This document shows, one piece after another, positions 1 to 64,000 of a DNA stretch of 64,000 nt (positions within the stretch are counted from its first letter, which is position 1; each line of letters opens with the position of its first letter). The notes beneath the pieces were generated by a model. It had not been told where the DNA came from. It saw nothing but the letters and a program-made list of their open reading frames with translations, and did no database searches. Source of the stretch: Escherichia phage slur09; sequence record NC_028840.1. The stretch is one strand, 5' to 3'. Both the position numbers and the translations under genes were made by a program.

Positions 1-127
1 CCTATATCTAGGATCCGCCGTTAAAAGAGCCAATGAACTTCGTTTACAATTGCACGGTGAAAATGCTGTTATAGAAACTTTTGATTCTACAAAATCTTTA
101 CCAACTTTAGAGGAACTTAATAAATGA
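1..127 (+). CDS. HNH/AP2-type homing endonuclease, 3' end only (5' end lies outside the window)
   Basis: Frame open from window edge to TGA at 125-127; translation ...RANELRLQLHGENAVIETFDSTKSLPTLEELNK closely matches the C-termini of the HNH genes at 7031-7567 and 63556-64000. Confidence 0.6.
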   Translation, partial: LYLGSAVKRANELRLQLHGENAVIETFDSTKSLPTLEELNK

Positions 128-876
128 GTGTACTAGTGGGTCTGCATGGCGAAGCAGGTGCAGGAAAAGATACCGTTGCAAAATTAATTATCGATTGGTG
201 TAATGACACGTATCCAACGTGTTTATCCCGTCGTTATAGTTTTGCTAAGCCCGTTTATGAACTTGCATCCGTAATCCTCGGTGTAACTCCAGAGTTTCTA
301 GGAGAGCGCAGGGGGAAAGAGGTTGACCAATGGTTTACGGTCACACAATCTCAATTGGAGCGAGCCAGAGATGTGTGGTTTAAGTACGGTATCGATAAGT
401 TTGAAGACTTCTCGTACGTTTGGCCTATTTTTGAGGAAAAATACCTTAATCCTCAACAACTTATCTCAGAGAATAAAGAAGACGGACTTTATAGTTTATT
501 TATTTCTCCGAGAAAAATGTTACAGCTCGTAGGGACAGAGCTAGGAAGGCAGCTGGTGCATGAACGCATTTGGCTCATAATTCTGGAGCAATCCATCGCT
601 AAAGACGACCCAGACGTCGCCGTAATAACAGATGTTAGATTCCCCAATGAAGGAGAGCTACTCAGAGAAACAAACCATTTAGATATGGATTCTTTGATAG
701 TAAATGTAGTACCCGCTGAGCAGAAGCTTACTATTAAATCAGATCATCCATCTGAAAGTGGTATTCCTGCAAAATATATTACTCACGAATTAGTCAATAA
801 ATTCGATGGTATCAATAACCTTAAACTAGAAGTTTATAACTTCTGTGACTTAGAGCTAGAACCACTAGTTGGATAA
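124..876 (+). CDS. dnk: deoxynucleoside monophosphate kinase
   Basis: 250 aa; N-terminal P-loop GLHGEAGAGKDT; ATG overlaps upstream stop; position in early module. Confidence 0.7.
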   Translation: MSVLVGLHGEAGAGKDTVAKLIIDWCNDTYPTCLSRRYSFAKPVYELASVILGVTPEFLGERRGKEVDQWFTVTQSQLERARDVWFKYGIDKFEDFSYVWPIFEEKYLNPQQLISENKEDGLYSLFISPRKMLQLVGTELGRQLVHERIWLIILEQSIAKDDPDVAVITDVRFPNEGELLRETNHLDMDSLIVNVVPAEQKLTIKSDHPSESGIPAKYITHELVNKFDGINNLKLEVYNFCDLELEPLVG

Positions 877-888
877 TCAAGGATCGCT

Positions 889-1488
889 ATGACTAATAAA
901 AAAGAAGAAAAGACTAACCTGTTTCACTCCATTCGCCAATCTAATGAGTATACCTTTTTCTTTGATGAAGAATTAGGTCCGCCAGATGAATACCGTGATT
1001 TATCAATGGTACTTATGCAAGCAAATGAGGACGACGAAATTAATCTGATGATTAATGGCCCTGGTGGTTATGTTGATACTGCTGCACAGTTATCTAACTT
1101 AATTGCTAATTGCCGTGGAACAGTTATAGGACATCTGGTTGGTCCTAGTGCTTCTGCTTACTGCACAATTTTCCTATCCTGCCATGGATGGGTAGTACAT
1201 CCACATGCTACGCTAATGGGACACACGTTCTCCGGCGGATTCTGTGAGAAGGGTCAAGAAATCAAGAAAGCCTATGAATCTTACAATAAGTTCGTAGAAG
1301 ATATGATGCTAGATGTCTACTATCCGTTCTTCTCAATAGACGAAATCGACGAGATGGTAAAAGACAACAAAAATATCTATCTAGATAGCAAAGAAATCCA
1401 TAAGCGTATTGAAATCTTGGCAAAATATCGATCTGAGCAATATAATAAAGCCCAGTTACCTCAATCCGAGGAGCATAACGAAGAGTAA
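889..1488 (+). CDS. ClpP-like serine protease (S14-like fold)
   Basis: 199 aa; LMINGPGGYV...GPSASAY...LMGHTFSGG resembles ClpP INSPGG / active-site Ser / His contexts. Confidence 0.55.
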   Translation: MTNKKEEKTNLFHSIRQSNEYTFFFDEELGPPDEYRDLSMVLMQANEDDEINLMINGPGGYVDTAAQLSNLIANCRGTVIGHLVGPSASAYCTIFLSCHGWVVHPHATLMGHTFSGGFCEKGQEIKKAYESYNKFVEDMMLDVYYPFFSIDEIDEMVKDNKNIYLDSKEIHKRIEILAKYRSEQYNKAQLPQSEEHNEE

Positions 1489-1496
1489 GTAATTTT

Positions 1497-1530
1497 AAGC
1501 CAGGGTTTAACGACCCTGGCTTTTCTTTTA
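1497..1530 (+). terminator. rho-independent terminator after ClpP-like gene
   Basis: Hairpin AGCCAGGGT/ACCCTGGCT followed by TTTTCTTTT. Confidence 0.65.
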
Positions 1531-1592
1531 TCTAAAATTCTTCTTGACAACGATAAAATTTTATGCTCCAGAAGTGATCTTTAAAAACACAT

Positions 1593-1620
1593 TGTAATTT
1601 TCCTCCAAAATTAGTATAAT
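1593..1620 (+). promoter_or_regulatory. sigma70-type promoter upstream of putative holin
   Basis: TTGTAA-N16-TATAAT. Confidence 0.5.
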
Positions 1621-1644
1621 GGTAATGGTTAGAGGAGGTTACAA

Positions 1645-2301
1645 TTGGAAAAGTTCTTACAATTATTAACAGTACTGCTCCAAGAAGCGAAAGATCCAGC
1701 ATCGCTTCTTAAACGTCTGCTAACTATCTTAGTTGCTGTCATTATTTTCTTATTTGTTAGTAATACTAGCGAGGTGATGTCGTTCTTAAAGACTTTCTCC
1801 ACGTCTGCGGTTCTACAGGATGTTCAAACTCAAAGGATAGATAACTTTCCTAATGTAGCTAGAGAAAAGAGCATGGTTCTCTTTTCTCAAACGGGTGCAG
1901 ATGCTGTTTTTGTCGTCAAGTATAAACCCGATGCCATTAATGATTATTCTAACATTATTGCATGGGAAAGCAATGCGCAATTAGATAGGGCTGACTTGGC
2001 CGATAAAGCGGTAAATAAAACGTCTGAGCTATATAGACGTCACTTAGAGGGCTTTAACTACGCATCGGATTTAAGTGTAAAAGTAAATAAATACATGGGG
2101 TTAAATATACCTGCGTTTAAGAACGTTACTTTTAATTACATATACACTTGTCCGTATTTCAATCTAAACAATATCTATGCTGGATATATTGGTATTGCTT
2201 GGAAAGATAATCCTGTAGATGCGGCCGATTCTGAGAAATTTAACGAGTATTTAACAAAGCTCTGTTCTCCACAACAGAGATCTTTAGGTAGATCAATATG
2301 A
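1645..2301 (+). CDS. putative holin (TTG start)
   Basis: 218 aa; N-terminal hydrophobic helix LLTILVAVIIFLFV; RBS AGAGGAGG 6 nt upstream; stop overlaps endolysin start (ATGA). Confidence 0.5.
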   Translation: MEKFLQLLTVLLQEAKDPASLLKRLLTILVAVIIFLFVSNTSEVMSFLKTFSTSAVLQDVQTQRIDNFPNVAREKSMVLFSQTGADAVFVVKYKPDAINDYSNIIAWESNAQLDRADLADKAVNKTSELYRRHLEGFNYASDLSVKVNKYMGLNIPAFKNVTFNYIYTCPYFNLNNIYAGYIGIAWKDNPVDAADSEKFNEYLTKLCSPQQRSLGRSI

Positions 2302-2711
2302 GTTTTAAATTTGGTAAAAATAGCGAAAAACAATTAGCTACCGTTAAGCCAGAGCTACAAAAAGTAGCTCGTAGAGCTTTAGAATTATCTCCATATGATT
2401 TCACGATCGTACAGGGTATTCGTACAGTAGCACAAAGTGCCCAGAATATTGCTAATGGTACTTCATTTTTAAAAGATCCTAGTAAAAGCAAGCATATTAC
2501 TGGGGATGCCCTTGATTTTGCTCCATACATTAATGGCAAAATTGATTGGAATGACTTAGAAGCATTTTGGGCAGTTAAAAAGGCTTTTGAACAAGCTGGT
2601 AAAGAACTAGGCATTAAACTTCGTTTTGGTGCTGATTGGAATGCTTCAGGAGATTATCACGACGAAATAAAACGTGGTACCTATGATGGCGGTCATGTCG
2701 AACTAGTTTAA
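2298..2711 (+). CDS. lys: endolysin, L-alanyl-D-glutamate peptidase (M15-like)
   Basis: 137 aa; HITGDALD ... DWN ... GGHVE zinc-binding pattern; same length as T5 endolysin. Confidence 0.85.
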   Translation: MSFKFGKNSEKQLATVKPELQKVARRALELSPYDFTIVQGIRTVAQSAQNIANGTSFLKDPSKSKHITGDALDFAPYINGKIDWNDLEAFWAVKKAFEQAGKELGIKLRFGADWNASGDYHDEIKRGTYDGGHVELV

Positions 2712-2720
2712 TTAATAACT

Positions 2721-2747
2721 GAGGCGGGAATATTCCCGCCTTTTTAG
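2721..2747 (+). terminator. rho-independent terminator after endolysin
   Basis: Perfect hairpin GGCGGGAATATTCCCGCC followed by TTTTT. Confidence 0.7.
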
Positions 2748-2788
2748 GCAAAGGGGGCTTTAATAATTTTTGAAGACAGGAGAAAGCC

Positions 2789-3205
2789 ATGTTTGCAGAA
2801 CTATTCACTATGATGCTGCTAGGTATCTGGAAAATAAGTCTAGTAGTATTCGTTTTAATGATAGTCTTTACTATCATTGCATTAACTACCCGAAATAGCT
2901 TATTAATAAAGGTTATTCACGGACTAGAGTATATAATTATGGGTTCATTCGGCGTTTGTAAATGCAATTGCCATAGAGATACGAAATATTGTTGGTTATG
3001 GATGGAACTAGAGAATCCTATATCCATAGCTTTGGCTGTTTCATTCGGCATGATTCTTATGGCCCTTACTCTAGCATTAATACCTTTGATGTTAGCTGGG
3101 GGAGTTACAGCGTATTTCACCCTTTTCTCCCCGATACTTATGTACTCAATTTACCCAATAACTATGTATCTAGTTAGGAAAAGATTTATACATGCAGTAG
3201 ATTAA
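2789..3205 (+). CDS. polytopic membrane protein, unknown function
   Basis: 138 aa with about four hydrophobic segments; RBS AGGAGAAAG upstream. Confidence 0.4.
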   Translation: MFAELFTMMLLGIWKISLVVFVLMIVFTIIALTTRNSLLIKVIHGLEYIIMGSFGVCKCNCHRDTKYCWLWMELENPISIALAVSFGMILMALTLALIPLMLAGGVTAYFTLFSPILMYSIYPITMYLVRKRFIHAVD

Positions 3206-3218
3206 GATAAAAAAGTAG

Positions 3219-3247
3219 TTGACTTTTAGCCCCAGTTATTATATAAT
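3219..3247 (+). promoter_or_regulatory. strong T5-type early promoter
   Basis: TTGACT-N17-TATAAT, A-rich upstream, ATAAATT motif downstream. Confidence 0.65.
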
Positions 3248-3280
3248 ATATACATAAATTAGTTAAGAGAGGTATATATT

Positions 3281-3712
3281 ATGTCTGATCGTTTCTATAC
3301 TCAAATGGCGGAACATTTTCGTATACCACATTACGAGCTAAACATTGCACTCCGTGATCATGACTCTCCTGAGTACAAAAAGCTCGAAAAGAAAGCGGAA
3401 AAATCTATTGATACAAAGGTAGGTGCATCTATGTCTAAGGGCAAAAAGTTAACTCGTCTTGATCTTAATAAAATTTTAACCGAACTTTTGGGTACTGATA
3501 TTGAAGGTGCTAAATTACCACTTCTTGTACTAGAGACTATGATTAAAAAGGTCAAAAATAAAGAATATAAGAAGGTAGAAGTCCCAGAAGGCAGATTGAA
3601 GGCTCCTTATCAGGAAGCATTAACCGAGTGTTTGGGTGTAAATCTTGATTTGAGCACCGCAACTGTAAAAACTATGAAAAACTTCTTAGAGGCCATTAAT
3701 AACTATGAGTAA
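3281..3712 (+). CDS. hypothetical protein
   Basis: 143 aa ORF downstream of promoter at 3219-3247 with RBS AAGAGAGG. Confidence 0.5.
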   Translation: MSDRFYTQMAEHFRIPHYELNIALRDHDSPEYKKLEKKAEKSIDTKVGASMSKGKKLTRLDLNKILTELLGTDIEGAKLPLLVLETMIKKVKNKEYKKVEVPEGRLKAPYQEALTECLGVNLDLSTATVKTMKNFLEAINNYE

Positions 3713-3995
3713 ATTAGTATATCTATTGAAAGGTTCCACTTGCAATCCTTGCAAAATGTTTGAGCCAGTATTTGATAAAGTAGTCAGTGACTATAATTTG
3801 GAAATCCATAAAGAGACTGATAATACAGAATTAATGCAGAAATTTGGTGTGCGCCAAGTTCCTGTAGTAGTTCTGGCGGATCGCTTACCTAATGGTCGAG
3901 TAGAAGCTAATCATATTCTGATTGGACGTCAGCTTCGTAAAGAAACTATGCACGAAGCTATTAAAAATTTCCTGGATGATAATCCAGAGGACTAA
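3705..3995 (+). CDS. thioredoxin/glutaredoxin-like protein
   Basis: 96 aa; C-x-x-C motif CNPC in thioredoxin-like N-terminal context; start overlaps upstream stop. Confidence 0.5.
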   Translation: MSKLVYLLKGSTCNPCKMFEPVFDKVVSDYNLEIHKETDNTELMQKFGVRQVPVVVLADRLPNGRVEANHILIGRQLRKETMHEAIKNFLDDNPED

Positions 3996-4000
3996 TAAAC

Positions 4001-4034
4001 AAAGCCTGATCTTAGCTGATCAGGCTTTTATTTT
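4001..4034 (+). terminator. rho-independent terminator
   Basis: Hairpin AGCCTGATC/GATCAGGCT followed by TTTATTTT. Confidence 0.65.
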
Positions 4035-4036
4035 AC

Positions 4037-4065
4037 TTGCTTTTTGCTAAAAATTTTGGTATAAT
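4037..4065 (+). promoter_or_regulatory. strong T5-type early promoter
   Basis: TTGCTT-N17-TATAAT. Confidence 0.6.
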
Positions 4066-4092
4066 ATTTATATAGATTGATAGGAGGATTAA

Positions 4093-4338
4093 ATGTTAGC
4101 AGAGCAAGCAAAACGTTTAGCTAGAGTTAATAGAGCTGCTCTTCTCAAGAGCCGAAAGAAAACGTATAGATGGGTTAAGCGGAGGATAGTATCTTCTGTC
4201 GAGATTGGAGGTTCTTTTGTACAGCTTAATCGTGACGAAATTAGTTATGAAGCTATAAAAGCCCTCAATAAAGAGGGTTATACTCTCAAACTATCAAATA
4301 ATTATGGTACAACTATTTTAAATGTTATTTGGGAATAA
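4093..4338 (+). CDS. hypothetical protein
   Basis: 81 aa basic ORF with RBS TAGGAGGA upstream. Confidence 0.45.
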   Translation: MLAEQAKRLARVNRAALLKSRKKTYRWVKRRIVSSVEIGGSFVQLNRDEISYEAIKALNKEGYTLKLSNNYGTTILNVIWE

Positions 4339-4340
4339 TT

Positions 4341-5204
4341 ATGAAAAAAGAATTTAATGTGCATAAAACACTAGTAGTACCTGATGATGTTAACTTATTC
4401 TTTGTTGGGGATATTCATGGATGCAACGATTTACTAGAAGATGCACTACAATTAGCTGGCTATAACGGCAAGAAAGACTGCGTTGTATGCGTAGGGGATT
4501 TAATTGATCGAGGCACGCAGAACCTACAAGTTTTAGCCAAATTCCTGTATAATCCACGCTTTATCAGTGTCCGTGGTAATCATGACCAATTTATGATTGT
4601 GGGAGATTGGGCTAACTGGATGTATAACGGTGGTATGTGGGCCATGAATGAACTAGATGCAGATACCATTAAAAATATTGCTGAAGACATGGCTGAAAAA
4701 ATGCCAGTATTTCTGACTGTATTGCATCGTGGTAAAAAGTATGGTGTTGTTCATGGTGGTGTACCTTTTACGTACAAAGAATGCGGTAACGAAGTAGAAA
4801 CCCCAGTATGGGATAGCCTTATTGCACAAGTAGAAACAGCTAAGGAAGACCCACATGACCATCCTGGATACCATGTTGAGCCATACTTATGGGATCGAGA
4901 TGTAATCCAAGAAATAGGTTTTCACTTAGCTAAAAATGGTGAAGAACACTCACATTTCCAGCGTTATGCAGGGTTTAAAGAGAAATACATGGTAGAAGTA
5001 CCTCCGGTTAATGGAGTAGACTTTGTATTTCATGGGCATACCGGAGTACCTTACCCGATTTTATACCAGAACCGTGTTTACCTAGATACTGGCGGTGTTT
5101 TCAACGGGCAGTTGACGGTTGCGCAGGTTAACGATGAAACTGGCAAAATCACCACATTTACCACAGACAAAAATGATAGCTGCGGTGTACAGAGGATCCT
5201 TTAA
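4341..5204 (+). CDS. Ser/Thr protein phosphatase (calcineurin-like metallophosphoesterase)
   Basis: GDIHGC, GDLIDRG, GNHD, HGG, GHTG phosphoesterase motifs; start taken at ATG 4341 (MKKEF) rather than track start 4329. Confidence 0.75.
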   Translation: MKKEFNVHKTLVVPDDVNLFFVGDIHGCNDLLEDALQLAGYNGKKDCVVCVGDLIDRGTQNLQVLAKFLYNPRFISVRGNHDQFMIVGDWANWMYNGGMWAMNELDADTIKNIAEDMAEKMPVFLTVLHRGKKYGVVHGGVPFTYKECGNEVETPVWDSLIAQVETAKEDPHDHPGYHVEPYLWDRDVIQEIGFHLAKNGEEHSHFQRYAGFKEKYMVEVPPVNGVDFVFHGHTGVPYPILYQNRVYLDTGGVFNGQLTVAQVNDETGKITTFTTDKNDSCGVQRIL

Positions 5205-5491
5205 TGAATGATAGAATGAAAGAAGTACAAGAAGAATTACGAGCAATGCGTATTGATGCCCTTCGTTGGAGGGCATTAGTTAATGCTTTCGTCAAAGGAG
5301 ATACCGGAGTAATATATTCTGGAATAGCAGTCAATTTTTGTTTTAATTCTCCTGCTGAAATAGAGATAGAAACAAGGCTTACTACCTACCTTAATGAGGT
5401 AGACCTTAAGGGAGGAGAGACTCCCGAGGAGTTTAAAACTAGAGTATTAACTACCTGGGTTGATAATTTAATACAAAAAAGGAGTAAGTGA
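5204..5491 (+). CDS. hypothetical protein
   Basis: 95 aa ORF, start overlaps upstream stop. Confidence 0.45.
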   Translation: MNDRMKEVQEELRAMRIDALRWRALVNAFVKGDTGVIYSGIAVNFCFNSPAEIEIETRLTTYLNEVDLKGGETPEEFKTRVLTTWVDNLIQKRSK

Positions 5492-6081
5492 TGAAGGTTA
5501 AATTCTGGTCGGACTTGCACTTAGACCACCCTGGAGCACTACGTTTCCGTCCGTGGTTTAAGAACATGAAAGAGCACGATGAGTATATTCTAGATACTTT
5601 GTCCAAGCATATTGGTAAACGAACAAAACTTATTTTGCTAGGAGATATTGCAGTAGGTCGTGAAGGCCTGGCCAAATTAAAGTCGGTTATCCACAATGTC
5701 CCTAATCAACTCATTATGGGTAATCATGATGCGGAGCGTCAAGGGCTGAGTATTAGGGACTTAGCGGAAGTTTATGACGATATTCAAGCTCTAGGCAAAC
5801 AGACTGGAGGTGGCAAAAAGTTTTGGCTATCTCACTGCCCTTTGCATCCCAATGAACTTCGTGGCAAACTAAATATTCACGGACATGTACATACTACTTC
5901 CCTACGTGATCCACGTTATATTAATGTCTCATTTGAAATGAGTAAAACTCCAATTCCGCTAGAGGATATTGTGTCTGGTAAGTTTACTAGTTATGATAGA
6001 GTAGTTAATTGTACTACCGGCGAAGTATTACAAATAGGGGAAGATGTAGCTGCTGTATTACGTGGCGATATAAATGTCTAA
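5491..6081 (+). CDS. metallophosphoesterase
   Basis: DLHLD, GD, GNHD, GHVH motifs; RBS AAAAGGAG 6 nt upstream of ATG 5491. Confidence 0.65.
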   Translation: MKVKFWSDLHLDHPGALRFRPWFKNMKEHDEYILDTLSKHIGKRTKLILLGDIAVGREGLAKLKSVIHNVPNQLIMGNHDAERQGLSIRDLAEVYDDIQALGKQTGGGKKFWLSHCPLHPNELRGKLNIHGHVHTTSLRDPRYINVSFEMSKTPIPLEDIVSGKFTSYDRVVNCTTGEVLQIGEDVAAVLRGDINV

Positions 6082-6188
6082 GTATATAGCCGAGGCTATT
6101 ATTAAACGAATCATACAAGCGATAGCAATACTTATAATCATTTGTATTACTATTGGCACAGGATTAGGCATTTTAACTAAAAGTTTTA

Positions 6189-6218
6189 TTTGCTAAAATG
6201 CTTAAGTTTCTGTATAAT
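6189..6218 (+). promoter_or_regulatory. strong T5-type early promoter
   Basis: TTGCTA-N18-TATAAT followed by ATAAATT and RBS. Confidence 0.65.
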
Positions 6219-6248
6219 TACTTTATAAATTGATGAGAAGGAATCAAA

Positions 6249-6680
6249 ATGAACAAAGTTGATAAAGCTCTAGTTTTCGCAGCAGCAGATAAGTTTGAAC
6301 AAGTTAAGGCAACTTTCCGAACCTTGTTCCAGTCTTACGTTCAGGATAAGTCTAATCCTATTTCTGAACGCTTGATGGTTTGGGAGTGTCATGCTTGCAA
6401 TGCCCTGCTAATTGCTGATTACCGTAGTGATATAGATAAAGATCTTTGTGAAATCCTTATCCCCAAGGAAGCAGAACGTTATCAGTTAATCTCTTTCCAA
6501 GATTTGGCGGAGCATATCATTCCTGATGATCTTTGGGATAAATACTATGGGGATCCTGAAGATGAAGGAATGACTCCAGAAGCCTGTATTGAGCTGATCT
6601 GCAAAGATCATCCTGAAATTGCGGAGAAATTTGAAAAAGTTTTTGCTTCTGAGTTCTCCGGCGTTGTTAACGATTGGTAA
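6249..6680 (+). CDS. hypothetical acidic protein
   Basis: 143 aa ORF behind promoter 6189-6218. Confidence 0.5.
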   Translation: MNKVDKALVFAAADKFEQVKATFRTLFQSYVQDKSNPISERLMVWECHACNALLIADYRSDIDKDLCEILIPKEAERYQLISFQDLAEHIIPDDLWDKYYGDPEDEGMTPEACIELICKDHPEIAEKFEKVFASEFSGVVNDW

Positions 6681-6697
6681 GTAATTAAAAAATTCAG

Positions 6698-6726
6698 TTG
6701 CTTTAAGCCTTAAAATTCTGTATAAT
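6698..6726 (+). promoter_or_regulatory. strong T5-type early promoter
   Basis: TTGCTT-N17-TATAAT followed by ATAAATT; near-identical architecture to 6189-6218. Confidence 0.65.
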
Positions 6727-6758
6727 AAGTTCATAAATTAATGAGAGAGGAAATTCTA

Positions 6759-7037
6759 ATGGAAAACATGACTAAAGATTTCGACGCCTCTAACCTTACT
6801 AAGACTGAAATGGCCAATGTATTAGCAATTCTCCTCGACATGCAAGGATTTGAGGGGCAACTGATGAAAATGTCTATTCCGGCGATGAAGAAGATGTATG
6901 ATTCTCTTAACAAGAACGCTATGGCCTTTAACTTAGCAAAACAAGAGGCACGCTTTGCTAAGGAGCATCAAGCAGTGGCAGAACGCCGAGCAGCTAGCTT
7001 TGAGCGTGAAGTCAAGCAATTAAAGAAAAAATGCTAA
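6759..7037 (+). CDS. hypothetical protein
   Basis: ORF behind promoter 6698-6726; start chosen at ATG 6759 behind GAGAGAGG (track start 6741). Confidence 0.45.
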   Translation: MENMTKDFDASNLTKTEMANVLAILLDMQGFEGQLMKMSIPAMKKMYDSLNKNAMAFNLAKQEARFAKEHQAVAERRAASFEREVKQLKKKC

Positions 7038-7567
7038 CACAAGAAAGATTAAAAGAGTTATTTGAATACCGCCCGGAAACGGGCGAGTTTATAAGGAAAG
7101 TCAGTAGAGGACGAGGTAAAGCAGGTAGTATTGCTGGTAGTCCTGATAAGGATGGTTATATATTTATTGGGATAAATAGAAAAAGATATGCAGCCCATAG
7201 ATTAGCCTTTTTGTACATGGAGGGGTATATTCCAAATCTAGTACACCACTTAAATAACATAAGAAAAGATAATAGATGGTGTAATTTAAAAGATTGTACG
7301 TCCCAAGAGAATAATCGTAGCAAAATCGCTCAATCTAATTAGGGGTACTTAGGAGTTACCTGGAAAAAAGATCGACAACAATGGAGAGTCCAGGCCAGAA
7401 GCGCCGAAAGCATTACAGTACACGGAGGCTACTTTAGGTACCTAGATTTAGAGTTGGCAGTTCAAAGAGCTAATGAACTACGTTTAGAACTACATGGGCC
7501 TAATGCTGTTATAGAAACTTTTGATCATACAAAACCCTTACCTACTTTAGAGGACTTAAATAAATGA
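7031..7567 (+). pseudogene. HNH/AP2 homing endonuclease interrupted by an in-frame TAG at 7340-7342
   Basis: HNH part (AHRLAFLY...HHLNNIRKDNRWCNL) ends at TAG; same frame continues GYLGVTWKKDRQQWRV...ELHGPNAVIETFDHT to TGA 7565-7567, colinear with the intact paralog at 63556-64000 where Ser occupies the TAG position. Confidence 0.55.
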
Positions 7568-7845
7568 TTACAGAAATTCTCATTGGATTGCTAGTGCTTA
7601 TGACACTAGTAGCGATTGGCGGAGTTATTGGGATTGTGAATGCACGAAAAAGCATGGAAAATATGCTTATTACTAATGATGGACTACACCACCGTTTGCT
7701 AGAGCAAGAGCAGGACATTGAATTAGCACAAAGACGCTCGGATATTCTTAAGGAAAAATTAAATAATATAGAAGCAATAGTTGGGAATAATAAATTACCT
7801 GCTAAAGTAATGCGTACACAGATAATCACGGAGATTAAAAAATGA
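7564..7845 (+). CDS. small membrane protein
   Basis: 93 aa, N-terminal TM helix then coiled-coil-like charged region. Confidence 0.45.
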   Translation: MITEILIGLLVLMTLVAIGGVIGIVNARKSMENMLITNDGLHHRLLEQEQDIELAQRRSDILKEKLNNIEAIVGNNKLPAKVMRTQIITEIKK

Positions 7846-8087
7846 TGATGTTTATTCTAGCGTTTTATTTGATTGTAGTTGGTGTACTGGTTACTAAGTA
7901 CCATACATGGGCACCAAAGAATATAGTTAAGGTAGCACTGTTTGTTATTCCAGTCCCGCTTATTATACTTTCTATGTTACTGGTGATGTTAATCGGTAAA
8001 ATAACAAAAACCGATATTAAACGTATTGCTGATGAATTGCAACAGTCTTGTGATATGGTAGAGGATATTCTTAAAGATGAAGCTTAA
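7842..8087 (+). CDS. small membrane protein
   Basis: 81 aa, two hydrophobic segments; ATGA overlap with upstream gene. Confidence 0.45.
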   Translation: MMMFILAFYLIVVGVLVTKYHTWAPKNIVKVALFVIPVPLIILSMLLVMLIGKITKTDIKRIADELQQSCDMVEDILKDEA

Positions 8088-8403
8088 TTTTAATGAATTA
8101 AATACCTTACATAAGATACTACAGTTTGTGAATAATAATATTAGCATTCCAGATGATACGCTAGAAGTTCTCATGTTAATCGAGAAAAAGGTAGGAATTG
8201 AAATTGAGGACTCCTGGAAACCGCTTTCTGTATTAACACCCCTTAATATGAAAGTGATAGTTAAAAATATCGATACTGGTGAAGAATGTAAGATGATTCG
8301 TAAAGAACTAGCTGATAGCTATTCACCAAAGTCTGTAGTAATGTACCATGATGATACCGCTAAGACTCTACAGACAGCTAATTACGTATGGCGTCTCCCA
8401 TGA
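8077..8403 (+). CDS. hypothetical protein
   Basis: 108 aa ORF. Confidence 0.45.
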   Translation: MKLNFNELNTLHKILQFVNNNISIPDDTLEVLMLIEKKVGIEIEDSWKPLSVLTPLNMKVIVKNIDTGEECKMIRKELADSYSPKSVVMYHDDTAKTLQTANYVWRLP

Positions 8404-8502
8404 TTGATTTAGTACCAATTACTGCGGGGCTAATAGCACTATTAGTGCTTGCAGTTTTTATTATTGTGGAGTAGGCCAAAGTAATAAGGAGACTTAAAAA
8501 CA

Positions 8503-8703
8503 ATGATAAAACGTCTTGTTTATCAGGCACCAAAGATTGTAACTGAGTATTTTGTATTACTGCCTCAGATTGTATTTCTAACAGCATTATTTAATACACT
8601 TTTTCGACATCTAGGAATAACGGAAAATATCTTCTACACTTCTGGGTTACTTCCTTTTATGTACGAAGGCATCATCGTGGCAATCAACGGAGTTCGTAAA
8701 TGA
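8503..8703 (+). CDS. hypothetical protein
   Basis: 66 aa ORF with RBS AAGGAGA upstream. Confidence 0.35.
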   Translation: MIKRLVYQAPKIVTEYFVLLPQIVFLTALFNTLFRHLGITENIFYTSGLLPFMYEGIIVAINGVRK

Positions 8704-9161
8704 CAGCACTACAACAACTACAGAATTACTGGTTTGATAACCAATTTAACGATCTTTTCATCCAGTTGTTTGTCGAAACGAACGGACGCTTCAACTACCG
8801 ATTCTTTAACAAGTTTCACGAAACAAAATTCTCGCATACAGAAATTAATGCAGCGATCCAAGACCTAACTGGTTCTAAAGTAGTTCAATATCGTGAAGTA
8901 GACTTTACACCAGATTGTTTCGGGTTTGAATTGTTTAAGAAAGCATATAAATTTGGTAAGTTTGAGGATGCTCGTCAATGGGTTCATGATTTCTGGTACA
9001 ACACTGATATTGTTCCTAGTCGTGTACTGATTCTTAACTGGATTGCCAAACAACATCCGCCTAAAGCTCAATCGTCCTTCTTACCAACTGATACAGGAAA
9101 CCTCTACCATGACAGAAAAGAAAAATCCATTATTGGAGCAGATGAAGGAGTGGGAGAGTAA
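8700..9161 (+). CDS. hypothetical protein
   Basis: 153 aa ORF, start overlaps upstream stop. Confidence 0.5.
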   Translation: MTALQQLQNYWFDNQFNDLFIQLFVETNGRFNYRFFNKFHETKFSHTEINAAIQDLTGSKVVQYREVDFTPDCFGFELFKKAYKFGKFEDARQWVHDFWYNTDIVPSRVLILNWIAKQHPPKAQSSFLPTDTGNLYHDRKEKSIIGADEGVGE

Positions 9162-9480
9162 TATTGAAACTGGTCTAATAGACGGTGAAGATATTGTCAA
9201 CTCCATGCTAGAAGTAACAGTAGATAACATTAATCCTATTTTGGCTGGAGAAACCTCAGATCTTATAGGACTCTCTAGCACATTTGATTCTTTGGCTAAA
9301 TTAGCTTTAGACGATGAAGAGATAACCAAAGAAGATCTCGCTACAGCTATGAATATGGCTATTAATGCTTACATCGGTAAACGTACTGATGAACTTGGTA
9401 AACAGATCAATAAGCGTGATGCTACGCTAGGTCTTATGGAAACGGCCACTATGTTAAGAAGTGGTAAACAACTTCATTAA
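9142..9480 (+). CDS. hypothetical acidic protein (start uncertain)
   Basis: Track ORF 9043-9480; ATG 9142 has GGAG 5 nt upstream; alternative ATG at 9109. Confidence 0.4.
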   Translation: MKEWESNIETGLIDGEDIVNSMLEVTVDNINPILAGETSDLIGLSSTFDSLAKLALDDEEITKEDLATAMNMAINAYIGKRTDELGKQINKRDATLGLMETATMLRSGKQLH

Positions 9481-9486
9481 TTTTAG

Positions 9487-9517
9487 GAGGCCAGGACTTA
9501 GTTGTTCTGGCCTTTTG
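9487..9517 (+). terminator. rho-independent terminator
   Basis: Hairpin GGCCAG/CTGGCC followed by TTTT. Confidence 0.5.
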
Positions 9518-9540
9518 AGTACATATAAAAGGAGACTATA

Positions 9541-9774
9541 GTGGAAATTGTATTAATTATTCTTGCAATAGCACTATTATTTGCAATCAGCATATCTATT
9601 AAAAAGACTCGTGATCTTAATAGGACTATAGATGATAACAGAAAACTACGTGGTGAAAAGGCTAGGCTTAACCTACAGCATGAAGCTCTGAAGTTATTTG
9701 TAGTTCAGGGCAATAGAAACCATACTCCTGAAGATTTTATTAAACAGCTTAAAAAGCACTTAGGGCTCAAATAA
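9541..9774 (+). CDS. small membrane protein (GTG start)
   Basis: 77 aa, N-terminal TM helix; RBS AAAAGGAG upstream. Confidence 0.4.
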   Translation: MEIVLIILAIALLFAISISIKKTRDLNRTIDDNRKLRGEKARLNLQHEALKLFVVQGNRNHTPEDFIKQLKKHLGLK

Positions 9775-9959
9775 TGGAAACTCTTTTTCTTTTAATGCTC
9801 GTAGGTTCTCTGTTACTAATACTAGCACTTCTACTAATCTGCAACATTCTTAACAACAAGAATCTAGAGTTAAAGTGCGAAAACCAAATCCTTAATCGTG
9901 AACTTAAACAATATAATCTAGCAGCACATAAACTGTTAGACAAACTGGAGAATAAATAA
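9774..9959 (+). CDS. small membrane protein
   Basis: 61 aa, N-terminal TM helix plus coiled coil. Confidence 0.4.
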   Translation: METLFLLMLVGSLLLILALLLICNILNNKNLELKCENQILNRELKQYNLAAHKLLDKLENK

Positions 9960-10570
9960 TGTTTACACAACAACCTATTCAAGTAGTACCAGACCATGAA
10001 CTGAACACATGGGATTATAGCTTTAAAGATTTAACTGCTACTATACAATTCAAATCTATGAAGCTAACATTTGCACACACTGACCTTAGAGCATGTAAAG
10101 ATCTTGAAGGTAAGCTCGAAGATGCTCGTAAGATTTTTGGCACGGCTCGCATCCCGGCTGATAACCTGATTAATGCACTGATCGATGCAGGATACAAACT
10201 AGTGAAGGCTGAGGTTAACCGTCCTAGTACTCCTGTAACTATTAGAGATCCGTGGCAGTCAGGGACAATCTCAATGCTGAGTAACTCCGATAAAAGGTTA
10301 ATGTCGGATATGCACAATGTTCCTTGTGGGGGTGTGGTAAGTAGTACGAAGTCATATAAGTTTGGGGAAGATTACGGCCCTTCTGTACAGTTGAAACATA
10401 CTCAAGAAGCTTTTGAATCTGATATGCGAAGCGTAGCACCTGCGGATGCTGAAGGTTTTAAAAGTCCCCTCTATGTTACTCACTTTAATAATCTTAGACC
10501 TGGGAGTATAAGTGATACTATCCTTGAAGCGTTGGGAGCTGCTATTAATGAAGATAAGAGGGGTAATTAA
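9959..10570 (+). CDS. hypothetical protein
   Basis: 203 aa ORF, RBS GGAGAA. Confidence 0.5.
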   Translation: MFTQQPIQVVPDHELNTWDYSFKDLTATIQFKSMKLTFAHTDLRACKDLEGKLEDARKIFGTARIPADNLINALIDAGYKLVKAEVNRPSTPVTIRDPWQSGTISMLSNSDKRLMSDMHNVPCGGVVSSTKSYKFGEDYGPSVQLKHTQEAFESDMRSVAPADAEGFKSPLYVTHFNNLRPGSISDTILEALGAAINEDKRGN

Positions 10571-11295
10571 TGAGTATAAAAAAGAATTTAGCAGAGATTA
10601 TTAAATTAGCTAGAGCTTGTAATGGGAAATGTGTTTCTCAGCTTAATGAGTTAGAGGCACATGCAGTGGCATTTTGTGCAGAGTTCTATCCTGCATACAT
10701 TAATGCTAGTGGACAACCTAAATATAATAAAGATGCAGAAGAAGTTACGTTAGCTCCTTCTTATATTAGTATACGTCGTCTGATTCAAACTGTTGATCCG
10801 ACTATTAAAGGATTTTCAGCAGATTCATTCCATGTCTTTGCTGATAAAGAACTCCCACATTTTAAAGAAGGAAGTGCAAAGACAGCCCTAGAATGTTATC
10901 CTAAGATTTTGATGATTCCACCTAAGCAATGTAAATACGATCATCTTCCTAGACTTACAAAGAAAGTAGAACCACCTTATTCTTCTCTATCTGAATTAAA
11001 GCTAGGAATTGTATCGACACTTGCGCAGGTTCATCTAAGTATAGTTGACGACTCAACAACATCTAATCCTATTCTAGATGCTGCACACTTTGAAATTTTA
11101 CGTGATCCTGAACAAGCTAGAAAAGTTGCAAAGTCTGTTAAGTTTGATATAGCAACAATTCTTGACACTAAACAAGAAACTAGACCTAGAGGAAGTGTAG
11201 ATTATTCTGCGCTAAACTCCGAGTCATCTTACTTAGCAACATTCCTTTTCATGGCGTCAAAAGGAGTTATTCTAAAGGTTAATAAAGATGGATGA
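10570..11295 (+). CDS. hypothetical protein
   Basis: 241 aa ORF. Confidence 0.5.
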   Translation: MSIKKNLAEIIKLARACNGKCVSQLNELEAHAVAFCAEFYPAYINASGQPKYNKDAEEVTLAPSYISIRRLIQTVDPTIKGFSADSFHVFADKELPHFKEGSAKTALECYPKILMIPPKQCKYDHLPRLTKKVEPPYSSLSELKLGIVSTLAQVHLSIVDDSTTSNPILDAAHFEILRDPEQARKVAKSVKFDIATILDTKQETRPRGSVDYSALNSESSYLATFLFMASKGVILKVNKDG

Positions 11296-12016
11296 TTTAC
11301 GTGCTGAAATTAATAAAAAGCTACGCGAGGAAGCCAGGAGGTTTCCTCTTAAAAACTTTTTGAAGTCAAATGGCTCTACTAATATAACGAAGATTAGGCA
11401 ACTTCACCCTGACTTCCAACAAGAGGCCTTAAACCTTATCTTTATTAGGAAAGCTTTAAAAGTCCAGAAAGAAGAGTATGGGTATGAAAGAGTTAATTAT
11501 AAGACAGCCAATCAGTTAGTAGAGATATGGTGCTATAAGCATAAAGGATACTTTATGCAAACTGCTAGATCTCACCTAGATGGGCACGGTTGTTTACAAT
11601 GTGCTAGAGAAAGCAACCTCAATACACCTATCGAGAAACCGGAAGTAGAAGAAGATGTTCAATTTCCCACATATCTCTATATCTTCTCTAATAAAGATCA
11701 GTCTAGGAAGAAATTAAAGACAAAGATTGGGGTTTCTAGAGAGCCACATCAAAGGTTTAAGAATCTAGAGTATGATAAATTGCGTGTGCCGGGTTTTGAA
11801 GATATGGAAGTATTTGGTATCTACCAGTACAAGAAAGGATCGAAAGAACTTGCTTACAAAATAGAACACCAAGCACATAAATTTTTCGAGAATAAATTTG
11901 CTAATCATTATAAATTCGATGGAGCAAAAGAGATATTCAATATTAAAGCTGTAGAGGCAGAAAAATATCTATTAAGTCAAGGTTGCATAAAAATTTACCC
12001 AACTCCAAACTCATGA
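11288..12016 (+). CDS. T5orf172-like / GIY-YIG-like domain protein with Cys/His cluster
   Basis: 242 aa; CYKHKG...HGCLQCARE cysteine cluster followed by YLYIF...KIGVSREPHQRFKN, which resembles GIY-YIG-like cores. Confidence 0.4.
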   Translation: MDDLRAEINKKLREEARRFPLKNFLKSNGSTNITKIRQLHPDFQQEALNLIFIRKALKVQKEEYGYERVNYKTANQLVEIWCYKHKGYFMQTARSHLDGHGCLQCARESNLNTPIEKPEVEEDVQFPTYLYIFSNKDQSRKKLKTKIGVSREPHQRFKNLEYDKLRVPGFEDMEVFGIYQYKKGSKELAYKIEHQAHKFFENKFANHYKFDGAKEIFNIKAVEAEKYLLSQGCIKIYPTPNS

Positions 12017-12043
12017 CGAAAATTTAAAAGTAACGAAATTTGC

Positions 12044-12073
12044 TTGACATTCGTGAGAATAATGTGTTATAAT
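12044..12073 (+). promoter_or_regulatory. near-consensus sigma70 promoter firing into coding-free repeat region
   Basis: TTGACA-N18-TATAAT immediately after stop of 11288-12016; no ORF with RBS downstream for about 1.7 kb. Confidence 0.55.
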
Positions 12074-12516
12074 AATCTCATAGATTAAAAACATCAACTT
12101 GTTTTTACCTCTAGGCCGTAGATTTACATCATTCCTCGTAGGAAAACACTTGATGACGGTTCTGCTCGCAGGTTCTCGTCAATTGTTCTTCCACACCGAG
12201 ACTTAGGAGGATGTATCAAATCGCACGCGCCTAGAGGGGCTAACTCTCATGAAATGGGGGTATATTTACTTTTAAATAACTAAAAATATTTAAAGGCAAT
12301 ATCTGTGTTCAAGATGATACACCTGTTGCCGCTCTTCTGCTAGGATGGCACAACACTTTTCTAGAAACTCCAGAGTTCTCACGAAATACTCACCCTTTCT
12401 AGGGCGGTTCTCCTAAGTTTCCAGGAACATATACTAGGCGGTTTAATACAGGGCGGTTATTGGGAGGGGGGTTATTTCTATAAGACATTTTTCCAAAACA
12501 CATTTCCAGAAATTAC

Positions 12517-13117
12517 TGTCGGATTTGCACACTGACATAAGTTTAAAAACTGGTCGGATTTGCACAATGACAGGAGTCTCCTAAGTTTTTAGGAACGCTG
12601 AAAATGGCAGCATTATTTCGGGCCGAAGGCCCATGATTGCCTGAGTTTTTAGAGCCACAGAAATTTTCACTTGTCAAGCTATTTTGCCCCATTTAGCTAA
12701 TAAAATTTTACTTTTTCTGCACTTATCTCAAATTAACCCAAATCTTCTCAACTCTTCTCCAAAATCCCCGCAAATCAGGTGCTCCGCACCAAACATGCGC
12801 CCCTCTCGCAGTTCCCCCAAGTTTCTCTCGATCTCTCATCCTCTCCTCAAACCCATACAATCACACACCCTCCAATCGAAGTCACAAAAATCTTGTCGGA
12901 TTCGCACATCTTAATCCTAGAAAAACCGTGTCGGATTTGCACATATCCCACAGGATTCGAACGCAGTTCGTGATTGCTGGAGTTTTTAGGAAAATTCATT
13001 GTCGGATTCGCACACTATAAAAATTTTTCGGGTCGGATTTGCACACTACCAAAAATTGTCGGATTTGCACATACACGCCCACGCGTAATCCAGGGGGGCA
13101 AATGTCGGTTTTGCACA
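12517..13117 (+). repeat. eight direct copies of 15-mer (T/G)GTCGGATT(T/C)GCACA
   Basis: Copies start at 12517, 12552, 12894, 12929, 13000, 13031, 13057, 13103, all same orientation, in loose pairs; region also holds TCCTAA-N4-TTAGGA palindromic motifs at about 12410 and 12580. Confidence 0.85.
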
Positions 13118-13120
13118 AAA

Positions 13121-13142
13121 GCGCAGGGCAATTGCCCTGCGC
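13121..13142. repeat. perfect 22-bp palindrome GCGCAGGGCAATTGCCCTGCGC
   Basis: Read directly; sits right after the last 15-mer copy. Confidence 0.9.
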
Positions 13143-13149
13143 TAAATAC

Positions 13150-13335
13150 GAATGATAATAAGAATCATTCTCATTTAAAAAGCGGAATGAGAATGATAAT
13201 AATTCGCATTTAGAAAGTGAAATGAGAATTATTCAGGAAGTGAAACGATTCTCATTTAAAAAGTGAAATGATTATTAGTTAGATAGTGAAATGCGAATGA
13301 TACTGATTTGCATTCAAGAATGGAAGTGAGAAACA
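13150..13335 (+). repeat. short degenerate tandem repeats of type AGTGAAATGAGAAT
   Basis: About six units (gcggaatgagaatga, agtgaaatgagaatt, agtgaaacgattctc, agtgaaatgattatt, agtgaaatgcgaatg, ggaagtgagaaacac) read by eye. Confidence 0.6.
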
Positions 13336-13347
13336 CTGTTATTTAAG

Positions 13348-13430
13348 TTATCCACAGACTTATTAACAGCACGATTTGACTTGACAGAATCCTAGCCATT
13401 TTGAGGCGTTATTAACAGACTTATCCACAG
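13348..13430 (+). promoter_or_regulatory. two exact DnaA-box 9-mers TTATCCACA
   Basis: 13348-13356 and 13422-13430. Confidence 0.5.
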
Positions 13431-13438
13431 CTTATCCT

Positions 13439-13458
13439 ACTGTATAAATATACAGTAT
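13439..13458. promoter_or_regulatory. LexA-box-like palindrome TACTGTATAAATATACAGTA
   Basis: CTGT-N8-ACAG with AT-only spacer and TA flanks; one spacer difference from my recalled SOS-box consensus TACTGTATATATATACAGTA. Confidence 0.45.
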
Positions 13459-13822
13459 TCCTACGCAGTGAATAATTCTAATATAGCGTTAAAACGTCCT
13501 AGATCGCATTCTAACGCGTTTAATTTTGGTGGGGATACTAAAACACGGGCAAAATTGGAGGAGGCTTGAAAATTAGTTAGCACGCTAACGATCACACAAG
13601 GCGACACGTAACACCCTAACCATTAGCAGGCTAACCATCGCGGGCGCGGTCAAATGAGAATGATTCTCATTTGAGAATTGGGGCACTTCCTGATAGTTGC
13701 GCCCCGTGATTATTATAGTAGTGGGCAACCGTTACGCTTTGCCCACTCCCGCCACTCATCTTGATGCCTAGACTTGCGACGGCGTACTAAAAACCGCTTG
13801 TACCAGTGATTAAACCATCGTT

Positions 13823-14026
13823 TCATAAATCCTCCTCCGGTAGTCGATGCGTGATCTTCTCCTCTTCCCCGTAGGAGTCTACCAAATGCTGATAATAACC
13901 ATCGTGATCATAAATCACTTTATCATACTCGCCACGCTCGACCGCTTGTCGGTTTTCCGGCGTATCAGGCACATAAAAAACGTCTACCGTTGTGGTAGTT
14001 TTGGTTACAACAATTTTATTGCTCAT
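13823..14026 (-). CDS. small acidic protein, unknown function
   Basis: 67 aa ORF, acidic C-terminus (GEEEKITHRLPEEDL). Confidence 0.45.
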   Translation of the reverse strand: MSNKIVVTKTTTTVDVFYVPDTPENRQAVERGEYDKVIYDHDGYYQHLVDSYGEEEKITHRLPEEDL

Positions 14027-14041
14027 ACTAACGCTCCGTTA

Positions 14042-14149
14042 TTAAAAATTACCGTATATTCCCGGCCAAATTTTACTAGTAACATAAGTTACTATTCCTG
14101 CCGTAATTATGCTGTAAACTACTAACAAGATAAACATTAAACCAGACAT
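14042..14149 (-). CDS. 35-aa hydrophobic membrane peptide
   Basis: Hand-translated MSGLMFILLVVYSIITAGIVTYVTSKIWPGIYGNF; RBS GGAGG upstream; below track length cutoff. Confidence 0.4.
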   Translation of the reverse strand: MSGLMFILLVVYSIITAGIVTYVTSKIWPGIYGNF

Positions 14150-14174
14150 AATACCTCCTCGTAAATATATAATC

Positions 14175-14519
14175 TCATTGCGCCACCTTTCGAAACGCTG
14201 TTTCAATACTATCCGCAGTGGATTGAATATACGCGCCTTTCATTATCAGGCGCTCAGTGCATACTTTGCGGAAAATATTAATAAAATCATCTTCATTTTC
14301 TGCAATTAATGCTTCACCCATAACTTGAACGTCACAAGATGCAAAAGTCAAAAATTGAAATGCTAGTTCACGGGCAACGACCGCATTAATTTTATAATGC
14401 GCCTTGCCCTCATAAATATTAATAACGCCCTTATAAGCTGGGGAAAGCTGATTTAAATAGTTTGCTAATAATGCCGGACGGCAATTAGCAACAAAGCGAT
14501 TGCCTTCATAAATAACCAT
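14175..14519 (-). CDS. hypothetical protein
   Basis: 114 aa from ATG 14519, translationally coupled to upstream gene (TAAaATG); track extends to 14558. Confidence 0.45.
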   Translation of the reverse strand: MVIYEGNRFVANCRPALLANYLNQLSPAYKGVINIYEGKAHYKINAVVARELAFQFLTFASCDVQVMGEALIAENEDDFINIFRKVCTERLIMKGAYIQSTADSIETAFRKVAQ

Positions 14520-14520
14520 T

Positions 14521-14733
14521 TTATAGCACCCCACGAAACGCAGCGTAAAAGGTGGCAAAGTGTTTAACCGTTTCAGCGATCACGTTGCCGCGCTTATCAA
14601 ATTTTTTCTCAGTAACACGAAAGGCATTTTTATTACGTGCTACATATTCGATTCTACAATCTTCCCGCTCGAACGTGTTAACATCCACCAGCTTAAAGCC
14701 TTTCGAACGTGCAAGAGAAACGTTGCGGATCAT
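14521..14733 (-). CDS. hypothetical basic protein
   Basis: 70 aa ORF; start immediately after stop of membrane peptide. Confidence 0.45.
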   Translation of the reverse strand: MIRNVSLARSKGFKLVDVNTFEREDCRIEYVARNKNAFRVTEKKFDKRGNVIAETVKHFATFYAAFRGVL

Positions 14734-14735
14734 TT

Positions 14736-14885
14736 TTATTCCCCTTTACTAGTCATGCAGCCCAGCAGATAAGAAAATACAGCGATACCCGCGCCGATAA
14801 TAACCGCGTGAACGCCGAAAGCTATTGCAAATAATGATAAAATAGCGCCCAAGATACCTGCTAGAATAGCTCGAAAAATAACCAT
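14736..14885 (-). CDS. 49-aa hydrophobic membrane peptide
   Basis: Hand-translated MVIFRAILAGILGAILSLFAIAFGVHAVIIGAGIAVFSYLLGCMTSKGE; RBS AGGAGG upstream. Confidence 0.45.
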   Translation of the reverse strand: MVIFRAILAGILGAILSLFAIAFGVHAVIIGAGIAVFSYLLGCMTSKGE

Positions 14886-14934
14886 TTGTGATAGCCTCCT
14901 AGTTATCGGGGGATATAATATCCCCCGCTATTAA

Positions 14935-15165
14935 TTACATTAAAACAATTTTTGCCGCTTGTTTTTTGGTACAGTGTTCCGCTTTCAGGGTATCCAGTAA
15001 AAAGCCAGCCGTTTGCTGATCGATTTTATCAGCGTTATATAGTTCCTGAATGGTATTATAAGTTTTAGCAATGCCGAACTCCTGCACCATTTCATATATG
15101 ACAGCGCGATTAGATACCCAACCTTGAGCGGTAAACAGATGACTAGCAGAAGAATAAGCAACCAT
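14935..15165 (-). CDS. hypothetical protein
   Basis: 76 aa from ATG 15165 behind GGAGGC; track ORF extends to 15243. Confidence 0.4.
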   Translation of the reverse strand: MVAYSSASHLFTAQGWVSNRAVIYEMVQEFGIAKTYNTIQELYNADKIDQQTAGFLLDTLKAEHCTKKQAAKIVLM

Positions 15166-15228
15166 TTTAAGCCTCCAAATTTTTGGGAAAATTTTCAATC
15201 CACCGTTTTGGTGTAAAGGCATTATAAC

Positions 15229-15256
15229 AAAAAAGGCCGCCATAAAAGGCGACCTT
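15229..15256 (-). terminator. rho-independent terminator (minus strand)
   Basis: Hairpin GGTCGCC/GGCGGCC followed by T-run on minus strand. Confidence 0.5.
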
Positions 15257-15270
15257 TACAAAACTTTACA

Positions 15271-15765
15271 TTAAACTACCTGTAAGGATTCAATATTGAA
15301 ACATCGTTTCAATTCGTCATGCAAAACAGCGTATTCATCCCATCGGGTACTATCAGGAATATAAACAAGCTGCTTTAACCGGTTTGCATATATTACCGCT
15401 TTGTTATCAATTATCTCGACGCCACCATGTTTAATAATTAATTTTATGACGGAATTAATAGGATCGCCGCCGTTTACATATGTGCCGGATTTACTTAACT
15501 GATAATGATAAAGGCTTGCATATACGTTTTCATTTTCATACCATTCGCCCGATTCCTCGTCCTCATAACCGTCACTACCAAAACGAGAAGCGTTATCAAT
15601 AGCCATTTCATGAGCGAAAGCGTCCAGATCACAACCAGCGGGAACAAAGTGTTCCTCCGTCCAACCTTCTCCGCAATAACCAGTATGACAATCGACCAAA
15701 ATGATCATATCATGTTTTGCCGTGCTCACTTCTCCCAGTGAGAAGCCATATTTTTCTTCTGGCAT
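15271..15765 (-). CDS. strongly acidic protein, unknown function (anti-restriction candidate, inferred)
   Basis: 164 aa from ATG 15765 behind AGGAGG; about 29 Asp/Glu versus 12 Lys/Arg by hand count. Confidence 0.5.
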   Translation of the reverse strand: MPEEKYGFSLGEVSTAKHDMIILVDCHTGYCGEGWTEEHFVPAGCDLDAFAHEMAIDNASRFGSDGYEDEESGEWYENENVYASLYHYQLSKSGTYVNGGDPINSVIKLIIKHGGVEIIDNKAVIYANRLKQLVYIPDSTRWDEYAVLHDELKRCFNIESLQVV

Positions 15766-15829
15766 AATTAGCCTCCTATTAATTAACAAGGGAATAGTAA
15801 AGCGGGGTAATAATCCCCGCTTAGTATTA

Positions 15830-16822
15830 TTACTCGCTTTCGGTGTTAGTTGTAAAAGTAGAAATATCGATACCTTTTACCATTTCATCAATCATCTCAG
15901 CGATGTTAAAACTTTGTACCATTTCCAGCATTGCCGCTTCCATAGCCGCTCCTGCTACCGCTTTCGCTTTCTGGTTATTTGGGGCGTACTGGTCAACCGC
16001 TACACTCAGCAGGTTAGCGATCACTACTCGACCGATAGGCGTATCAATATAACCTTTAATCATAAATGGCGCTTTTTTAGCCACTACTTTCGTGATTTGA
16101 GTTAGTGCAATTTTACCCGCTTCCAGTTTTGCAGCGTTTACAACAGCGGATTTATTAGCGGCAACGATGTTAGCAATCTTGGTCATGGTGTTTTTTCCTT
16201 TGTTTTCAGTAGTTTGAGTGTTAACGCTTTGAGTGTTAGAATTTACAGTATGTTTTTCTATACTGTCAATAGGCTGATTTTCATCTTTCCAGAACGTAAA
16301 GCCGGCTTCTTCTATCAGATCATTATAAACATACGGGCATAATTCCGACGGTAGCAAAAAATTACCGTTATCATCAAAAGCCATTACAGCCGCAAAACGA
16401 TACCCGTGATAATCTGACTTATTCCACCCAAGTGATAAATAACGCCAAAATGAATCGAGAAAATTTTCTACGTCATAAAGATCTTTATCATAAGCCTCAT
16501 AGTTTTCTATTGTGAAAACTTCTAAGCCCGCCCCAGCATCATAGGCTTTTACTGTATTGCCTTTTACTATGATAAAATCAGCATCCGGCCCCCGACTAGT
16601 AAGCAAGTGGGACTCCTGATTATATAAAACAAGCGTTGCCCCTTGTTTATATAACGGTAGAAAACTATTCATATTATAAGCATCATAATCATCAAAAAAA
16701 TTATGATGAATAGTTTCAATATTGAAAACAAAATGTTTAATGCTGGTTGTCCTGCTACCGTCCAGCAGGTTGCGCAATGCACCTTTTAAAACGGTAGCGT
16801 TATCAGGTTTATAAAGCCTCAT
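15830..16822 (-). CDS. hypothetical protein (largest gene of cassette)
   Basis: 330 aa; RBS GAGGGGGG; N-terminal Tyr/Asp-rich half and Ala/Val/Lys-rich C-terminal half; no recognisable motif. Confidence 0.5.
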   Translation of the reverse strand: MRLYKPDNATVLKGALRNLLDGSRTTSIKHFVFNIETIHHNFFDDYDAYNMNSFLPLYKQGATLVLYNQESHLLTSRGPDADFIIVKGNTVKAYDAGAGLEVFTIENYEAYDKDLYDVENFLDSFWRYLSLGWNKSDYHGYRFAAVMAFDDNGNFLLPSELCPYVYNDLIEEAGFTFWKDENQPIDSIEKHTVNSNTQSVNTQTTENKGKNTMTKIANIVAANKSAVVNAAKLEAGKIALTQITKVVAKKAPFMIKGYIDTPIGRVVIANLLSVAVDQYAPNNQKAKAVAGAAMEAAMLEMVQSFNIAEMIDEMVKGIDISTFTTNTESE

Positions 16823-17086
16823 TTGTTGGCCCCCCTCGTTAATCGGTGAGTGAATGATATAGATATTTGTTCACTAGGGGCAAGAAAAAAGAAAATGTTT
16901 TTTATTCCTTGCCTAGCGCCTATTTTTATGATAGCCGCGCAGCGGTGTAATAAAGAGCAAAACACGGCGAAGCCACCAGGCCGTCGCATTGAGGCTTTGC
17001 TTTAGTATTACCTAACAGCGTTTAGCTCGTTAGAATGCGATTTAGGCCGCTTAAAATTGATTGCAGTCGTTAACACTACCTTTTTA

Positions 17087-17106
17087 CCCTGTATATTTAT
17101 ACAGTA
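17087..17106. promoter_or_regulatory. LexA-box-like palindrome CCCTGTATATTTATACAGTA, upstream of minus-strand cassette
   Basis: Inverted copy of 13439-13458; about 265 bp upstream of the start of 15830-16822. Confidence 0.45.
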
Positions 17107-17114
17107 GGATAACC

Positions 17115-17196
17115 TGTGGATAAGTCTGTGCAAAAGTTCTTATATCGCCGCCTATCATGTCAAGCCAAAAAGTGCTGTGGATAACTTTGTGGATAA
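17115..17196 (-). promoter_or_regulatory. three exact DnaA-box 9-mers (TGTGGATAA on plus strand)
   Basis: 17115-17123, 17176-17184, 17188-17196; further near-matches at 17448-17456 and 17473-17480. Confidence 0.5.
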
Positions 17197-17937
17197 CTTA
17201 AATGATAGTGTTTCTCACTTAGGCTAATGATTTCTTATAGTTATTATTTCTCATTAATTTATATGTATATAATATATTATGTAATAGTTAGTTGGCTAAT
17301 GAGATTTTCCGTGATTAATAGTCTGCTATTAATTCAGGCCGTTACAATCCACCAGCATGACCATCATCCTAGCAATTATTAGTCTGCTATTCTTCCAATA
17401 CACACTAGCAAATAAAAGTCAATTAATTTATTTTATAAAATAAGTAGTTATCCACTGGAAAATAAAAGTCAAGTGGATAACTAGGAAAATTTCATTTTTG
17501 CTTTGGGGATAAGTTATCAACAAGGCTAGAATGCGCCTAAAACGCTCCAGAACGCGATAAAGTTTTAGGCCATCCCATCATAAGGGGATAGGCCGTTTAT
17601 CGCTACCACGAGCTTTTTAGATTTTGTCAAGTAGGGCAAAGCAAATATAAATGAAAAAATTACTTGCCTATCTGCTTTGTTTTGTGGTATTCGCGCGCCC
17701 GTTTCTTTTAATTTTAATGCGCCGTGCCCAGGTCGCCGCACGGTGTCCGGTGGCGTTTGTCTTTACGTTTCTTTACAAAAATAAGGTTGCGCCATTTTCG
17801 GGAATCCCCTATTATTTATCACGTAGGGCGGCAATGACGAACTACACGGCGGGAAGTTTACCGCCACGCTCTTTAAAAATTGGGTATATCTTAAAGCCTA
17901 TCGGCGGTAAACTTATTTATTATAAGGAATCGACGAT

Positions 17938-18141
17938 ATGAAACAAACTTTATTGATCACTGGCAAGCCTAGCAAGGCACTAGATAGCAAAACAAAAGAT
18001 TTGTTGACAGTAGCGCAAAGATCGGTAAAATATCGATTTAAGCAGTACAAGAAAGGTCGCCAGCAAGGTCTGGAAATGATCTGGCGAAATATTATGATTG
18101 ACCTGAAAGAAAATCATAAAAAATCTCAAAAAATTGTTTGA
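17938..18141 (+). CDS. small basic protein
   Basis: 67 aa ORF with RBS AAGGA. Confidence 0.45.
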   Translation: MKQTLLITGKPSKALDSKTKDLLTVAQRSVKYRFKQYKKGRQQGLEMIWRNIMIDLKENHKKSQKIV

Positions 18142-18372
18142 CAACCTAGCCGATAGGTTTTAAGATGTACCCAGTTCGATAAGAGCGATAACTTGATAAA
18201 ATTTGACGGTCGGCACTTACCATAATGTGTCCCGCCCCCTAACTGGGATATAGCGGCCCGTGTGGAGTTCTTTAAATTGATTAAACTGGCGAGCGGATTG
18301 TTACTTATTACCTGCTGTTACTTTCTAGCAGGTAATGCGGAACAATCCCCTAAATAACTCGGAGTTTATACT

Positions 18373-18624
18373 ATGCAAAACGTTATCACCGCGCCTAAAA
18401 TTGGTCAATCCGTCTTCATTCCTTTCGTTACTAAAACGGATGAATTAACCGGAAAGGCCGAACGCATTAAAGGTGCGGCGCTTATGCCGTTCGATACAAT
18501 CGACGCGGTATATGCTGAAACTGAACGCAGTAACAACGGCAAGCCTGTTTTTAGCGTTCGCGTTAAATCCGGTGACGTTGTAAAGGTTGTTCAACGTAAC
18601 GAAAAATGGGAAGCTGTATTATAA
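18373..18624 (+). CDS. hypothetical pre-early protein
   Basis: 83 aa; preceded by AATCCCCTAAAT...GGAG leader motif. Confidence 0.5.
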   Translation: MQNVITAPKIGQSVFIPFVTKTDELTGKAERIKGAALMPFDTIDAVYAETERSNNGKPVFSVRVKSGDVVKVVQRNEKWEAVL

Positions 18625-18722
18625 ATTAGTGTTAACTTTATATCCCCCTTATTTCAGGGGGATATAACGATTAACATTAAGTTAATCTAATCCCTTAAAT
18701 TAAACTAATAGGAGTTTATATC

Positions 18723-19130
18723 ATGACTAACGTTAAAACCGCAAAATTCGCATGGAATGAAGAAAACACTCAAAAAGCTGTTTCCATGTATCAACAGTTA
18801 ATCAATGAAAACGGTTTAGATTTCGCAAATAGCGACGGCCTGAAAGAGATTGCAAAAGCAGTAGGCGCGGCTTCCCCTGTATCCGTTCGCTCAAAATTGA
18901 CCAGTGCAAAAGCCTATCAAAAAAGTGATAAGCCTCGTAAAGTTGGCGGCGGTAGCTCTGTGCGTAAAGCTCACTATGTGCGCGTTATTGCTAAACATGC
19001 TATCGATTCCGGCATTATTAAAGACGCCGACGATCTGGCAAGTCTGGAAAGTGCAAAACTTGAAACGCTGGACGCAGTAGCGCAACTGTTAGGCGTTGCC
19101 GATGAAGTAAAACAAGCCGCAGGCGAATAA
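18723..19130 (+). CDS. hypothetical pre-early protein
   Basis: 135 aa; preceded by AATCCCTTAAAT...GGAG leader motif and hairpin 18638-18667. Confidence 0.5.
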   Translation: MTNVKTAKFAWNEENTQKAVSMYQQLINENGLDFANSDGLKEIAKAVGAASPVSVRSKLTSAKAYQKSDKPRKVGGGSSVRKAHYVRVIAKHAIDSGIIKDADDLASLESAKLETLDAVAQLLGVADEVKQAAGE

Positions 19131-19222
19131 TAGTTATATCTTGCCCCCTTTTAGTGAGGGGGCAATAATATAACTGTTTAGCGATAGTTATTTTCTTCCC
19201 TTAAATCAGGAGTTTTAAAAAA

Positions 19223-19420
19223 ATGATTTTCTTTCCTACTGAATCATTAATTCTAGGCTTGTTTATTATGGCGGCCTCATTATTATTTGCTTATTTTCAG
19301 AATGATTTAGATTCATATTATTTTAAACGTAAATCTAAATTAGCAAAGCGTTTAGGTCTGCTTTGTTTTATCGCTGCCGTTGCTTGTGGTGTTAGTTCTA
19401 GCCTAGTGCCTTTAAATTAA
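19223..19420 (+). CDS. small membrane protein
   Basis: 65 aa with two hydrophobic segments; CCCTTAAATCAGGAG leader. Confidence 0.45.
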   Translation: MIFFPTESLILGLFIMAASLLFAYFQNDLDSYYFKRKSKLAKRLGLLCFIAAVACGVSSSLVPLN

Positions 19421-19510
19421 TGTTGCAAATTATAACGCCTATTACTTGAGGCGTTATATTTGGCAATATTGCCGTTATTAATCTAATCCCTTTAATGGAG
19501 TTTTATTACT

Positions 19511-21175
19511 ATGATTATTTCCGCAGAAAAACAAACCGTTATCCTGAAAATGGCCGCTGACTTTAATTTCTATGGTAAACGTCTGCGCGCTACTAAACTG
19601 GAAGTCTGCGACGATATATCAAAAGCGGTCTACGATACCACTAAACACTCTACCGCCATTTGTGATTGGTTGGAAGCGAATAAACCAGCTAAACCGAAAG
19701 CGGCAAAAGTAGCAAAAGCCATTAAAAACGATGAGCGCCCAGAAGCGGCGGGAATTGTTTCTAGTACGGTTGAGCAATGGGAAGTAAAACAGGGTAAACG
19801 CTTTATTATTACGTCGATTCAAAATAATACTTTCCCGCATAAAAACTTTTTAGCAAGTCTGGAAAAATTCGCTGAATATATCGGTGCTGATTTGCTTGTT
19901 TCTAAGTATATTTATAATAAAAACGGCTTCCAGAATGGAGAAGGTGCAGACGGTATCAAATACGATCCCGCATTTGATAAATATATTTGCAGCAAAAACG
20001 TGTTTTTAAATAACCGCCGTTTTGCTTTCATGGCTGAAATTAATGTTTTGCCTACCGCAGACTATCCGCTTTCAGGATTTGCAGAAACTGCAACGGCTTT
20101 AAATATTGAAGGGCTGGCAATTGGTCACGCTAAAATTACCGCTGAAAGCGTGCCAGCTTTAAAAGGTGAAGTAGTGCGCCGTATGTATTCAACCGGAACG
20201 ACAACGCTCAAAAACTACATTCAGCAGAAAGCAGGACAAAAGGCCGAGGCGCTGCATAACTTCGGTGCGCTTATTGTTGAGTTCGACGACGACGGGGAAT
20301 TTTTTGTTCGCCAGCTTGAAACGATGGATGAAAGCGGGGTGTTTTATGATCTGAATGTTTGCGCTACTCCTGCTGGATGCTATGAAACGTCGGGGCATGT
20401 TTTAGGCTTGCAATATGGCGATATTCACGCCGAAAAATTAGATGATGATTGTGCCGTTGCGTCATGGGCTGGCGAAAATAGCTTGCTTGATATTCTTAAA
20501 CCTAAATATCAGTTTATTCATGACGTGCATGATTTTACATCGCGCAATCATCATAATCGTGCGTCCGGTGTATTCCTAGCAAAACAGTACGCCGCAGGAC
20601 GTGATAAAGTTCTGGATGATCTTATCGATACCGGTCGCGTGCTGGAATCAATGGAACGCGATTTTAGTCAAACGATTATCGTAGAATCTAACCATGATCT
20701 AGCGTTATCCCGTTGGCTAGATGATCGTAATGCTAACATCAAAGACGATCCAGCAAACGCCGAGTTATATCACCGCCTGAATGCTGCAATTTACGCGGCA
20801 ATCGGTGAACATGACGAGACGTTTAACGTGCTAGATTATGCTTTGCGCAAGGTTGCAGGTTGTGAGTTTAACGCCATTTTCCTGACCACTGACCAATCTT
20901 TCAAGATTGCAGGCATTGAATGCGGCGTACACGGTCACAACGGCATTAACGGTAGCCGTGGCAATCCTAAACAATTTAAGAAATTGGGCAAGTTAAACAC
21001 GGGGCATACGCATACCGCCAGCATTTACGGCGGCGTATACACCGCTGGCGTAGCTGGTAGTCTGGATATGGGCTACAACGTTGGCGCGTCAAGCTGGACG
21101 CAAACGCATTTAATTACCTATGCAAACGGTCAGCGTACTTTGATTGACTTTAAAAACGGTAAATTTTTCGCGTAA
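19511..21175 (+). CDS. A1: A1-like pre-early protein (metallophosphoesterase-type nuclease)
   Basis: 554 aa, matching recalled T5 A1 size; GDIHAE, GHNG and GHTH phosphoesterase-like motifs; followed by A2-like and Dmp-like genes. Confidence 0.6.
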   Translation: MIISAEKQTVILKMAADFNFYGKRLRATKLEVCDDISKAVYDTTKHSTAICDWLEANKPAKPKAAKVAKAIKNDERPEAAGIVSSTVEQWEVKQGKRFIITSIQNNTFPHKNFLASLEKFAEYIGADLLVSKYIYNKNGFQNGEGADGIKYDPAFDKYICSKNVFLNNRRFAFMAEINVLPTADYPLSGFAETATALNIEGLAIGHAKITAESVPALKGEVVRRMYSTGTTTLKNYIQQKAGQKAEALHNFGALIVEFDDDGEFFVRQLETMDESGVFYDLNVCATPAGCYETSGHVLGLQYGDIHAEKLDDDCAVASWAGENSLLDILKPKYQFIHDVHDFTSRNHHNRASGVFLAKQYAAGRDKVLDDLIDTGRVLESMERDFSQTIIVESNHDLALSRWLDDRNANIKDDPANAELYHRLNAAIYAAIGEHDETFNVLDYALRKVAGCEFNAIFLTTDQSFKIAGIECGVHGHNGINGSRGNPKQFKKLGKLNTGHTHTASIYGGVYTAGVAGSLDMGYNVGASSWTQTHLITYANGQRTLIDFKNGKFFA

Positions 21176-21196
21176 TTAAATTATTCCCCTAGCGGC

Positions 21197-21487
21197 TTGA
21201 AATATAGCCGCTATTACAGGAGTCAAAAAATGAAAGTTACATTGCCCAAAACATTGGACGAAAAAGTATTCATTTCACCGGATGAAATGGAATCCGATAA
21301 AGTTTACCGCTTCGGGCCTATCCTAGCCGCCAAAACTAATACTGATGGCATTATTTCCGTCGATTCCCGTGATAATGATATTGTTCCTTTTGATGACGAT
21401 AGCGCTTTTTATGAGTGGTTAAGCGATAATAATTTACCCGTAAACGGTGAAATAACGCCGTATCAAATGCAGATTATTATTAAATAA
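21197..21487 (+). CDS. hypothetical pre-early protein
   Basis: 96 aa ORF. Confidence 0.45.
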   Translation: MKYSRYYRSQKMKVTLPKTLDEKVFISPDEMESDKVYRFGPILAAKTNTDGIISVDSRDNDIVPFDDDSAFYEWLSDNNLPVNGEITPYQMQIIIK

Positions 21488-21523
21488 TTTAAATCCCTTA
21501 TTAAACTATTTGGAGTTATAAAC

Positions 21524-21925
21524 ATGACTAAATCTAACCGCATCCCATTTGACCGCGCTCAATCTTCCTTAATTCTGGTTTATTCTAATGGTCAGCGTTA
21601 TCACGTTGAATCAGGTCACGTTGTTGATGATTTGCTGGAATTTAACGAAGCCCTACAGGTTACAACGTTTGCTTATACCACTGGTAAATTATCCAGCCGT
21701 ATCAAAGCAAAAGGCGTTTATGTTGATACTATTAAGCAAGAAACAATTATTGTGGATGCTCTTAAATCCGGCCTTGCTTTCGTTGTTGTCACACCTTGCC
21801 CCGCTTGCCTTGATGATCAATTGATGAGTGCGAAAGTGTTTACATGCGCCGGGATTCGTTCTAGTGTACATGGTGAAGATATTAGCTTTATTGCCGATGC
21901 TCTCGCTTTTGGTCTGGCGTTCTAA
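21524..21925 (+). CDS. A2: A2-like pre-early protein
   Basis: 133 aa gene immediately after A1-like gene; assignment by size and position only. Confidence 0.45.
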   Translation: MTKSNRIPFDRAQSSLILVYSNGQRYHVESGHVVDDLLEFNEALQVTTFAYTTGKLSSRIKAKGVYVDTIKQETIIVDALKSGLAFVVVTPCPACLDDQLMSAKVFTCAGIRSSVHGEDISFIADALAFGLAF

Positions 21926-22013
21926 TAGTTAATTGAACATAGCCCGCTAATAAAATATAATTAGCGGGCTAGATTGAATTAACCTAAATCCCTTAAATGG
22001 AGAATGTAACAAA

Positions 22014-22748
22014 ATGAATAAAGCTATCATTAATTCTTTCCGTGCTTTCCCGCAAATATCCCGCGTCATGATTTGGGATTTAGACGGCACTATCATTAAT
22101 TCTTTCCATCGTGTAGCGCCTTGCTTTGATAGTGAGGGCAATTTAGATTTAAATAAGTATAAAAATGAAGCCTGTAAACATGATTTAATAATGCAAGATA
22201 CCTTGCTACCGCTTGTTGTTTATATGCGTGAGTGTATGAATGATGTAAATACACTAAACATTATTTGCACCGCTCGACTAATGAGCAAATCAGATTATTA
22301 CTTCCTACGCAAACAAGGCTTGCGCGGTCGTGGTAATAGCAATATCCGCGTATTTTCCCGCGATACACTGCATAAATACTTTGAAGCTGATAAGGTTAGC
22401 GAAATATATCACAGCAAAGACGCAGTATATAAAAGTTATTACTTTGAACTATTTAAACAGTTATATCCTAACGCTGATTTTACGATGATTGATGATCATA
22501 AAGGTGTATTAGCGGCGGCGGCATCATACGGATTTAAAACGCTGGACGCTCAAGCTATTAACGATATTCTATCAATCGGTGTTGCAATGATAGGTGAAAC
22601 CTTTATTGATGAATCCCTCGATGATGATAATGATTATCAATTCCTAGCTGACCGCTTAAAGCTATGCTGGGAAGGTATGACCGAGGAAGAACGCGCAGAA
22701 TATAGTTGCAGCCCGCAACAATATATTGAGAAATTAAAAGTTGCGTAA
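22014..22748 (+). CDS. dmp: 5'-deoxyribonucleotidase (HAD-like), Dmp-like
   Basis: 244 aa; HAD motif I VMIWDLDGTII near N-terminus; size matches recalled T5 Dmp. Confidence 0.6.
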   Translation: MNKAIINSFRAFPQISRVMIWDLDGTIINSFHRVAPCFDSEGNLDLNKYKNEACKHDLIMQDTLLPLVVYMRECMNDVNTLNIICTARLMSKSDYYFLRKQGLRGRGNSNIRVFSRDTLHKYFEADKVSEIYHSKDAVYKSYYFELFKQLYPNADFTMIDDHKGVLAAAASYGFKTLDAQAINDILSIGVAMIGETFIDESLDDDNDYQFLADRLKLCWEGMTEEERAEYSCSPQQYIEKLKVA

Positions 22749-22765
22749 TAATTAAAGTTGAAATA

Positions 22766-22802
22766 GTTTCATCCTGCGATTAAAATGGTTGCAGGATGAA
22801 AC
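22766..22802. terminator. bidirectional hairpin between dmp and minus-strand HNH gene
   Basis: 12-bp stem GTTTCATCCTGC/GCAGGATGAAAC. Confidence 0.5.
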
Positions 22803-22921
22803 AATTACCCTGCTAATAGTAACGGGGGTGGCGGTTAGCAGACTAAGTATTCTCCCCCAACCCACTGGACACACCCACGCGTACGTAATCCAAAGAATTT
22901 GGCAAAAGTCAATTAGCGCTA

Positions 22922-23419
22922 TTAAACGGTATTAGCGAACTCACCGTGGAGAATCTCACGAGCTGCACTGAGTTCTGAAATAGCTTCTTCAAGACTTCCG
23001 AAAGTTCCTATATTTACCATATTGCCATCGACTCTGATTCTTGCCCGATATTTTCCCGAGCTTGTAAGAGTTATTCCCTTGACCCCTGTAGACTCATTCT
23101 TCCACCCCGAGGAGTTTTTACCATTCTCTGCGTGTGAAGCTTTACGAAGATTCCCCCACTTATTATTGAAGGGATCTTGGTCTTTATGATCAATGAGAGA
23201 ATCTCCTGGATCTTCTCCCGTAATGTAGAGCCATGCTACACGATGTGCCTTAAATCTCCCGAGTTTGCCCATGTAAAGAGTTATACCATCTTTCTCTCTA
23301 CCGCCTGCTGGCTTACCTTTACGACTTCCTGAGTTCCAGGTAAACATACCGGTTTCAGGATCATAATCAAATTTCTTCTGGTATTCGGCTAAGGGAAGTA
23401 GAGGTTTATGATCTGCCAT
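22922..23419 (-). CDS. HNH homing endonuclease
   Basis: 165 aa; KAHRVAWLYITGEDPGDSLIDHKDQDPFNNKWGNLRKASHAENGKN. Confidence 0.7.
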   Translation of the reverse strand: MADHKPLLPLAEYQKKFDYDPETGMFTWNSGSRKGKPAGGREKDGITLYMGKLGRFKAHRVAWLYITGEDPGDSLIDHKDQDPFNNKWGNLRKASHAENGKNSSGWKNESTGVKGITLTSSGKYRARIRVDGNMVNIGTFGSLEEAISELSAAREILHGEFANTV

Positions 23420-23624
23420 CTATCTTGAATCTCTTCCGCGACGCCCGAGATCCATCCGACCACTTCCGCTCAAACTCCGCACGTTTCTCGTCAAACTTCC
23501 GCTCCCTTTCCGCAATCTCCCGCGTCACTCCCGCAATATATTCCCGATGCTTATTGATTGCCGCAGTCGTCCCGAAAACTCCCGCGAGTATCCCGATAAT
23601 AAAAGCAATTACAATACTAAACAT
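23406..23624 (-). CDS. small membrane-anchored protein
   Basis: 72 aa; N-terminal TM helix then highly charged tail. Confidence 0.45.
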   Translation of the reverse strand: MFSIVIAFIIGILAGVFGTTAAINKHREYIAGVTREIAERERKFDEKRAEFERKWSDGSRASRKRFKIDGRS

Positions 23625-23811
23625 CTAATTCCTTCTCAATTTGCAGAATACGGGTGCTATCACACCGTTGCAGTAGTACTAGCTTTTCTAGCGCAACTTG
23701 TTGTTGTTTTACCTGGGCTTCTAGAGTTTTTAGGCGAATATACACGATACGAGAGGCAATGAGGATTACCCAGACTAATATTACTATTAGTGTAACTGCC
23801 ACTTCCATCAT
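23617..23811 (-). CDS. small membrane-anchored protein
   Basis: 64 aa; TM helix then coiled-coil-like segment. Confidence 0.45.
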   Translation of the reverse strand: MMEVAVTLIVILVWVILIASRIVYIRLKTLEAQVKQQQVALEKLVLLQRCDSTRILQIEKELDV

Positions 23812-23915
23812 TTACGTTTCTCCGATAGTAAGGTTTCAATTCTAGCTAAGTGATTATCTAAAATACACTGCCCAATAATCACAATCCCCAGTAGTGCAAT
23901 AATTACCCATTCCAT
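23808..23915 (-). CDS. 35-aa membrane peptide
   Basis: Hand-translated MEWVIIALLGIVIIGQCILDNHLARIETLLSEKRK; stop overlaps next start; weak RBS. Confidence 0.3.
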   Translation of the reverse strand: MEWVIIALLGIVIIGQCILDNHLARIETLLSEKRK

Positions 23916-24206
23916 TAGATCCACCCCGCCATAGCTGCTAACCAAAAACCTACGAAAATAAAGAATAGGATAGTTCCGAACCCAAAACTATTTATCCAAC
24001 TCTCATACACTTCTCCACGTCTACTCTTTCTTTTGTTTGACATATCTTTCATGCTCCTATATGTGTGGTATTTAAAATATTCTAGCAATTGCAGTGATTA
24101 GTATAATTATTCCCCCTATACCTTCAATAGTGTATTGTGTGGCATCCTGAACTAATTCTGCACTAGGTGCATCTTAAGTAGTGGTGGTTACTAAGGTGGT
24201 TTTTAC

Positions 24207-24440
24207 TTAGAAAACTCCCTCGCATGTACTTCCTTCGGTAAAGTAGCTTACGGGGGCCCAGAAAGATCCATAGGCCATAATTGGTGACACCAAAAACATA
24301 TCCCCTTTCCTATCAAAAACATTAGCCTTATATTTCACATGATCCTGCATATAGTAGGCCTCACATTTAATATCCTCTGGTCCTAACATGGTGCAGCCTG
24401 AAAGAAGTACAACTGCCAGAGCTAAAAATAATTTTTTCAT
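24207..24440 (-). CDS. llp: lytic-conversion lipoprotein (receptor-blocking), Llp-like
   Basis: 77 aa; signal peptide with lipobox LLSGC; divergent from and adjacent to receptor-binding protein gene. Confidence 0.6.
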   Translation of the reverse strand: MKKLFLALAVVLLSGCTMLGPEDIKCEAYYMQDHVKYKANVFDRKGDMFLVSPIMAYGSFWAPVSYFTEGSTCEGVF

Positions 24441-24519
24441 TTACATTCTCCTCTATTTAATTTATAATACTATTATACAAGATTATAGCAATATAGGCAA
24501 ATAAATTTTTGGAGGATAA

Positions 24520-26439
24520 ATGGGCTTTTTTGCGGGAAGACTAAATAATACTCCTACCTTATCTTTAAAGAGGGGTAGTGGTGGGGATATTAATCAACAT
24601 ATTAATCCTGATAATAATACTATATTTCACTCTAATATGCCTCATGTTATTATTACAGAAACCCACTCAGCTAACTTAGCATTAGCTACTAATGAATATT
24701 ACTGGGCCGCCATGCCTAGTAGAATAGTTACTCTACATAATAACGACTCTAACCTAGTTATTCTTACAGAAATAGAATTCACGGATGGTACTAGGCATAT
24801 GATTAACGGTATGAGCATGGGGGTTGGAGTAAAAGCATATGGAACTACTAACCCACAAGTTAGTAGTGGTGGTGGTAATAAAATTCAGATAACCGCTAGT
24901 GCAGACTTATCTCTAGATGTGGGTTATTTTAATACAGGTACTTCTGGAAGCATTGTAGAAAAACTACGTGATGGTACTGGTTGCCAGCACATGTTTGGTT
25001 CCTATGCTATGCGCAGAGGATTTGCTACAGCAGCTATGTATATGGGTAGCGCAGCATTATATAAATCTGCGTGGGATGGTTCTAGTAATGTTGTTGCGGA
25101 TAGAAATACTCTTACAGTTAAAAGTTCTTCGATTAGACATCCTGGATCACGAAGTCTAGGATTCGATGCTATTTACGTAAGAGGCAGATCTTGTCCTAGA
25201 ATAGTATATGGCTATAATGGTCCTAACCATACCACCGCTGGTAGAGTACAAGGTGTGGCTAGTTCAGCTGCTGAAATGGTGAAGAACTATAACTCTACTG
25301 ACCCAAGTTCTATGGCCTGGGCGGTTGGGTTTGCTAGAGCTGCACCTCATGGGTACGCTTATTGGGAAGGTATGTCTGATCCTAATAACGGTCCTGGTGG
25401 TCCCATTGGTATATATAGTGAGAGCTTAGGAGTTACTCCTAAAAAAGTTACCTGGTATGTAACTAATCTAAGGTATACTGGAAGTGGTTTTACTGTTGGC
25501 ACAGATTTATTCAAAGGTTCTGATATAAAGATAAGTCCTAACGACTTTACTATCAGAGGAGTTAACTTATCTACGACTTCATGGAAGTTTATTAACTTTG
25601 TTCAGCCGGGATATAACCCAGGAAGTAGAGCTGATATTAGAAATATAGGTAATAATGTTAGTAGTAGTTCTAATTCTACTGGTGTGAATGGTATAGCTAC
25701 TTTTGCCGTACCTGTTACTAATGGTAGTAATGCTCCGCTGTTTAAGGGTGGTAACGTGGGTGGTCTTACTAACAGCACTGTTAGTATTTATAGTTTTATG
25801 CCTTCCAGTTCTTGGTACGCTCAGAGTACCCCCCCAAAAATAGGAAATAAATATGGGGATGTTTGGAGTGAAAGTAATATACCTCTACGTTTAATAGCCG
25901 GTAGTGCTTCTGCAACATTATCAGGAAATGTGGTATTTAGTAGTGGTAGTTCAGTTCATTTAACTACCATGGGATTAGGTATCCAAAGTGCGAGAGATGG
26001 AGCCATTGTATGCACAATGGAGTTCCTAGATGATACCTGGTTATCCGCAGGGGGTATAGGCTGCTTTAACCCTAATGAGATACTTAACAGAGGTGCTACT
26101 ACAGGTGATAGTCGTTTTAGGATTTCTAGTAACGCAGTTAGTAAAAAGTTACACCAAATATTATCCTTACCCTCAGGTAAATATGTTCCATTTTTAACTA
26201 TTAAAGGTACTGCTGTTAATGCTACCGGGGGTGGCGGAGCAATGTTTACTCCTACTGCTTTCTGGGTGTCCAGTCTATATGGTGGGAATGCTCAAACTGG
26301 ATATTATACTATAACCTACTATTTGAAAAATGACGGAAATGGTAATGTTAGTGTGTGGCTAAACGCTTCTGTAAGTAATGTGGTTGGACTAAAAGCTTGC
26401 CTACCTAATGTAAAAATAACAATTCAACGCCTTACCTAA
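24520..26439 (+). CDS. oad: receptor-binding tail protein pb5-like
   Basis: 639 aa (T5 pb5 about 640 aa); first gene of late operon next to llp; RBS GGAGG. Confidence 0.6.
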
Positions 26440-26449
26440 AGGAGGAAAT

Positions 26450-26932
26450 ATGGCAAATGATGTATTAGTACCAGATCTTATGTCCCCTGAAGGGATGGAT
26501 GTAATTGAAGCTTATTTACAGTGTGGTAGCGATGTGCCTTCTGCCGCACGTAGTCTTGGAATGTCCGAAATTGCTTTCCGAGATATTATGAATCGTAGTG
26601 AAGTTAAGAACTATTTAAACGATATTTTTATGGAAAGTGGTTTCCGTAACAGAGATCGTTTGTTCGGTGTTCTAGATGAAGTTATTAAACGTAAGCTGGA
26701 GGAACTGGAAGAAACTGGCATGGGTTCTGACCAGGATATTATGGATATTCTATGGAAGGCACATAAAATGAAGATGGAAGAGATGAAAATGATGGTGGAG
26801 CTAGAAAAAGCTAAAGCTGCCGTCCGAGCTCCTGCTAGTCAGACCAATATCCAGAATAATATTATTGCTGGAGCCGGGGATCAAAACTACATGGACTTAA
26901 TTACTTCCCTAGCTACTGGAGGTAAGAAGTAA
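26450..26932 (+). CDS. putative terminase small subunit / DNA-binding protein
   Basis: 160 aa directly upstream of terminase large subunit; assignment by position only. Confidence 0.35.
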
Positions 26933-28248
26933 TGGAAGTATCAAGACCCTACGTTAACACAGTAGATGTTATTGATTTCGGAATAGACAAACGTTTCTTT
27001 CGTCTGCCTGTTTCGGGAATACTAGCGCAAGAAGGTATTACACCTAATGGTCCTCAAATAGCAATTATCAATGCTCTAGAAGATCCTAGACATCGTTTTG
27101 TAACGGCGTGTGTGTCACGCCGTGTAGGTAAATCCTTTATAGCATATACTCTTGGGTTCCTAAAATTGCTGGAACCTAATGTGAAGGTGCTAGTAGTTGC
27201 CCCTAACTACTCACTGGCCAATATCGGATGGTCTCAGATTCGTGGTCTCATTAAGAAGTATGGCCTACAAACCGAACGTGAGAACGCTAAAGATAAAGAG
27301 ATTGAGTTAGCTAATGGTTCTCTATTTAAACTAGCTTCTGCGGCTCAGGCTGACTCCGCAGTTGGACGTTCATATGATTTTATCATTTTTGACGAGGCGG
27401 CAATTTCCGATGTGGGAGGTGATGCCTTCAGGGTTCAGCTGCGTCCTACTCTAGATAAACCTAATTCTAAGGCTCTATTTATTTCCACCCCTCGTGGAGG
27501 TAACTGGTTTAAAGAGTTTTACGCCTACGGATTTGATGATACGTTGCCTAACTGGGTATCTATTCATGGTACATATCGTGATAACCCGCGTGCTGACTTG
27601 AATGACATCGAAGAAGCACGTCGTACTGTTAGTAAAAACTACTTCCGTCAGGAATATGAGGCTGACTTCTCTGTATTCGAAGGTCAGATCTTTGATACCT
27701 TTAATGCTATCGATCATGTTAAAGACCTTAAAGGTATGCGTCACTTCTTTAAAGATGATGAAGCATTCGAAACATTGCTTGGCATTGACGTTGGTTATCG
27801 TGATCCTACAGCAGTTCTTACTATTAAGTACCACTATGATACAGATACTTACTATGTATTAGAAGAGTACCAGCAGGCAGAGAAAACTACAGCTCAGCAT
27901 GCTGCGTATATTCAGCACTGTATAGATCGTTATAACGTAGATCGTATCTTCGTTGACTCCGCGGCAGCTCAGTTCCGCCAGGACTTAGCTTATGAACATG
28001 AAATTGCATCAGCTCCAGCTAAAAAATCTGTCCTAGATGGCCTAGCATGTTTACAAGCACTATTCCAACAGGGTAAGATTATTGTAGATGCCTCATGTTC
28101 CTCATTAATCCATGCATTGCAGAACTATAAATGGGATTTCCAGGAAGGCGAAGAGAAATTATCACGTGAAAAACCACGTCATGATGCTAACTCTCACCTT
28201 TGTGATGCGCTGCGCTACGGAATTTACTCTATTTCCCGTGGTAAATAA
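26932..28248 (+). CDS. terminase large subunit
   Basis: 438 aa; ATPase-type Walker A-like RRVGKS, acidic FIIFDEAA; position upstream of portal. Confidence 0.7.
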   Translation: MEVSRPYVNTVDVIDFGIDKRFFRLPVSGILAQEGITPNGPQIAIINALEDPRHRFVTACVSRRVGKSFIAYTLGFLKLLEPNVKVLVVAPNYSLANIGWSQIRGLIKKYGLQTERENAKDKEIELANGSLFKLASAAQADSAVGRSYDFIIFDEAAISDVGGDAFRVQLRPTLDKPNSKALFISTPRGGNWFKEFYAYGFDDTLPNWVSIHGTYRDNPRADLNDIEEARRTVSKNYFRQEYEADFSVFEGQIFDTFNAIDHVKDLKGMRHFFKDDEAFETLLGIDVGYRDPTAVLTIKYHYDTDTYYVLEEYQQAEKTTAQHAAYIQHCIDRYNVDRIFVDSAAAQFRQDLAYEHEIASAPAKKSVLDGLACLQALFQQGKIIVDASCSSLIHALQNYKWDFQEGEEKLSREKPRHDANSHLCDALRYGIYSISRGK

Positions 28249-28362
28249 ATAAGTATAGGATGGGATACTACTCAGTTGGTATCCCATTCCTGCATTTTAA
28301 AATCCCCTTTACAAATTCGATACGATTATGTATACTATATTCATACAGTTGAGGAGAACACT

Positions 28363-28800
28363 ATGGCAAGCAATGTAAAATATAAACGCGATGCTATATC
28401 CCTTATGAGAGACGGAATAAAAAGTCAATATAAAAAAGACTCTCAATGTGCTATCTGCGGTTGTGCTGAAGAATTAGAGCTTCATCATTACCATACAGTG
28501 TCTCTACTAGTTAAAAAATTTGCTAAAGAACTCCAATTGGATTTCACTGACGAAGAAATAGTCCTTTCAAATAGGACGGCATTCTATGATCGATATAGGC
28601 ATGAGCTAGTAGAAGACACTGTTACCCTTTGTGTACACCATCACCAATTATTACATAAGGTTTACACAAAAGAACCTCCTTTATTTTCTGCTAATAAGCA
28701 AAAAGTGTGGGTTCAAAAGCAGAAAGACAAATTACAGAATCCTCAAGAAAAGACACAAGTCAAGACTGAAACAAAATCAGGATTCGCAAGGTTCTTATAA
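28363..28800 (+). CDS. small HNH-like zinc-finger nuclease (terminase-associated)
   Basis: CAICGC...HHYH...CVHHHQLLH Cys/His pattern; start chosen at ATG 28363 behind GAGGAGA (track 28276). Confidence 0.45.
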   Translation: MASNVKYKRDAISLMRDGIKSQYKKDSQCAICGCAEELELHHYHTVSLLVKKFAKELQLDFTDEEIVLSNRTAFYDRYRHELVEDTVTLCVHHHQLLHKVYTKEPPLFSANKQKVWVQKQKDKLQNPQEKTQVKTETKSGFARFL

Positions 28801-30017
28801 TGGGTTTTAAAAGCTGGATTACTGAAAAGCTAAATCCGGGTCAACGTATTATAAGAGACATGGAACCAGTTAGTCATCGCACTAACCGTAAGCCTTTTAC
28901 CACTGGACAAGCCTATAGTAAAATTGAGATTCTCAATAGAACTGCTAATATGGTTATAGATAGTGCGGCGGAGTGTTCTTATACTGTCGGAGATAAATAT
29001 AATATTGTCACGTATGCTAACGGCATCAAGACAAAGACTCTAGACACTCTCTTAAATGTACGACCTAATCCATTCATGGATATAAGCACATTCCGTAGAC
29101 TTGTAGTCACTGACCTACTTTTTGAAGGTTGTGCATACATCTATTGGGATGGCACAGCACTTTATCATGTCCCTGCTGCACTAATGCAAGTAGAGGCAGA
29201 TGCCAATAAGTTTATCAAAAAATTTATATTTAATAACCAGATAGACTATCGCGTAGATGAGATTATCTTTATAAAGGATAACAGTTACGTGTGTGGCACA
29301 AATTCTCAAATTTCTGGACAATCTCGTGTTGCTACTGTTATTGATTCTCTTGAGAAGCGTTCCAAGATGCTTAACTTTAAAGAGAAATTCCTCGATAACG
29401 GAACAGTGATTGGTCTTATTCTTGAGACGGATGAAATCCTGAACAAGAAATTGCGTGAGCGTAAACAAGAAGAATTACAACTAGATTATAATCCTAGTAC
29501 TGGTCAGTCCTCTGTCCTGATTCTAGATGGTGGTATGAAAGCTAAACCGTACTCCCAAATATCCTCTTTTAAAGATCTAGACTTTAAGGAAGACATTGAA
29601 GGATTTAATAAATCTATCTGTCTAGCCTTTGGTGTTCCGCAAGTACTGCTTGATGGTGGTAATAATGCGAACATTCGACCAAACATCGAATTGTTCTATT
29701 ATATGACTATCATCCCTATGCTGAACAAACTGACTAGTTCTCTTACTTTCTTTTTTGGTTATAAGATTACTCCTAATACTAAGGAAGTAGCTGCATTAAC
29801 ACCAGATAAAGAATCTGAGGCTAAACATTTAACCTCATTGGTTAATAATGGTATTATAACTGGTAACGAAGCTCGTTTAGAGCTGAACCTTGAACCTTTA
29901 GATGATGAGCAGATGAATAAGATTCGTATTCCTGCTAACGTTGCTGGTTCTGCAACAGGCGTATCTGGTCAAGAAGGTGGTAGACCTCAAGGTTCCACCG
30001 AGGGAGATAAAGAATGA
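28800..30017 (+). CDS. portal protein
   Basis: 405 aa, position between terminase and protease; T5 portal about 403 aa. Confidence 0.6.
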   Translation: MGFKSWITEKLNPGQRIIRDMEPVSHRTNRKPFTTGQAYSKIEILNRTANMVIDSAAECSYTVGDKYNIVTYANGIKTKTLDTLLNVRPNPFMDISTFRRLVVTDLLFEGCAYIYWDGTALYHVPAALMQVEADANKFIKKFIFNNQIDYRVDEIIFIKDNSYVCGTNSQISGQSRVATVIDSLEKRSKMLNFKEKFLDNGTVIGLILETDEILNKKLRERKQEELQLDYNPSTGQSSVLILDGGMKAKPYSQISSFKDLDFKEDIEGFNKSICLAFGVPQVLLDGGNNANIRPNIELFYYMTIIPMLNKLTSSLTFFFGYKITPNTKEVAALTPDKESEAKHLTSLVNNGIITGNEARLELNLEPLDDEQMNKIRIPANVAGSATGVSGQEGGRPQGSTEGDKE

Positions 30018-30499
30018 TTGATTATAGTGGTCTAAAGACCATTTTTGGTGAAAAACTGCCAGAATCTCATATCTTCTTTGCTACGGTTGCTGCGCATAAA
30101 TATGTTCCTAGCTACGCTTTTCTGCGTAGAGAACTAGGACTTTCATCTGCGCATACTAACCGTAAAGTATGGAAGAAATTTGTAGAGGCTTATGGTAAAG
30201 CAGTTCCTCCTGCTCCACCATTAACTCTTTCTAAGGATTTAACTGCTAGCATGTCCGTTGAAGAGGGAGCAGCTTTAACCCTTTCTGTTACTGCAACCGG
30301 TGGTACTGATCCATATACTTATGCATGGACTAAAGATGGTTCTCCTATTCCAGATGCTTCAGGAGCTACCTATACTAAGCCTACAGCAGCTACTGAGGAT
30401 TCTGGAGCCTATAAAGTAACTGTAACAGATAGTAAGCAAGTAAGCAAGGACTCTACCACATGTGCTGTGACAGTTAATCCTACTGTTCCTGGAGGCTAA
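30014..30499 (+). CDS. capsid decoration protein with Ig-like domain (pb10-like)
   Basis: 161 aa; C-terminal Ig-like segment LTLSVTATGGTDPYTYAWTKDGSPI...GAYKVTVTD. Confidence 0.55.
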   Translation: MIDYSGLKTIFGEKLPESHIFFATVAAHKYVPSYAFLRRELGLSSAHTNRKVWKKFVEAYGKAVPPAPPLTLSKDLTASMSVEEGAALTLSVTATGGTDPYTYAWTKDGSPIPDASGATYTKPTAATEDSGAYKVTVTDSKQVSKDSTTCAVTVNPTVPGG

Positions 30500-30502
30500 T
30501 AA

Positions 30503-31135
30503 ATGACACAAGCTGCTATTGACTATAACAAGTTAAAATCAGCACCGGTTCATTTAGATGCTTATATTAAATCTATTGATAGCGAATCCAAAGAGGGTGT
30601 TGTAAAAATCCGTGGATTCGCTAATACAATTAGTAAAGATCGCGCTGGTGATGTAATTCCTGCCTCCGCATGGAAAACATCTAATGCACTTGCTAACTAT
30701 ATGAAAAACCCGATTATTCTTTTCGGACACGACCATCGTCGTCCAATCGGCAAGTGTATTGATCTTAATCCTACTGAAATGGGTCTCGAAATCGAATGCG
30801 AGATCTATGAAAGTTCTGATCCAGCTATCTTTTCACTAATTAAAAACGGTGTACTGAAAACTTTTAGTATCGGATTCCGCTGCCTAGATGCAGAGTGGGA
30901 TGAAGCTACTGATATATTTATTATTAAAGATTTAGAACTATACGAAGTTTCGGTAGTTTCTGTACCTTGTAATCAGGACTCGACATTCAATCTCGCTAAG
31001 AGCATGAATGGTCATGATTATACTGAATGGCGTAAATCTTTTACTGCAATAAGTTCTAAAGCTGTCCCAGCTCAAGAACGTAATCTTTCTGAACTAGAAA
31101 AACTTGCGATAGCTTTAGGCTACGTTAAAGAATAA
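30503..31135 (+). CDS. prohead protease (pb11-like)
   Basis: 210 aa immediately upstream of major capsid gene. Confidence 0.55.
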   Translation: MTQAAIDYNKLKSAPVHLDAYIKSIDSESKEGVVKIRGFANTISKDRAGDVIPASAWKTSNALANYMKNPIILFGHDHRRPIGKCIDLNPTEMGLEIECEIYESSDPAIFSLIKNGVLKTFSIGFRCLDAEWDEATDIFIIKDLELYEVSVVSVPCNQDSTFNLAKSMNGHDYTEWRKSFTAISSKAVPAQERNLSELEKLAIALGYVKE

Positions 31136-31152
31136 CGGAGAATTATTTAAAA

Positions 31153-32529
31153 ATGACTATTGATATTAATAAGCTGAAAGAAGAACTTGGTCTGGGTGAT
31201 CTGGCTAAATCTCTGGAAGGTCTGACCGCTGCTCAGAAAGCTGCTGAAGCTGAACGTATGCGTAAAGAGCAGGAAGAAAAAGAACTGGCTCGTATGAATG
31301 ATCTGGTTTCTAAAGCAGTTGGCGAAGATCGTCAGAAACTGGAACAAGCTCTGGAACTGGTTAAGTCTCTGGATGAAAAATCTAAGAAGAGCGCAGAGCT
31401 GTTTGCACAAACTGTAGAAAAACAACAGGAAACTATTGTTGGTCTTCAGGATGAAATCAAATCTCTACTGGCAGCTCGTGAAGGGCGTTCCTTCGTCGGT
31501 GATAGCGTAGCTAAAGCACTGTATGGTACTCAGGAAGCTTTTGAAGACGAAGTTGAAAAACTAGTTCTCCTGTCCTATATGATGGAGAAGGATGTATTTG
31601 AAACGGAGCATGGTAAGGCCCATATTAAAGCTGTTAATACCTCTTCCTCTGTACAGGTTTCCAGTGAAAACTATGAAACTATTTTCTCTACCCGTATTCT
31701 TCGAGACCTGCAGAAAGAGTTAGTAGTTGGCGCACTGTTCGATGAACTGCCAATGTCCAGCAAAATCCTTACTATGCTGGTTGAGCCTGAAGCTGGAAAA
31801 GCTACTTGGGTAGATGCTGGTTCATATGGTACTGATGCTACTGTTGGTGAAGAAGTTAAAGGTACCTTAACTGAAATTAGTTTTAAAACCTACAAGCTGG
31901 CTGCTAAGTCCTTCATTACTGATGAAACTGAAGAAGATGCAATCTTCTCCCTGCTACCGCTGCTGCGTAAGCGTCTGATTGAAGCACACGCTGTTTCTAT
32001 CGAAGAAGCGTTTATGACTGGTGATGGTACTGGTAAGCCTAAAGGTCTGTTGAAATTGGCTGAAGGCGATAGTGCTAAAGTTATTACTGAAGCTAAAGCC
32101 GATGGTTCTGTTCTGGTAACTGCTAAAACTATCTCTAAACTGCGTCGTAAACTGGGACGTCATGGTCTGAAACTGAGCAAACTGGTACTGATCGTATCTA
32201 TGGATGCTTACTACGATTTGCTGGAAGATGAAGAATGGCAGGATGTTGCACAGGTTGGTAATGATGCTGTTAAATTGCAAGGTCAGGTTGGTCGCATTTA
32301 TGGCCTGCCGGTTGTAGTTTCCGAATACTTCCCAGCTAAAGCTACCTCTGCAGAGTTCGCAGTTATTGTTTATAAAGATAACTTCGTAATGCCGCGCCAG
32401 CGTGCTGTTACTGTTGAACGTGAGCGCCAAGCTGGTAAACAGCGTGATGCGTACTACGTTACTCAGCGTGTTAACCTGCAACGTTACTTTGAAAATGGCG
32501 TTGTATCTGGTGCTTACGCTGCATCTTAA
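31153..32529 (+). CDS. major capsid protein (pb8-like, HK97 fold)
   Basis: 458 aa; N-terminal coiled-coil scaffold-like domain then capsid body; followed by strong terminator. Confidence 0.7.
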   Translation: MTIDINKLKEELGLGDLAKSLEGLTAAQKAAEAERMRKEQEEKELARMNDLVSKAVGEDRQKLEQALELVKSLDEKSKKSAELFAQTVEKQQETIVGLQDEIKSLLAAREGRSFVGDSVAKALYGTQEAFEDEVEKLVLLSYMMEKDVFETEHGKAHIKAVNTSSSVQVSSENYETIFSTRILRDLQKELVVGALFDELPMSSKILTMLVEPEAGKATWVDAGSYGTDATVGEEVKGTLTEISFKTYKLAAKSFITDETEEDAIFSLLPLLRKRLIEAHAVSIEEAFMTGDGTGKPKGLLKLAEGDSAKVITEAKADGSVLVTAKTISKLRRKLGRHGLKLSKLVLIVSMDAYYDLLEDEEWQDVAQVGNDAVKLQGQVGRIYGLPVVVSEYFPAKATSAEFAVIVYKDNFVMPRQRAVTVERERQAGKQRDAYYVTQRVNLQRYFENGVVSGAYAAS

Positions 32530-32548
32530 TACAGGCTTTTCAGCCGAT

Positions 32549-32576
32549 AAGGAGAGCTTCGGCTCTCCTTTTTTAT
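32549..32576 (+). terminator. rho-independent terminator after capsid gene
   Basis: GGAGAGC-TTCG-GCTCTCC hairpin followed by TTTTTT. Confidence 0.8.
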
Positions 32577-32588
32577 TGGGAAAAATAA

Positions 32589-33101
32589 ATGCAAATCATC
32601 ACAGCCGAAGATTATAGACTATATGGTGGTTTAAAACGACCTGAATTAGAATCTGGTGTAGAAATGATGATTACTGCTGCCAATGCGCTGATTACTAGCC
32701 TTCTAGGCATGGATGATGCTGATGCGGTAGACCAGCTAATCAATACAAAACCTACACGTAGAAAATATTTTCTGAGTTCGCCATCTGCTACTTCAGTAAT
32801 CAAAATGACTATTAATGATAAGGAGATAGATCCCGAACAGTATAAGTTGTACTCTGATGGGGTTATACTCCTTAAATTTAATCCTCCAGAAGGTTATATG
32901 GACGTAGAATATACACAAAGTGGATTTAATCCAATGCCTGAAGACCTCAAACTTGCAGCATGTATGTTAGTAGATCATTGGCATAAACAAGATTATCGCC
33001 AAGCTAAAACAATTGGTGGTGAAACAGTAACCTTCAATAATACTAAATCTGGTATTCCAGAGCATATTCGTACTATTATTGAAGTATATAGGAGAGTATA
33101 A
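32589..33101 (+). CDS. head-tail connector / head completion protein (putative)
   Basis: 170 aa, position between capsid and tail genes. Confidence 0.4.
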   Translation: MQIITAEDYRLYGGLKRPELESGVEMMITAANALITSLLGMDDADAVDQLINTKPTRRKYFLSSPSATSVIKMTINDKEIDPEQYKLYSDGVILLKFNPPEGYMDVEYTQSGFNPMPEDLKLAACMLVDHWHKQDYRQAKTIGGETVTFNNTKSGIPEHIRTIIEVYRRV

Positions 33102-33868
33102 TGTCTCTTTCCGATCTAGCTAGACAAATTATTAAAGAGCAGCTAGATACTGCAAGTCGATCTGAAAACAATAAGAATACTGTTGTATACTCTGTTGAAA
33201 CAGGATTAAAAGATCCTACCAGAGATGGTACTGTTGCTCAAGTATCTTTTAAGTTTTCAAAACCTGTATCACAAGATCTCCTTAATATTAGAACAGCTTC
33301 TATATTAAAAGCTGTATCCTCTAGTTTAGATCTTTCTGGAGACTTAGGTGCTCTAGAGAACTTAATACAAGCAACTGCGGGTAAAAAATCCTCAGTAGGT
33401 AAAAAACGTTCTACTGGTAGAGTGCAGGTAAATTTTGGTGATCCTAGTGATGTTGAAGATGGGTATTCTGGTGCAGTAACAGGTGCTTCTGGACGTTTCG
33501 TGTCTAACAGCAATATGAAGATTATACTAGAGATAGTTGCTAAAGAATACTTAATAAAGGATATGAAAAAAGCGGGAGCACCACTAAAATTTAGGACCGG
33601 TCGCTTTGCAAACTCTTTAAAAATTAAAGATGTTATGCTTCGTGATTCTGAAACTAGTAAAGGCTCTCCTGAATTGAACGTAACATATAATTATATGACT
33701 CGTCCATATTCTGTGTTCAACCCGGCAGTATCTACATACAGAAGATTATCTCTACGACCTTATCCTGGCGCTAGAAACCCACAAAAACTTATTGGTGAGG
33801 CTATAGCAAAAGCTGCAAGAGACCTGATTCACTCCAGATATAAAATTAAGGTTAATCAAGGAACCTAA
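33101..33868 (+). CDS. head-tail joining protein (putative)
   Basis: 255 aa, position. Confidence 0.4.
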   Translation: MSLSDLARQIIKEQLDTASRSENNKNTVVYSVETGLKDPTRDGTVAQVSFKFSKPVSQDLLNIRTASILKAVSSSLDLSGDLGALENLIQATAGKKSSVGKKRSTGRVQVNFGDPSDVEDGYSGAVTGASGRFVSNSNMKIILEIVAKEYLIKDMKKAGAPLKFRTGRFANSLKIKDVMLRDSETSKGSPELNVTYNYMTRPYSVFNPAVSTYRRLSLRPYPGARNPQKLIGEAIAKAARDLIHSRYKIKVNQGT

Positions 33869-33871
33869 TAA

Positions 33872-34357
33872 ATGGATCATAGAACAAGTATTGCACAAGC
33901 TATGGTTGACCGAATCTCTAAACAAATGGATGGTTCTCAACCTGACGAATATTTTAATAACCTATATGGAAACGTTTCTCGTCAAACTTATAAATTTGAG
34001 GAAATACGAGAGTTTCCTTATGTGGCAGTTCATATCGGAACTGAAACTGGGCAGTATCTTCCTTCAGGCCAACAGTGGATGTTTTTAGAACTTCCAATCC
34101 TGGTGTACGATAAAGAGAAAACAGACATTCAAGAGCAACTTGAAAAACTCGTAGCGGATATAAAAACCGTTATTGACACAGGTGGAAATTTAGAATATAC
34201 TGTTAGTAAACCTAATGGATCGACCTTCCCATGTGAGGCAACTGATATGATCATTACATCAGTTAGTACAGATGAGGGTCTACTGGCCCCATATGGTTTA
34301 GCAGAAATAAATGTAACAGTGAGGTATCAGCCTCCGCGTAGGTCACTTCGCAGATAA
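33872..34357 (+). CDS. tail terminator/completion protein (putative)
   Basis: 161 aa immediately upstream of tail tube gene. Confidence 0.4.
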   Translation: MDHRTSIAQAMVDRISKQMDGSQPDEYFNNLYGNVSRQTYKFEEIREFPYVAVHIGTETGQYLPSGQQWMFLELPILVYDKEKTDIQEQLEKLVADIKTVIDTGGNLEYTVSKPNGSTFPCEATDMIITSVSTDEGLLAPYGLAEINVTVRYQPPRRSLRR

Positions 34358-34383
34358 GTTACAGATTAGGAGAAAATAATTAA

Positions 34384-35775
34384 ATGTCTTTACAACTATT
34401 ACGTAATACTCGAATCTTCGTGTCTACGGTTAAGACCGGTCATAATAAGACCAACACGCAAGAGATTCTAGTTCAGGATGATATTTCTTGGGGTCAGGAC
34501 AGTAACTCAACAGATATTACTGTTAATGAAGCTGGTCCGCGTCCAACTCGTGGTTCTAAACGTTTTAACGACTCTTTAAACGCAGCTGAGTGGAGTTTTT
34601 CTACTTATATCCTGCCGTATAATGACAAAACCACTAGCAAACAAATTGTTCCTGACTATATGTTATGGCATGCACTTTCTAGCGGTAAAGCTCTTAACCT
34701 AGAAGGTGATACAGGGGCACACAATAACGAAGCTAACTTTATGGTTAACTTCAAAGATAACTCTTATCACGAGTTAGCAATGCTGCATATTTATATTCTG
34801 ACTGATAAAGCATGGAGTTATATCGATTCCTGTCAGATTAATCAGGCAGAAGTTAACGTTGATATCGAAGATATTGGCCGTGTAACTTGGTCTGGTAATG
34901 GTAATCAGCTTATTCCTCTGGATGAGCAACCATTTGATCCGGATGAGATAGGTATTGATGATGAAACTTATATGACTATCCAGGGTTCTTATATTAAGAA
35001 CAAACTAACGATCTTGAAGATCAAGGACATGGATACCAATAAGTCTTATGACATACCGATTACCGGTGGTACTTTTACTATTAACAACAACATTACTTAT
35101 TTAACACCTAATGTAATGTCCCGTGTTACTATTCCAATTGGTTCCTTTACTGGTGCTTTTGAATTAACTGGTTCATTAACTGCTTATCTGAATGATAAAT
35201 CTCTTGGTTCTATGGAACTGTATAAAGATCTTATCAAAACTCTGAAGGTAGTTAACCGCTTCGAAATCGCTCTAGTACTTGGTGGCGAGTATGAGGATGA
35301 ACGTCCTGCAGCTATTCTGGTAGCTAAACAAGCGCACGTTAACATCCCTACGATTGAGACTGATGATGTACTTGGTACATCAGTAGAATTTAAGGCTATT
35401 CCGTCAGACCTGGATGCTGGTGATGAAGGTTACTTAGGTTTCTCTAGTAAATATACTAAAACAACTATTAATAACTTGATTGTTAATGGTGATGGTGCTA
35501 CTGATGCTGTAACTGCAATTACTGTTAAATCTGCCGGTGAGGCTACTACAGTAAACAACTCGGCTACTCTTCAGATGAGTGTTGAAGTTACTCCTTCTTC
35601 CGCAAATAATAAGGAAGTTACTTGGGCTATCACTGCTGGTGACGCAGCTACTATCAATGCAACAGGGTTACTAAGAGCAGATGCTAGTAAAACTGGTGCA
35701 GTAACTGTAGAAGCTACTGCTAAAGATGGTTCTGGAGTTAAAGGTACTAAACAGATTACTGTAACAGGTGGTTAA
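34384..35775 (+). CDS. tail tube protein (pb6-like) with C-terminal Ig-like domain
   Basis: 463 aa (T5 pb6 about 464); C-terminal Big_2-like segment ...EVTWAITAGDAATINATGLL...VTVEATAKDGSG. Confidence 0.65.
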   Translation: MSLQLLRNTRIFVSTVKTGHNKTNTQEILVQDDISWGQDSNSTDITVNEAGPRPTRGSKRFNDSLNAAEWSFSTYILPYNDKTTSKQIVPDYMLWHALSSGKALNLEGDTGAHNNEANFMVNFKDNSYHELAMLHIYILTDKAWSYIDSCQINQAEVNVDIEDIGRVTWSGNGNQLIPLDEQPFDPDEIGIDDETYMTIQGSYIKNKLTILKIKDMDTNKSYDIPITGGTFTINNNITYLTPNVMSRVTIPIGSFTGAFELTGSLTAYLNDKSLGSMELYKDLIKTLKVVNRFEIALVLGGEYEDERPAAILVAKQAHVNIPTIETDDVLGTSVEFKAIPSDLDAGDEGYLGFSSKYTKTTINNLIVNGDGATDAVTAITVKSAGEATTVNNSATLQMSVEVTPSSANNKEVTWAITAGDAATINATGLLRADASKTGAVTVEATAKDGSGVKGTKQITVTGG

Positions 35776-35779
35776 TTAA

Positions 35780-36676
35780 ATGTTTTATTCTCTCATGCGA
35801 GAGTCTAAAATAGTTGTTGAGTATGATGGTAGAGGGTATCATTTCGATGCCCTCTCTAACTATGACGCTAGTACGTCTTTTCAAGAGTTTAAAACTCTTA
35901 GACGTACTATCCATAATCGTACAAACTATGCAGACTCTATTATTAATGCTCAAGATCCTTCATCTATTTCATTGGCAATAAATTTCAGTACTACGCTTAT
36001 TGAGTCTAATTTCTTTGATTGGATGGGATTCACGCGTGAGGGAAATTCTTTATTTTTGCCAAGAAATACTCCCAATATTGAACCTATTATGTTCAATATG
36101 TATATTATTAATCATAATAATAGCTGCATTTATTTCGAAAACTGTTACGTATCAACAGTTGATTTTTCTCTAGATAAGAGTATACCAATTCTAAATGTTG
36201 GTATTGAGTCTGGAAAATTCTCTGAAGTATCTACTTTCCGTGATGGATATACAATTACACAAGGTGAAGTACTTCCATATAGTCCTCCAGCTGTGTATAC
36301 TAATAGCGCACCATTGCCTGCATTAGTTTCAGCATCTATGTCCTTCCAGCAACAATGTTCTTGGAGAGAAGATAGAAGTATATTTGATATAAATAAAGTT
36401 TATACTAATAAACGAGCTTATGTCAATGAAATGAATGCTTCCGCAACGCTAGCTTTCTATTACGTTAAGAGATTGGTAGGAGATAAGTTCTTGAATCTAG
36501 ACCCTGAAACAAGAACTCCACTAATTATTAAGAATAAATATGTTTCTATAACATTCCCTTTAGCACGTATTTCAAAACGCCTAAACTTCTCAGATTTGTA
36601 TCAGGTAGAGTATGATGTAATACCTACTGCTGATTCAGATCCTGTAGAAATAAACTTCTTTGGAGAAAGAAAATAA
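35780..36676 (+). CDS. tail protein (p140-like)
   Basis: 298 aa between tail tube and chaperone genes. Confidence 0.4.
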   Translation: MFYSLMRESKIVVEYDGRGYHFDALSNYDASTSFQEFKTLRRTIHNRTNYADSIINAQDPSSISLAINFSTTLIESNFFDWMGFTREGNSLFLPRNTPNIEPIMFNMYIINHNNSCIYFENCYVSTVDFSLDKSIPILNVGIESGKFSEVSTFRDGYTITQGEVLPYSPPAVYTNSAPLPALVSASMSFQQQCSWREDRSIFDINKVYTNKRAYVNEMNASATLAFYYVKRLVGDKFLNLDPETRTPLIIKNKYVSITFPLARISKRLNFSDLYQVEYDVIPTADSDPVEINFFGERK

Positions 36677-37080
36677 TGATTAACTTAAAAGATATTACTC
36701 TAGAAACTCGTACTGTCACTCTTTCATACCCAGGTATGCCGAACTTTAAGCTAGAACTTAATTATATGTCTCGTGCTACTTCTAAACGGGTTATCACTTC
36801 TGCTAAGCGTGACGAATGGGTTAATGGTACTTTGATCCAGGTACAGGATGACGATAAGTTCATTGAAGCCTTCGTTGATGCTGCGATTAAAGGTTGGACT
36901 GGTTTGACTGTAGGTGACGTTGAAAAACTGATGCTGATTGAAACAGATGCTGATCCTGCTACTGAGGTTCCTTTCAGTCGTGATAATGCTGTAATGCTTA
37001 TGCAGAACTCTGCTGCGTTTGATTCTTGGATCAACCAGACAGTGTTCCACTTAGACACTTTTCGTAGCTCAAAAGCGTAA
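36676..37080 (+). CDS. tail assembly chaperone
   Basis: 134 aa upstream of tape measure; acidic. Confidence 0.5.
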   Translation: MINLKDITLETRTVTLSYPGMPNFKLELNYMSRATSKRVITSAKRDEWVNGTLIQVQDDDKFIEAFVDAAIKGWTGLTVGDVEKLMLIETDADPATEVPFSRDNAVMLMQNSAAFDSWINQTVFHLDTFRSSKA

Positions 37081-37141
37081 AGAGTTACTAGATGCTGTTG
37101 CTGACTTTGCTGATAAGTGTATTAAAAGCTCAGCATCTAAA

Positions 37142-37510
37142 ATGACTAAACAACAATATTTAATACTTTGCGAGTCAATGGGTATAGAACCTGATCCTAA
37201 GGCTATGCCTGTTGAACTTGAAGATTTTCCACCTATTGTAGCTATTAGTATGAATATTTATAATAGTCTAGTTGACTGTTTCATACCCGGTGACTTTCCT
37301 ATCTTTATAGGTAAAGACAAAGCTGCTCTAGGTGTTTTATTTGATATTTATGGGATTACTGATCCTATAGAAAAAGAATTTGTTCTACACATTATCAATA
37401 TATTTGATGCTAAAGCTGTAGATGCTGCACGTAAACGTGCTGAGAAGCATAAACCGCAAAACGGAAGGATTCCTAACGTTAAGCCACATGCTAAATCTCG
37501 TGCACGATAA
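37142..37510 (+). CDS. second tail assembly chaperone ORF, possibly expressed as +1 frameshift extension
   Basis: Its frame is open upstream to 37055, overlapping the end of 36676-37080; no Shine-Dalgarno before ATG 37142. Confidence 0.45.
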   Translation: MTKQQYLILCESMGIEPDPKAMPVELEDFPPIVAISMNIYNSLVDCFIPGDFPIFIGKDKAALGVLFDIYGITDPIEKEFVLHIINIFDAKAVDAARKRAEKHKPQNGRIPNVKPHAKSRAR

Positions 37511-37545
37511 AAGTTTCCTCCAATGGGCGTTCCACGATGAGGCTT

Positions 37546-37577
37546 GGCTCTGGGTGATTTGCCCAGAGCCTTTTTTA
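37546..37577 (+). terminator. rho-independent terminator before tape measure gene
   Basis: GGCTCTGGG/CCCAGAGCC hairpin followed by TTTTTT. Confidence 0.7.
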
Positions 37578-37593
37578 TTGGGAAAAATAAAAC

Positions 37594-40500
37594 ATGACTG
37601 ATAAGCTAATACGAGAACTACTAATAGACGTTAAACAGAAGGGGGCAACTCGTACTGCAAAGTCTATTGAAAACGTATCTGATGCGTTGGAAAACGCTGC
37701 TGCTGCTTCCGAACTGACAAATGAGCAGTTAGGTAAAATGCCCAAAACCCTTTACTCCATTGAGAGGGCAGCGGATAGAGCAGCGAAAAGTCTTACTAAA
37801 ATGCAAGCAAGCCGAGGTATGCTTAGTGTTACTAAATCTATAAATAATATAGGGGCTAAGTTAGATGACCTTGCTATACAACTTATTGAAGTAACAGATA
37901 AACTAGAAATTGGATTCGATGGAGTTTCTAGATCTGTTAAAGCAATGGGTAATGATGTTGCAGCTGCAACAGAGAAAGTTCAAGATAGATTGTATGACAC
38001 CAATAGAGTTTTAGGTGGTACAGCTAGAGGTTTTAATGATACTGCTGGTGCCGCTGGTAGAGCTTCTAGAGCTATTGGTAATACTTCCGGTTCAGCACGC
38101 GGTGCAACTCGTGATTTTGCGGCAATGGCTAAGATCGGTGGTAGTTTACCTATTATGTATGCAGCTCTTGCTTCCAACATCTTCGTTTTGCAATCTGCAT
38201 TCGAACAACTTAAACTAGGTGATCAGTTAAATCGTCTAGAAAAATTTGGTGTTATAGTGGGTACTCAGACAGGTACTCCTGTTCAGTCTCTTGCTAGATC
38301 ACTACAAGAGTCAGCTGGCTATGCAATCTCTTTTGAAGAAGCTATGAGGCAAGCATCCTCAGCGTCCGCTTATGGATTTGATGCTGAACAACTTAATAAA
38401 TTTGGTTTAGTAGCTCGTCGTGCTGCTGCTGTTCTTGGCGTTGATATGACTGATGCACTTAATCGTGTAATTAAGGGTGTATCTAAACAAGAAATCGAAC
38501 TTCTGGATGAGCTTGGTGTTACTATTCGTCTTAACGATGCTTATGCTGATTACGTTAAACAGTTAAATGCTGCTAACACAGGTATAACATATAATATTAA
38601 TAGCCTTACTACCTTCCAGAAACAGCAAGCGTACGCTAATGCTGTTATAGCAGAGTCTACTAAACGTTTTGGTTACTTAGATGAAGTACTACGTGCAACT
38701 CCATGGGAGCAATTTGCTGCTAATGCAGATGCTGCACTAAGAAAAATACAACAAGCTGCTGCTAAGTATTTAGGGCCAGTAATTGATGCTATTAATACTG
38801 TATTCTATACATCTCAGGCTTCTGTATCTGCTGAAGCAGCTAGAGCTCAAGAAAAAACTAATAGACAGATAGATCCTACTAACGTTGGTGCTGTTGCTTT
38901 AAGTTTGGCCGCTTCTGAAGAAGGATATAATAAAGCTCTAGATATGTATAAGGAATCTCTTAATAAGCGTAATAAGCTAAAATCTGAGTTCGATAAACGA
39001 ATGGAACAAGCAGATTTCTATACAAAATTAGCTATACGTCAAGTTGGTGAAGGTATTCCTGTTGGTCTTGCAGCAGCAGGTGCTTCGGAAGCCAATAAAC
39101 AATTTGTAGCAGAAACTGCCGCTATGGGACTACAAGTAGCTAGATTAGGTAAGGAAGTTGATGACTCTACGGAAAACCTTAATGCTTGGAAATCCGCGTA
39201 CCAAGCTGCTGGGGCTGCTGCTGCAAAGGCTAGTCCAGAGTTTCAGAAGCAAATTAACCTACAGAGAGATACTACTGATCCTGATGCTGTATACGATTTT
39301 AACTCTACTGTATTAAAAGGTCTAACTGAGCAACAGAAAGCGTACAATCAGACTAAGAAAACTGCTAGTGACTTAGCAAATGACTTTCAAAATATAGCTA
39401 GTAGCACAGATACTGCTGCTAAAACCAGTGCAACTTTTGAAGAGGTAATTAAAAACATATCATCTCTATCCGCAGGAACTGGTAAGAGTGCTGATGAGTA
39501 CGTTAAAAGTCTCAACTTAGGGTTTAACACTCTGTCTGAAATGAAAACTGCATCCCAGGCTCTATCTGAGTACGTTAAACTAACTGGTAATGAAACTAAA
39601 AATCAGTTAGCAGTTCAACAGAAAATAGCTGATGTGTATAATCAAACTAAGGATAAGGAAAAGGCACAGGAAGCCGGTAGGCGTTTAGAACTCCAACAGT
39701 TAGAAGAGCAAGAAGCTGCTTTACGCCGTGTTCTTCAAACAAACCAGGGGAATAAGGCTGTTGAGAAAGAAATTGAAAAAATTCAGCTGGAGAAACTTAA
39801 ACTTACCAATCAGGGTATGGAAGCTCAGAAGAAGGTCAAGGATTACACAGATAAAATTCTTGGTGTAGATCGTGAGATAGCTCTCTTAAATAACCGTACT
39901 ATGACAGATACTCAGTATCGTCTAGCACAGTTAAATCTTGAATTGACCATTGAAAAAGAGAAGTACGAATGGTATACAAAACAAGCTGATAAACAGAAAG
40001 AGGCTGAACAGTCTAGACGTTCTCAAGCCCAAATTGAACGTGAAATATGGAAATTCCGTCAGGATCAGCAAGCTGAAATGACCAGTAAAAGGCAAGAAGC
40101 CTTTGAAAATACTCTAACTTCCATGTTCCCTCTGGCAGGGGAAATGCAAAAAATGGAAATGCAGTTAGATTTTTATACTCAGATGAAAGAACTTACCAAA
40201 GGTAATGCTAACGAGCAAATGCGCTGGAATGCTGAAATAGCTAAGACAAGGGCTCAGATGTCAGCTTTAAAAGCACAACGTAATGCTCAGATGCAGCAAC
40301 AGGTAGGTTCTTCTGTGGGAGCTACATATACTCCTACAACCGGGCTATCTGGAGAGGATAAAGATTTTGCTGATATGCAGAATAGGATGTCTTCATATGA
40401 CCAAGCAATTTCTAAACTATCTGAGTTAAATTCCGAAGCAACTGCTGTAGCTCAAAGTATGGGTAATTTAACTAATTCTATGATTCAGTTCTCTCAAGGA

Positions 40501-41277
40501 TCTCTAGATACTACATCTATGATTGCTTCTGGTATGCAGACTGTGGCCTCTATGATTCAATATAGTACTAGTCAACAGGTTAGTGCAATTGATCAGGCTA
40601 TTGCAGCAGAACAGAAACGAGATGGTAAATCTGAAGCATCTAAAGCTAAACTGAAAAAGTTAGAGGCTGAAAAGTTAAAAATCCAGCAAGATGCAGCTAA
40701 GAAGCAAATTATTATCCAGACAGCAGTAGCAGTAATGCAGGCAGCAACAGCTGTACCATACCCGTTCTCTATTCCTTTGATGGTGGCGGCAGGTTTAGCA
40801 GGTGCCTTAGCTCTTGCTCAAGCATCTTCTGCATCTGGTATGTCTTCTATTGCAGATTCTGGAGCAGATACTACTCAGTACTTAACTCTAGGTGAGAGAC
40901 AGAAGAACGTTGATGTATCTATGCAAGCTAGCTCAGGAGAATTATCCTACCTACGTGGTGATAAAGGTATTGGTAATGCCAACTCATTTGTTCCGCGTGC
41001 TGAAGGTGGTATGATGTACCCTGGGGTTAGTTATCAAATGGGTGAGCATGGTACCGAAGTAGTAACTCCTATGGTTCCTATGAAAGCCACACCTAATGAT
41101 CAGCTTTCTGATGGATCAAAGACTACCTCTGGAAGACCAATCATTCTGAATATTAGCACAATGGATGCTGCTAGCTTTAGAGATTTTGCATCGAATAACA
41201 GCACTGCTTTAAGAGATGCCGTGGAACTGGCTCTTAATGAGAATGGATCCACCCTTAAATCTCTTGGTAATATGTAA
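37594..41277 (+). CDS. tape measure protein (pb2-like)
   Basis: 1227 aa; long Ala/Gln-rich coiled coils; C-terminal hydrophobic stretch and metallopeptidase-like region; position. Confidence 0.85.
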   Translation: MTDKLIRELLIDVKQKGATRTAKSIENVSDALENAAAASELTNEQLGKMPKTLYSIERAADRAAKSLTKMQASRGMLSVTKSINNIGAKLDDLAIQLIEVTDKLEIGFDGVSRSVKAMGNDVAAATEKVQDRLYDTNRVLGGTARGFNDTAGAAGRASRAIGNTSGSARGATRDFAAMAKIGGSLPIMYAALASNIFVLQSAFEQLKLGDQLNRLEKFGVIVGTQTGTPVQSLARSLQESAGYAISFEEAMRQASSASAYGFDAEQLNKFGLVARRAAAVLGVDMTDALNRVIKGVSKQEIELLDELGVTIRLNDAYADYVKQLNAANTGITYNINSLTTFQKQQAYANAVIAESTKRFGYLDEVLRATPWEQFAANADAALRKIQQAAAKYLGPVIDAINTVFYTSQASVSAEAARAQEKTNRQIDPTNVGAVALSLAASEEGYNKALDMYKESLNKRNKLKSEFDKRMEQADFYTKLAIRQVGEGIPVGLAAAGASEANKQFVAETAAMGLQVARLGKEVDDSTENLNAWKSAYQAAGAAAAKASPEFQKQINLQRDTTDPDAVYDFNSTVLKGLTEQQKAYNQTKKTASDLANDFQNIASSTDTAAKTSATFEEVIKNISSLSAGTGKSADEYVKSLNLGFNTLSEMKTASQALSEYVKLTGNETKNQLAVQQKIADVYNQTKDKEKAQEAGRRLELQQLEEQEAALRRVLQTNQGNKAVEKEIEKIQLEKLKLTNQGMEAQKKVKDYTDKILGVDREIALLNNRTMTDTQYRLAQLNLELTIEKEKYEWYTKQADKQKEAEQSRRSQAQIEREIWKFRQDQQAEMTSKRQEAFENTLTSMFPLAGEMQKMEMQLDFYTQMKELTKGNANEQMRWNAEIAKTRAQMSALKAQRNAQMQQQVGSSVGATYTPTTGLSGEDKDFADMQNRMSSYDQAISKLSELNSEATAVAQSMGNLTNSMIQFSQGSLDTTSMIASGMQTVASMIQYSTSQQVSAIDQAIAAEQKRDGKSEASKAKLKKLEAEKLKIQQDAAKKQIIIQTAVAVMQAATAVPYPFSIPLMVAAGLAGALALAQASSASGMSSIADSGADTTQYLTLGERQKNVDVSMQASSGELSYLRGDKGIGNANSFVPRAEGGMMYPGVSYQMGEHGTEVVTPMVPMKATPNDQLSDGSKTTSGRPIILNISTMDAASFRDFASNNSTALRDAVELALNENGSTLKSLGNM

Positions 41278-41283
41278 TATTGG

Positions 41284-41310
41284 AGGAGGACTTTATGTCC
41301 TCCTTTTCTT
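41284..41310 (+). terminator. terminator-like hairpin after tape measure gene
   Basis: AGGAGGAC/GTCCTCCT hairpin followed by TTTTCTTT. Confidence 0.6.
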
Positions 41311-41330
41311 TATGGAAAAATAAAAATTTC

Positions 41331-41359
41331 TTGATAAAATTTTCCAATACTATTATAAT
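41331..41359 (+). promoter_or_regulatory. sigma70-like promoter upstream of distal tail protein gene
   Basis: TTGATA-N17-TATAAT. Confidence 0.5.
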
Positions 41360-41386
41360 ATTGTTATTAAAGAGGAGAAATTAACT

Positions 41387-42001
41387 ATGAGACTACCAGA
41401 TCCATACACGAACCCAGAGTACCCAGGGTTAGGTTTTGAAAGCGTCAACGTAGTAGATAATGACCCTATGATTCGTGATGAATTACCTAATGGTAAAGTC
41501 AAAGAGGTTAAAATATCTGCTCAATACTGGGGAATTAATATCTCATACCCGGAACTTTTCCCAGATGAATATGCGTTCCTAGATTCTAAAATTTTAGAAT
41601 ATAAAAGAACTGGAGATTATCTAGAAGTACTTCTACCTCAGTATGAAGCATTTAGAGTACGTGGTGATACTAAAAGTGTTACTATACCAGCGGGACAGAA
41701 AGGTTCTCAGATTATACTAAATACTAATGGAACTTTGACAGGACTACCAAAAGCTGGAGATCTATTTAAATTATCCAGTCACCCAAAAGTCTATAAAATA
41801 ACAAATTTTACTAGCTCAGGAAATGTATGGAACTTATCTCTATACCCTGATCTATTTATTACTACTACGGGTAGTGAAAAACCAGTTTTTAATGGTATCC
41901 TATTTAGAACTAAGCTAATGAATGCTGATTCTTTTGGTTCTACATTAAATAATAATGGTACTTACTCTGGTATTTCACTTTCCTTGAGGGAAAGTCTATG
42001 A
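41387..42001 (+). CDS. distal tail protein (pb9-like)
   Basis: 204 aa directly after tape measure. Confidence 0.6.
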   Translation: MRLPDPYTNPEYPGLGFESVNVVDNDPMIRDELPNGKVKEVKISAQYWGINISYPELFPDEYAFLDSKILEYKRTGDYLEVLLPQYEAFRVRGDTKSVTIPAGQKGSQIILNTNGTLTGLPKAGDLFKLSSHPKVYKITNFTSSGNVWNLSLYPDLFITTTGSEKPVFNGILFRTKLMNADSFGSTLNNNGTYSGISLSLRESL

Positions 42002-44847
42002 AGCAGATACTCGATAGTGCTAAAACATATCTTAATACTCATGACAAGCTAAAAACAGCTTGTCTTATAGCTTTAGAGCTTCCTAGTTCATCAGGCTCTG
42101 CTGCTACTTATATTTATTTAACCGACTATTTTAGAGATGTTACTTATAATGGAATCTTATATAGATCGGGTAAAGTAAAAAGTATCGGATCTCATAAACA
42201 AAATCGTGAACTATCTATTGGTAGCCTATCTTTTACCATAACTGGTACAGCAGAAGATGAAGTATTAAAACTAGTTCAAAATGGAGTATCTTTCTTAGAT
42301 AGAACTATCTCTATACACCAAGCTATAATTGATGAAGAAGGTAATATTCTTCCTGTAGATCCTGATACTAATGGGCCTTTACTATTCTTTCGTGGTAGAA
42401 TTACTGGAGGTGGAATAAAGGATAATGTTAATACTTCCGGTATAGGAACTTCTGTTATAACATGGAACTGTTCCAACCAGTTCTATGACTTTGATAGAGT
42501 GAATGGTCGCTATACTGATGATGCTTCTCACCGAGGACTTGAAGTTGTTAATGGAACTCTTCAGCCATCAAATGGTGCTAAACGTCCTGAGTACCAAGAA
42601 GACTATGGATTCTTCCACTCTAATAAGAGTACAACTATTCTAGCTAAATACCAAGTTAAAGAAGAACGATATAAATTACAATCTAAGAAAAAGTTATTTG
42701 GTTTGTCTAGAAGCTATAGCCTTAAAAAGTACTATGAGACTGTAACTAAAGAAGTTGACATAGACTTTAATTTAGCAGCTAAATTTATACCTGTAGTATA
42801 TGGTGTTCAGAAAATTCCTGGTATACCTATTTTTGCAGATACTGAGCTAAATAATCCTAATATAGTGTATGTAGTCTACGCTTTCTCGGAGGGAGAAATT
42901 GATGGATTTCTAGATTTCTATATTGGTGACAGCCCAATGATCTGTTTCGATGAAACGGATTCCAATGCTAGAACCTGCTTTGGTCGTAAGAAACTAGTGG
43001 GTGATACAATGCATAGACTAGCTGCGGGCACAAGTACTTCTCAACCCTCTGTTCATGGTCAGGAGTACAAGTATAATGACGGTAATGGTGATATAAGAAT
43101 ATGGACTTTTCATGGCAAACCAGACCAGACAGCAGCTCAAGTATTAGTAGATATTGCTAAAAGAAAAGGTTTCTATTTACAGGACCAAAATGGCAATGGT
43201 CCAGAATACTGGGATTCTCGTTATAAGCTCTTGGACACAGCCTATGCTGTAGTTAGATTTACTATTAACGAGAATAGGACTGAAATTCCAGAAATTAGTG
43301 CTGAAATACAGGGTAAGAAGGTCAAAGTATATAACTCTGACGGGTCCATTAAAGCTGATAAAACTAGCCTTAACGGTATCTGGCAGCTCATGGACTATCT
43401 AACCTCTGAACGTTATGGAGCTAATATAACTCTAGATCAGTTCCCATTACAAAAGATTATATCAGAAGCAAAAATTCTAGATATAATTGATGAATCTTAT
43501 CAGGTTAGCTGGCAACCTTATTGGAGATACGTTGGGTGGAGTGATTCTATTTCTGAACACCGCCAAGTAGTTCAGTTAAACACTATATTAGATACCTCCG
43601 AATCAGTATTTAAAAACGTTCAGGGAGTTCTGGATTCATTTGGTGGTGCTATAAATAACTTATCTGGTGAGTATAGAATAACTGTAGAGAAGCATTCTAC
43701 AACCCCCTTGAAGATAAGTTTTCTAGATACTTACGGGGACTTAGACTTATCTGATACTACTGGTAGAAATAAGTTTAACTCAGTACAAGCATCCATAGTA
43801 GATCCTGCGCTAAGCTGGAAAACAAACTCTATTACGTTTTATAACTCTAAGTTTAAAGAACAAGATAAGGGTTTGGATAAAAAACTTCAGCTATCTTTTG
43901 CAAATATTACTAACTACTACACTGCTCGTAGCTATGCAGATAGAGAGCTTAAAAAATCTAGGTATTCACGTACACTTAGCTTCTCAGTACCATATAAATT
44001 CATTGGTATAGAGCCAAACGATCCTATTGCTTTTACTTATGATCGTTATGGATGGAAAGACAAGTTCTTCCTAGTAGATGAAGTAGAAAATACTCGTGAT
44101 GGTAAGATTAACTTAACACTACAAGAGTATGGTGAAGATGTATTTATCAACTCTGATCAAGTGGATAACAGTGGTAATGATATTCCAGATATTAGTAATA
44201 ATGTACTTCCTCCTAGGGACTTTAAATATACACCAACTCCTGGTGGTATGATAGGTGCTATAGGTAAAAACGGGGAACTATCTTGGCTACCTAGTCTTAC
44301 TAATAACGTAGTATATTATTCTATAGCTCATTCAGGTCATGTAGATCCTTACATAATTCAGCAACTAGAGAATAATCCTAATGAGAGGATGATTCAGGAG
44401 ATTATAGGTGAGCCTGCTGGTTTAGCTATTTTTGAATTACGTGCCGTTGATATTAATGGTAGACGTAGCTCTCCTGTTACTCTTTCCGTGGATCTTAACT
44501 CTGCTAGAAACTTGAGCGTAGTTAGTAACTTTAGAGTAACTAATACAGCTTCTGGAGACGTAACTGAATTTGTTGGTCCAGATGTGAAACTTGCTTGGGA
44601 TAAGATACCAGAGGAAGAAATAATTCCAGAAATCTATTATACTCTAGAAATACATGATTCTCAGGATAGAATGCTTCGTAGTATTAGGATAGAGGATGCC
44701 TATACTTATGACTATCTATTAACATATAATAAGGCGGATTTTGCTTTGCTGAACTCAGGTGCTCTAGGTATCAATCGTAAATTACGATTTAGAATACGGG
44801 CTGAGGGAGAGAGTGGAGAACAATCTGTTAGTTGGGCTACTATTTAA
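41998..44847 (+). CDS. baseplate hub protein (pb3-like)
   Basis: 949 aa, position. Confidence 0.6.
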   Translation: MKQILDSAKTYLNTHDKLKTACLIALELPSSSGSAATYIYLTDYFRDVTYNGILYRSGKVKSIGSHKQNRELSIGSLSFTITGTAEDEVLKLVQNGVSFLDRTISIHQAIIDEEGNILPVDPDTNGPLLFFRGRITGGGIKDNVNTSGIGTSVITWNCSNQFYDFDRVNGRYTDDASHRGLEVVNGTLQPSNGAKRPEYQEDYGFFHSNKSTTILAKYQVKEERYKLQSKKKLFGLSRSYSLKKYYETVTKEVDIDFNLAAKFIPVVYGVQKIPGIPIFADTELNNPNIVYVVYAFSEGEIDGFLDFYIGDSPMICFDETDSNARTCFGRKKLVGDTMHRLAAGTSTSQPSVHGQEYKYNDGNGDIRIWTFHGKPDQTAAQVLVDIAKRKGFYLQDQNGNGPEYWDSRYKLLDTAYAVVRFTINENRTEIPEISAEIQGKKVKVYNSDGSIKADKTSLNGIWQLMDYLTSERYGANITLDQFPLQKIISEAKILDIIDESYQVSWQPYWRYVGWSDSISEHRQVVQLNTILDTSESVFKNVQGVLDSFGGAINNLSGEYRITVEKHSTTPLKISFLDTYGDLDLSDTTGRNKFNSVQASIVDPALSWKTNSITFYNSKFKEQDKGLDKKLQLSFANITNYYTARSYADRELKKSRYSRTLSFSVPYKFIGIEPNDPIAFTYDRYGWKDKFFLVDEVENTRDGKINLTLQEYGEDVFINSDQVDNSGNDIPDISNNVLPPRDFKYTPTPGGMIGAIGKNGELSWLPSLTNNVVYYSIAHSGHVDPYIIQQLENNPNERMIQEIIGEPAGLAIFELRAVDINGRRSSPVTLSVDLNSARNLSVVSNFRVTNTASGDVTEFVGPDVKLAWDKIPEEEIIPEIYYTLEIHDSQDRMLRSIRIEDAYTYDYLLTYNKADFALLNSGALGINRKLRFRIRAEGESGEQSVSWATI

Positions 44848-46932
44848 ATGATTTCAAATAATGCACCAGCTAAAATGGTCCTAAATAGCGTCTTAACTGG
44901 ATATACATTGGCGTATATCCAGCATTCTATCTACTCTGATTACGACGTTATAGGCAGATCTTTTTGGCTTAAAGAAGGTAGCAATGTTACTCGTAGAGAT
45001 TTTACTGGAGTTGATACCTTCTCTGTAACTATTAATAACCTAAAACCTACAACAACTTATGAAGTTCAGGGTGCATTTTATGATTCTATAATAGACTCTG
45101 AACTACTTAATGCTCAGATAGGTATTAATCTATCTGACAAACAAACTTTTAAAATGAAGTCAGCACCTAGAATTACAGGTGCTAGATGTGAATCAGAGCC
45201 TGTAGACGTAGGTGTTGGGGCGCCAATAGTTTATATAGATACTACAGGAGAAGCTGATTATTGTACTATAGAATTAAAAAATAATTCTAATGCTAATAAT
45301 CCGTGGGTTAAATATTATGTTGGTGCGTTAATGCCAACTATTATGTTTGGTGGTGTGCCAATCGGGTCCTATAAGGTAAGAATTTCTGGACAAATATCCC
45401 TACCAGATGGAGTAACTATTGATTCATCTGGATACTATGAGTATCCTACTGTCTTTGAAGTTAGATATAACTTTGTACCACCTACAGCTCCTGTTAATAT
45501 TGTGTTTAAAGCTGCGCGTATAGCGGACGGTAAAGAACGCTACGACTTACGTGTGCAATGGGATTGGAATAGGGGTGCAGGTGCCAACGTTCGTGAATTC
45601 GTTCTATCTTATATAGATTCAGCAGAATTTGCTAGAACTGGATGGACTAAGGCACAAAAAATCAACGTGGGGGCTGCTCAGTCGGCGACAATTATATCAT
45701 TCCCATGGAAAGTAGAGCATAAATTTAAAGTGTCATCTATTGCCTGGGGGCCGGATGCTCAAGATGTTACTGATTCCGCAGTACAGACATTTATATTAAA
45801 TGAGAGCACACCGTTAGATAATAGTTTTGTTAATGAAACTGGTATCGAAGTAAATTATGCGTACATTAAGGGAAAGATCAAAGATGGATCTACCTGGAAA
45901 CAAACCTTCCTAATAGATGCTGCCACCGGTGCTATTAATATAGGTCTTCTAGATGCAGAAGGAAAAGCACCAATATCTTTTGATCCCATTAAAAAGATAG
46001 TTAACGTTGATGGAAGTGTAATAACTAAAACCATTAATGCTGCGAACTTTGTAATGACTAACTTAACTGGTCAAGACAATCCAGCAATCTATACTCAAGG
46101 TAAAACTTGGGGAGATACAAAATCTGGTATTTGGATGGGCATGGATAATGCTACTGCGAAGCCAAAACTGGACATTGGTAATGCTACACAGTATATTCGT
46201 TATGATGGCGATACATTAAGAATCTCTAGTGGGGTTGTAATTGGTACACCTAATGGTGATATTGATATACAGACAGGTATACAAGGTAAGCAAACAGTAT
46301 TTATTTATATTCTAGGTACTTCACTACCTGCTAAACCAACAAGTCCTGCATATCCGCCTTCTGGTTGGTCTAAAACTCCACCTAATAGAACATCTAATAC
46401 TCAGAATATTTACTGCTCTACGGGTACTCTGGATCCTGTTACTAATCAATTAGTATCCGGAACTAGTTGGTCAGACGTAGTTCAATGGAGTGGTACAGAA
46501 GGTGTTGATGGTAGGCCCGGAGCGGATGGTAGGCCAGGAGATACAGGACAACGTGGTCCTGGAATGTATTCTCTTGCTATAGCTAATTTAACAGCATGGA
46601 ATGATTCACAAGCTAATTCATTCTTTACATCTAACTTTGGTACTGGCCCTGTTAAATATGATGTACTAACTGAGTATAAAAGTGGAGCACCTGGAACAGC
46701 GTTTACTAGACAGTGGAATGGTTCAGCATGGGTTAGCCCTGCAATGGTTTTACACGGAGATATGATAGTTAATGGTACGGTAACTGCTAGTAAAATTGTT
46801 GCTAATAATGCTTTCTTATCACAAATTGGTGTAAATATTATATACGATCGTGCGGCAGCACTATCCTCTAACCCAGAGGGATCCTACAAAATGAAGATAG
46901 ACCTGCAAAACGGGTATATCCATATAAGGTAA
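44848..46932 (+). CDS. central/straight tail fibre protein (pb4-like)
   Basis: 694 aa; collagen-like [21 protein letters not shown] segment. Confidence 0.55.
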
Positions 46933-46936
46933 AATA

Positions 46937-47359
46937 ATGAGTACAGAAAATAGAGTTATTGATTTAGTAGTAGATGAGAACGTACCTTATGGTTTACTTA
47001 TGCAATTTATGGATGTAGATGATAGTGTTTACCCATCTACATCCAAACCAGTAGATCTTACTGGTTTCTCTCTTAGAGGGAATATTAAAAGTAGCTTAGA
47101 GGATGGGGCTGAAACTTTAGCATCTTTTACTACGTCTATTGTTGATGCTGCACAAGGAGTAGCATCTATAAGTCTACCTGTTAGTGCTGTAACTACTATT
47201 GCTTCCAAAGCATCCAAAGAAAGAGATAGATATAATCCTAGGCAGAGATTAGCTGGATACTATGATATTATAATTACTAGAACAGCTGTTGGTAGCGCTA
47301 CTAGCTCCTTCCGTATTATGGAAGGCAAAATTTATATTAGCGATGGAGTAACTCAATAA
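46937..47359 (+). CDS. tail collar protein (p132-like)
   Basis: 140 aa between pb4-like and fibre genes. Confidence 0.45.
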
Positions 47360-50300
47360 TGGCTATAACTAAAATAATCCTACAACAAATGGTCACTATG
47401 GACCAGAATAGTATAACTGCAAGTAAATACCCTAAATATACTATAGTTCTTGGGAATTCAATTAGTTCTATTACAGCAGGAGAATTAACTTCTGCTATAG
47501 AATCCTCTAAAGCTTCTGCTGCAGCAGCTAAACAATCCGAAATTAATGCTAAACAATCGGAGCTAAATGCTAAAGATTCTGAAAATGAAGCAGAAATTTC
47601 TGCAGCATCTTCTCAGCAATCTGCAACTCAGTCTGCTTCTTCTGCTACTGCTTCTGCTAATAGTGCTAAAGCTGCTAAAACTTCAGAAACTAATGCAAAA
47701 GCTAGTGAAACTGCTGCTAAAACTTCAGAAACTAATGCAAAAGCTAGTGAAACCGCAGCTAAAACTTCAGAAACTAATGCTAATAGTAGCAAAACTGCTG
47801 CGGCTGCTTCTGCTTCAGCAGCTAAAACATCAGAAACTAATGCCAGTGCTTCGGCTGCTGCGGCTAAAACATCAGAAACTAATGCTAATAATAGTAAAAA
47901 TGCTGCTGCTAATAGTGCTAATGCTGCTAAAGCATCAGAAACCAATGCTAAAACATCAGAAACTAATGCGGCGGCATCTGCTACTAAAGCTGAAAATGTA
48001 GCTTCTGGTATGCGAGATTCTATAGGTCTTGGTTCATCACAACGTGAGTGTACTGATATTTCCGGCGATCCATCAGGATATATCGGATTTATGCGTATTA
48101 GGAGTAGCGCAAAAGGCTTCCCGTCGATCGCATCCGGTGAAAACAGTATTACAGGGTTTATTAGTCAGGTAGATGGAACTCCAGCGTATGCAGGTGTATT
48201 TCAGGGATGGGATACGTTCTCGCTTTATACTTATCGCTGGAATCCGACAATAGGTCCGCAATGGCAGCGCCATGCTCGCAAAAATGAAGTTGACAAACTT
48301 GTACAGCTTAATTCTGAGACCCAGCTGTTAAACCCAGGTGATAATGCTAAAATTATTATTACTAGTAATAAACTTTGGGGAGCTTATGATATAGAAAATA
48401 GATCATATATACCACTTGCAGTAGGACAAGGAGGTACTGGCGGTAGGTCAGCTGCTGAAGCTAGAAATAATCTACAGCTAAACCGTTTTCAGCGTTCTAG
48501 TGATACAAGAACTATCATTTTATCTACAGACGTCCAGAAGGATGGTTGTTACTTACAGGTTGATGCTGATGGTCAATGGGGTGCGTTTAACCCTAAAATC
48601 GGTAAATGGCAAGCGCTTGCCATTCCGCAGGGTGGTACTGGGGCTAATGATACCAGCACGGCACGCACAAATTTGCAGGTTATGTATGAGGCAAAAACTG
48701 GCCTTGATGAGAATACGAACTTAAACGATATAAAAGGTACTACAGCTGGTTTTTATTACCAACCAATGTCTGCCAATGCAAAGCCAGAACTAAATTACCC
48801 TATACAGCTTGCGGGTGCACTGAGGGTTTTAAAGGACGGGGCTAATGTTGGGTACTCATGTATTCAGACTTATTATGTATACAATAACCCAAAAATCTCA
48901 TATAGCCGTGTATACAATGGTGGTTCTGACACATGGTCAGACTGGGTGAGAAACGTATCAACAGGAAGAATTGAAGAAGGAGAATCGACCACTTATGTTT
49001 ATTCTGATTATTCTCCATTAGCACCTAGACTTCAAGTGGGAACATCTGGATTGTGGGGCTGTCATAATGGATCATCATGGGTTCCATTATCTATTGGTCA
49101 AGGTGGCACAGGTGCAACTACACTTCAAGATGCAAAAACCAACTTACAGATCCCTGAAGGTGGTTTAACTAAAGCCATGCTCTTGCAAGCTCCCAAAGGT
49201 GCAGAGGATGGTAAATACTACCCTGTCATAATCGACGCCTCAGGAATTGAAGGTAACGGAAACCTTACGTGCCCTATTGATATAAAAACAGCAGGACGCG
49301 CATCATCCGATCCGATGAATAGCAATACATTTAGTGGGTATTTTAGATGTGGTGGCTGGTCTGATACCAAAGATATAGCTTACGGCTCATTTATTACCTA
49401 TGACAAAAATGAGCTTGGTATACTTTGTCTCAAGGTATCGCAGAAAGACTATCCGCAATATGTAGCGTTTTATATTCACAAATCAGCTTTCCCGATATTA
49501 TTGCAAACAGGCTATAAAGCGCGAGTTATTGTACCAACAGAAGATTATGTGATCGGCACAAACGGCGTCAAATATAAATTTGGTGTATCAACGTCAACAG
49601 AGGGTAACGCCGAGAACTCTGTTAAAAATGCTCTCGATTTCACCGGTGGTGAAAGCGGGTTTTATAGCAACCTGCCGTTCCGGCAAGGCTACGCCTATAA
49701 TGTGGCATTAACAAATGACCTGAATTTTGACAAAAATTTTACCTTCACTACTCCTATATTTTTAAACAATGGCCAGATTAAAGCAACACAATCTTTCACC
49801 GCGTACGGTACGGATGTTTCAAATAGATCGTTTGTCTCTCAAAGATTACAATCCGAAGGAGGTCAGGTTGTCGATCAAACCGAACTAAGGGCCGCTAACG
49901 GGTCAGGTGAGATCGTTGTTAGAGACGTAAACAATTCAGGTAATTCTAAATGGTTTACTTTTAGTCTCGATGGAACTATGTCATCATACAATGGTATTGC
50001 TGTAACCGCGAGCCAAAACTGGGCAATACAACATAATGACAATGTAAATAAGTTTAAGCCAATAGCAGGGAGCGCAGGCAGTCCTGACGGAACAATGGTT
50101 GTTGGCGGATTCCATGCTCAATTTAGTGGTAATTACGCCACACAATTCGCCGGTCGCAACTCCAGTTTTTGGGCAAGAAGTTTTGAGGCTGGGGTTGATA
50201 AGGGATGGAAACGACTATTAACAGTAGACGATCTCAATTCATCTACTAATCTTACTGTTAACTCATTAACTACCATAAGTTCTGTAAAATCAGGAAGTGG

Positions 50301-51177
50301 CAATCTGACCATATTAGGTAGCACATCTGATAGCAGTTTAATGAATTGCACTCTCCATGGGTATAACAGCGCCGGTTCAAGTCTTGCATGGACAATTGGA
50401 ACGTCTGCATCTGAAAACAAGATGCTTACAATTAGGAACCTTCATAGCGAAGCAAAAGTATTACTAAACGGTGTAGATGGAGCAATTCAACTCAAAACAG
50501 GTACTGTTGGAGGAGCCGCTGCGCAAGCGATCACTATTAATAAGGATGAGGTCTACTCAACTGTTGATTTTGCCATTACAAAAGGAGGTAAGAGATTCTC
50601 TATACAAAACAGCGCCAACTCCGAACTACCATTCGCTATCAGGGTATGGGGCTCCAGCACTCGTCAAAACGTTTTTGAGGTTGGCACGTCTGCTGCGTAT
50701 TTGTTCTATGCTCAAAAAACATCGCAGGGGCAACTGTTTGATGTAAATGGTAATATTAACTGTGTAACACTTAACCAGTCCTCGGACCGAAGACTTAAAG
50801 AGAATATCAATGTTATTTCTGACGCAACAGGAGCTATCAGAAAGATCAATGGATATACATACACCCTTAAAGATGGAGGTTCCAATAAGGCTGGTGTTAT
50901 CGCCCAGGAAGTGATGGAAGCATTACCTGAAGCAGTAGGTTCATTTATCCGGTACGGTGAAGAACTTCCAGGCCCAACCGAAGATGGGAATACTTTGCGT
51001 GAAGAAGCATCATATCTTAACGTCGACTATTCCGCGCTTACTGGTCTTCTTGTTCAGGTGGCACGCGAAACAGATAACCGAGTCACCGAACTAGAATCAG
51101 AAGTATCTGATCTTAAAAAGCAACTTGCAGACCTAACTCTAGTAGTTAACTCTTTGTTAGCAAATAGGGCACAGTAA
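47359..51177 (+). CDS. ltf: L-shaped tail fibre (pb1-like) with C-terminal intramolecular chaperone domain
   Basis: 1272 aa; N-terminal KTSETNAKASETAA repeats; C-terminal S74-type chaperone signature SSDRRLKENI...GYTYTLKDGG...VIAQEV. Confidence 0.8.
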   Translation: MAITKIILQQMVTMDQNSITASKYPKYTIVLGNSISSITAGELTSAIESSKASAAAAKQSEINAKQSELNAKDSENEAEISAASSQQSATQSASSATASANSAKAAKTSETNAKASETAAKTSETNAKASETAAKTSETNANSSKTAAAASASAAKTSETNASASAAAAKTSETNANNSKNAAANSANAAKASETNAKTSETNAAASATKAENVASGMRDSIGLGSSQRECTDISGDPSGYIGFMRIRSSAKGFPSIASGENSITGFISQVDGTPAYAGVFQGWDTFSLYTYRWNPTIGPQWQRHARKNEVDKLVQLNSETQLLNPGDNAKIIITSNKLWGAYDIENRSYIPLAVGQGGTGGRSAAEARNNLQLNRFQRSSDTRTIILSTDVQKDGCYLQVDADGQWGAFNPKIGKWQALAIPQGGTGANDTSTARTNLQVMYEAKTGLDENTNLNDIKGTTAGFYYQPMSANAKPELNYPIQLAGALRVLKDGANVGYSCIQTYYVYNNPKISYSRVYNGGSDTWSDWVRNVSTGRIEEGESTTYVYSDYSPLAPRLQVGTSGLWGCHNGSSWVPLSIGQGGTGATTLQDAKTNLQIPEGGLTKAMLLQAPKGAEDGKYYPVIIDASGIEGNGNLTCPIDIKTAGRASSDPMNSNTFSGYFRCGGWSDTKDIAYGSFITYDKNELGILCLKVSQKDYPQYVAFYIHKSAFPILLQTGYKARVIVPTEDYVIGTNGVKYKFGVSTSTEGNAENSVKNALDFTGGESGFYSNLPFRQGYAYNVALTNDLNFDKNFTFTTPIFLNNGQIKATQSFTAYGTDVSNRSFVSQRLQSEGGQVVDQTELRAANGSGEIVVRDVNNSGNSKWFTFSLDGTMSSYNGIAVTASQNWAIQHNDNVNKFKPIAGSAGSPDGTMVVGGFHAQFSGNYATQFAGRNSSFWARSFEAGVDKGWKRLLTVDDLNSSTNLTVNSLTTISSVKSGSGNLTILGSTSDSSLMNCTLHGYNSAGSSLAWTIGTSASENKMLTIRNLHSEAKVLLNGVDGAIQLKTGTVGGAAAQAITINKDEVYSTVDFAITKGGKRFSIQNSANSELPFAIRVWGSSTRQNVFEVGTSAAYLFYAQKTSQGQLFDVNGNINCVTLNQSSDRRLKENINVISDATGAIRKINGYTYTLKDGGSNKAGVIAQEVMEALPEAVGSFIRYGEELPGPTEDGNTLREEASYLNVDYSALTGLLVQVARETDNRVTELESEVSDLKKQLADLTLVVNSLLANRAQ
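47677..47965 (+). repeat. 42-bp tandem repeats inside tail-fibre gene
   Basis: 47677-47718 and 47719-47760 near-identical, followed by degenerate copies. Confidence 0.8.
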
Positions 51178-51180
51178 AAA

Positions 51181-51217
51181 GAAACCCCAGTGGACAAAAT
51201 CCACTGGGGTTTTTCTA
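51181..51217. terminator. bidirectional rho-independent terminator between late operon and replication genes
   Basis: AAACCCCAGTGGA-caaaa-TCCACTGGGGTTT with A-run upstream and T-run downstream. Confidence 0.85.
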
Positions 51218-51427
51218 TTATTCGCTTCTACAACCTTCTATAATACCAAGATTATAAATAGTTAGTAGTATTTTTAAATGTTCATTATCAGTATTAGTAC
51301 AAAGCTCTACAAAACCTTCAGGATCCCAGAAAGTAACATTACCTTCTTTATCTGTTCTTAGCACAAATGTTTCTGATTCAGTAGTTTTAATCTGATAAGT
51401 TGACGTATTAGTATCAATACCTACCAT
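51218..51427 (-). CDS. hypothetical protein (start uncertain)
   Basis: Track ORF 51218-51481 would overlap dUTPase 3' end; ATG 51427 avoids overlap. Confidence 0.3.
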   Translation of the reverse strand: MVGIDTNTSTYQIKTTESETFVLRTDKEGNVTFWDPEGFVELCTNTDNEHLKILLTIYNLGIIEGCRSE

Positions 51428-51443
51428 ATTAGGATCAGTAAAA

Positions 51444-51890
51444 TTATTTGCTTCCTGAACTTCCAAATCCGCCTTCCCCACGATTAGTCTCCCCTAGTTT
51501 GTCGACGATTTCAAAATTATGAGTTGAGTAGTGTGGTACTACTACTAGCTGACAAAGTCTTTCAAAATTCTCCAGAGTTTGAATTTCAGAACCGTAGTTG
51601 AACAAGTTCATCTTAATAGTTCCACGATAGTCTGAGTCAATCACCCCTGCGGTGTTTGCAATCATCAGATGACGCTTACCTAAAGAACTACGAGGAACTA
51701 CCAAACCGAACCAACCTCGCGGAATTTCTACCGCGACACCGGTGTCAATCATAAGAGATTTGCCTGGTGCAATAGCACGTAAATCTGCAGCAGGGTTAGT
51801 ACCAAAGAACGCTCTCAGATCCATACCTGCGGCATCTTCTGAACCAATCTTAGGCATACAATCTGGATGAGTTAACTTAATTTTAATCAT
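51444..51890 (-). CDS. dUTPase
   Basis: 148 aa; AAGMDLRA, RSSLGKRH, GVIDSDYRG, GEGGFGSSG motifs. Confidence 0.85.
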   Translation of the reverse strand: MIKIKLTHPDCMPKIGSEDAAGMDLRAFFGTNPAADLRAIAPGKSLMIDTGVAVEIPRGWFGLVVPRSSLGKRHLMIANTAGVIDSDYRGTIKMNLFNYGSEIQTLENFERLCQLVVVPHYSTHNFEIVDKLGETNRGEGGFGSSGSK

Positions 51891-52762
51891 TGTTCTGCAA
51901 TCTCCAAAATATCTTTTGTAAACTTATCTAATACATCTTGACCTACAGCAGCAATAGCATCCACACAGTAGGTAGGTAAATCAACCAGAATTAAATTTCG
52001 GTAAAGCAATTCTTCCGAAGCATTTAAATTCTGTATATATTTCTGTTTTCCAGGTAGTGGAAGCTGATCAATAATATCCAGAACGTTACCAAATTCACGA
52101 ATAATGTTATACCCGCGTTTTGCCCCAATACCCTCAACACCACGGATATTATCTCCTAAATCACCCATAATTGCTTTCAGAGAGATAAACTGCTCTACAT
52201 CGTCAACATTATGATGCTCATACATATCACGAAGATGGTATTCACGACGTGTTGTGAAAGAGAAGCGAGATATTTTATCTGTTAATAAAGTATCCCAGTC
52301 ACCGTCAGTAGAAATCAGCCAAACGTGATCATATAGATGCCCGATCAGCTTAACAATATAAGCTGCCATATCATCTGCTTCTACGCCACGAATAGTGAAG
52401 GTTGGGAATGTAGTTTCACATAGTTCGAAAGCATCTTTCAAATACTCGAAGAACTGCTCATCTAACGCTTTCTCCTCTTCCGTACGCTGTGAGTATTTCT
52501 CATCTCGGTTCCCTTTATACTCGGGGAGATGCTCTAGGCGGAATGCAGACTTCCCTTTATCTCCTAAAACTATTGTAGTTCTAGCAGAATAAGATTTTGC
52601 AAGAGACTGGATAGTGGAAACATAACTTGAGGCAAATGGTTTTTTACTATTGTTATGCTTGAAGCGAAAGCCTAAGTTAGTTCCATCGACAATCATTAGG
52701 TTACTACGGGAAGCCATTTCAGCTTCCTCTTCTTCAATAAATTTTCCCCAGGATTTACTCAT
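51887..52762 (-). CDS. D15: flap endonuclease / 5'-3' exonuclease
   Basis: 291 aa (T5 D15 is 291 aa); N-terminal LMIVDGTNLGFRF 5'-nuclease motif. Confidence 0.8.
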   Translation of the reverse strand: MSKSWGKFIEEEEAEMASRSNLMIVDGTNLGFRFKHNNSKKPFASSYVSTIQSLAKSYSARTTIVLGDKGKSAFRLEHLPEYKGNRDEKYSQRTEEEKALDEQFFEYLKDAFELCETTFPTFTIRGVEADDMAAYIVKLIGHLYDHVWLISTDGDWDTLLTDKISRFSFTTRREYHLRDMYEHHNVDDVEQFISLKAIMGDLGDNIRGVEGIGAKRGYNIIREFGNVLDIIDQLPLPGKQKYIQNLNASEELLYRNLILVDLPTYCVDAIAAVGQDVLDKFTKDILEIAEQ

Positions 52763-53244
52763 TATTTAATTAAGTCCTCAACAGATGCATGATGTAGCCA
52801 CGGCTCAAATAAACCAATTACGATTTCCATGTCTTTCTTATTTAACACCATATGGGTACGACTCATTAAGTTGTCAACCATCGGGTCTGAGCTATCCAAA
52901 GCTATTAACCACTGTCCTCTGTCTTTCTTGAATATTAATGCAGGTTTGGAGTTCATCTGCTCACCTTCACGTGAGCATTGCTGCCACCACTTCTCTAGAG
53001 TGGATTCACCAACATTAAATAAATTACTTGATAATGCGTCATCTTTATACCACTTAACTTCGAAGCAGTATTTACTAATGTGTCCGCTTTGTGGTGGAAG
53101 GTAGATGTCACCTTTCAGTCCGTGGCTCTGGCCAAAAGCACCAGAGCCAGGAACACGTTCCCACTCAAGACCTGTACGCTCACGTAGAATATCTCTTACC
53201 TGATACTCACCTCGTTTACCTTTCTCTCTACTATCTACAGCCAT
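52762..53244 (-). CDS. hypothetical protein, possible nuclease (D14-position)
   Basis: 160 aa; GxGDIY...EVKW suggestive of PD-(D/E)xK-like core. Confidence 0.35.
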   Translation of the reverse strand: MAVDSREKGKRGEYQVRDILRERTGLEWERVPGSGAFGQSHGLKGDIYLPPQSGHISKYCFEVKWYKDDALSSNLFNVGESTLEKWWQQCSREGEQMNSKPALIFKKDRGQWLIALDSSDPMVDNLMSRTHMVLNKKDMEIVIGLFEPWLHHASVEDLIK

Positions 53245-53247
53245 GTT

Positions 53248-55086
53248 TTATTCTAAGTAGGAAAATCCTTCTGCATCTTTTTTAACAGTAATCTTATGAG
53301 CTAATGGATGCGTATGCCCATGAGAAACAATGATAGAATTTAGACTTTCTTCCTCATTTAATAGTTCAACAAGAGTGTCAAGTCCTTTAGTATCAATAAA
53401 GCTAATTACTTCATCAAGGAATAGAAGATTAATATTAACTTTACTAATAGATGTTAGTAGCATTCGAATAGCTAACAGAGTTGCTAGGTTGATTCGACTT
53501 TGCTGACCAGTAGAGCAATTCTCCATACTAGTACGATTTCCATCATTGAAGATTACTACTTGTAATTTTGTTTCATCAAGTTCAAATCCAAGTGCGAACT
53601 TACCGCCAGTCATAATGGAAAGGTATTTATTGATAAGCTCTTCAAATACTTTCACACTATGCTCTAGTTTATATCCTACTAGATTCTTTAATGCAGCGAT
53701 CAGAATATCGAGATCAGCAACAGCCTCTGATACCTCATCCAGTTTGGAAGTAATCTCAGACATTTCTGCCTCAGCTTTCTCAATCTGTTCTAGTTTCGCT
53801 TTATATTTTGCATTGGCTAATTCGACATTTGCATTATGCTCTTTGGCAATTGCAACCTTAGAACGGCCATCAGCGATTTCCTGTTCTAATTGTCGGATTT
53901 GCACCTGTAGGTTTTGCACATTGAGTTCTTCAAAAGAAGCATCACTCATTGAACTTTTGAACTCGTCTCTAGCTGCTAATGCTTTATCCAAAGCATCCTT
54001 TGCTCTAATATATGCAGTGTATTCAAGTTGTTCTTTCTTCAACTGTTCTAGCTTAGCTTCAAGAGATTGCTTCTCTTTGAACAGAGGATCATATTCTGTT
54101 CTAGCCATATCCATTGCTTTTTGAGCAGCCGTTGTATCCAGATGAGTACCGCAAGTAGGGCATTCAGTATTTGAAGCCTCTTGCTTGAACTTCTGATAAC
54201 GTTTCTTAACTTCGCCTGCACGTGAGGTTACAATCGTTAGATCACGCGTAACACTTGAGATCTCTTCGTTTTGGTCAATGGGCGCGGGCAAATTTTTGAA
54301 AGGCTCGAAAGATTGTTCGGCAACTTGTACAGCTTTGTCCAAATTACGCAATTTAGTAATATTAGCCTCTTGAGACTTGGCTAATGCCGCCTTAATTTTC
54401 GATTCAGTAAGTTCTTGTGCTAATGGCTCTTCATCAAACTCTGGTACTTCTACAGGTTCCTGCAAAGTTCCCAGATTATTCTTTCCATTAAGGATTTTCG
54501 TAATTACAGCCATTTGGCCCTGCAAATTATTTAAGGTATTTGCTATTTCTTTACGGTCAGCCTTAATAGTTTCTGACATTTCTTTGTACTGTTCTTGATT
54601 GAACAAGTTAACAAGAAAAGCCTTACGTGTTGCATCTGTTGCTTTTAGAAAGTCTAGATTGGAACCCACCGATTGATAAATCAGTTTGGTGAATGTTTGG
54701 AAGTCACCACCCATAATTTCTTCAATCATCTTGTATGTTTGGGTTGCCGTGTGTCCACTAATATCTTCCCCATTCTTAATAAGAGTTACTTTAGCAGTTG
54801 ATTTAACTACTTTATGCAGTTCGTACTCATCTTCATCTTTCGAGAAGTAAGCGTGCATATCGTATTCTTTTTTCGGAGAAGACCAGGAGAACAGAGCATC
54901 CTTCTTAATACCACGTGAGTTCTTGTTATAAAACAATTCCTCGATAACCGTAGCGATGGTGGATTTTCCTAATCCATTGCCACCAATTAGTTGAGTAACT
55001 GGATTCTTATCGAAATGAATTACGATGTCCTTACCGTAAGACATAACGTTACTAAATTTTAGTGTCTTAATTGTAATCTTTGACAT
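53248..55086 (-). CDS. SbcC/Rad50-like ATPase
   Basis: Walker A GGNGLGKST near N-terminus, long coiled coil, C-terminal LFLDEVISFID D-loop-like segment; start at ATG 55086 (track 55167). Confidence 0.7.
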   Translation of the reverse strand: MSKITIKTLKFSNVMSYGKDIVIHFDKNPVTQLIGGNGLGKSTIATVIEELFYNKNSRGIKKDALFSWSSPKKEYDMHAYFSKDEDEYELHKVVKSTAKVTLIKNGEDISGHTATQTYKMIEEIMGGDFQTFTKLIYQSVGSNLDFLKATDATRKAFLVNLFNQEQYKEMSETIKADRKEIANTLNNLQGQMAVITKILNGKNNLGTLQEPVEVPEFDEEPLAQELTESKIKAALAKSQEANITKLRNLDKAVQVAEQSFEPFKNLPAPIDQNEEISSVTRDLTIVTSRAGEVKKRYQKFKQEASNTECPTCGTHLDTTAAQKAMDMARTEYDPLFKEKQSLEAKLEQLKKEQLEYTAYIRAKDALDKALAARDEFKSSMSDASFEELNVQNLQVQIRQLEQEIADGRSKVAIAKEHNANVELANAKYKAKLEQIEKAEAEMSEITSKLDEVSEAVADLDILIAALKNLVGYKLEHSVKVFEELINKYLSIMTGGKFALGFELDETKLQVVIFNDGNRTSMENCSTGQQSRINLATLLAIRMLLTSISKVNINLLFLDEVISFIDTKGLDTLVELLNEEESLNSIIVSHGHTHPLAHKITVKKDAEGFSYLE

Positions 55087-56044
55087 ATTTTGCAGCTCTA
55101 GCCAAGATTCTATCAATGTCGCCTTGAGATAGCTTCTCGACTTCACGGAAGTAAAGTTCAAGTTCACCTAACATATCAAGATCAACAAGATTTAACTTAG
55201 CGTCTTTAGTAACTCGATGGTTAATCTTCTTATCTAATAAATCAGAGTCTTTGATAGACTTTAATTGAACAACGTCACCAGTAACTTCATAGACTACACG
55301 ATCATAATCACTAGGTTCCATCTCTTCACCAGCCCCGATTGTTTTACGAATCAGTTGTGGTAAATCACCGAGTTCAATCCATTCTACTTTTAATGTGTCG
55401 GTATCAACGATAAAGCAACCATTTGTACCTTTTGTGCGTTCTCTATGAAACGATGTAGTTAATGGAGACCCTGGGTAGAGAAGTCTAGTAGATCCGATAG
55501 TCTGGCTATTAGTATAAGAATGTAAATCGCCAGCAATTACAGTATCATAACAGTTGTACTTAGTTAGATCAATTTCTGGTTTTACATGTGGAGGGATTTC
55601 ACCACGAACATGCGTGAAACATAGTTTTGATTCAGATGGTTTCCACTTAGATTTATGGATTTCATCATACGGAACAATATCAAATTCAGGGGAACGATAT
55701 GGTTTGGTAATTACTTCCCACTTACCACTCGTTACCTTATTAATAACTCCTGCATAATGATATAGACATGAAATGGTTTTAGTTAACATTTCATGATTAC
55801 CAGTAAAGATTTTGCCTGGATGGTCAAGTCTTGACATGAACTGTTCAAGCAGTTCTATTTCTTCTGACGACGGGTCGGCAACATCAAGTATATCACCACC
55901 AGCAATATGAAGATCACAGTTATGATTATGGAATATATCATTTAACCGTTCTCCTAGCATCAGGAAGCGACGCTTCTGCCATTCTTTGGGTATCTTATCT
56001 TGGCCCAGCTTAATATGATGATCAGCACTAAATAGTATTTTCAC
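55067..56044 (-). CDS. SbcD/Mre11-like nuclease
   Basis: 325 aa; ADHH, GDILD, GNHE, GDLH phosphoesterase motifs. Confidence 0.7.
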   Translation of the reverse strand: MKILFSADHHIKLGQDKIPKEWQKRRFLMLGERLNDIFHNHNCDLHIAGGDILDVADPSSEEIELLEQFMSRLDHPGKIFTGNHEMLTKTISCLYHYAGVINKVTSGKWEVITKPYRSPEFDIVPYDEIHKSKWKPSESKLCFTHVRGEIPPHVKPEIDLTKYNCYDTVIAGDLHSYTNSQTIGSTRLLYPGSPLTTSFHRERTKGTNGCFIVDTDTLKVEWIELGDLPQLIRKTIGAGEEMEPSDYDRVVYEVTGDVVQLKSIKDSDLLDKKINHRVTKDAKLNLVDLDMLGELELYFREVEKLSQGDIDRILARAAKYVKDYN

Positions 56045-56504
56045 TTAATAGACTATCATATACTGCATTTGCTACAGTCTCTGCTTCATGTATGGAATCT
56101 GTATATCCATAATGCTTACCTTTAATTTGAACAAAATATCTACCAGTTGAATGTTTTAAGAAGACACCTTTTGGTAATTCTTTATTACTATTCTTGTTTC
56201 TATTCAACTGATTGCGTGACTTAGAAGAGTCTAGTAAATTATCTATGGCATTATTTAATGGATTCCTATCCTTATGGTCAATTTCTTCTGGAATGTACCC
56301 ATACACATATAAGAAAGCTAACTGATGTGCTTTATACCTTTTACTATCAATTCGGATTTCCAATCTGATATAGTTATCAGATACCCGTACTTCCGTCCCT
56401 GCTATGGAGCCTTTCGATACTCTTCCTCTTGAGACTTTCCATCTAAATATACCAGTTAGAGGATCATAGTCTAATAGCTCTTTAAGTCTATCTTGTGTAA
56501 TCAT
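56028..56504 (-). CDS. HNH homing endonuclease
   Basis: 158 aa; YKAHQLAFLYVYGYIPEEIDHKDRNPLNN; same N-terminal LKELxxYxPxTG as other copies. Confidence 0.7.
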   Translation of the reverse strand: MITQDRLKELLDYDPLTGIFRWKVSRGRVSKGSIAGTEVRVSDNYIRLEIRIDSKRYKAHQLAFLYVYGYIPEEIDHKDRNPLNNAIDNLLDSSKSRNQLNRNKNSNKELPKGVFLKHSTGRYFVQIKGKHYGYTDSIHEAETVANAVYDSLLSENTI

Positions 56505-56541
56505 AAAGATATAAGAAAAGGGGCCGAAGCCCCTCTATTTA

Positions 56542-57315
56542 TTAGTCGTCCAGATCGCTTGCAGCTTCTGTGTCAATACCTTTCTGGGAGCCTGCATTGC
56601 TATTACCAGATTTGGCATCGTCATCTTTATTCTCACGACCCTCCATGAAGGCTAGAATTGCTTCTTTCTGCTCTTCATAGGTAGGAACCGGATAGGTTTG
56701 TTCCAGAGAAGGAACTTTTTCGAACTTAATGATGTCGCCATCTTCATCACACATAGCTTCACCGATCAGATCTACATCCGCAGCATATTGCTTAGATTCC
56801 GCGCTGTTAGGATCTTGCAGCTTAATCTGGAACTGCATAGCAGCAATCTGCTGTACATCATACTCAGTATCGAAACCTTTACCTTTTTTCTCGATAGAAA
56901 TATCAATATCAAACGGAGTTGCCAAACTCAACTGCTTCATGATAGACTGGATGCCTTTCAGAATAGTAGCCTTGACTTCCATTACTTTCAGTTTGTTATC
57001 AGAACGGTCGATAACAAAAGCGATATAGTTTTTCTTCGGTTTCAGCGGAACACGATTACCATCTTTATCCAGTTCTTTCTCGAAGAAGCCCATCTCATGA
57101 ACCGGATCAGCTTTACCACGAACAAAGCTCTCTTTGTCACGGTTAAAACGGAGACATTCGAAAGGAGCTACGTTACCCTCTTTATTAGTCAGCCAATAGA
57201 CATAACGTGGAAGAACACCAGAAACGATACGAACACGAGTGATACCGTTGTTGAACTTCAGGAATTCGATTTTATCGTTAGAACCGCCAGTAGTTTCGCC
57301 CCAAGACTTAGCCAT
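56542..57315 (-). CDS. hypothetical replication-module protein (D11-position)
   Basis: 257 aa acidic C-terminus. Confidence 0.5.
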   Translation of the reverse strand: MAKSWGETTGGSNDKIEFLKFNNGITRVRIVSGVLPRYVYWLTNKEGNVAPFECLRFNRDKESFVRGKADPVHEMGFFEKELDKDGNRVPLKPKKNYIAFVIDRSDNKLKVMEVKATILKGIQSIMKQLSLATPFDIDISIEKKGKGFDTEYDVQQIAAMQFQIKLQDPNSAESKQYAADVDLIGEAMCDEDGDIIKFEKVPSLEQTYPVPTYEEQKEAILAFMEGRENKDDDAKSGNSNAGSQKGIDTEAASDLDD

Positions 57316-57592
57316 ATTTTATTTCCTCTTTAAAGATTAATTTTGATTTGTTAATTGCGATTAGTGGGTTAGTGTCGATTACTAAACGTGGTATCCATAC
57401 TGGAACATATTGCATGTCCAAACTAGGATCGTTTGTAAACTTGTATTCGGCATAATTTCGTAGACTTAAAATTCCTAGATATTCTGCCAGTTGTCTATTA
57501 GACAATTTATTTGGATTATCAACTATTGTTGATTCATTCAAAATGAATGAGGAACCGACCAATAATTGGTGAGCATCAGGCTCTGTAAGCAT
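57308..57592 (-). CDS. hypothetical protein (weakly supported)
   Basis: 94 aa ORF, no clear RBS. Confidence 0.25.
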   Translation of the reverse strand: MLTEPDAHQLLVGSSFILNESTIVDNPNKLSNRQLAEYLGILSLRNYAEYKFTNDPSLDMQYVPVWIPRLVIDTNPLIAINKSKLIFKEEIKYG

Positions 57593-57699
57593 TCTTTTGA
57601 ATAACTTAATAATTAGGTCGGAATTTCCTCTAGCTAGTAAGTATAGCTTTTCATAATCGAAGAATTTAATTTTTGTTTTCTCCTCGAATTTATGTATAT

Positions 57700-57729
57700 A
57701 TTATACTAGATTTCGAGAGAATTTAGCAA
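57700..57729 (-). promoter_or_regulatory. T5-type early promoter (minus strand)
   Basis: TTGCTA-N18-TATAAT on minus strand followed by ATATACATAAATT and GAGGAG. Confidence 0.55.
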
Positions 57730-57800
57730 CTAAAATTTTTATTTTTCTGCTTCGGACTTTCTTATCAATCCGAAACTTTCTCTCTCAAATTTATGTATAT

Positions 57801-57829
57801 ATTATACATCATTTATGAGCTGTTGCCAA
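57801..57829 (-). promoter_or_regulatory. T5-type early promoter (minus strand), tandem with 57700-57729
   Basis: TTGGCA-N17-TATAAT on minus strand; lies in 23-bp direct repeat 57784-57807 / 57684-57707. Confidence 0.5.
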
Positions 57830-59165
57830 ATGCAATTTTAGCTAATTGAACTGCTTTCTCCGGAGTCATGGTAATAGTTTTCCACCCGTTGTTACGATAT
57901 ACTGCCATACGTCCAGAAGCCTGTCTTAGTCCAGTGCCCCCTTTCATAATTAGATCTACAACAATAGGGTCGAGTTTACCTTCAACAATACGTTGAACAC
58001 GACCTGCAAGCTGTTCAATGAGAGACTCATTATTAATAAGACTTCCCATTATTAAACAAGATAGCTCATTAAGGGAAATACCTTCAGAGAAGATACTCTG
58101 AGCTGCTGCAAGTACACAAGGTCCACCTTTTGCTATATCTTCCTGGATTTTTAATCGGTCATCTAAGGGGGTTGCCCCTATAATTTCATATGTTGTAACA
58201 CCACGCTGTGCAAGAGCTTCTAGTACTGTTTGGATTAACTCTGTTCTATCGCTTACAATGAGTACTTTATGCCCCATATTCACGTATAAATGTGCTAGAT
58301 TTATAATAGTCTCTCGATATTCAGGATGATTATATACATCGTTAGCACGTAATGCCCATGGTACGTTTTGGTTCCCTGATAACTCAACAGGTACGGAGTA
58401 CCTATGGATTGTAGGTGCAACAGTATTATTAACCGGTGGGCTAAAGATCTTATATCCAAAGAAATCTTTGAACATAACTTGTAGACCATCTTTTCTTTTT
58501 AATGTTCCAGATAGTCCAATCTTATAGCGAGCACATGATATTTCTAGGAAGTTAGTGAAAGTTGTAGCCACACAATGGTGAACTTCATCAACTATAACAG
58601 TACCGAATACTTTAGAAAGATTATTCGCATGCTTATTCACTGTTTGAATATTACTGACCACAATTGGTGGATCAATATTGTATTTCCCAGAACCTATGAT
58701 ACCAGGTTCAAACCCAAACCATTTACGAACTTCTGCTGCCCACATTTCACGAATGGATGTATTCGTACAGATTACCAAAGTTTTCTGGCCAAATTTATAC
58801 GCAAGTGCAAGGGCTAGGATAGTTTTACCAAACCCAGGCTTACCATTAATAATACAGGTATCATCGCACTCTTCATATATTGGGAGCTGGTCTTCTTCAC
58901 GCAGCTTGAACTTAGGTTTTGGTATATCTACCGGAGCTAATGTACGTTTATCTACTAATTCGTATTTTACTCCTTTAGCATCTAATAAATCCAGACGCGT
59001 GATAGGAATCCACTTAATCTCTTTAGCAACAACACCACTATTCTTATACATAATAGGGTATTTACTAGTCATTGTCTCTATGTGATAGGTGGTTTGCTTA
59101 CTACAATAATCCCAAAGTTCATCATCGGGCTTGAAATAGGCTTTATTAGATATAACAACCTTCAT
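57813..59165 (-). CDS. D10: SF2 DNA helicase
   Basis: 450 aa; Walker A GKPGFGKT, Walker B VIVDEVHH. Confidence 0.75.
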   Translation of the reverse strand: MKVVISNKAYFKPDDELWDYCSKQTTYHIETMTSKYPIMYKNSGVVAKEIKWIPITRLDLLDAKGVKYELVDKRTLAPVDIPKPKFKLREEDQLPIYEECDDTCIINGKPGFGKTILALALAYKFGQKTLVICTNTSIREMWAAEVRKWFGFEPGIIGSGKYNIDPPIVVSNIQTVNKHANNLSKVFGTVIVDEVHHCVATTFTNFLEISCARYKIGLSGTLKRKDGLQVMFKDFFGYKIFSPPVNNTVAPTIHRYSVPVELSGNQNVPWALRANDVYNHPEYRETIINLAHLYVNMGHKVLIVSDRTELIQTVLEALAQRGVTTYEIIGATPLDDRLKIQEDIAKGGPCVLAAAQSIFSEGISLNELSCLIMGSLINNESLIEQLAGRVQRIVEGKLDPIVVDLIMKGGTGLRQASGRMAVYRNNGWKTITMTPEKAVQLAKIAFGNSS

Positions 59166-59659
59166 AATTTTATTCTAAGTCTAGGAATTTCAGGCTCCTC
59201 TTGATGGACTTGATAAATAACAGGGCTATTATTTACCAGAATATAGCTTATATAAGCTGGAACATAGGATAATACAAATGGATATGGAACTTTAGCTACA
59301 TAGCACTGGTATTTTCCGTTATAAATTCTAGCTGAATGCAAAACTTTAGAGGTAACAACATCATAGAACGTAGTTTTCTTCCAATTAATAAGATTTCCAT
59401 CAGAATCTATAAATTGGCTACGCTTTGACCCAACTAATTGGGACAACATTGATATTCTACCTCTAATAGGATAGAGCTTGTACGGTAATTCTTTCCGTTT
59501 CTCAAATAGAATAAGCCTACGTTGAGAAAACGTGCCAGGCAACTTCCTGTTATCTAGCACATATTTATTATATCTTGTTGTAATTACGGAATAATCACCT
59601 TCTTGCTCAATTGATACAAACGCCCGTAACGCATAGACGGGCAATTTGAAATCAAGCAC
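59162..59659 (-). CDS. hypothetical protein
   Basis: 165 aa between helicase and polymerase. Confidence 0.45.
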   Translation of the reverse strand: MLDFKLPVYALRAFVSIEQEGDYSVITTRYNKYVLDNRKLPGTFSQRRLILFEKRKELPYKLYPIRGRISMLSQLVGSKRSQFIDSDGNLINWKKTTFYDVVTSKVLHSARIYNGKYQCYVAKVPYPFVLSYVPAYISYILVNNSPVIYQVHQEEPEIPRLRIKL

Positions 59660-62219
59660 CGAGAATCCTTCTTACGTTATCCAAATCTTTACATACAGCA
59701 ATAAACTTATCATCCTTGTATTTGCTATGATCTGGATGCTCTTTATCCATTGCAGCTAGTTTCTTATACTCGAAATCTGCATCAAGTAACACACCTTTGA
59801 CATAACGAGTATATTCATCATCATCAATACAAGCGATTGATGGATGCTGCTTCTTCATCTTACCACAGGAATAGTCACGAGAACCTCCAGCCTCAGAATC
59901 AGAATCAATACCAATCGGACAGCCAGGAATACTGATACCACGGTCTTTCTGAATATTACGAATCAGGATTTCATTGTATTGGTCGATCAAATCCTCACGA
60001 ACAATAGCAACTACGGAGTCATGAACCAGCATAACAATCTTCATCTCTTGTTCTAGGCCAAGAGAAATGATCTCATTATCTGCATCTACAGCACCTAAAA
60101 GTAGGCTATCAGAAGAAGCAGACTGAATGATTGCGTTAAATCCAGAACGAATTTCTTCACCCTGAACACCACGGTCTTCGGAGTGGATATTATGCAGACG
60201 ACGTTTACGACCAAAGTGACTGTAGATAAATCCATGATTCTTGATCTGATCATGGCACTTATCAATCCAACGCTTAAGCTGCGGAAACTGACTGAAGTAA
60301 GTTTCAATGTACTCTTTAGCATCTGCAACAGTACACTCTACAAACGGTTCGCCTGTCTTAGCAGCCTGTTCCAGAAGAGCTTCGTTAACAGAATGAGCTA
60401 CTTTAGCCGGGCCAGAACCGTACAAAATACCGAAGGTAATTGCCTTAGCAGCCTGACGCAGAGCTGGGAATAACTTTTTAACATCACGAGGCTCGCATTG
60501 GAGCTTAAATACCATGTGCGCGATGTTAGAATGGAAGTCCGGGTACTTATCAGGTTCATTTCTCATGTTGATAAATACCTGTTGCATATTTCTATCACCA
60601 GATAGAACAGCAGCATAATAAACTTCCGCAGTTGTTAAGTCCCACGCGATTACACGATACCCTGGAGGAGCTACTACACAACCCTTGATAATAGATTCAT
60701 CACGAGGTAACTGCTGCAGGTTCAGTTTACCAGAAGAACTCAGACGACCAGAAGTAGTCATGTGTTCGTGGAAACCAGTACGAATGCAACCATCAGCATC
60801 AATGCTCAGAAGAATCTTCTCAACATAAGTAGAGATCAGCTTAGTCAGCTTACGAATCTCTAGCAGAGTCTTAGCAATTGGATGCTGCGTAGACAATTCG
60901 TTCAGAGCTTCTGCATCTGTAGAGTCTGCTCCAGTATCCGTCAATTTACCTGTTGGAGTTAAGCCAACATAATCAAACAGAAGAACACGGAGTTGTTTAA
61001 CAGAGTTTGGGTTAAACGCTTCATTCTGATCTTTCTCTAGCTGAACTACTTCTGGATAAGTATACAGCTTCTCACGAGCTTTATTCAGATTATGGGTTAA
61101 CTGGTACTGAGCTTCTTTTAAACGATCAATAGAAATTGGTACACCACGATCCTCAACACGCTGGAGAAATACACAACCAGGCATCAAAACATCATAATAC
61201 AGACTGCAAAGTTTTTCGTTCTTCTCAATTTTTGGTAAGAAGAAGTTGTGCAAACGTATGGTGGCATCGGTATCTTTTGCAGCGTAAGGCCACATAATAT
61301 CAAACGGAATTAAATCATAGGTGAAATCTTCTTTCTTGATTTTATGTGCTTTGCAGTAATCCTCTTTGAACTTATCTAGTTCGAAGTCATAGTCACCCAT
61401 ATCGGTGTACTTCATCGCTAGAGATTTCAAGCCATGAGTACCACGACGTTCATCTAGAACATAGTGTTGCAACATGGTATCATGGAGCCTGCGTTCTTTA
61501 TGCGCTTTATCAAAAGTAAGTCCCAGATGGTACTTATAAAAGTGCATATCAAACTTCAAGTTGTGAAAAACAATAGTGTGGTTTTCACTATCCAGAATTT
61601 TCTGGAGATAATATACCGCAACCTCTGTGAGGCAATCAGAATCTATATATACACCCTGATACTCTTGGTGAGACATAGAAACACCGAGCAGATAACCATC
61701 TCGACAGTATAGTGCTGAGGTTTCGGAGTCGAATGCGACAGGTCCGATAACCATATTATACACCATCTTGATATATTCTTCTGCCTCATCAGGGTCAGTA
61801 ATAGGACGGTAATCACCAGCTTTTGCAATCTTCTCACGACCATTGATAATATCGTGGATATTCTCTACTGTTGCATCAAAAACTGGTTTCATTTCAGGTT
61901 TAAAGTGTAACTGGGCTGGGCTGATACTCGCAATCCAGTTAGCATATCCATTATATTCTACACGTTTACCGGTATAATCACCAATACCTTTCTTACCTGC
62001 AAAGTACAGGAAAGGTTCAGCACCTACTAGTATAACAAAATCATAATCATTCGGATCAAATGGGTTTTCTGGTGTTCCAATAGTAATGTGCTTTTTAAGC
62101 AAACGACCAGATAACTTCTCGTTACACATATGGAATACATCAACTTCCTCGCCGTATAGCTGGAAATGTTTATCATAACGAGTGTTGTTTAGAGCTTTAT
62201 CAACTACTGCGATTTTCAA
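59652..62219 (-). CDS. DNA polymerase, family A, with 3'-5' exonuclease domain
   Basis: 855 aa; motif B RQAAKAITFGILYGSG, motif C LVHDS, exo motif FHNLKFDMHF. Confidence 0.9.
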   Translation of the reverse strand: MKIAVVDKALNNTRYDKHFQLYGEEVDVFHMCNEKLSGRLLKKHITIGTPENPFDPNDYDFVILVGAEPFLYFAGKKGIGDYTGKRVEYNGYANWIASISPAQLHFKPEMKPVFDATVENIHDIINGREKIAKAGDYRPITDPDEAEEYIKMVYNMVIGPVAFDSETSALYCRDGYLLGVSMSHQEYQGVYIDSDCLTEVAVYYLQKILDSENHTIVFHNLKFDMHFYKYHLGLTFDKAHKERRLHDTMLQHYVLDERRGTHGLKSLAMKYTDMGDYDFELDKFKEDYCKAHKIKKEDFTYDLIPFDIMWPYAAKDTDATIRLHNFFLPKIEKNEKLCSLYYDVLMPGCVFLQRVEDRGVPISIDRLKEAQYQLTHNLNKAREKLYTYPEVVQLEKDQNEAFNPNSVKQLRVLLFDYVGLTPTGKLTDTGADSTDAEALNELSTQHPIAKTLLEIRKLTKLISTYVEKILLSIDADGCIRTGFHEHMTTSGRLSSSGKLNLQQLPRDESIIKGCVVAPPGYRVIAWDLTTAEVYYAAVLSGDRNMQQVFINMRNEPDKYPDFHSNIAHMVFKLQCEPRDVKKLFPALRQAAKAITFGILYGSGPAKVAHSVNEALLEQAAKTGEPFVECTVADAKEYIETYFSQFPQLKRWIDKCHDQIKNHGFIYSHFGRKRRLHNIHSEDRGVQGEEIRSGFNAIIQSASSDSLLLGAVDADNEIISLGLEQEMKIVMLVHDSVVAIVREDLIDQYNEILIRNIQKDRGISIPGCPIGIDSDSEAGGSRDYSCGKMKKQHPSIACIDDDEYTRYVKGVLLDADFEYKKLAAMDKEHPDHSKYKDDKFIAVCKDLDNVRRILGA

Positions 62220-62312
62220 ATTTAATCTCCTCTTGGTAAGTAAGTATAACTTCAGTGTTTCTTCTCTAACTTACCAATATATTATATCAAAATATTGGGA
62301 TAATAGCAAATA

Positions 62313-62642
62313 CTATTTATAGGTGTGAAGTAATTTACGCATTTCATTGCGCTGCTTTTCTAGTACCCGAAATTCTTCATCTATACGCAGAAAAGCATCT
62401 AGCGCTTTCATAGATTGCTCAGTATTTTCTACAACAGCCCAATCATATGTTAGGTATACCTCTTGACCTGTATCTTTTACTTTAAAGTAAATATAAGATG
62501 CAGGTAATTTAGGATCACCAAATAAATGGAAATTCTTTCGTTTATTAAGGGACTCCAGTGTTGTAAACCGCTCTAGTTTAACCTCTTTGTGTGTTATACT
62601 ATCATACACTGGAACATCCGCATAAATATATACATATTCCAT
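62313..62642 (-). CDS. hypothetical protein
   Basis: 109 aa ORF. Confidence 0.45.
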   Translation of the reverse strand: MEYVYIYADVPVYDSITHKEVKLERFTTLESLNKRKNFHLFGDPKLPASYIYFKVKDTGQEVYLTYDWAVVENTEQSMKALDAFLRIDEEFRVLEKQRNEMRKLLHTYK

Positions 62643-62668
62643 AGTAGCTCCTCAGTTATTTAGGACTA

Positions 62669-63559
62669 TTATACCAAATCTTTAAGCGATTCAGCAACTA
62701 AAATTTCAATACGTTTTGCTAACATATCAATTTCTTCTTTATTTAAGTCACCTGGGTCTTTACCTTCAGGCAGAAGAAAGTTAGCAACTACAGGTGTTAA
62801 ACGCGTTTTTGTACGAATTAGCTTAGCCAGTGCTTGTGCAGCTTTATTACCAGAAGCATCATTATCTAGTAAGATAACAACAACTTTAACACCAGCAATA
62901 ATATACGGACTGAACTTATCTGCAATGTTGTCTGAAGTAAACTGATGTGTACCAAAGCAACAAGAAGCATAGTCTATACCATTATCCTCTAGATTCAGCA
63001 TATCAAAGATACCTTCAACTAGAATAAGAACTGGAGTATTATATCGTACAGGAAAAATTGGCGGTGAAACTTGTTTTGGTTTTACTAGGTATTTAGGAGG
63101 GGCAGAACTGTTTATAGAACGACCCAAAAATAGGATATTGCGTCCAACAGCATCTGTGATTGGGAATACAATTCTGCCTTCCCAGTCTGCTTGGTGTTGG
63201 AAAGCAAAATATTTCTTCAAGGTCTTAGAACTTATACCTCGGAAATCACCTTCGAAAAGGTAAGCAGATTCAGGAATTGCAAGATTCGTAGATCCATTCC
63301 TAATCTCTGAAATCTTTTTACGTACCTGTGCTAGTCTTGGGGACTGTCGGTACTGAGTCTCATTAAAATAATGGTAAATGCTCGGTATACCTTTACCGAA
63401 GCCACAACTCAAGCAGTGCATAATACCTGTTTCAGGATCAATACGCAAACTTGGGTGTTTATCGTCATGATCTGGATTGAGACAACAGATTAAAATATCT
63501 CCACCAGTATCTTTATACTCAATTCCCTTAAGATCAAGTAATTCTGTTATTCGACTCAT
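62669..63559 (-). CDS. DNA primase (zinc-binding, DnaG-like)
   Basis: 296 aa; CLNPDHDDKHPSLRIDPETGIMHCLSCGFGKG zinc ribbon then TOPRIM-like region. Confidence 0.7.
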   Translation of the reverse strand: MSRITELLDLKGIEYKDTGGDILICCLNPDHDDKHPSLRIDPETGIMHCLSCGFGKGIPSIYHYFNETQYRQSPRLAQVRKKISEIRNGSTNLAIPESAYLFEGDFRGISSKTLKKYFAFQHQADWEGRIVFPITDAVGRNILFLGRSINSSAPPKYLVKPKQVSPPIFPVRYNTPVLILVEGIFDMLNLEDNGIDYASCCFGTHQFTSDNIADKFSPYIIAGVKVVVILLDNDASGNKAAQALAKLIRTKTRLTPVVANFLLPEGKDPGDLNKEEIDMLAKRIEILVAESLKDLV

Positions 63560-64000
63560 GAATTTAACTCCTCCAGTGAAGGATAATTAGATGTATCAAA
63601 AATTTCTATAACAGCACGTTCTCCATGTAACTTAGTCCTTAATATATTTGCTGAATTTACAGCTAGCTCTAGCTCTTCATGCTTAAATCTGCCACCATTT
63701 TTAAGAGTGCTATTAGAGTCTCTTACTTGAACTCTCCATCTTTGTTTTTCGGTATCCCAAGCAACTCCCAAATATCCAGACTTACTACATGCGGTTTTAT
63801 TTCTACTATTTTCCTGAGCTGTGGCGTCTCTTAGATTACACCACCTATTATCAAAAGGTATTCTGTTTACATGGTCTACTTTTTTCGGCAATGTATTTTC
63901 CATAAATAGAAAAGCCATCCGATGGGCTTTGTAATCCTTGCCATCTATACCAATAATTATATAACCGTTAGAGTCTTTTCTGGTTATTATACTACCAGCT
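63556..64000 (-). CDS. HNH/AP2 homing endonuclease (5' end outside window)
   Basis: Frame open to window edge; ...DGYIIIGIDGKDYKAHRMAFLFMEN...NRWCNLRDATAQEN...SGYLGVAWDTEKQRWRV; intact paralog of 7031-7567. Confidence 0.7.
   Translation of the reverse strand, partial: AGSIITRKDSNGYIIIGIDGKDYKAHRMAFLFMENTLPKKVDHVNRIPFDNRWCNLRDATAQENSRNKTACSKSGYLGVAWDTEKQRWRVQVRDSNSTLKNGGRFKHEELELAVNSANILRTKLHGERAVIEIFDTSNYPSLEELNS

Follow-up and report, generated by a model that had tools for sequence, protein, structure and literature searches.

Four overlapping micro-genes for predicted membrane proteins behind llp in a T5-like phage, with a possible role in exclusion

On the minus strand of Escherichia phage slur09, the gene of the receptor-blocking lipoprotein Llp is followed by a run of very short genes. 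The locus raises the question of what these genes do: whether they are transcribed together with llp, and whether their products act at the cell envelope, in superinfection exclusion or in the timing of lysis. We analysed this question in a stretch of 64,000 nucleotides (NC_028840.1), the whole of which is called the window below.

Layout and transcription of the region

A sequence-only reading of the window had named three overlapping ORFs on the minus strand (23808-23915, 23617-23811 and 23406-23624), and all three were found at exactly these coordinates. It had counted "at least three" micro-genes; three are present, but a fourth, orf1 (23915-24043), lies between llp and orf2 and had been overlooked. 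The run had also been placed directly downstream of llp, which did not hold, since a non-coding spacer of 163 nt intervenes. The features of the region are as follows.

24472-24500, minus strand: llp promoter-like site, TTGCCT-17-TATAAT (consensus scan)
24440-24468, plus strand: pb5 promoter-like site, divergent, overlapping the llp promoter-like site (consensus scan)
24207-24440, minus strand: llp, receptor-blocking lytic conversion lipoprotein precursor of the FhuA type, 91% identity to T5 Llp
24044-24206, minus strand: llp-orf1 spacer, non-coding, 163 nt (terminator scan, RNA folding, alignment)
23915-24043, minus strand: orf1, 42 aa, equivalent to T5.159/ORF148
23808-23915, minus strand: orf2, 35 aa, ATG start, equivalent to T5.160/ORF149
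23617-23811, minus strand: orf3, 64 aa, equivalent to T5.161/ORF150
23406-23624, minus strand: orf4, 72 aa, equivalent to T5.162/ORF151
22922-23419, minus strand: free-standing HNH homing endonuclease gene (Pfam HNH_3, PHROG 99)
22766-22802, minus strand: hairpin and U-rich stretch, probable terminator (RNA fold, homology to T5)

Neighbouring genes overlap by 1 nt (orf1/orf2, as TAATG), 4 nt (orf2/orf3), 8 nt (orf3/orf4) and 14 nt (orf4/HNH). The llp gene matched PHROG 1119 (E 1.3e-19) and has a visible lipobox, LLSGC.

The HNH endonuclease expected after the micro-genes was confirmed: the product of 22922-23419 scored 42.1 bits against Pfam HNH_3 (PF13392; cut-off 24.8, E 6.6e-11) and matched PHROG 99 (E 3e-54). 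Alignment with T5 and Bas32, both of which lack the gene, showed it to be an insertion of ~500 bp that replaces the last 15 codons of orf4. We found it in five loci at 71-98% identity, while other loci carried different HNH types at nearby sites, with presence, type and position all variable. It resembles the heg genes, which encode free-standing homing endonucleases of the HNH_3 type in T5-like phages, with no notable difference. The HNH gene is a mobile passenger and stands outside the function of the membrane-protein set.

The promoter-like sites of llp and pb5 matched the consensus at 10 and 11 of 12 positions, respectively, and they are arranged in the way that the T5 records X75922, AY587007 and NC_005859 show for the promoters of llp and oad. 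A consensus scan of the llp-orf1 spacer, allowing loops of up to 8 nt, found no terminator-like element, and the fold of the spacer RNA was not more stable than that of shuffled controls (z +0.58). The first strong hairpin downstream of llp is located 3' of the HNH gene, at 22766-22802, facing the 3' end of dmp. It has a 12-bp stem (GUUUCAUCCUGC / GCAGGAUGAAAC) and a 13-nt loop (RNA fold z -2.6); the consensus scan overlooked it because its loop is longer than 8 nt. This hairpin has homologues in T5, annotated as "putative rho-independent terminator" in AY587007 and as a repeat_region in X75922, and is the probable terminator of an llp-orf1-4-HNH unit. In the T5 records the llp promoter upstream and the hairpin downstream are the sole annotated signals.

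The last ~40 nt of the spacer (up to ~24081) are kept across phages with differing llp modules, and many megablast matches stop at query position 1382, which is window position 24081. We also observed a weak promoter-like site inside the spacer (24127-24100, 9/12 consensus); T5 has a weaker version of it, and one relative (L022) lacks it. Phages of the BtuB type have a TGnTATATT-like element in the spacer, which is not conserved (for example, it reads TGTACT in Bas33). A separate promoter for orf1-4 may therefore be present in the spacer.

In RNA-seq counts of Bas33 at 20 min, analysed unstranded, the two replicates gave 219 and 127 TPM for the llp analogue, 162 and 137 for the orf2 paralogue, 462 and 408 for orf3, and 525 and 444 for the HNH gene; orf4 was low (22 and 13), and the two shortest genes, orf1 and orf2, were near zero (PMC13250531 Dataset S1). 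Since two other Bas33 genes below 150 bp, bas33_0009 and bas33_0010, were likewise near zero in the same data, we tentatively attribute the values of orf1 and orf2 to a counting artefact. The higher TPM of orf3 and the HNH gene relative to the llp analogue could reflect an additional promoter. When second-step transfer was blocked with daunorubicin, the llp-region genes of Bas33 fell to about zero, and dmp and A1 remained on (PMC13250531).

The proposal that the micro-genes share the llp transcription unit is thus upheld in part. In its favour are the lack of a terminator between llp and orf1 in the scan, the hairpin after the HNH gene and the llp-like levels in Bas33; on the other hand, a separate promoter is possible and the counts were unstranded.

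Coding, conservation and membrane location

The micro-genes are under selection for their protein products. In comparisons of 18-27 distinct sequences taken from phages of this kind, dN/dS was 0.12 for orf1, 0.12 for orf2, 0.32 for orf3 (0.18 for its tail) and 0.22 for orf4, compared to 0.36-3.1 for shifted frames of the same DNA and to 0.07 and 0.09 for the known genes dmp and llp. Therefore, orf1-4 are real genes, and only their annotated frames are under purifying selection.

From llp (or its analogue) to dmp or the terminal repeat, all 32 related loci had these genes in the same order. The 1-, 4- and 8-nt overlaps were kept in 25-27 of 31 loci, the TAATG overlap of orf1 and orf2 in 27, and 1-nt overlaps persisted even where a gene had been gained or lost. 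The four genes are translationally coupled. Gene number does vary among the loci, with orf2 duplicated or orf3 lost. Genes orf1 and orf4 were found only in T5-like phages, in ~440 genomes, and are core to the whole T5-like subfamily (Markadamsvirinae).

The cluster is present in all T5-like phages and stays constant while the llp/pb5 receptor module next to it is swapped: orf1 is 81-100% conserved beside pb5 types that are 23-33% identical to one another, with the break in homology at ~24081.

When 5.8 billion proteins were searched by word index, orf3 and orf4 had no homologue outside T5-like phages, and an exhaustive profile search with orf4 over 1.84 billion representatives returned T5-like phage sequences only. 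None of the four had an above-threshold match in Pfam, NCBIfam or PDB sequence searches. Among distant Demerecviridae, a Klebsiella phage has at the same position two proteins with an N-terminal TM helix and a coil, without sequence similarity, and the corresponding region is laid out differently in a Proteus phage and in a Vibrio phage.

Each micro-protein matched a PHROG over the whole profile, and all four PHROGs are labelled "unknown function". The protein of orf1 has a basic N-terminus (KRKSRRGE) followed by a C-terminal TM helix that carries a small-xxx-small motif, and its GFWLAAMAG motif is conserved; it matched PHROG 8596 (E 1e-31), is 95% identical to the T5 gene product and occurs in 446 phage records. 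Longer versions of orf1 (57 aa from TTG 24088, as in AY587007 and AY692264, or a start at ATG 24052) were rejected, as the extension is not conserved: several relatives have ACG in place of the upstream ATG, and a deletion affects the extension in one locus.

The orf2 protein consists of an N-terminal TM helix and a short tail, with GQCILDNHLARIE conserved (PHROG 6369, E 9e-26; 94% identical to T5; 189 records). In orf3 the N-terminal TM helix is followed by a coiled-coil-like tail of five heptads with LLVQLLQDIIL at the a/d positions (PHROG 5851, E 2e-30; 77% identical to T5; 192 records); orf3 is missing from some loci. AlphaFold2 modelled it as one continuous helix over residues 2-63 (pLDDT 88). 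The orf4 protein, 100% identical to SLUR09_00044 of phage slur09, has an N-terminal TM helix with invariant G11, G15, G18 and A22, then a highly charged helix (PHROG 6447, E 3e-43; 87% identical to T5; 442 records), and was modelled as one continuous helix over residues 2-69 (pLDDT 70). It has 72 aa compared to 81 aa in T5, because the HNH gene displaced its last 15 codons.

Hydropathy agrees with the earlier prediction of membrane anchoring, with one TM helix per protein. The Kyte-Doolittle 19-residue windows reached 2.1-2.8 for orf1-4 and 2.3-2.8 for the three ORFs first named, each of which shows the expected N-terminal hydrophobic window and, after it, a tail that is charged or patterned in heptads. 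Every one of T5.159-T5.162 carries the RefSeq remark "contains single transmembrane domain". We found no lipobox in orf1-4.

The orf3 protein has no basic residues N-terminal of its TM helix and has a basic C-flank, so a C-in orientation is favoured. By the positive-inside rule, from which the topology was derived, the charges suggest that the soluble tails are in the cytoplasm rather than in the periplasm or outer envelope. The rule is known to fail for some bitopic phage proteins, for example, lambda Rz.

A possible exclusion function and its alternatives

In the CRISPRi-ART knock-down screen of T5, T5.158-T5.162 were all "Not Fit" (PMC11879866 source data), and therefore we take orf1-4 to be accessory and dispensable in the laboratory. 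As a joint claim, it is very probable that these are real, accessory genes whose products sit in the membrane. Their function is a more tentative matter. By analogy, and with low confidence, we propose that orf1-4 serve in exclusion at the inner membrane.

Once second-step DNA transfer has taken place, the llp early promoter probably drives transcription as far as the hairpin at 22766-22802, and each protein probably places one TM helix in the cytoplasmic membrane. The orf1 protein is probably tail-anchored, its basic N-terminus being cytoplasmic; the orf2-4 proteins are probably oriented N-out/C-in with cytoplasmic helical tails. The four may form a single small, hetero-oligomeric bundle of helices, as suggested by the coupled translation and by small-xxx-small motifs in the universal members orf1 and orf4. 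Such a complex would be an accessory protection of the infected cell, most likely in the form of a block on DNA entry by a second phage, independent of the outer-membrane receptor which that phage uses. It would act alongside the block by Llp, which is receptor-specific.

The only direct functional hint is the operon shared with llp, a proven exclusion gene. The micro-proteins are not helpers of Llp, because the cluster is kept whatever the receptor module and because llp cloned by itself suffices for the receptor block (PMC4728585). Naively, cytoplasmic tails would be unexpected for a blocker of an incoming tail or tape-measure channel acting from the periplasmic side, and this argues against exclusion.

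A more specific version, which we rather doubt, is that the four micro-proteins form one complex that is a second, receptor-independent exclusion layer of T5-like phages. The complex might stop the tape-measure/DNA channel of an incoming T5-like phage at the cytoplasmic membrane; alternatively, it might jam TonB-ExbBD, which energises transport through all the known receptors of the subfamily. A second layer of this kind would explain why the cluster stays fixed despite the exchange of llp/pb5 modules.

Among the other explanations, host takeover survives best, even if we judge it rather unlikely. The micro-proteins would insert beside a bitopic or polytopic host complex of the inner membrane and either inactivate or readjust it, with TonB-ExbBD, the FtsQLB divisome, FtsH and the Psp stress response as candidate targets. 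Small bacterial membrane proteins such as AcrZ and MgrB do modulate membrane complexes, and TonB-ExbBD energises FhuA, BtuB and FepA, transporters that are receptors of T5-like phages. The receptors known for the subfamily all belong to the TonB-dependent transporters (PMC8594841), a fact we count for host takeover together with the predicted cytoplasmic tails, the dispensability in rich-medium infection, the conservation whatever the receptor type, and sub-threshold matches to FtsL, PspB and LapA, families with a TM helix and a short coil. Nevertheless, these matches fall far under the curated cut-offs, homologues were not found outside T5-like phages, and no target is indicated.

Quite unlikely is a counter-defence against a membrane-acting abortive-infection system of the host or a prophage that is absent from laboratory K-12. 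It would account for genes dispensable on laboratory E. coli yet universally conserved under purifying selection, and the variable gene number is typical of arms-race loci. Still, the sequences have diverged little (80-100% identity for orf1 and orf2), the dN/dS of 0.12 gives no sign of diversifying selection, and no link to a known defence system is available.

A role in lysis timing, as a holin, antiholin or spanin-like protein, was the other function suggested at the outset, and we consider it very unlikely. Small size and a single TM helix fit it, as do the coiled-coil tail of orf3, reminiscent of an i-spanin, and the lipoprotein gene llp in the same unit. However, the window has a separate cassette 20 kb away, at 1645-2711, with a holin (PHROG 860, E 2e-78) and an endolysin (PHROG 465), and both inner- and outer-membrane spanins of T5-like phages have been described inside the lysis cassette (PMC4342426). 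In Pfam and PHROGs, orf1-4 matched no holin family; they are not encoded with the endolysin, and what they share with holins is at least one TM helix. The orf3 tail has ~40 aa compared to about 100 aa or more in i-spanins, and its charges favour C-in over the N-in/C-out orientation. An o-spanin partner would be a lipoprotein devoted to lysis and encoded in the lysis cassette, but the only lipoprotein here is Llp, a FhuA blocker of solved function (PMC9586334). Expression also tracks the early llp promoter and not the lysis genes.

A structural or assembly role, indicated by the names "tail assembly protein" and "tail fiber protein" given to orf3 in some records and UniRef clusters, which look like propagated automatic annotation, is effectively refuted: the PHROGs say "unknown function", the genes follow the early llp promoter and are encoded on the other strand than the late structural genes next to them, and the products are hydrophobic proteins of 35-72 aa whose knock-down in T5 had no fitness effect, unlike that of an essential assembly factor.

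If the exclusion reading or that of a host-membrane takeover device is true, the cluster matters for the design of T5-like phage cocktails and bears on how T5 DNA passes across the inner membrane.

Comparison with known systems

The existence of orf1-4 is already known. T5 has the same genes, order and overlaps at the same place between llp and the terminal-repeat boundary, with a full 81-aa orf4 and without an HNH gene at this site. They have been in GenBank since 1994 as orf1-4 (X75922, Decker 1994), and are also named ORF148-151 (AY587007), T5p155-158 (AY692264) and T5.159-T5.162 (NC_005859), and are annotated as single-TM proteins in the T5 reference. In the text of the papers searched we found no mention of T5.159-162; the downstream ORFs are not discussed in the Llp structure paper (PMC9586334) or the DT57C paper, and a T5 toxicity screen covered T5.002-T5.017 only.

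Our addition is modest: orf1 and orf4 as subfamily core, purifying selection, tight translational coupling, independence of receptor type, probable cytoplasmic tails and separateness from the lysis cassette.

In FtsL, PspB and the LapA domain, a TM helix continues into a short coiled helix, as in the micro-proteins. The scores were all below the cut-offs: 20.4 bits compared to 28 for LapA_dom (E 5e-4), 11.5 compared to 51.7 for PspB (E 0.28), and 13.1 and 14.8 compared to 42.45 and 50 for FtsL (E 0.017 and 0.07). The resemblance is one of composition and architecture, not homology.

T4 Imm, HK97 gp15 and P22 SieA are small exclusion proteins of the cytoplasmic membrane, dispensable in single infection. 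Sequence and profile searches (PHROGs, Pfam) found no similarity of orf1-4 to known exclusion protein families, T4 Spackle among them, or to any other family of known function; only llp had an exclusion-family match, to PHROG 1119. The likeness is one we propose, and it has a limit: Imm, gp15 and SieA are single proteins of demonstrated function, whereas orf1-4 are four coupled micro-proteins.

A known system close by in the genome itself is that of the Llp/Cor lipoproteins, as llp shares its unit with orf1-4, is made early and is likewise accessory ("Not Fit"). The structure of T5 Llp bound to FhuA, with its receptor-blocking function, has been solved (PMC9586334). Conversely, T5 Llp is a lipoprotein on the periplasm-facing side of the outer membrane, specific for one receptor and swapped together with pb5, while the proteins of orf1-4 are predicted to be in the inner membrane and stay constant.

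Layout and identity of the small genes

The window holds a T5-like (Tequintavirus) genome, reversed in orientation with respect to the T5 reference.

Features of the llp locus
22014-22748, plus strand: dmp, convergent, beyond the hairpin
22766-22802, minus strand: hairpin, 12-bp stem
22922-23419, minus strand: HNH endonuclease gene, 165 aa
23406-23624, minus strand: orf4, 72 aa
23617-23811, minus strand: orf3, 64 aa
23808-23915, minus strand: orf2, 35 aa
23915-24043, minus strand: orf1, 42 aa, basic N-terminus, C-terminal TM helix
24044-24206, minus strand: llp-orf1 spacer, 163 nt, non-coding
24207-24440, minus strand: llp, lipoprotein precursor
24520-26439, plus strand: pb5, on the other side of llp

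Overlapping divergent promoter-like sites separate llp from pb5. The sequence-only reading had proposed at least three micro-genes directly after llp, followed by an HNH endonuclease. Its coordinates for orf2, orf3 and orf4 were exact and the endonuclease gene is present; the run of micro-genes exists, but with four members rather than three (orf1 was overlooked), and the 163-nt spacer sets it apart from llp.

The four genes are orf1-orf4 of GenBank X75922, the entry of the 1994 llp paper, also listed as ORF148-151 (AY587007), T5p155-158 (AY692264) and T5.159-T5.162 (NC_005859, where each carries the note "contains single transmembrane domain"). As a finding, they are already known and ordinary. 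Escherichia phage slur09 proteins matched orf3 and orf4 at 100% identity. The genes fall, in order, into PHROGs 8596, 6369, 5851 and 6447, whose labels give nothing past "membrane protein", and no function was reported for them in the literature searched. The names 'tail assembly protein' and 'tail fiber protein', given to orf3 in some database records, look like a misannotation passed on from entry to entry.

Conservation and variation of the cluster

For 32 related loci (nine annotated records and 23 IMG/VR contigs), pairwise Nei-Gojobori dN/dS was 0.12 for orf1, 0.12 for orf2, 0.22 for orf4 and 0.32 overall for orf3 (0.18 in the tail, 0.59 in the TM segment), compared to 0.07 and 0.09 for the controls dmp and llp and 0.36-3.1 for shifted frames of the same DNA. 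The stop/start overlaps (TAATG, ATGA and 8 nt) were conserved in 25-27 of 31 loci, and where orf3 is absent orf2 and orf4 overlap by 1 nt. The four are real, conserved genes. A longer orf1 from an upstream ATG was rejected; the 42-aa start is correct, since several phages have ACG in place of that codon and a deletion affects this stretch in one locus.

Among 50,697 phage records, tblastn found orf1 in 446 and orf4 in 442, counts that fit the ~440 records with dmp at least 80% identical, i.e., the subfamily Markadamsvirinae; dmp overall was present in 907 records, Vibrio, Klebsiella and Proteus relatives included. An exhaustive profile search with orf4 over 1.84 billion representative proteins returned five clusters, all of the same family, while a word-indexed search of 5.8 billion proteins with orf3 and orf4 returned nothing outside T5-like sequences. 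By these counts and searches, the cluster is core to this subfamily and restricted to it. Window-type orf2 and orf3 were found in 189 and 192 of the phage records, and the minimal conserved set is orf1, orf2 and orf4. The most widely conserved members were orf1 and orf4. Two entries, 'Listeria phage LM 4-11-1' and 'Campylobacter phage C13', contain near-identical T5-like sequence (dmp 98.8% identical) and are probably mislabelled or contaminated.

We observed that orf3 was missing in several compared loci (L010, L011, L013, L023, L025, L026, L027), which carry a variant orf2 tail (RIERKLRGDK/REYK vs RIETLLSEKRK); this hints that the tail co-varies with orf3. Other loci (L004, 2242-2397; L008, 4999-5154; L015; L030), with phages Bas31 and Bas33 among the carriers, have a fifth small gene (51 aa), located between orf1 and orf2 and overlapping each by 1 nt. 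It is a tandem orf2 paralogue with a 16-residue insertion: it has the N- and C-terminal motifs of orf2 and matches PHROG 6369 (E 1e-15).

Alignment with T5 and Bas32 showed the HNH gene to be a ~500-bp insertion in the 3' end of orf4 (22913-23430), which replaces the last 15 codons (REFRP...SMR) with the six-residue KIDGRS and leaves GCGCTAA, a remnant of the old orf4 stop, just downstream of the HNH stop. Related loci differ in this respect: some carry a window-type HNH gene (71-98% identity), some have HNH genes of other types in the vicinity, some have one in the llp-orf1 interval, and some lack any. The HNH gene is a mobile passenger. The C-terminal tail of orf4 seems dispensable, since relatives show at least four alternatives.

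The pb5 protein is 65% identical to that of T5 in FhuA-type loci and just 23-33% identical in non-FhuA-type loci, where llp is non-homologous; orf1 identity was 81-100% across all loci, whatever the neighbouring pb5 type. Many megablast matches ended at query position 1382 (window 24081), ~40 nt upstream of orf1. This point is a recombination boundary: the receptor module on one side of it is swappable, the cluster on the other side fixed. Since cloned llp by itself blocks the receptor (PMC4728585), orf1-orf4 are not Llp helpers. The ~40 nt before orf1 (~24044-24081) are conserved as DNA even among phages with unrelated llp modules and hold a TAnnAT hexamer (T1, A2 and T6 kept) and an AGGAG ribosome-binding site; the stretch may act as a leader, a processing site or a weak promoter. 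In phage BB1 (L005, 2169-2821), a tandem pair of different genes, both annotated as receptor-blocking, precedes the small-ORF cluster.

Transcription

No terminator-like site was found between llp and orf1, and shuffled sequence was at least as structured as the spacer RNA (z +0.58). After the HNH gene, the hairpin at 22766-22802, followed by a U-rich tail (region z -2.6), is homologous to a terminator annotated in T5, and the llp promoter is the only promoter annotated upstream in T5 records. All four genes are probably carried on the llp transcript. Homology with the T5 annotation puts the boundary of the long terminal repeat at ~22871, ~50 nt past the HNH stop, which would place the hairpin inside the repeat; a G-rich/C-rich pairing (~22825-22885) sits right at this boundary.

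Phage Bas33 (HildyBeyeler) has the layout of the window plus the added orf2 paralogue. In its RNA-seq at 20 min, TPM values in replicates 1 and 2 were 219 and 127 for the llp analogue, 162 and 137 for the orf2 paralogue, 462 and 408 for orf3, 22 and 13 for orf4, and 525 and 444 for HNH, with about 1 for orf1 and orf2 (129 and 108 bp) (PMC13250531, Dataset S1). These counts, analysed unstranded, make co-transcription with llp no more than plausible. We read the near-zero orf1 and orf2 values as a counting artefact, since near-zero TPM was also seen for two further genes, both below 150 bp and located within a strongly expressed region. The Bas33 orf4 (246 bp) was 10- to 20-fold below the genes on either side; read length is not an obvious cause here, in contrast to the genes below 150 bp. 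Daunorubicin, shown in that study to stop infection during two-step DNA delivery, brought the llp analogue, orf1-orf4, the orf2 paralogue and HNH to ~0, while the pre-early dmp and A1 were still expressed (PMC13250531). This pattern fits a cluster outside the first-step-transfer DNA.

Topology and possible function

All four proteins contain a single hydrophobic segment (Kyte-Doolittle 2.1-2.8). With five Lys/Arg in the N-flank and nothing beyond the C-terminal helix, orf1 is predicted to be tail-anchored and N-in; orf2, orf3 and orf4, whose helix begins at the very N-terminus (ME.., MME.., MF..) and whose C-flank contains 3-4 Lys/Arg, are predicted to be N-out/C-in. Along the orf3 tail, a 3-4 heptad pattern runs unbroken through five heptads, and AF2 gave a single continuous helix for orf3 (pLDDT 88) and for orf4 (pLDDT 70). 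The invariant G11, G15, G18 and A22 of orf4 and the conserved GFWLAAMAG of orf1 are putative helix-packing motifs of the two universal members. Searches of Pfam, NCBIfam and PDB gave sub-threshold architectural matches only (LapA domain, FtsL, PspB). All four are probably inner-membrane proteins.

In a transcriptome-wide dCas13d knock-down of T5, llp (T5.158) and T5.159-T5.162 were all "Not Fit" (PMC11879866); orf1-orf4 are accessory. From operon context and conservation pattern, we tentatively propose that they would form a small hetero-oligomeric inner-membrane complex giving the infected cell receptor-independent protection (probability about 0.25-0.3). Modulation of a host inner-membrane machine is somewhat less likely, and a counter-defence role is doubtful. 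Lysis timing, raised in the sequence-only reading together with exclusion, is quite improbable, because a holin of 218 aa (PHROG 860) and an endolysin of 137 aa (PHROG 465) are encoded by overlapping genes elsewhere in the window (1645-2711) and T5-like spanins have been described within the holin-endolysin cassette (PMC4342426). A multi-TM protein of 138 aa (PHROG 5944) comes after the endolysin and extends this lysis cassette to 1645-3205.

At the corresponding position of a distant locus, in Klebsiella phage vB_Kpn_K7_rec19 (L033, 4762-5532), we found no lipoprotein and two proteins of 74 and 180 aa with no sequence similarity to orf1-orf4. Divergent from the receptor-binding gene and each with a TM helix at the N-terminus and a coiled region after it, this pair may be functional analogues of orf1-orf4.

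Follow-up and report, generated by a model that had tools for sequence, protein, structure and literature searches.

Among the closest described systems is the tail assembly chaperone gene pair of phage lambda, whose frameshift is conserved in long-tailed phages. As in Escherichia phage slur09, the tail-tube and tape-measure genes flank two open reading frames (ORFs), of which the second has no start of its own. In lambda a minority fusion, gpGT, carries the N-terminal chaperone domain of gpG, with a G:GT ratio of about 30:1 (Levin 1993; Xu, Hendrix & Duda 2004, as quoted in PMC5009743); we propose a minority fusion of the same design for slur09, where a low proportion of fusion to G is likewise expected. 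The two systems differ in direction, which would be +1 rather than −1 in slur09, and in the shift site, which has no X_XXY_YYZ heptamer in slur09. The initial annotation of this stretch had taken −1 to be the usual mechanism and a +1 event to be atypical. The first point is right, and a sister clade described below has a −1 site at the homologous codon; the second goes too far, since +1 shifts are not unprecedented in these genes: 350 forward frameshifts are annotated in the actinobacteriophage chaperone genes of SEA-PHAGES (PMC10885494), and a +1 chaperone frameshift is likely in the archaeal virus HSTV-2 (PMC5009743). Gene pair and direction in those cases are as in slur09, whereas protein families and hosts are unrelated. 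The +1 slippery motifs of PRFect are runs of three or four identical bases (PMC10885494), and our literature search found no report of SEA-PHAGES or HSTV-2 sites as UUU_CGN or tied to a homologous −1 site.

The candidate site itself resembles those of influenza A PA-X (UCC_UUU_CGU) and of the amalgaviruses (+1 motif UUU_CGN; Jagger 2012; Firth 2012; Nibert 2016, PMC5052127). Shared with slur09 are the core UUU_CGN, a tRNA-Phe moving from UUU to UUC, the lack of an obvious RNA structure and a low expected efficiency, and one slur09 relative, Pectobacterium phage DU_PP_V, has the exact PA-X sequence UCC_UUU_CGU. Eukaryotic ribosomes read the viral sites, and CGN codons are rare in that setting, whereas slur09 has a bacterial host, CGU as its commonest Arg codon and the site in a DNA-phage morphogenesis gene. 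Among bacterial genes, UUU_Ynn sites prone to +1 shifting include that of E. coli argI (Fu & Parker 1994, as cited in PMC5009743); a +1 shift has also been proposed for Yersinia YopN-TyeA, where a mutated YopN UUU_UGG did not abolish the hybrid (PMC3789692). These sites resemble slur09 in being read by bacterial ribosomes, in placing a P-site tRNA-Phe on UUU before a pyrimidine and in needing no stop codon. The argI and YopN cases are error-type or debated, whereas the slur09 site is conserved family-wide and lies where a functional fusion is expected.

We analysed a window of 64,000 nucleotides from slur09 (NC_028840.1), which is a T5-like phage (Tequintavirus); its chaperone region has 95.6% identity to that of phage T5. 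A published genome note describes T5 and Sugarland as without a predicted frameshift signal, and among about 900 genomes with both genes the fusion is annotated in no record inspected, two CDS for unrelated small proteins being given instead. The features of the locus are as follows.

36676..37080, + strand: ORF1, putative 'G'-type tail assembly chaperone, 134 aa, 15.1 kDa, ATG start, homolog of T5.143

37055..37080, + strand: overlap in which frame 0 and the +1 frame are both open, 26 nt, about eight sense codons plus the stop

37057..37065, + strand: putative +1 shift cassette ACU_UUU_CGU, proposed from motif and codon conservation

37064..37141, + strand: linker that would be read only in the fusion, VAQKRKELLDAVADFADKCIKSSASK, annotated as intergenic in every record inspected

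37089..37139, + strand: hairpin in the linker with a 9-bp basal stem (37089-97/37131-39), fold z-score −3.5

37142..37510, + strand: ORF2, putative 'T'-type domain, 122 aa, ATG start, homolog of T5.142

37546..37580, + strand: intrinsic-terminator-like hairpin and T-run after ORF2 and before the tape-measure gene, matching the place of a putative terminator annotated in the T5 record

The gene order is tube protein (34384-35775), a p140-like gene (35780-36676), ORF1, ORF2 and tape measure (37594-41277, with Pfam matches TMP_N and TMP_C), and the two ORFs thus sit between tail-tube and tape-measure genes, the position of a lambda G/GT-type pair. PHROG 3914 matches ORF2 (E 2e-56), while PHROG 313 holds both halves in one profile, its positions 12-141 matching ORF1 and 170-258 matching ORF2. 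HK97 and YqbN chaperones rank top for the ORF1 fold with a weak match; Foldseek against PDB gave nothing significant, and PDB sequences searched with a profile yielded no match. ORF1 and ORF2 very probably correspond to G and T of a tail assembly chaperone pair of lambda type.

The two ORFs differ in their start signals: GGAG lies 10 nt 5' of the ORF1 ATG, and nothing like a Shine-Dalgarno sequence stands in the 25 nt 5' of the ORF2 ATG (gtgtattaaaagctcagcatctaaa). Relative to ORF1, ORF2 is read in the +1 frame. That frame is closed by TAG at 37052-54 and open from 37055 onward, with no ATG, GTG or TTG between 37055 and 37141, and the pair shows the combination known from lambda G/GT: another frame, an open overlap, and neither Shine-Dalgarno sequence nor start codon for the second product. 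Within the overlap, ACT TTT C occupies 37057-37063, the TTT at 37060-62 being in the ORF1 frame and followed by CGT at 37063-65; an in-frame UUU followed by CGN is therefore present where both frames are open. The coordinates of both ORFs, the missing Shine-Dalgarno sequence of ORF2, the frame open to 37055 and ACU-UUU-C at 37057-37063 had all been given by the initial annotation and hold. The 61 nt from the ORF1 stop to the annotated ORF2 start hide the relationship from gene callers.

An open stretch of 29 codons is by itself unremarkable in A+T-rich DNA (about 0.15 by our estimate), and we regard the arrangement as non-random because it is conserved across relatives, not from the open stretch alone. 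TTT_CGN occurs in frame 7 times per 17,209 dicodons of the window's genes (7 observed versus 11 expected), and the chance that it falls among the final 8 codons of any one gene is about 0.3%. The phage avoids TTT before codons that start with a pyrimidine (90/428, versus 146/271 for TTC). CGU is the commonest Arg codon in these genes (304/709), so a pause of the kind that commonly drives +1 slippage is not apparent, and by codon usage the A-site codon is neither rare nor expected to be slowly decoded; CGA, which three Vibrio lineages use at the site, accounts for 60 of the 709 Arg codons. No tRNA genes were found in the window. A canonical −1 frameshift does not describe the slur09 locus, in which ORF2 is in the +1 frame and 37055-37080 contains no X_XXY_YYZ heptamer; a ribosome moving into the −1 frame at any point of the overlap would meet TAG 37089-91, which rules out a −1 shift on UCA_AAA_G.

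Searching with the fused product by tblastn matched 908 phage records, and among the 60 matches listed all but one align in two pieces, the lone exception being a 2.8-kb fragment that covers the start of ORF1 only. A homologous-protein search with the fused 277-aa query gave no match, and the separate halves found 11-12 close relatives each with no fused protein among them. We compared 14 divergent Demerecviridae-type lineages with ORF2 in the +1 frame, their protein identity falling as low as about 30%: Tequintavirus, Epseptimavirus, Pantoea AAS21, Sugarlandvirus, Vipunavirus, Thalassavirus, Pogseptimavirus, Vibrio phage D13, Novosibvirus, Yersinia phiR2-01, Pectobacterium DU_PP_V, Eos and two metagenomic contigs. 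Aeromonas phage AhSzq-1 was left out because its record has ORFs fragmented across the region, and locus L062 was discarded as a spurious match. In 14/14 lineages, which are phylogenetically related and hence not independent trials (nor are the 20 counted below), the +1 frame runs past the ORF1 stop without closing and UUU_CGU or UUU_CGA stands in frame 6-30 nt 5' of that stop. The +1 frame, the open overlap and UUU_CG(U/A) are thus kept throughout, the Arg codon after UUU being CGU or CGA and never AGR. The preceding codon varies (ACU, ACC, ACG, AAC or UCC), and UUU_CGN is the sole nucleotide motif common to all 14 lineages. In phage D13 the whole overlap is just 14 nt (A ACA ACU UUC GUU AA).

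Conservation at the site exceeds what the protein needs at synonymous positions. TTT encodes the junction Phe in 20/20 lineages, while four other conserved Phe columns have TTT:TTC ratios of 10:7, 5:10, 7:11 and 10:10 (total 32:38), and the capacity of tRNA-Phe to re-pair +1 on UUU_C is conserved with it. ACU_UUU_CGU is invariant in 33 unique Markadamsvirinae sequences, as is the whole of 37057-37068, while third positions elsewhere are about 70% variable. The only variable site in 37057-37080 is 37069 (T/C); read in +1 it yields GCU/GCC, a synonymous pair, whereas read in frame 0 it exchanges Ser and Pro. Variation 5' of the site is synonymous in frame 0, and from 37069 on it is synonymous in +1; as synonymy has moved from one frame to the other by 37069, the frame switch is placed at 37057-37068.

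We consider it likely, from this sequence conservation, that a programmed +1 frameshift at UUU_CGU (37060-37065) makes a G-T fusion. The initial annotation had suggested that a +1 shift at ACU_UUU_C could join both ORFs, and the position of the frame switch, the shared UUU_CGN and the invariant TTT all lend support to that suggestion. Most ribosomes would stop at the end of ORF1 and release the 134-aa chaperone, while a minority would shift +1 when the P-site tRNA-Phe (anticodon GAA) is paired to UUU 37060-62. This tRNA would re-pair with the overlapping UUC at 37061-63, exchanging a G:U wobble for a G:C pair, and decoding would resume at GUA 37064-66 in place of CGU. Shifted ribosomes would then read the linker and ORF2 to give a fusion of 277 aa and 31.1 kDa (36676-37062 joined to 37064-37510), with ...HLDTF followed directly by VAQKRK... 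at the junction and DNAVMLMQNSAAFDSWINQTVFHLDTFVAQK as the predicted tryptic junction peptide. The efficiency is probably a few per cent. If the two products work like gpG and gpGT of lambda, G would be the part that binds the tape-measure protein and T the part that brings in the tail-tube protein.

The same codon carries a different signal in an uncultivated sister clade (IMG/VR loci L045-L058 and L061). This clade has homologous G and T domains, with 31-34% identity to ORF1, and its tape-measure gene falls in the same PHROG family; unlike slur09 it has no p140-like gene before G, its T homolog is in the −1 frame, and a canonical heptamer, A_AAU_UUU, is joined by a stable hairpin. The UUU of that heptamer aligns with the UUU of the slur09 site, so that the two clades share a homologous Phe codon, and their fused products align with no gap at the junction. 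The hairpin lies 4-6 nt 3' of the heptamer (z −2.6 and −3.6), and its 8-bp core is paired in 8/8 sequences, two of them carrying a C-G to A-U double change.

For the '+1' clade we found neither a conserved upstream Shine-Dalgarno-like stimulator nor a conserved adjacent downstream one, and no hairpin is common to its genera. The stem 37089-97/37131-39 of the linker hairpin is paired in 21/21 unique sequences and shows one U-A to C-G double change; the 37089-37139 hairpin is kept in Markadamsvirinae only, was not found in other genera and is too distant (25 nt) to act as a classical stimulator. Another hairpin, which in slur09 directly follows the site (37064-70/37082-88), was rejected as a stimulator, being broken in most relatives, T5 included.

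It is unlikely, in our judgement, that the locus involves no recoding and that a separate 122-aa ORF2 product is made from AUG 37142 by termination-reinitiation or weak initiation independent of a Shine-Dalgarno sequence, the open upstream frame being incidental. The linker hairpin would draw the ORF1 stop and this AUG together, the AUG is invariant in the 33 Markadamsvirinae sequences, and the annotated records inspected agree in giving two CDS. Against this, no Shine-Dalgarno sequence precedes the AUG, and its aligned position holds Ile, Val, Phe or Leu in Sugarlandvirus, Pantoea AAS21, Eos and the Vibrio phages (in Eos, ATA where T5 has ATG), the starts called for ORF2 in other genera being at non-homologous positions. 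At 37081-37141 the linker also varies in the manner of +1-frame coding sequence: variable sites by +1 codon position number 5/1/15 in the 33 unique Markadamsvirinae sequences, a third-position-dominated pattern comparable to that in ORF1 (26/4/88) and ORF2 (18/12/75). It can be aligned between genera and is predicted to form a helix (pLDDT about 80). Separate initiation leaves unexplained both the invariance of TTT and the −1 heptamer with its hairpin at the same codon of the sister clade. We therefore propose, on comparative grounds, that most or all ORF2 product arises as the C-terminal portion of the fusion; some independent initiation at AUG 37142 could occur alongside frameshifting.

A −2 shift would reach the same frame with one residue more (...TFFVAQK), and we regard it as very improbable. 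The OAZ1 discussion in PMC10885494 recalls that supposed +1 cases elsewhere proved to be −2, and the T5-group site is part of a run, U_UUU, where tRNA-Phe could pair with 2/3 bases of CUU. In the Vibrio, Proteus and Yersinia phages, however, the sequence is AAC_UUU, which would put tRNA-Phe on ACU with poor pairing, whereas +1 re-pairing from UUU to UUC is perfect in 14/14 lineages; UUU is followed by C in every case, a feature relevant to a +1 shift only. A shift elsewhere in the overlap has hardly any probability: +1 slippage on AAA_G (37072-37075), 3 nt before the stop, could draw on a tRNA-Lys able to read AAG, but a number of overlaps lack AAA_G, among them those of Pantoea AAS21, D13, pVp-1 and Proteus phage 2, and 37069, which lies 5' of it, is already synonymous in the +1 frame, while transcriptional slippage that removes the extra base would have to act on T runs of 3-4 bases, probably not long enough for the polymerase to slip.

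T5 serves as a model siphovirus in work on tail structure and assembly. If a programmed +1 shift at UUU_CGU is true, the real products of its chaperone genes are a G protein of 15 kDa and a G-T fusion of 31 kDa, the ORF2 starts in the annotations are gene-calling artefacts, and T5 tail assembly obeys lambda logic after all. The locus would then bring the UUU_CGN motif of influenza PA-X into a genetically tractable bacterial system and offer, for annotation tools, a clear +1 training case outside actinobacteriophages. More broadly, we lean towards the view that UUU_CGN is a minimal, stimulator-free +1 cassette on bacterial and eukaryotic ribosomes alike, that reliance on it is Demerecviridae-wide, and that −1 and +1 shifting have been switched at the same Phe codon. 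The two clades, with −1 versus +1 at one homologous codon, would provide a pair for studying how frameshift signals evolve, a natural experiment in which the direction of recoding is interchangeable in evolution while the fusion point stays fixed.

Identity to many Tequintavirus genomes is 95-99% over the region 36400-37700, and phage T5 matches 36676-37510 at 95.6%. The locus is organized as follows:

34384-35775: tail tube protein with a Big_2 domain
35780-36676: p140-like baseplate tube protein
36676-37080 (+ strand): ORF1, G-type tail assembly chaperone, counterpart of T5.143
37142-37510 (+ strand): ORF2, T-type domain, counterpart of T5.142
37546-37570: terminator-like hairpin, between ORF2 and the tape-measure gene
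37594-41277: tape-measure gene

All annotated records inspected give ORF1 and ORF2 as two separate CDS, with no joined CDS. In T5 (locus L003, 1436-2035) the tape measure is separated from the chaperone genes by T5.141, an endonuclease gene; the window (37511-37593) and most relatives have just the terminator-like hairpin at this place. In the record of Phage NBSal005 (NC_048857.1; locus L001, 2695-4301), the annotation splits the tape measure into two CDS (258 nt and the rest), which suggests a frameshift or a sequencing error. A protein entry titled 'hypothetical protein, partial [Enterococcus faecalis]' (P0012), from a 776-nt contig, is 100% identical to ORF1 and probably reflects T5-like phage DNA contaminating that assembly. 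ORF1 homologs have the precomputed Pfam assignment PF27119 'Phage_YdaY'; ORF1 itself had no match in the Pfam copy searched, which does not contain PF27119.

The initial annotation proposed that a +1 shift at ACU-UUU-C fuses the two chaperone ORFs, and its coordinates and sequence statements all proved correct on re-reading. ORF2 lies in the +1 frame relative to ORF1 and is open from 37055 (after TAG 37052-54), giving a 26-nt overlap; ACU UUU C occupies 37057-37063, and its UUU is a codon of the ORF1 frame. No Shine-Dalgarno sequence is present in the 25 nt preceding ATG 37142, unlike ORF1, which has GGAG 10 nt upstream. The +1 frame contains no ATG, GTG or TTG across 37055-37141, and any ribosome translating the linker between the ORFs (37081-37141, annotated as intergenic) must therefore come from ORF1. 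The fusion proposal is supported by the frame, the UUU_CGN motif, the choice of TTT and the coding signature of the linker, and on this sequence evidence a programmed +1 shift at 37060-37063 is likely to produce a 277-aa protein.

We compared the overlap across 14 divergent lineages with the second ORF in the +1 frame and ORF1 identity down to about 30%: Tequintavirus, Epseptimavirus, Pantoea phage AAS21, Sugarlandvirus, Vipunavirus pVp-1, Thalassavirus, Pogseptimavirus, Vibrio phage D13, Novosibvirus (Proteus), Yersinia phiR2-01, Pectobacterium DU_PP_V, phage Eos and two metagenomic contigs. In all 14 the +1 frame is open back over the ORF1 stop (overlaps of 14-122 nt), and 6-30 nt upstream of that stop is an in-frame UUU with CGU or CGA as the next codon. 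Because the codon before UUU varies (ACU, ACC, ACG, AAC or UCC) and no conserved sequence was found 3' of CGN in these lineages, the common nucleotide motif is UUU_CGN. The whole dual-open window of D13 is A ACA ACU UUC GUU AA, so short that it leaves almost no alternative shift position. A tblastn search with the conceptual fusion matched 908 phage records, with hosts all typical of the family; among the 60 of 908 matches listed, none is an in-frame G-T fusion and 59 match as two segments in different frames; the lone one-segment match is a 2.8-kb BF23 fragment that includes no more of ORF1 than its start. The p140-like, chaperone and tape-measure genes of Aeromonas phage AhSzq-1 (locus L012; NC_047949.1 90117-93338, RefSeq 'partial genome') lack intact ORFs and form many short fragments, and this region looks like indel-rich sequence.

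Selection on the linker was assessed from 33 unique Markadamsvirinae sequences that align with zero indels. Variable sites by +1 codon position (1/2/3) number 5/1/15 in 37081-37141, the same pattern as in ORF1 (26/4/88) and ORF2 (18/12/75). Variation 5' of the motif is synonymous in frame 0 (CAC/CAT, TTA/CTA/CTC, GAC/GAT), and at the first variable site 3' of it, 37069, the T/C difference leaves the +1 residue unchanged (GCU/GCC) but exchanges Ser and Pro in frame 0; the selected frame thus switches within 37057-37068, exactly at the motif. Conceptual fusions from nine genera align colinearly without a junction gap and have a common helical pattern in the linker, and AlphaFold predicts one helix in ORF1 reaching the shift site and another in the linker.

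Some independent initiation at AUG 37142 may coexist with the frameshift. This AUG is conserved within Markadamsvirinae and directly preceded by a conserved hairpin inside the linker (37089-37139; 9-bp stem, 37089-97 with 37131-39), which ends 2 nt before it. Its stem pairs in all 21 distinct Markadamsvirinae sequences, where one base pair shows a compensatory change from U-A to C-G; other genera lack the hairpin. At the position aligned with the ORF2 Met, Sugarlandvirus and Eos have Ile, Pantoea AAS21 and contig L063 have Val, and most Vibrio phages have Phe or Leu, with Met in D13 only; in these genomes gene callers pick non-homologous ORF2 starts.

Conservation of the motif, as judged from codon choice, exceeds what the protein needs. 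All 20 lineages have TTT at the junction Phe. The lineage counts (20 here, 14 above) are phylogenetically non-independent, but four other conserved Phe columns of this protein switch freely between TTT and TTC (TTT:TTC of 10:7, 5:10, 7:11 and 10:10) and provide a fair internal control. For the Arg that follows, every lineage uses CGU or CGA and none AGA or AGG, although 36% of the window's Arg codons are AGR; +1 re-pairing of tRNA-Phe on UUC is possible only with C after UUU. Across all long ORFs of the window, a pyrimidine-starting codon follows TTT in 90 of 428 cases (21%) versus 146 of 271 (54%) for TTC, with TTT_CGN under-represented (7 observed versus 11 expected) and TTC_CGN over-represented (17), a bias that fits genome-wide selection against shift-prone UUU_Y. 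Another TTT_CGA is found 7 codons upstream of the stop of ORF 14175-14558 (minus strand). The neighbouring ORF 14042-14206 (minus strand), which encodes a small hydrophobic protein, lies in +1 and is open across that site; this is probably coincidence because the latter ORF has its own strong GAGGAGG and ATG start.

The best-supported mechanism, from the sequence comparisons, is a +1 slip of P-site tRNA-Phe from UUU to UUC, after which decoding would restart at GUA (GAG, GAA, GUU or GUG in other genera). UUU_CGN is the consensus +1 motif of plant amalgaviruses, and the UCC_UUU_CGU site of influenza A virus PA-X has a reported efficiency of about 1-2% in reticulocyte lysate (PMC5052127). An efficiency of a few per cent would suit a system of chaperone (G) and frameshifted fusion (GT), since the lambda ratio is about 30:1 (PMC5009743). 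Against this mechanism, CGU is the commonest Arg codon of the phage, leaving no obvious A-site pause, and we found no stimulator of the +1 shift. Slippage by -2 would also lead into the ORF2 frame, but its pairing is poor in AAC_UUU lineages; slippage on AAA_G is ruled out both by lineages without that sequence and by the behaviour of site 37069; and the -1 frame at the ORF1 end is unproductive, closed by TAG 37089-91. Transcriptional slippage is unlikely, as runs of 3-4 T are probably too short for it.

An uncultivated sister clade of IMG/VR contigs (L045-L058 and L061) encodes a major tail gene, a G homolog (31-34% identity to ORF1), a T homolog and a tape measure of the same PHROG family as that of T5. 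In these contigs G follows the major tail gene without an intervening p140-like gene, and one contig of 104 kb suggests T5-sized genomes. Here the T homolog occupies the -1 frame, and within the overlap is a textbook A_AAU_UUU heptamer whose UUU aligns with that of the window (...DLENF|Y... and ...IDNF|E..., ...LDTF|V...). A stable hairpin follows 4-6 nt 3' of the heptamer (z-scores -2.6 and -3.6); the heptamer and hairpin lie, for example, at L049 1587-1625. The 8-bp core of the hairpin is paired in 8 of 8 sequences, two of which carry a double change from C-G to A-U. No adjacent RNA structure common to the +1 clade was found, which fits a P-site slip that needs none. From the sister-clade alignment, the fusion point is fixed and the direction of slippage alone differs between the clades; the G-T fusion is thus probably a conserved requirement of this chaperone family.
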